Assembly: GCA_963708025.1 (NCBI GenBank)
Contig: CAVPSB010000001.1
Location: forward strand, 1 to 15,211
Source of the DNA: an uncultured Candidatus Rokubacteria bacterium
GTDB lineage: Bacteria > Methylomirabilota > Methylomirabilia > Rokubacteriales > DASRDR01
Direction of reading: 5' to 3'
Length of the DNA: 15,211 nucleotides
This document shows positions 1-15,211 of the stretch, in pieces. Position 1 is the first letter of the stretch; every line of letters starts with the position of its first letter. The position numbers were made by a program, and so were the translations under genes. The notes below the pieces were generated by a model that saw only the letters and a program-made list of their open reading frames with translations, made no database searches and had not been told where the DNA came from.

Positions 1-1411
1 GAGGGTCTCGAGCTCATCCAGCGCAACGCCGACACCATCCTGGAGCAGGTGGGGATCGACTTCCGGGACCCCGACGCGCTGGCCACGCTGAAGGCGGGCG
101 GAGCCGACGTCGAGGGCGAGCGCGTGCGGTTCCCCCGCGGCATGGCCCGTTCCCTGGTCCAGGCCACCGCGCCGCGGGAGTTCGTCCAGTACGCGCGCAA
201 CCCCGAGAACAACGTCCGGTTCGGCGGCGATGCCACGGTGTTCGCCCCCGCCTACGGATCGCCCTTCGTGCGCGACCTGGACGGCGGCCGCCGGTACGGG
301 ACCATCGAGGACTTCCGCAACTTCGTGAAGCTCACCTACGCGTCGCCCTACCTGCACCACTCGGGCGGAACCGTGTGCGAGCCGGTGGACCTGCCCGTGA
401 ACAAGCGGCACTTCGACATGGTGTACGCCCACCTGCGGTACTCGGACAAGCCGTTCATGGGCTCGGTCACCCACCCCGACCGCGCCCGCGACACCGTGGA
501 GATGGCCCGGATCCTGTTCGGCGCCGAGTACGTCGAGGACCACTGGGTGGTCCTCGGCCTGATCAACGTCAACTCCCCGCTGGTGTGGGACGGCACCATG
601 CTCGGGCCGAGCGCGGGCCTACGCCGAGGCGAACCAGGCGCCGGTGATGATGCCGTTCATCCTCGCCGGCGCCATGAGCCCGGTCACCGTCGCCGGCGCG
701 GCCACCCAGACGCAGGCCGAGACGATGGCCGGGCATGGCCTACGGGCAGCTCGTCCGGCCCGGGTCGCCGGTGATCTTCGGCTCGTTCGTGTCGTCGATG
801 TCGATGCGGTCGGGGTCGCCGACGTTCGGGACGCCGGAGCCCGCGCTGGTCCTGGTACGTCTGGCAGCGTGGCGCGGCGGGTGGGCGTGCCGTTCCGAAG
901 CGGCGGCGCCTTCACGTCGTCGAAGGTCCCCGACGCCCAGGCGGTGGACGAGTCGGCGATCACCATGCAGCCGGCGATGCTGGGCGGGGCGAACTTCATC
1001 CTGCACTCGGCCGGCTGGCTGGAGGGCGGACTGGCCATGGGCTACGAGAAGTTCGTCCTGGACAACGACAGTCGGGGATGTGCGCTCACGCGTTCGCCAA
1101 GGGCGTGGACCTCTCGCCGAACGGCCAGGCGATCGACGGATCATCGAGGACGGTCCGGGCCAGCACTTCTTCGGGGCGCCGCACACACTGGCCACTTCGA
1201 GTCGGCGTTCTACCGGTCGAACGTGGCCGACAACAACAGCTTCGAGCAGTGGGACCTCGAGGGCGGGCTGGACGCGGCCCAGCGGGCCAACGGGATCTGG
1301 AAGCGGATGCTCGCGGAGTACGAGGCGCCGCCGATCGACGAGGCGGCGGACGAGGCGCTCCGCGAGTGGATCGAACGTCGCAAGGCCTCCTTCCCCGACT
1401 CCAACGTGTGA
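1..1411 (+). CDS. Trimethylamine methyltransferase (MttB/MtgB superfamily, non-pyrrolysine), 5'-truncated by the window and split by about 6 apparent frameshifts
   Basis: Family-typical segments across frames: APAYGSPFVRDLDGGRRYGTIEDFRNFVKL, SGGTVCEPVD, SDKPFMGSV, NVNSPLVWD, PFILAGAMSPVT, QLVRPGSPVIFGSF, RSGSPTFGTPE, PFRSGGAFTSSKVPDAQA, GANFILHSAGWLEGGL, GPGQHFFG. Frame switches near 610, 733, 858, 1070, 1138 and 1192. Stop TGA 1409-1411 overlaps the next ATG. Confidence 0.9.
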
Positions 1412-2280
1412 TGGTCACGGACCGCGAGGCTTCCCCGCAGGAGGGCACGGCCACGTCCGTGCTGGGCCGGGTCCTGGCGGCCGCGCAGTTCGAAGTGATC
1501 CCGCTGCGGGACGCGTTCGACCGGGCGAGCGTGCTCGAGCCGGGCTCGTGCGTCACCGTGACGTCCTCACCGTCGAAGGGCTTGGAGCCCACGCTGGCGC
1601 TGGCCGAACGCCTGGCGGGAGCGGGCTACGCGGTGATCCCGCACCTCGCGGCGCGGTCGGTTCGGGACCGCGCCCACCTCGCCGAAGTGGTGACCCGGCT
1701 GGGGGCGGCAGGGATCCGGCGTGCCTTCGTGGTAGCGGGCGATGCCGAGGAGCCGGGGCCGTACCCAGACGGGCTGTCGCTCCTGCGCGAGCTCGACGAG
1801 CTGGGCCGACCGTTCGACGACGTAGGCGTGCCCGCCTACCCCGAGGGACATCCCTTGATCGAGCGCGAGGTCCTGGGGCGCGCCCTGCTGGAGAAGCAGC
1901 GGTTCGCCTCGTCCATGACCACCCAGCTGTGCTTCGACCCGGCGGCGCTCACCGCGTGGCTGTCCGGGGCGCGGGCGGAGGGGGACCGGCTCCCGGTCGT
2001 GCTGGGCATCCCGGGGCCGGCGGACCTCACGCGCGTGGTGCGAATCGCATCGCGGATCGGGGTGGCCGACGCGTCCCGCTACGTGCGGAAGAACCGTGGC
2101 GTTCTCGGCGCGGTGCTCCGGCGACGGGCGTTCCGGCCCGATCGTCTGCTGGCCGGGCTGGGGCCGGCGCTCGACGATCCCGAGGCCGACATCGCCGGGG
2201 TGCACGTGTTCACGTTCAACCAGGTGGCGGAGGCCGCCGCGTGGCGGTCGCGCGTCCTGGCCCGGGCCGCGGTCAGCTGA
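1411..2280 (+). CDS. metF: Methylenetetrahydrofolate reductase (MetF-like)
   Basis: ATG at 1411 overlaps the upstream stop (TGATG). Motifs FEVIP, IPHLAARSV, VAGDAEEP, GVPAYPEGHP, TTQLCFD, GIPGP, HVFTFNQV. Uninterrupted frame. Confidence 0.85.
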   Translation: MVTDREASPQEGTATSVLGRVLAAAQFEVIPLRDAFDRASVLEPGSCVTVTSSPSKGLEPTLALAERLAGAGYAVIPHLAARSVRDRAHLAEVVTRLGAAGIRRAFVVAGDAEEPGPYPDGLSLLRELDELGRPFDDVGVPAYPEGHPLIEREVLGRALLEKQRFASSMTTQLCFDPAALTAWLSGARAEGDRLPVVLGIPGPADLTRVVRIASRIGVADASRYVRKNRGVLGAVLRRRAFRPDRLLAGLGPALDDPEADIAGVHVFTFNQVAEAAAWRSRVLARAAVS

Positions 2281-2773
2281 CGTCCGCGGCCTGTTCGACG
2301 AGCCAGTCCACGAGGTACCCGGCGAACGAGGGCCGGACCAGCACCCGGGTCGACGCGTCGGTCTCCCACAGGATCACCGGAACGCGGGCCAGAAGCGTCT
2401 GTGCGCACCAGCCGGCTGACCAGGCCCGCGGGTGGAGATCCAGGCCGCAGCCGGCCGCCAGCAGGTCGAGCCGGGCAGGGCCGGTGAGCTCGATGGCCAC
2501 GCGGTTCGCCGACACGTCGACGACGGAGTGATGGACCCGGGCGAGCGCCCCTTCGACCTCGCCGATGACATCAGCGACCGGACGGGACCGGACGACCAGC
2601 AGCCATTCGTCGGGGCCGAGCCACAGGGCGGACAGGCCGGCTCCCTCCGCGACGGTGTTCGGCTCGAGCGGCAGGGCGAACGGCAACAGATCAGCGTCCC
2701 CCGGATCGAGGCGAAGGTCGATCTGCGTGAGGCCGTAGGGTGCGAGCTTCATCGGAGCCTCAGGCCTGGTCAC
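2273..2773 (-). CDS. soxG: Sarcosine oxidase gamma subunit
   Basis: LWLGPDEWLL, VVDVSANR, GCGLDLHP, CAQTLLA, VRPSFAGYL motifs. Lies downstream of soxA. Start uncertain (GTG 2773 with GGAAGG upstream, or ATG 2752). Confidence 0.9.
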   Translation of the reverse strand: MTRPEAPMKLAPYGLTQIDLRLDPGDADLLPFALPLEPNTVAEGAGLSALWLGPDEWLLVVRSRPVADVIGEVEGALARVHHSVVDVSANRVAIELTGPARLDLLAAGCGLDLHPRAWSAGWCAQTLLARVPVILWETDASTRVLVRPSFAGYLVDWLVEQAADVS

Positions 2774-2838
2774 CGGCCGGACCTTCCGTGAACTCGTTGG
2801 CGTGATCGGCGACCCACCCGCGGAACGAACATGACGAT

Positions 2839-3141
2839 CTAGCTCAGTGTTTCCGCGATCGAAGTCACTGTGACGGCCTTCATGTCTGGAGCGTACTTGG
2901 CGATCAACTGGACTCGCAGGCCACCAGGGAGCACCAGATCTACCGACGCTACTCCCCCTGGCGTCTGCTCGATCACCAAGGCGGGGACGCCGTGAACCGT
3001 CGAAACGGTTGCGATGGATCCCAGCGGGCTCGCACTATGGGTCCGGCCGGAATGCGACCGAGAGGTCTGCCAGACGACTGCACCGGCCAGCACAGCAGCG
3101 AGAGCAACACCAGCCACGATTCGCCAATGTCCCCGCCTCAC
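2839..3141 (-). CDS. Hypothetical ~100-aa protein with N-terminal signal/anchor helix
   Basis: GTG at 3141 is preceded by GGAGG (the ORF track starts it at TTG 3153). Basic N-terminus, then hydrophobic IVAGVALAAVLAGAVVW. Many A/T-ending codons compared with its neighbours. No family recognised. Confidence 0.55.
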   Translation of the reverse strand: MRRGHWRIVAGVALAAVLAGAVVWQTSRSHSGRTHSASPLGSIATVSTVHGVPALVIEQTPGGVASVDLVLPGGLRVQLIAKYAPDMKAVTVTSIAETLS

Positions 3142-3240
3142 GTTGCCCTCCAACAGGAGCGGCCACAGGTTGGAGGAAGCTCCTTCGATCGTAGGCTCGG
3201 TGCCGGCGTCTGGATCCCTTGCCGATCGGCGGACCGCAGC

Positions 3241-5963
3241 TCACCCGTCACGCTTGGCTCCCTCGGCGTCATAAAACACCGGCGGCGTAACGGTGACGGT
3301 GACCAGCCGCTCCCCGAGCGGCACGAACACTGTTTCCCCGTGCCGCTCCGATCCGCCCTTCAGCATGGCCAGGGCGAAGGTCCGCCCGAGCGCCGCGCTC
3401 CGGTAGCTCGACGTGACGTGGCCCACCATGGGAATCGGTGGGACGTCCTTCGGCTGCGCCACCAGCTGCGCGCCCTCGGGCAGCAGCTCCTCGGGGTCCT
3501 CGGGGAGCAGGCCGACCAGCTGCCTGCGGTCCGGGCGCCGCAGCTCCGCCCGGCGCAGCGACCGCCGTCCGACGAAGTCGCCCTTCGTCTCCGATACGAT
3601 CCACGCCATATCGAGGTCGTACGGCGTGACCGTGCCGTCCGTGTCCTGCCCCACGATCACGTAGCCCTTCTCCGCTCGGAGCACGTGCATGGCCTCGGTG
3701 CCGTACGGGGTGAGTCCGAACGGCGCGCCGGCCTCGGCCAGCGCCTCCCACACGCGGAGCCCGTCCGTGCCGGGGGTCCACACCTCGAAGGCCAGCTCGC
3801 CGGAGAAGCTGATCCGCGCCAGCCGTACGGGGACCCCCGCCACCGTCCCGTCGCGGAACGTCATGAACGGGAACGCCTCCTGCGACACGTCGATGTCGGT
3901 CCCGGCGGCGCGCAGGACCTCCCGAGCACGCGGGCCGGCCACGGCCGCCGTCGCCCACTGCTCGGTCACCGACGTGAGGTACACGCGGAGGTCGGGCCAC
4001 TCGGTCTGCAGCCACTCCTCGAGGTGGTCGAGCACCCGGGCTGCGCCACCGGTGGTGGTGGTGATCAGATACCGGTCGTCGGCCTCCCGCATGGCCACCC
4101 CGTCGTCGAACACCATCCCGTCGAGCCGAGCATGAACCCGTACCGGATCCGTCCGGGCTTCAGCGTGCTCATGGCGTTCGAGTACATGCGGTCGAGGAAC
4201 ACGGCGGCGTCCGGCCCGACCACGACGATCTTGCCGAGCGTCGACGCATCCTGGATCCCCGCCGCGGTGCGAACCGCCAGGCATTCGCGGGCCACCGCCG
4301 CGTCCAGGTCCTCGCCGTCCCGCGGGTAGTACCAGGGCCGGTGCCACTGACCGACGTTCTCGAACCGGGCTCCGCGGGCCTCGTGCCACGGGTGGATCGG
4401 CGTGACCCGGACCGGGTCGAATAGCCGTCCACGGTACGGCCCCGCCACCACGTGGAACGGGACGGGCGTCCACGGCGGGCGAGGGTTCGACGGTCCCTGC
4501 GCGCCCGGGTCCATGCCCAGGAGCTGGTTGACGATCTCCGCGGTCGAGGGCGCCGGAGGTCCGGCCCTGGTCGACGGCGGTCCCGATGTACGTGGCCCGC
4601 TTGACGTGCTCGATGGACCGCAGCCCGCCGTCGACCGCCGCCGCCACGTCGGCCACCGTCTGGTCCCGCTGGAGGTCCACGAAGTGGCGCTGAGAGGTCC
4701 GTCCGCCGGCGACGAACCGGATACGGCTCGCCGGGGACGGTCATCGGCGGCCGGACGCCGCCTGCGCGCCCGCCCGATGACCCGAGCCAGTCAGGGCCCC
4801 CGCCGTCGGGCGACGAAGCGCGCCTCGCCGGCTCGTCCCAGCCGCATCCGTTCCGCCGACCGCTCGGTACAGGCTGCAGTCGCGGGGTTCCACCCGCCGA
4901 GACACGGCGAGCAGATCGGCGGCGAGCGTCCGCGTCTCGGCGCCGTCGTTCGAGCAGGACCGCCGTCGAGCCGCTCCCGGCCCGTCGGTCCCCACCACGG
5001 TCCAGCCGTGCGAGGACGCGTCGATCCCCTCGGTGCGGCGCCTCGGACCGTCGGCCGTGCGCCCAGCGGGTCGACCACGGTCGACGACGGCACGCCGGCG
5101 TTGCGTCGAGCGGCCGCCGCCGTCGACGCCGCCGTTCGTTCGTGGTGAAGACGACCGCCCGTGTCGCCCGGAACGCACGGCGAACCGGTCGACGTAGTGG
5201 CGGACCGCGCCCGCCAGCATGACGCCCGGGCCGGTCGTTGTCGGCGAACGCGATCGGCCGCTCGTGCGCCCCGGTGGCCAGCACGACGCTGCCGGGCCCG
5301 CACGTGCCAGAGGCGCTCGAACGGCCGGGAGCCGCTCGTGCGACCGACGAAGCCGTCGTCGTAGATCCCCGGCGCCGCCGTGCTCGGGCCAGGACGCGCG
5401 TCCCGGCCGGCCAGCAGATCGTCGCTGCGCGGCCGCGATCCACCGCCGACGGGGCCGCCCGTCCGGTCAGCCGCGCGGAGCGAGCAGCGTGCCGCCGAAC
5501 GCGGCCGTTCGTCGACCAGCATCACCCGGTCGCCGGCGGCCGCCGCCTCGACCGCGGCGGCCGAGCCCGGCCGGCCCGGCGCCGACCACCAGCATGTCGA
5601 CGTGCGCATGCCGGTGGCCGCAGCGGCGGCACGTCGCCGGACGGCCGGGCAGGCGCCCGACGCCCGCGACGGGGCTCGCGCCCAGCCCGTCCACCAGCGG
5701 ACCATCGTGGCCGGCCCGATCAGGTCGGACCCCGGCTCCGCGACCTCGACGAGGGCGTTCGGCTTCCTCCGGCCCGGCCGTCATGATCGCCGCGCGGCCG
5801 GCCGAGGATGGCGAGCGCGACCCCACGCCGACCACGCCGTTGGCCAGCAGCGCCGAGGCCAGCGTGTCGCCCGCGAGCCCCTCGTACGCCCGGCCGTCGA
5901 ACCGGAACGCGAGTCGGCCGACCGATCCACCATCCCGCCGGCAGTCGAGCCGCCGCCGCTCAC
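3241..5963 (-). CDS. soxA: Sarcosine oxidase alpha subunit, heavily frameshifted in its 5' half
   Basis: GTG 5963 overlaps the soxD stop (GTGA). N-terminal FRFDGRAYEGLAGDTLASALLANG, DMLVVGAGPAG, VVLATGAHERPIAFADNDRPG, VDLQRDQTVAD, IEHVKRATYIGTAVDQG, FENVGQWHRPWYYP, DASTLGKI, GcvT-like RISFSGELAFE, PYGTEAMHVLRAEKG, C-terminal GHVTSSYRS...FYDAEGAKRDG. Confidence 0.9.
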
Positions 5964-6241
5964 GACGGTGGACCTCGGCGTCGGCTCGCCGATCCGGTGA
6001 CGGACCCGATCTCGTGGGTGACCGTGTTCCGCACGACGTTGAACCACCGCCGGCAACCGTGGGTGTGGTACCAGCGCTCCGCGAAGAACCCCTTCGGGTT
6101 GTCCCGCAGGAACAGGTAGTCGGCCCACTCGGCGTCGCTCAGCGCGTCCGGATCGGCCGGATAGGCGAGCCCGGCCTGCCCGCCGTATCGGAACTCGACC
6201 TCGTCGCGGGGCCCGCACCACGGGCAGGGGATCAGCAGCAC
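5960..6241 (-). CDS. soxD: Sarcosine oxidase delta subunit (Zn-binding)
   Basis: GTG 6241 after GAGGGG. MLLIPCPWCGPRDEVEFRYGGQA...YLFLRDNPKG...ERWYHTHGCRRWFNVVRNTVTHEI with the CxxC/HxxGC Zn ligands. Confidence 0.93.
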   Translation of the reverse strand: MLLIPCPWCGPRDEVEFRYGGQAGLAYPADPDALSDAEWADYLFLRDNPKGFFAERWYHTHGCRRWFNVVRNTVTHEIGSVTGSASRRRGPPS

Positions 6242-6254
6242 GGCGACCGCCCCC

Positions 6255-7449
6255 TCAATGGGCGACGCCGGCGGCGCCGTGCTCGTCGATGAGCGCCCCG
6301 GTCGTGAACCGGTCGAGCGCGAACGGTTCGGCCAGCGGGTGCGGCCGCCCGTGGGCGATCGTGTCGGCGAAGACCCAGCCCGAACCCGGCGTCGCCTTGA
6401 ACCCGCCGGTGCCCCACCCGCAGTTGAGGTACAGGCTATCGATCGGGCGTGAGCCCGAGGATCGGCGACGCGTCCGGGCAGACGTCCACGATGCCGCCCC
6501 ACGTCCGCAGCAGCTTGCGCGTGGGCGAACACCGGGAACAGCTCGACGGCCGCGGCCAGCTGGCGCTCGATGACGTGGAACGAGCCGCGCTGGGCGTACG
6601 AGTTGTACGCGTCGATCCCGGCCCCCATGACCAGTTCGCCCTTGTCGGCCTGGCTGCACGTAGACGTGGACGGCGTTCGACATGACCACGCAGTCCAGGA
6701 TCGGCTCGAGCAGGTCGGACACGAGCGCCTGGAGCGGGTGGCTCTGCAGCGGCAGCCGCAGTCCCACCATTGACGGCGAGCACCGAGGTGTGACCCGCCG
6801 CGACCAGCGCCACTCGCGGCGGCGATGTCGCCCCGCGTGGTCCGCACGCCCGGGACCCGGCCGCCGTCGACGTCGAACCCGGTCACCTCGCAATGCTCCA
6901 CGATGTCGACGCCCAGGCGGTCGGCCGCGGTGGCCAGCCCCCAGGCCACGTTGTCGTGCCGGGCGATGCCGCCCCGCCGCTGCAGCGTGGCTCCGAGCAC
7001 GGGGTACCGGACGTCGGGGGACACGTTGACGATCGGGCAGAACGAGGCGACCTCGTCCGGCGTCAGCCACTCGGCGTCGACGCCGTTCAGCACGTTGGCG
7101 AACACCCGCCGCCGACTCTACCGAACGTCGCCGAGGTCGTGCGCGAGGTTGAGCACGCCCGCGCTGGCTGAACTGGAGGTCCGTGTCGAGGTCCTCTTCG
7201 AGCCCCTCCCACAGCTTGAGCGAGTGCTCGTAGATGGCGGCGCGACTCGTCCCACAGGTAGTTCGAACGGATGATCGTGGTGTTGCGGGCCACGTTCCCG
7301 CCGCCCAGCCAGCCGCGCTCCACCACCGCCACGTCCGTGATGCCGTGGTTCCGGGCGAGGTAGTAGGCCGTGGCCAGCCCGTGTCCTCCGGCGCCGACGA
7401 CGACGACGTCGTAGGCGCGTCGCGGCTCCGCCGCCCGCCAGAAGCTCAT
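6255..7449 (-). CDS. soxB: Sarcosine oxidase beta subunit, with several frameshifts
   Basis: [50 protein letters not shown] (flavinylation His region), [37 protein letters not shown]-terminal [11 protein letters not shown]. Confidence 0.93.
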
Positions 7450-7460
7450 CGCTGCGCCGG

Positions 7461-7466
7461 ATTGTA
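7461..7466 (-). promoter_or_regulatory. Candidate -10 box (TACAAT) for the soxBDAG operon
   Basis: TACAAT on the minus strand, 11 nt before the soxB ATG, in otherwise GC-rich DNA. No Shine-Dalgarno in between. Confidence 0.45.
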
Positions 7467-7533
7467 CGGGCACGGGCCGTGGCCGCGGACGGACCGGGAC
7501 TGGGAGGATGGGCCCGAATCCGAGGGGCACGCC

Positions 7534-8463
7534 ATGCGACCCGAGCAGACGACGACGCCGACGAGGGGCGCGCGATCCGACGTGATCGGCGGCGTGTTCA
7601 TCGTGGCCATGGCGTTCCAGTTCGCCGGCGTGGTAATCCTGGCGGACCCCGTCCGGGCGGCCGGCGTGTCGATCCCGTCGATGCTCTCCATCCGATTCGG
7701 GACCTGCGGCCTCCTGCTGGCCGGGGTGCTGGCGGTTCGGCGGATGCCGATTCGGCCCGCGGCCGGCGAGGGCCGCCGGTTGTGGGTGCTGGGGATGGTC
7801 GCCTACGCCTCGGAGTCGGCGTTCTACTTCGCGGCCATCGGGCACGGAACCGTCACGGCGGTGACGCTGCTGTTCTTCACGTATCCGGTCATCGTGGGGC
7901 TGGCCGGCATCGCCATGGGCCGGGGCGTGCCCGGCCGGCTGCTGGGGGCGGCGCTGGCCGCCTCGCTGGCGGGGGCCGCGCTGGTGGTGGTGGCCGGGGG
8001 CGGGGTGGACATCGAGGGCCCGGGCGTGGTGTTTGCCCTGTGCTCCGCTGTGACCTACGCCGCGTACCTCCTGGGCGCCGAGCGGGTCCTCGAGCGGACG
8101 AACTCGCTGGTGGCGGCCATGGTCATCGGGCTGGGGGCTGGGGTGGGGCTGGCCCTGTTCGCCCTCATCACCGGGCAGGGCAGGTGGCCCGCGACGTGGG
8201 ACGCCTGGTGGCGGGTCGTGGCCATGGGGGCGCTGACGGCGGGCGCGTTCGTGTGCCTGTTCGAGGGGCTGCGCCGGCTGGGGGCGCTTCGGACCTCGAT
8301 CATCAGCTCGACCGAGCCGCTGGCGGTCGCCGTGCTCGCCGCGGCCTTCCTGGGCGAACGGATCACGGTGGGAACCGCGCTCGGCGGGGCCCTCATCCTG
8401 GGCGGGGCGGTGGCCGCCTCGGTGGCCCGGACCGCTCCGTCCGGCGAACCGCCCGGGCCGTGA
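7534..8463 (+). CDS. EamA/DMT-family membrane transporter
   Basis: ATG 7534 after GAGGGG. About 10 hydrophobic segments in two repeats; [36 protein letters not shown]...GGALILGG. Confidence 0.88.
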
Positions 8464-8469
8464 GGGACC

Positions 8470-9228
8470 CTATCCGTCCTGGGCGGTGACCGGCCCCTTC
8501 ACCCAGCGGTTGAGCCAGTACAGCGTCACCAGGTCCAGCCGGTTCCCGTTGTCCAGCCCCAGGCCGTGGGCGTTGCCCGACAGCGGATCGAGGGCGGCCG
8601 TCACGCCTCGCGACCGGTACGCATCGTACGCGGCCTCCGAGTTGGCGAACGGCACATGCTCATCGTCCCTGGCGTGGGCCAGCAGCAGGGGCGCCGAGTG
8701 CTTGGTCACCACCGGCTGCTCAGTCCCGCCCGACCAGGAGACCGCTCCGTCCATGCCGATGTCCGAGCCCATCATGGCCAGGCCGGTGGCCAGGACCCCG
8801 CCCGCCGACGTGCCGTGCGCGCCGATCCGGTCGGGGTCCACCTCCGGGCGGCTCCGCACGTAGGCCACCGCGGCCTCGGCGTCCTGCATCGCCGTGAAGA
8901 CGTCGCCCACGGTCCGGTAGTCGGTGTTCATCACGAAGTACCCGGCGAAGGCGAGCCGGGTGGCGATGCGGGTGTTCGCGCTCCGGGAGCCGCCGGTGAA
9001 GCCCCCGCCGTGGAACTCGACGATGGCCGGGCAGGGGCAGCCGCTCGACGGCCAGTAGAAGTCCGCCTCCAGGCGGTGTCCGCCGACCGTCCGCCACAGC
9101 AGCCCGACCTGCGAGTGGATGGACGGGCGCCCCGCTCCGTCCGCCGGCGACGAGGCCGGATCCACGAGGGCGAGACCGGCCACCACCGCCGCGCCCACCA
9201 TCCACGTCGCGATCGCCTTCCGCCGCAT
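8470..9228 (-). CDS. Secreted alpha/beta hydrolase (HSL-like esterase/lipase)
   Basis: Signal peptide MRRKAIATWMVGAAVVAGLA, oxyanion HGGGF, nucleophile GTSAGG, candidate Asp in HARDDEHVP and His in GNAHG. AAGGAG upstream. Confidence 0.85.
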   Translation of the reverse strand: MRRKAIATWMVGAAVVAGLALVDPASSPADGAGRPSIHSQVGLLWRTVGGHRLEADFYWPSSGCPCPAIVEFHGGGFTGGSRSANTRIATRLAFAGYFVMNTDYRTVGDVFTAMQDAEAAVAYVRSRPEVDPDRIGAHGTSAGGVLATGLAMMGSDIGMDGAVSWSGGTEQPVVTKHSAPLLLAHARDDEHVPFANSEAAYDAYRSRGVTAALDPLSGNAHGLGLDNGNRLDLVTLYWLNRWVKGPVTAQDG

Positions 9229-9434
9229 GGCCCGCGTCTCCTTCGTCCCGCCCCGTTGTCGCGCCGAGGAATCGGCGTGTCACCTGAGGTGTCGGCCCGA
9301 AGACGCTCGTTCCTGCAGGGACCCGGGGCCGAATCCCCCGCGGAGGTCGAACACCCGATCCCTGGCCTAGTCCACGACCCGGCGCCCGGGCCGCGTGCGG
9401 TGGATTCGCCGGGAGTGGGGATCCGGGCGGTCCG

Positions 9435-10376
9435 TCAGCCGGGGAGGGGGTGCTCGTCGGTCACCCAGCCCCGGGTGAGGAACAACCAAAACGCCAGGCC
9501 GGCGTAGGGGCCGTAGCGGCGGAACCGTCGGCGGATGGCGTCGTCGGCCACCGTCTTCCTACCGACCAGCTTCGCGTACGTGGGCCGGGTCCAGGAGTCC
9601 AGGACCAGCCGCGAATGCCTCCCCAGCACCATCAGCACGTGGGCGGCGGCGTACGGCCCGATGCCGGGCAGGGCCAGGAGTCGTTCGTACGCCTCGTGGT
9701 CGGACGGCGCGCCGGGACCGGTCCGGCCCAGCGGCTCGAGGTCGACCTCGCCCCGCGCCACCATCCGCGCGAGGTTCCGCAGGTACGGCGCCCGGTACCC
9801 GGCCCGAACCACGTCCCGGTAGAACCGCTCCGGGCGGGCGGCCATCGTTTCGGCCGAGGGGAATGCCCGGCCCTCCCACCCGCCTGGCGGGGCGCCCGGG
9901 GCCGGCCTGCCCAGGTTCGCCACCAGCGCCGACACCATCTTCACGGTGGCCGACCACGCGACGTTCGTCGTGCAGATGGTCTTGACGACGTCCTCGAACA
10001 CGGTGGGGCTTCGGATCATCCGGCCCGCGCCGGCCGCCGCCCACGACAGCGCGGGGTCCTCGGCGGCCCGCGCGTAGAACGGGGACAGGTCCTGGTCGAG
10101 GCTGAGGACGAGGCGAACGCACGCCACCACCGCCTCCTGCACGTTGGGTCCGGGGCGGGGGCCGACGACGTCGACGGCGGCGAATCCCCGCCGGCCGGCG
10201 TGGATCCGAACGGTTCTCGGCCGGTAGCCGTTCGGGCCGAGGGTCGCCTCCAGGAGCCGGGCGTCGGCCGTTGCCCGCATCGGCGGGAGGTCGGCCACGC
10301 CATGGGAGTAGATCGTGCGGCGAAGATCCACCGGTTCGCCGCCGGCGCCCCGCAGCGGGATCTCCGCGGACCACAT
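9435..10376 (-). CDS. HhH-GPD superfamily DNA glycosylase (AlkA/Ogg-like)
   Basis: GAGRMIRSPTVFEDVVKTICTTN, AFPSAE, RAGYRAPYL, HhH motif LLALPGIGPYAA, conserved Asp in VLDSW. Start at ATG 10376 or GTG 10388. Confidence 0.85.
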   Translation of the reverse strand: MWSAEIPLRGAGGEPVDLRRTIYSHGVADLPPMRATADARLLEATLGPNGYRPRTVRIHAGRRGFAAVDVVGPRPGPNVQEAVVACVRLVLSLDQDLSPFYARAAEDPALSWAAAGAGRMIRSPTVFEDVVKTICTTNVAWSATVKMVSALVANLGRPAPGAPPGGWEGRAFPSAETMAARPERFYRDVVRAGYRAPYLRNLARMVARGEVDLEPLGRTGPGAPSDHEAYERLLALPGIGPYAAAHVLMVLGRHSRLVLDSWTRPTYAKLVGRKTVADDAIRRRFRRYGPYAGLAFWLFLTRGWVTDEHPLPG

Positions 10377-10445
10377 GAGGCCTTGCACGATAGCGGCCGG
10401 GCGGGCTTCGCGGCGAGCGAGGGGAGCGCCTAGAGTGGCCCCCTG

Positions 10446-12082
10446 ATGTCCACTCCCGCGCGCGACCTCGCCGATCGCTACTGGGACGGCGTGCTGGAGG
10501 TCAACCCGCTGCTGGCAACTTTGGTGGGCGACGAGCGGTTCGACGACCGCCTGCAGGATCTGTCACCGCGCGGACGGGAGCGGCGCGAGGCGGTGCACCG
10601 CTCCGCGCTGCAGGATCTCGCCGGGATCGACCGGGCGTCGGCGACCCAGGAGGACCGGCTGACGCTCGACCTCGTGGAGACCATGGCCACCCGGGAGGTG
10701 CGCACGCTGGCCCTCGGGTACGACCGCCTCGAGGTGACGGACCACCTGTGGGGGCCGGGGACCCTGTTGGCCGACCTCGGAGTGTTCGCCCAGGGCCACG
10801 ACGCCCGAGCGACGGGACACGCTGGTCCGTCGCCTCGGAGCCATCCCCGCGTACCTGGCCCAGGCGGTGGAGGTGATGGCGGAGGGGGCGGCCACCGGGC
10901 GGGTGGCGGCCGGACTGGTCGTCGACCGGATCATCGGACAGGTCGACCGACTCCTCGAGGCGGGCCCGGAGGAGTGCGCGGTCCTGTCGGCCCTGCCGAG
11001 ACGACGCCGAGGGCCGGACCCGCGCGGTCGAGGCGCTTCGCGACGTTGTGTTCCCCGCGTACGAGACGTACGCGGCCGCGGTCCGCGACTACCGTCCCGG
11101 CGCGCGTTCCGCCCCGGGCCTGGGGTCGCTGCCCGACGGCGACGAGCTGTACGCGGCGCAGATCCTGGGGTTCACCACCCTGCCCCTGACGGCCAAGGAC
11201 GTCCACGAGCTCGGCCTGGCGGAGCTTGCTCGGATCCAGGAGGAAAAGGTCGAGGTGGCCCGCTCGTTGGGGGCGCTCGACGCCGAGTCGGCCGTTGCCA
11301 TGTGGCGGGAGGCCGGGCGTGATTCCTTCGCCTCGCGGGAGGAGATCGTGGCGCTCGCACGGGAGCAGGCGGATCGAAGCTGGGCCGCGGCGCCGCGGTT
11401 TTTCGGCCGCATGCCGGACCGCAACTGCGAGGTCCGGCCCATCGACGCACAGCGCGAGGCCGACCAGCCGGAGCACTACATCCCGCCGTCGGCCGACGGC
11501 TCCCGGCCCGGCGTGTACTACGTGAACACCATCGACCCCACGGCCCGGCCCCGTCACGCGCTGGCCACCACGACGTACCACGAGTCGAATCCCGGTCATC
11601 ACTTCCAGGGATCGCTGGAGGTCGAGGCGGCCGACCGGGCGGCCATCCGCCGGTTCGCCGCCGACCTCATCGGGACAGCCTTCTGCGAGGGATGGGGGCT
11701 GTACTCCGAGCGCCTGGCCGACGAGATGGGGCTGTACGAGAACGAGTACGAGCGGCTGGGGATGCTGGAGATGCAGGCGTTCCGCGCCGCCCGGTTGGTG
11801 GTGGACACCGGGATCCACGCGTTCGGCTGGGACCGCGAGGGAGCCATCGACACACTCGCCTCGTCGGGCATTCCCGCAGCCGTCGCCGCGCGCGAGGTGG
11901 ACCGCTACGTGTCGATCCCCGGCCAGGCGCTGTGCTACAAGCTCGGCCAGTTGGAGATCGAACGCTGGCGGGCGGAGGCGTCCCGCCGGTCGGACTTCTC
12001 CCTCCCCGAGTTCCACGATCGCCTGCTGTCGCTCGGCTCGCTGCCGTTGCCCACGCTGCGCCGCGAGATGGGGGAGGCGTGA
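10446..12082 (+). CDS. DUF885-family protein (putative metallopeptidase-like), with frameshifts near 10800 and 11000
   Basis: NPLLATLVGD..FDDRL, FTTLPLTAKDVHELGLAE, PSADGSRPGVYYVN, YHESNPGHHFQ, FCEGWGLYSE, RAARLVVDTGIH, EVDRY..PGQALCYKLG, FHDRLLSLGSLPL. No signal peptide evident. Confidence 0.88.
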
Positions 12083-13046
12083 GGGCCTTCGTCACCGGGG
12101 GCACCGGGTTCATCGGCGGGCGGGTGATCGCCCGGCTCCGGGAGCGGGGGGACGCGGTGACGGCGCTGGCCCGCACGCCGTCGAAGGCCGGCGCCCTGTC
12201 CGCGCTGGGGTGCGACCTGGCGGAGGGGAGCCTGACCGACGAGGCAGCGGTGCGGAAGGGCGTCGACGGCTGCGACGCCGCCTTCCACGTCGCGGGCGCC
12301 TACGAGGTGGGGATCCCCGAGTCTGCCCGTCCGGCCATGTACGACACGAACGTGACCGGGACAAGGGTGGTGCTCGACGCCGCCGCCGAGGCAGGGGTCC
12401 CCCGCATCGTGTACGTGTCCACGGTGAACGTGTTCGGCAACACCAGGGGACGGGTGGTCGACGAGACCTACGTCCGCCCCGCCGGAGATCCCTTCCTCTC
12501 GTACTACGACGAGACGAAGTTCCGCGCCCACGCGGTCGCCGTGGAGCGCGCGGCGAAGGGCGCGCCGGTGGTGATCGCCCAGCCCGGCGGGGTGTACGGG
12601 CCCGGCGACCACTCCGAGGTGGGGAACCAGCTCGATCAGCTTCGAACCGGAAAGCTCCGATTCGTCTCGTTCCCGGAGCTGGGGCTGAACCTGGCCCATG
12701 TCGACGACATCGCCCACGGCATCCTGCTGGTCGGGGAGCGGGGGAGCTCGCCCAGTCCTACGTGCTGGGCGGGGAGATCACCACGATGGGCCAGGTGCTG
12801 GCGAAGGCCGCCGCCATCCTGGGCCGGAAGCCTCCCCGGCTCACCATGCCCACCCCCCTGATCAAGTCCGCCATCCCGGTGGCGCCGTGGTCACCAAGAT
12901 GCTGGGCGTGGCACCCGAACCTCCGGGAGCTGATCTCGGCTGCCGACGGCGTGACGTACTGGGCTACCGACGAGAAGGCGCGAACCCAGCTCGGCTACGC
13001 CCCACGCGATCTGGAGACCGGCCTGCGGCAGACCCTCCTGGGATAG
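12079..13046 (+). CDS. NAD-dependent epimerase/dehydratase (extended SDR, dihydroflavonol-reductase-like), with frameshifts
   Basis: GTG 12079 overlaps the DUF885 stop (GTGA), after GGAGG. TGGTGFIG, FHVAG, NVTGT, YVST, YDETK (YxxxK), PGGVYGPGD, HVDDIAHG. Frameshift near 12745 and a compensating pair at about 12882-12915. Confidence 0.88.
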
Positions 13047-13055
13047 GGGTCCGGG

Positions 13056-13649
13056 TTGGGTCCCGAGCGGACGCAGCGCGTCGTGCTGGTGCGGCACGGG
13101 TCGACTGAGTGGAGCGAGCGCGGGTGCCACAGCGGCCGCACCGATGTCCCGCTCACGGATGAGGGACGGCGGCAGGCAGAGGCAATCCGACCGTGCATCG
13201 CCGCGTGGCGATTCGCCGCCGTGTTCACCAGCCCGCTGTCCCGCGCGCGGGAGACGGCGGCGCTGGCCGGGTTCCCGGATGCCACGGTGACCGACGATCT
13301 CCGCGAGTGGGACTACGGGGACGACGAGGGGCGAACCACCCCGGAGATCCGCGAGGAACGGCCGAACTGGTTCCTGTGGCGAGACGGCGTCCCGAACGGC
13401 GAGACCCTGGCGGACGTCGGGGCTCGCGCGGACCGGATGGTTGAGGCCGTCCGGGCGGTCGACGGGGACGTGGCCCTGTTCGCCCACGGCCACGTGCTGC
13501 GGATCCTGACGGCCCAATGGCTCGGACTGGAGCCCGGACGGGGAAGGAGCTTCGCCCTGGGCACCGGGACCATCAGCACCCTCGGGTACGAACGCGAGGT
13601 GCCGGTGATCATCGAGTGGAACGTGGCCTGCCGGCCCGACCCGAAGTGA
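13056..13649 (+). CDS. Histidine phosphatase family protein
   Basis: VLVRHGSTEWS, SPLSRARETA, LREWDYG, PNGET, FAHGHVLR motifs. TTG start uncertain. Confidence 0.9.
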   Translation: MGPERTQRVVLVRHGSTEWSERGCHSGRTDVPLTDEGRRQAEAIRPCIAAWRFAAVFTSPLSRARETAALAGFPDATVTDDLREWDYGDDEGRTTPEIREERPNWFLWRDGVPNGETLADVGARADRMVEAVRAVDGDVALFAHGHVLRILTAQWLGLEPGRGRSFALGTGTISTLGYEREVPVIIEWNVACRPDPK

Positions 13650-14598
13650 CGGGCCGGGCGTCCTCTCGGATCACCTCGATGACATCGTCTTCGTCCAGGG
13701 GGTGGTCGCGCCCGACGAGCTGACCGGGAAACCGGACCGAGGTGCCCCATACGTGCGCTCCTCGACAGCTCCCGGCCAGCTCGCGGTGCAGATCGCGTCG
13801 GCGACGTCCACCACGGTGGCGCCCGGATGGACGGCCATGGGATCCGCCGACTCCGAGCCCGGCCGGCGAGTGAACACCCGCATCAGCCCGGTGAGCCGCC
13901 AGACTGCGTCGCGGGAAATCGCACCAGGCTGGCGTCGTCGAGAATCGAAACGAGCACGACCCCCAGATCTCCGGCCGCGAGCCGAAGTCGCGCGATCGCC
14001 CGGCGGCGACGGCTTCGTCTGACCTTCGTCGCGGCGAGGAGGGCCGGACGCGAGATCCCCGCCGCGTCGACCTCGGCACGGACCTCCTCCAGCGCGCCGA
14101 ACGACGCGGACGCCTCGTGGCAGTACACGATGGCGTCGGCGCCCCGGAGGACGCCGAGGAGCGCGCGACCCCCTCCGCGGTCCTCTCCTGCGCCGGAGAT
14201 GAGGCCCGGGATCTCTACCAGTTGGACGGGAAGGCCCTGGATCCGCGTCACGGCCGCGACCGGCCGGAGCGTGGTGAACGGATAGTCGCCGGTCTTATCT
14301 GGATGTTCGAGAGCGCCTGCAGGAGCGAGGACTTGCCCATGTTCGGCGCGCCGACCAGCGCCACCTGTGCGACGCCCTCGCGCCGAACCGCGATCGAGTC
14401 GCGGTGCACCACCCGGGAGCGGACGCGGGTCCGTTCGATCTCTCCGAGGACCCACTTGCGGATGTCGGCGTAGGGTCCGTTCTTGTAGTCGGGGAGATCC
14501 CGCAGGATGGACCTGAGCTCGCGCACACGGTCGGTCCCGTCCTTCCCCACGAGCCGTCGCTTGATCAGCTGCATCTGGACCTGATGTGGCATGGGCAC
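13609..14598 (-). CDS. DRG/OBG-like TRAFAC GTPase with C-terminal TGS domain, frameshifted
   Basis: GTG 14598 lies 8 nt after AAGGAGG (alternative ATG 14592). N-terminal helical segment, then VRREGVAQVALVGAPNMGKSSLL (G1), GDYPFTT (G2), VQLVEIPGLISGAGEDRGGGRALL (G3 region), TKVDE (G4, after removing one base near 14020) and TGS-like MRVFTR...GATVVDVADA.HRE...AHVWGTSVRFPGQLVGRDHPLDEDDVIEV. Frameshifts near 14297, 14020, about 13990-13890 and 13790. Confidence 0.85.
13631..13657. terminator. GC-rich hairpin at the convergent phosphatase/GTPase junction
   Basis: ccggcccg (13631-13638) and cgggccgg (13650-13657) form an 8-bp inverted repeat spanning the phosphatase stop. No U-tract. Confidence 0.35.
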
Positions 14599-14795
14599 GA
14601 CGCGTTCCTCCTTCGTCGAATGCGGGAGGAGCGGATCACTCGTGGATACCGGACCGTGGGTCCGGCGTCGAGACGCGTGCGCCTGCTCCCGCTGCTTCCC
14701 CTGACGCGTGGTGGGAAGCAGCGGTCTAGCCGGTTTGCCTGAGCACCTCCAGGCGCCAGCGCGCTTCGCGACGTTGTGCCACGGCCGGGAGTTTA
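14596..14795 (-). promoter_or_regulatory. Putative promoter plus structured attenuator leader of the GTPase gene
   Basis: TAAACT 14795-14790. Perfect 12-bp hairpin 14724-14713/14700-14689. 7-bp hairpin 14665-14659/14655-14649. Anti-SD TCCTCC 14630-14625 complementary to GGAGGA 14611-14606. Alternative pairing GCGGGAG 14692-14686 with CTCCCGC 14628-14622. Confidence 0.65.
14726..14782 (-). CDS. Putative 18-aa leader peptide MAQRREARWRLEVLRQTG
   Basis: GTG 14782 to TAG 14726. The start is 7 nt after a TAAACT hexamer and has no Shine-Dalgarno, as expected for a leaderless transcript. Followed immediately by a 12-bp hairpin. Confidence 0.55.
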   Translation of the reverse strand: MAQRREARWRLEVLRQTG

Positions 14796-14798
14796 CGC

Positions 14799-15211
14799 CT
14801 ACGAACCGCCGGCGACCACGGCCAGGACCGCGACGACGACGTAGATCGCCCAGCGCCCCGGCCACCAGCATCGTGCGCAGCGAAGCCGGGATCGGCGACT
14901 TCCCGATGATGAAGTACAGGATCGGCCCGATCAGCGGCAGCAACAGGATGACCAGCATCCAGGTGATCTTCCGGCGGTTGGCCAGGTCCTCGCGCCGGAT
15001 GAGGTCCCAGAACGCCACGGCGATCCACGCCACCAGGAGGACGAGCGGCATCAGATACGCGTAGGTGGTGAGCAGGAGGCTCCACCACGTCGGAGCGGCG
15101 AGGAACGAGATTCCGAGCACGGTGACCTCCCTGGATCCCTTGGGGCCTTCGATGTCGCGCAGGCCGAGCTGCTGCACCGTCACGTTGCCGGGGACCGCGA
15201 CCTCGGGGGCC
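14799..15211 (-). CDS. Membrane protein with C-terminal PLDc_N (phospholipase D/nuclease N-terminal)-like domain; 5' part lies outside the window
   Basis: LLVAWIAVAFWDLIRREDLANRRKITWMLVILLLPLIGPILYFIIGK fits the PLDc_N pattern. Removing one G from the run at 14849-14851 gives a final TM helix GALAIYVVVAVLAVVAGGS ending at TAG 14801-14799. Confidence 0.7.

Follow-up and report, generated by a model that had tools for sequence, protein, structure and literature searches.

A conserved, probably leaderless upstream peptide with an invariant tryptophan codon ahead of a DRG/Rbg-like GTPase gene

The upstream ORF and the GTPase gene at the locus

The window analysed here, the whole 15,211-nt stretch of DNA, has a GC content of 72% and carries on its reverse strand a gene for a DRG/Rbg-like GTPase together with a short upstream open reading frame (uORF) that is preceded by a promoter-like box:

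13669..14598, (-): DRG/Rbg-like GTPase gene, with a GTG start at 14598 and an MMR_HSR1 G domain followed by a TGS domain (Pfam)
14726..14782, (-): leader peptide uORF, with GTG at 14782-14780, 18 codons and TAG at 14728-14726; it reads MAQRREARWRLEVLRQTG, then the stop
14756..14758, (-): Trp codon W9, a TGG in 75 of 75 leaders, its distance of nine codons from the stop being fixed at 78 of 81 loci
14729..14737, (-): codons of the C-terminal tripeptide Q16-T17-G18, where the family pattern is Q/K - N/T/H - G
14790..14795, (-): -10-like hexamer TAAACT, which precedes the uORF start codon by 7 nt

The role of DRG/Rbg proteins at the ribosome is debated and their bacterial members are essentially unstudied. 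The GTPase encoded here combines an Obg-type G domain with a C-terminal TGS domain and is nearer to DRG than to Obg, YchF or HflX: its best solved relatives are Rbg1 (1.7e-26; 4a9a, 7rr5) and Rbg2 (4.3e-26; 7nrc), with Obg at 1.8e-14. Since Rbg1 and Rbg2 are ribosome-bound, the GTPase is of a ribosome-associated type, and the suggestion of the sequence-only reading (made from the letters of this DNA, before any comparison with other loci) that it is a candidate rescue factor is a reasonable idea. The bacterial protein has 302-309 aa compared with 366-410 aa for the matched Rbg chains, a length that suggests that the Rbg-type insertion (S5D2L) is missing, and we know of no DFRP-like partner for it. 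No NCBIfam model reached its cut-off on the GTPase, and PADLOC returned only P-loop-level noise. In the window the gene is broken by frame changes near 14297, 13915 and 13797; indeed, tblastn with an intact 309-aa orthologue recovers four colinear pieces, in frames -2, -1, -3 and -2. Rbg/Drg proteins are treated as archaeal and eukaryotic in the literature drawn on here.

Re-read from the sequence, the uORF is as it had first been noted, with 18 codons, a single Trp and five Arg (positions 4, 5, 8, 10 and 15), and with R-W-R at codons 8-10 (14761-14753, (-)); with its start ambiguity, the translation is (M/V)AQRREARWRLEVLRQTG. Within the window alone such an ORF is unremarkable, so that its significance can come only from conservation across related loci. 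The window holds 132 ATG/GTG-to-stop stretches of 10-30 codons, the uORF frame is open for 120 codons further upstream, and when the stop-free 18-residue windows of this DNA are taken in all six frames, 24% of them contain at least five Arg and 36% contain an R/K-X-R/K motif.

Conservation of the leader beside the GTPase gene

We compared 81 GTPase loci, namely the window and 80 loci from metagenome-assembled genomes (MAGs), spanning Actinomycetota and Chloroflexota. At 78 of the 81 there is a short ORF in which an invariant TGG precedes the stop by exactly nine codons, and 82-185 nt separate this W-(9 codons)-stop element from the GTPase start; the GTPase stands without a leader at three of the 80 (L056, L069 and L084). 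Judged from this comparison of sequences, the uORF is a genuine and widely conserved upstream leader peptide, which bears out the initial proposal of a leader peptide ahead of the GTPase.

Conservation within the peptide is concentrated at a few places. Trp is present in 75 of 75 leaders, its UGG being the sole invariant codon, and is followed at position +7 by Q (48), K (16) or R (7), at +8 by N (43), T (13) or H (9), and at the terminal position +9 by G (68), H (6) or F (1); the next codon is always a stop (TGA 40, TAG 31, TAA 4) and never a sense codon. As in termination-arrest peptides of the TnaC, PepNL or SpeFL type, conserved residues are thus held at a fixed distance from the peptide's own stop (W, Q/K-N/T/H-G, stop). 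The residues that flank the Trp are more mixed, position -1 being A in 34 leaders and R in 24, and position +1 being R in 39, L in 12, A in 8 and Y in 7, and any +X+ motif between W and the end of the peptide occurs in 10 of the 75. A second W lies three codons upstream in five leaders, and one leader has WW. The peptides are 13-27 residues long with a variable N-terminus. Their overall pN/pS is 0.92, with values of 0.39, 0.60 and 0.89 for three subgroups, of which only that of the window (0.39) is low. Together with the lack of any 3-periodicity in the codon-position entropy of the uORF, this means that W and the C-terminus are the only sites where selection on the peptide can be seen; nucleotide conservation of the uORF may partly serve RNA pairing.

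The in-frame start codon is ATG in 65 leaders and GTG in 10. A TANNNT box stands 4-11 nt before it in 66 of the 75, as against 15 of 1464 control positions (~1%), and low-GC Chloroflexota leaders carry SD-like purine runs in place of the box. In the window, the uORF GTG has no Shine-Dalgarno sequence (SD) before it. A TANNNT box directly upstream implies that the transcript would start at or next to the start codon, and hence that the ORF is probably leaderless. A generic scan of 14500-14950 for sigma-70 promoters and terminators returned 0 of each; with no intrinsic terminator in this interval, transcription attenuation is unlikely. Among the sequencing matches listed for the leader there were no RNA sequencing runs, the matches being small-share soil-metagenome DNA contigs only.

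The motif is linked exclusively to this GTPase. Model R1 gave one strong match per genome in six of six genomes, each adjoining the GTPase, and among 101 genomes of one order the motif was found in five and the GTPase in four, with all four GTPases adjacent to the motif. Besides the GTPase of the window, the other DRG-like gene of the same genome (contig C31, 351 aa) stands without such a leader. The cassette is patchy and seems to be mobile: a phylum sample had it in one of 151 genomes, and protein identity reaches 70-85% between MAGs that are labelled as different phyla. The genes that flank the pair in the window, for a PLDc_N membrane protein and a histidine phosphatase, are not conserved beside the GTPase across the 80 loci, on which ground an operon or read-through explanation was rejected. 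Fusion of the uORF to the GTPase by read-through or frameshift was also rejected, as the spacing from stop to start is variable and does not come in multiples of 3.

RNA pairing and the position of the ribosome

The leader RNA between the uORF and the GTPase start can form several helices, some of which share bases:

14689..14724, (-): hairpin P1, a 12-bp stem of CCGCTGCTTCCC (14724-14713) with GGGAAGCAGCGG (14700-14689)
14686..14692, (-): 5' strand of helix P2, GCGGGAG, whose first four bases (14692-14689) are the outer part of the 3' arm of P1
14674..14685, (-): 3' arm of a long-range helix, pairing with the R8-W9-R10-L11 codons (14761-14750; 12 nt, 83% complementary)
14649..14665, (-): inner hairpin P3, CCGGACC / GGTCCGG, inside P2 in the MFE folds
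14622..14628, (-): 3' strand of P2, CTCCCGC, overlapping the anti-SD arm by four bases (14628-14625)
14603..14633, (-): SD-sequestering hairpin, CGCTCCTCC (14633-14625) with GGAGGAACG (14611-14603); 9 nt, 89% complementary
14607..14613, (-): SD of the GTPase gene, AAGGAGG

The 12-bp hairpin that had been described at the uORF stop is confirmed as P1, its stem beginning 1 nt past the TAG in the window and its loop (14712-14701) containing a conserved GCGTC (14707-14703). Across the family P1 is found in 74 of the 75 leaders, with an onset of -1 to +4 nt from the stop and a stem of 9-14 bp, and 70 of these 74 have GCGTC in the loop. The stem covaries over the 75 leaders: 93.7% of P1 cells are paired, pair 45:77 is CG in 53 and UA in 22, and pair 46:76 is GC in 46 and CG in 29. 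Pairing of the P1 loop with its flank is possible at 87.4% with weak covariation (UA 56, UG 14, CG 2; 75 leaders), and when P1 and this loop pseudoknot are tested together 91.6% of cells are paired, a value matched by none of 500 shuffles. The outer helix of P2 is likewise 89.4% paired in the 75 leaders and shows compensatory changes (pair 80:178 is GC in 65, AU in 6 and GU in 4); P2 is also present in the stop-stalled fold of the window leader, whereas the sequence of the inner P3 is not conserved between loci.

Because P1 and P2 share 14692-14689 in the window, full P1 and full P2 compete there, and P2 shares a further four nucleotides with the sequestor. In the Chloroflexota-type leaders the overlap between P1 and P2 is only 2 nt, so that competition between the two is not universal. 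RNAalifold recovered P1 and scraps only, and not P2, from 22 Chloroflexota-type leaders, and from 37 mixed 3' segments it recovered no pairs and no sequestor; since MAFFT misaligns the variable middle of the leader, P2 and the sequestor were tested as named structures, with permutation. Rfam had no match at the leader, either in the window (13500-15211, E up to 10) or at five orthologous loci (E up to 1).

As in translational attenuation, the SD of the regulated gene is paired in the resting leader. The SD hairpin of the window is also found in the consensus fold of the 11 closest leaders, and over 72 leaders the best partner of the SD is the P2 3' strand in 38 and codons of the uORF in 20. 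In the P2-strand set, the duplex of the SD with its own partner has -16.7 kcal/mol compared with -14.0 kcal/mol when partners are swapped, and own partners are better than swapped ones in both architectures, with 0 of 5000 permutations reaching the observed value in each, although these permutation figures and the Wilcoxon figures overstate independence because the compared sequences are related. The sequence-only reading had further placed R-W-R inside the long-range helix; this pairing does exist in the window, but covariation does not support it among the 11 closest relatives, in which it is 73% paired and equalled by 138 of 500 shuffles. Its 3' arm, 14674..14685, is homologous to the GGACGCG stretch, for which the P1 loop and the inner part of P2 are both possible partners.

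We modelled the effect of a ribosome on the leader by ribosome-footprint folding, a thermodynamic model that yields the probability of the SD being unpaired, over the 75 leaders. The mean unpaired probability is 0.27 for the free leader and 0.28 when the ribosome is at the start; it is 0.32 if the A site holds W and 0.42 if it holds the stop. In this last state the SD opens in 35 leaders, closes in 3 and changes by <0.1 in 37, a modest predicted opening; when the A site holds W, opening increases in 13 of the 75. For the leader of the window the value is 0.31 when free and 0.15 when W9 is the P-site codon, and the SD opens, to 0.55-0.58, solely when one of codons 16-18 occupies the P site. The model therefore speaks against the supposition that a ribosome stalled at R-W-R would free the SD, and it favours what had first been listed as an alternative, a stall at the stop codon beside the hairpin.

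A proposed switch, its alternatives and known leaders

Taken as a whole, we consider it probable, with some reserve, that the uORF is a genuine, translated and probably leaderless leader peptide that controls translation of the GTPase via an RNA switch. In the closed state of the resting leader, the GTPase SD would be paired: in Actinomycetota-type leaders, such as that of the window, with the P2 3' strand, and in Chloroflexota-type leaders with the uORF T-I-S codons. A ribosome on the last uORF codons or on the stop would then melt the base of P1, or the helix between uORF and SD; in the window, melting of the P1 base would free GCGG and allow P2 to be completed, and the completed P2 would take the anti-SD strand and leave the SD open. 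Being nine residues behind the C-terminal one, the invariant Trp would lie deep within the exit tunnel, and this Trp and the C-terminal Q/K-N/T/H-G at the peptidyl-transferase centre would probably prolong the stay of the ribosome at termination. GTPase output would in this way report the dwell time of the ribosome at the end of the uORF.

The presence of a conserved ribosome-sensing leader with the GTPase across at least two phyla suggests that GTPase expression is tied to the state of the translating or terminating ribosome. Our leading guess at the signal is translation stress, which the GTPase itself might relieve. A more specific version, which we put forward tentatively and hold to be possible but on balance unlikely, is that the uORF acts as a 'monitoring substrate' whose intrinsic pause is resolved by the DRG-like GTPase under its control. 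Trp in the tunnel, Q-N-G at the catalytic centre and a hairpin or pseudoknot roadblock at the stop would make up this substrate; a shortage of the GTPase would lengthen the pause, the SD would open and the GTPase would be restored, a circuit that may be likened to SecM, which reports the activity of SecA. If true, a DRG-family GTPase would for the first time have a natural stalling substrate and a homeostatic circuit, and this in bacteria.

The sequence-only reading had set out a different signal, in which R8-W9-R10 is a +X+ macrolide/ketolide arrest motif at which a drug-bound ribosome stalls and so induces the GTPase as a resistance factor. R-W-R is the commonest triad around the Trp, R follows W in 39 of the 75 leaders, the R-W-R-L codons of the window can pair with the segment just after P1, and the cassette is patchy and apparently mobile (one of 151 and 4-5 of 101 genomes), as is often the case for resistance genes. 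However, only the W is invariant (75 of 75); R/K-W-R/K occurs in 19 of the 75 leaders (15 of 70 unique peptides) and is missing from the other 56, so that the motif is not conserved among homologous leaders and the +X+ reading fails the comparison by which it had proposed to be judged. Furthermore, +X+ arises by chance in 36% of the 18-residue windows of this DNA, the SD stays closed in the model when W9 is the P-site codon (0.15, compared with 0.55-0.58 for codons 16-18), the helix that contains R-W-R has no covariation support, and both the nine-codon spacing from W to the stop and the conserved C-terminus are left unexplained; we give this account hardly any credence. The drug might instead act later on the same architecture, a ribosome-targeting antibiotic or small molecule inducing the pause at the end of the uORF and the GTPase being an inducible protection or rescue factor. 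The erm, msr and hflXr leaders are precedents for antibiotic-induced leader regulation, and the patchy distribution and self-contained cassette would suit such a role. In the cited part of a preprint, moreover, loss of Rbg1 sensitises yeast to anisomycin and Obg rescues this defect (10.64898/2026.05.13.724932), a link that points the same way. Against this stand the 80 loci, among which no resistance or biosynthesis genes near the GTPase are linked to it, and the lack of a match to PADLOC or to known resistance families, and we regard an antibiotic-induced pause as unlikely.

Other accounts place the signal elsewhere than in a paused terminating ribosome. The leader could sense Trp charging, ribosomes stalling at its one invariant UGG under a shortage of Trp-tRNA and so remodelling the leader, in the way of classical trp attenuation; that UGG alone is invariant, that some leaders have an extra W upstream (five of 75, and WW in one) and that W in the A site opens the SD somewhat in 13 leaders of the model are all in its favour. 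Yet most leaders have a single Trp codon, and the modelled effect falls far below that of the stop position (mean 0.32 vs 0.42), being even negative for the window leader (0.15). Nor does this account explain why the W-to-stop distance is fixed, why Q-N-G-stop is conserved or why P1 abuts the stop, and no functional link is known between Trp and a DRG-type GTPase; we find a Trp sensor quite improbable. P1, its GCGTC loop and P2 could also form an operator for a ligand or protein, as a riboswitch or by autorepression through the GTPase, with the uORF secondary, in the manner of ribosomal-protein or thrS leaders. The GTPase may bind RNA through its TGS domain, and the near-invariant loop GCGTC, with the complementary GACGC after P1 that is 87% pairable, suggests a pseudoknot. 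Covariation of this pseudoknot is weak, however, no Rfam family matches, and an operator leaves the invariant Trp, the constant stop codon, the start with its promoter box and the stop-to-P1 spacing without a reason, so that we think it very improbable. Finally, the uORF might encode a functional micropeptide, a GTPase partner analogous to the DFRP of eukaryotic DRGs, rather than a sensor in cis. Its strict co-occurrence with the GTPase would fit, as would the need of eukaryotic DRGs for partner proteins that is described in the parts of the literature drawn on here; but peptides this short (13-27 residues), whose N-terminus varies and whose pN/pS is high, make poor candidates, and the tight geometry with P1 and the SD pairing indicates a role in cis. 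This account is, in our view, exceedingly doubtful.

The leader is, in our assessment, a new ribosome-sensing leader of a known kind. In SecM-secA and ErmCL-ermC, a ribosome arrested on an upstream ORF breaks the SD-sequestering helix of the next gene, and SecM, which has a critical Trp ~10 residues ahead of the Gly in the P site, gauges how active the factor under its control is. Those leaders differ from the present one in being SD-led, in stalling at sense codons and in having secretion or methylase genes as their targets, whereas the leader described here is probably leaderless and has a four-segment layout that abuts the stop codon. Leaders of the +X+ type such as ErmDL are short, Arg-containing and placed before an inducible gene; here, unlike there, R/K-X-R/K is absent from 56 of the 75 leaders and a stall at that site is predicted to leave the SD closed. 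More generally, to read Arg-rich short ORFs of high-GC DNA as +X+ leaders is unreliable unless comparative data accompany the reading.

Closer likenesses are found among peptides that act at termination. TnaC senses free L-Trp, needs D16 and P24 and blocks Rho-dependent termination. Like TnaC, whose single Trp is essential, the present leader has one invariant Trp about 10 residues behind the C-terminal residue, and it would likewise have a ribosome held at the stop and a dwell that sets expression; it departs from TnaC in the Q/K-N/T/H-G C-terminus, the use of any of three stops and the apparent unmasking of an SD. For TnaC as the leader peptide of the E. coli tna operon we refer to the cited parts of two papers (PMC8429421, PMC8450073). 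PepNL of E. coli is, according to the cited part of its description, a short uORF on which the ribosome arrests at the stop codon with no need of an inducer, and it regulates a downstream gene; an N-terminal mini-hairpin blocks RF2 at UGA, and Trp-tRNA read-through relieves the block (PMC11890864). As far as PepNL is set out there, it has no sequence likeness to the leaders compared here, which end in TGA, TAG or TAA. The mycobacterial polycysteine leaderless short ORFs, in the cited part of their description, are 5'-end attenuators of downstream genes (10.1101/834739); they sense Cys via runs of Cys codons, whereas the leader described here has one invariant Trp, a conserved C-terminus and covarying RNA. 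In the main texts of the literature that we searched, neither this leader nor any regulated bacterial DRG was described.

The new, probably leaderless family thus joins the short list of Trp-dependent arrest or termination-pausing peptides and supplies a covarying RNA motif that Rfam does not hold. With less than 200 nt, one invariant Trp and one stop, the leader is also a compact natural test system for the translational problem with which the GTPase deals.

uORF and GTPase gene in the window

The leader ORF (uORF) and the DRG/Rbg-like GTPase gene downstream of it comprise the following elements, all on the minus strand.

14795-14790, minus: promoter-like hexamer TAAACT, a TANNNT match with a 7-nt spacer to the start codon
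14782-14780 (GTG) to 14728-14726 (TAG), minus: leader uORF, 18 codons, read as (M)AQRREARWRLEVLRQTG
14761-14753, minus: R8-W9-R10 of the leader, from sequence
14692-14686 with 14628-14622, minus: second helix (P2), window copy
14633-14625 with 14611-14603, minus: sequestor of the GTPase Shine-Dalgarno (SD), also recovered when the 11 closest leaders are folded to a consensus
13669-14598, minus: GTPase gene, start GTG 14598, encoding an MMR_HSR1 G domain followed by TGS at the C-terminus

Several features described by the sequence-only reading hold: the composition of the peptide (five Arg, one Trp), the 12-bp hairpin by the stop (P1; 14724-14713 with 14700-14689, starting 1 nt past the stop) and the long-range helix over RWR, in which the R8-L11 codons (14761-14750) face 14685-14674 (12 nt, 83%-complementary). 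Judged from the window alone, uORF, motif and helices are unremarkable. The DNA has a GC content of 72%; of all 18-residue segments free of stops, counted over six frames, 36% carry R/K-X-R/K (+X+) and 24% five or more Arg; 132 stretches of 10-30 codons run from ATG/GTG to a stop; and the uORF frame stays open for another 120 codons upstream.

An intact 309-aa orthologue matches the window across residues 1-308 in four colinear pieces (frames -2, -1, -3, -2), and alignment to three orthologues places indels near 14297, 14024/14002, 13925 and 13793. Frame changes affect the GTPase gene and two or more of its neighbours, while the leader is intact and canonical; they look like contig-wide decay or assembly indel errors, and the GTPase copy could be a pseudogene or the contig could be prone to error. 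The coding sequence of an NAD-dependent epimerase falls into two frames, 11692-12861 and 12210-13046 (plus strand), and the natural end of the PLDc_N membrane protein (about 14800-14860, minus), TAG 14801-14799, is reachable only in another frame. This PLDc_N gene is the upstream neighbour and a histidine-phosphatase gene flanks the GTPase at its other end; neither is conserved beside the GTPase at other loci.

The closest solved structures to the family are yeast Rbg1 (1.7e-26) and Rbg2 (4.3e-26), with Obg behind at 1.8e-14; an NCBIfam search with the GTPase gave no model reaching cut-off. The accessible text of a recent preprint on Obg/Rbg/Drg has Rbg as archaeal and eukaryotic (10.64898/2026.05.13.724932). 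At all loci the GTPase starts M/V-P-M-P-H with ATGCC duplicated (window 14587-14598, minus), columns that count among the handful without variation in the leader alignment. Two in-frame start codons, separated by two codons, are possible. The assembly holds a second DRG-like GTPase+TGS gene (contig C31, locus L005 1417-2472; intact, 351 aa, about 36% identical), directly 3' of a histidine-kinase gene and preceded by a TAGAAT box and a small hairpin; its upstream region has neither a Trp uORF nor a match to R1, our covariance model of the leader.

Conservation and linkage of the leader

A scan of species-representative genomes yielded 80 GTPase loci (58-85% identity across the first 102 residues), labelled mostly Actinomycetota (Gaiellales, Acidimicrobiia) and Chloroflexota; all come from MAG contigs, some of whose labels may reflect mis-binning. 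With the window included, 78 of 81 loci carry TGG, nine sense codons and a stop 82-185 nt ahead of the GTPase start. The exceptions are L056, which has a plain promoter and SD and no uORF, and L069 and L084, where the preceding coding sequence appears to reach the GTPase start. At L023 the uORF lies 276 nt upstream with P1 at its usual place, and an insertion may separate the two. An evident in-frame start is present in 75 leaders (ATG 65, GTG 10), encoding peptides of 13-27 residues.

Residues after the invariant Trp, and stop codons, in 75 leaders
Invariant residue: W 75/75
Position +7: Q 48, K 16, R 7
Position +8: N 43, T 13, H 9
Last residue (+9): G 68, H 6, F 1
Stop: TGA 40, TAG 31, TAA 4; sense codon never

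A TANNNT hexamer lies 4-11 nt 5' of the start codon in 66/75 leaders versus 15/1464 control positions, which fits a transcript that would be leaderless or nearly so; this would account for the lack of an SD ahead of the window's uORF GTG. In place of the box, several Chloroflexota leaders of low GC show SD-like stretches rich in purines. The uORF pN/pS is 0.39 in the window's subgroup and 0.60 and 0.89 in two others, and the entropy of the leaders has no codon periodicity. These values argue against strong peptide-level selection; constraint therefore falls mainly on W, on the C-terminal residues, on the stop and on the geometry.

R1, built on the uORF 3' half and P1, gave exactly one strong match in each of six genomes (6/6; E 1.8e-14 to 1.6e-18), just upstream of the GTPase, with runner-up matches at E above 0.02. 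Among 151 genomes sampled across one carrier's phylum the motif occurred in that carrier only; among 101 genomes of its order it occurred in 5 and the GTPase (E of 1e-40 or better) in 4, in all of which the two are adjacent, and the fifth motif lies at contig position 1752-1842. From this adjacency and rarity, the uORF-GTPase cassette behaves as a self-contained, patchily distributed unit. Cassette proteins are 70-85% identical between Actinomycetota- and Chloroflexota-labelled MAGs (L006-L085), and because of this identity and the rarity within the order (4-5/101), horizontal transfer of the whole unit is suggested. The cassette also occurs on single contigs labelled Acidobacteriota and Omnitrophota.

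The window is the whole 15.2-kb contig C1 of an 8.2-Mb assembly with an estimated contamination of 8%. Its GTPase N-terminus matched in only 3 of 40 relatives outside this assembly, all weakly (E 3.6e-8 to 8.7e-4), and the nearest orthologues come from soil MAGs that are not related; contamination or horizontal acquisition could explain the presence of this contig.

RNA architecture

P1 is found in 74/75 leaders, with stems of 9-14 bp that begin -1 to +4 nt relative to the stop and the loop GCGTC in 70/74. Its covariation is clear, two pairs showing CG 53 / UA 22 and GC 46 / CG 29, with 93.7% of cells paired; tested jointly, P1 and loop pairing reached 91.6%, against 0/500 shuffles as good and 41-56% in slid controls. 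The outer helix of P2 (GCGGGA with TCCCGC) is 89% paired with some compensatory changes. The P1 loop GCGTC and GACGC just 3' of P1 are 87% paired with only 2 compensatory sequences, a possible pseudoknot or alternative pairing. Chloroflexota-type leaders (e.g. L037, 2311-2512) carry GCGTCC and GGACGC twice each, at the uORF R-R-P and D-A codons, within the P1 loop and immediately 3' of P1, permitting a number of pairings that exclude one another, among them a local hairpin within the uORF.

The best partner of the SD is the P2 3' strand in 38/72 leaders (mostly Actinomycetota-type) and the uORF T-I-S codons (ATCTCC with GGAGAT) in 20/72 (mostly Chloroflexota-type). Own partners outperform swapped ones in both sets (-16.7 vs -14.0 and -14.3 vs -12.3 kcal/mol), with 0/5000 permutations equal in each, in tests inflated by the relatedness of the leaders. 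In the window, P1 and P2 share 14692-14689 and P2 and the sequestor share 14628-14625, so that the predicted layout is the classical 1:2 / 2:3 / 3:4.

Ribosome position and candidate signals

The sequence-only reading had proposed RWR as a macrolide/ketolide arrest motif. R-W-R is not conserved, occurring in 19/75 leaders (15/70 unique peptides) beside AWR (10), AWA (7), AWY (7) and AWL (5), and only 10/75 leaders have any +X+ between W and the peptide end. This count speaks against the proposal on the point by which that reading had itself said it would fall, and makes a +X+ arrest peptide very unlikely. We masked a 30-nt ribosome footprint and folded all 75 leaders; the values are thermodynamic rather than measured.

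Modelled SD accessibility by ribosome position: mean SD unpaired probability; leaders changing by >0.1
No ribosome: 0.27
Start codon: 0.28; 6 up, 5 down
W in A site: 0.32; 13 up, 3 down
Gly in P site, stop in A site: 0.42; 35 up, 3 down

For the window leader the probability is 0.15-0.18 with P-site codons 1-10, W9 included, about 0.26 for codons 11-15 and 0.55-0.58 for codons 16-18. The model thus places the functional ribosome site at the uORF end, not at RWR. This agrees with a W-to-stop distance that does not vary, with conservation at the C-terminus and with P1 lying directly against the stop.

The comparison shows a short ORF conserved together with promoter-like and stop signals, covarying P1 and P2, SD pairing and exclusive GTPase linkage, and we would place the leader among regulatory leader peptides. 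We propose that the leader ORF would be translated and that a ribosome that has reached the final codons or the stop would open the GTPase SD. The ribosome's stay there is probably lengthened by the Q-N-G end together with the invariant Trp, which lies nine residues before the C-terminus, just as Trp lengthens it in TnaC and SecM. Among candidate signals we favour translation stress with feedback by the GTPase, ahead of an antibiotic or other ligand, then Trp-tRNA supply, and lastly constitutive coupling. Transcription attenuation is unlikely, because a scan of the leader region (14500-14950) found no terminator.

TnaC is a termination-arrest leader, and secM-secA and ermCL-ermC are SD-unmasking attenuators; the way of working proposed here from sequence and folding models would be like that of all three. 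It would equally be like that of PepNL, a termination-arrest leader in the accessible text of its description (PMC11890864), and unlike that of +X+ leaders, whose motif is not conserved among these orthologues. An Rfam search at the leader (window and five orthologous loci) gave no family match, and a literature search found no description of this leader; what is new, as proposed here, is regulation by a leader peptide in a gene family for which it was not known before. The leader also resembles mycobacterial leaderless sORF attenuators, as the accessible text on them presents these (10.1101/834739).
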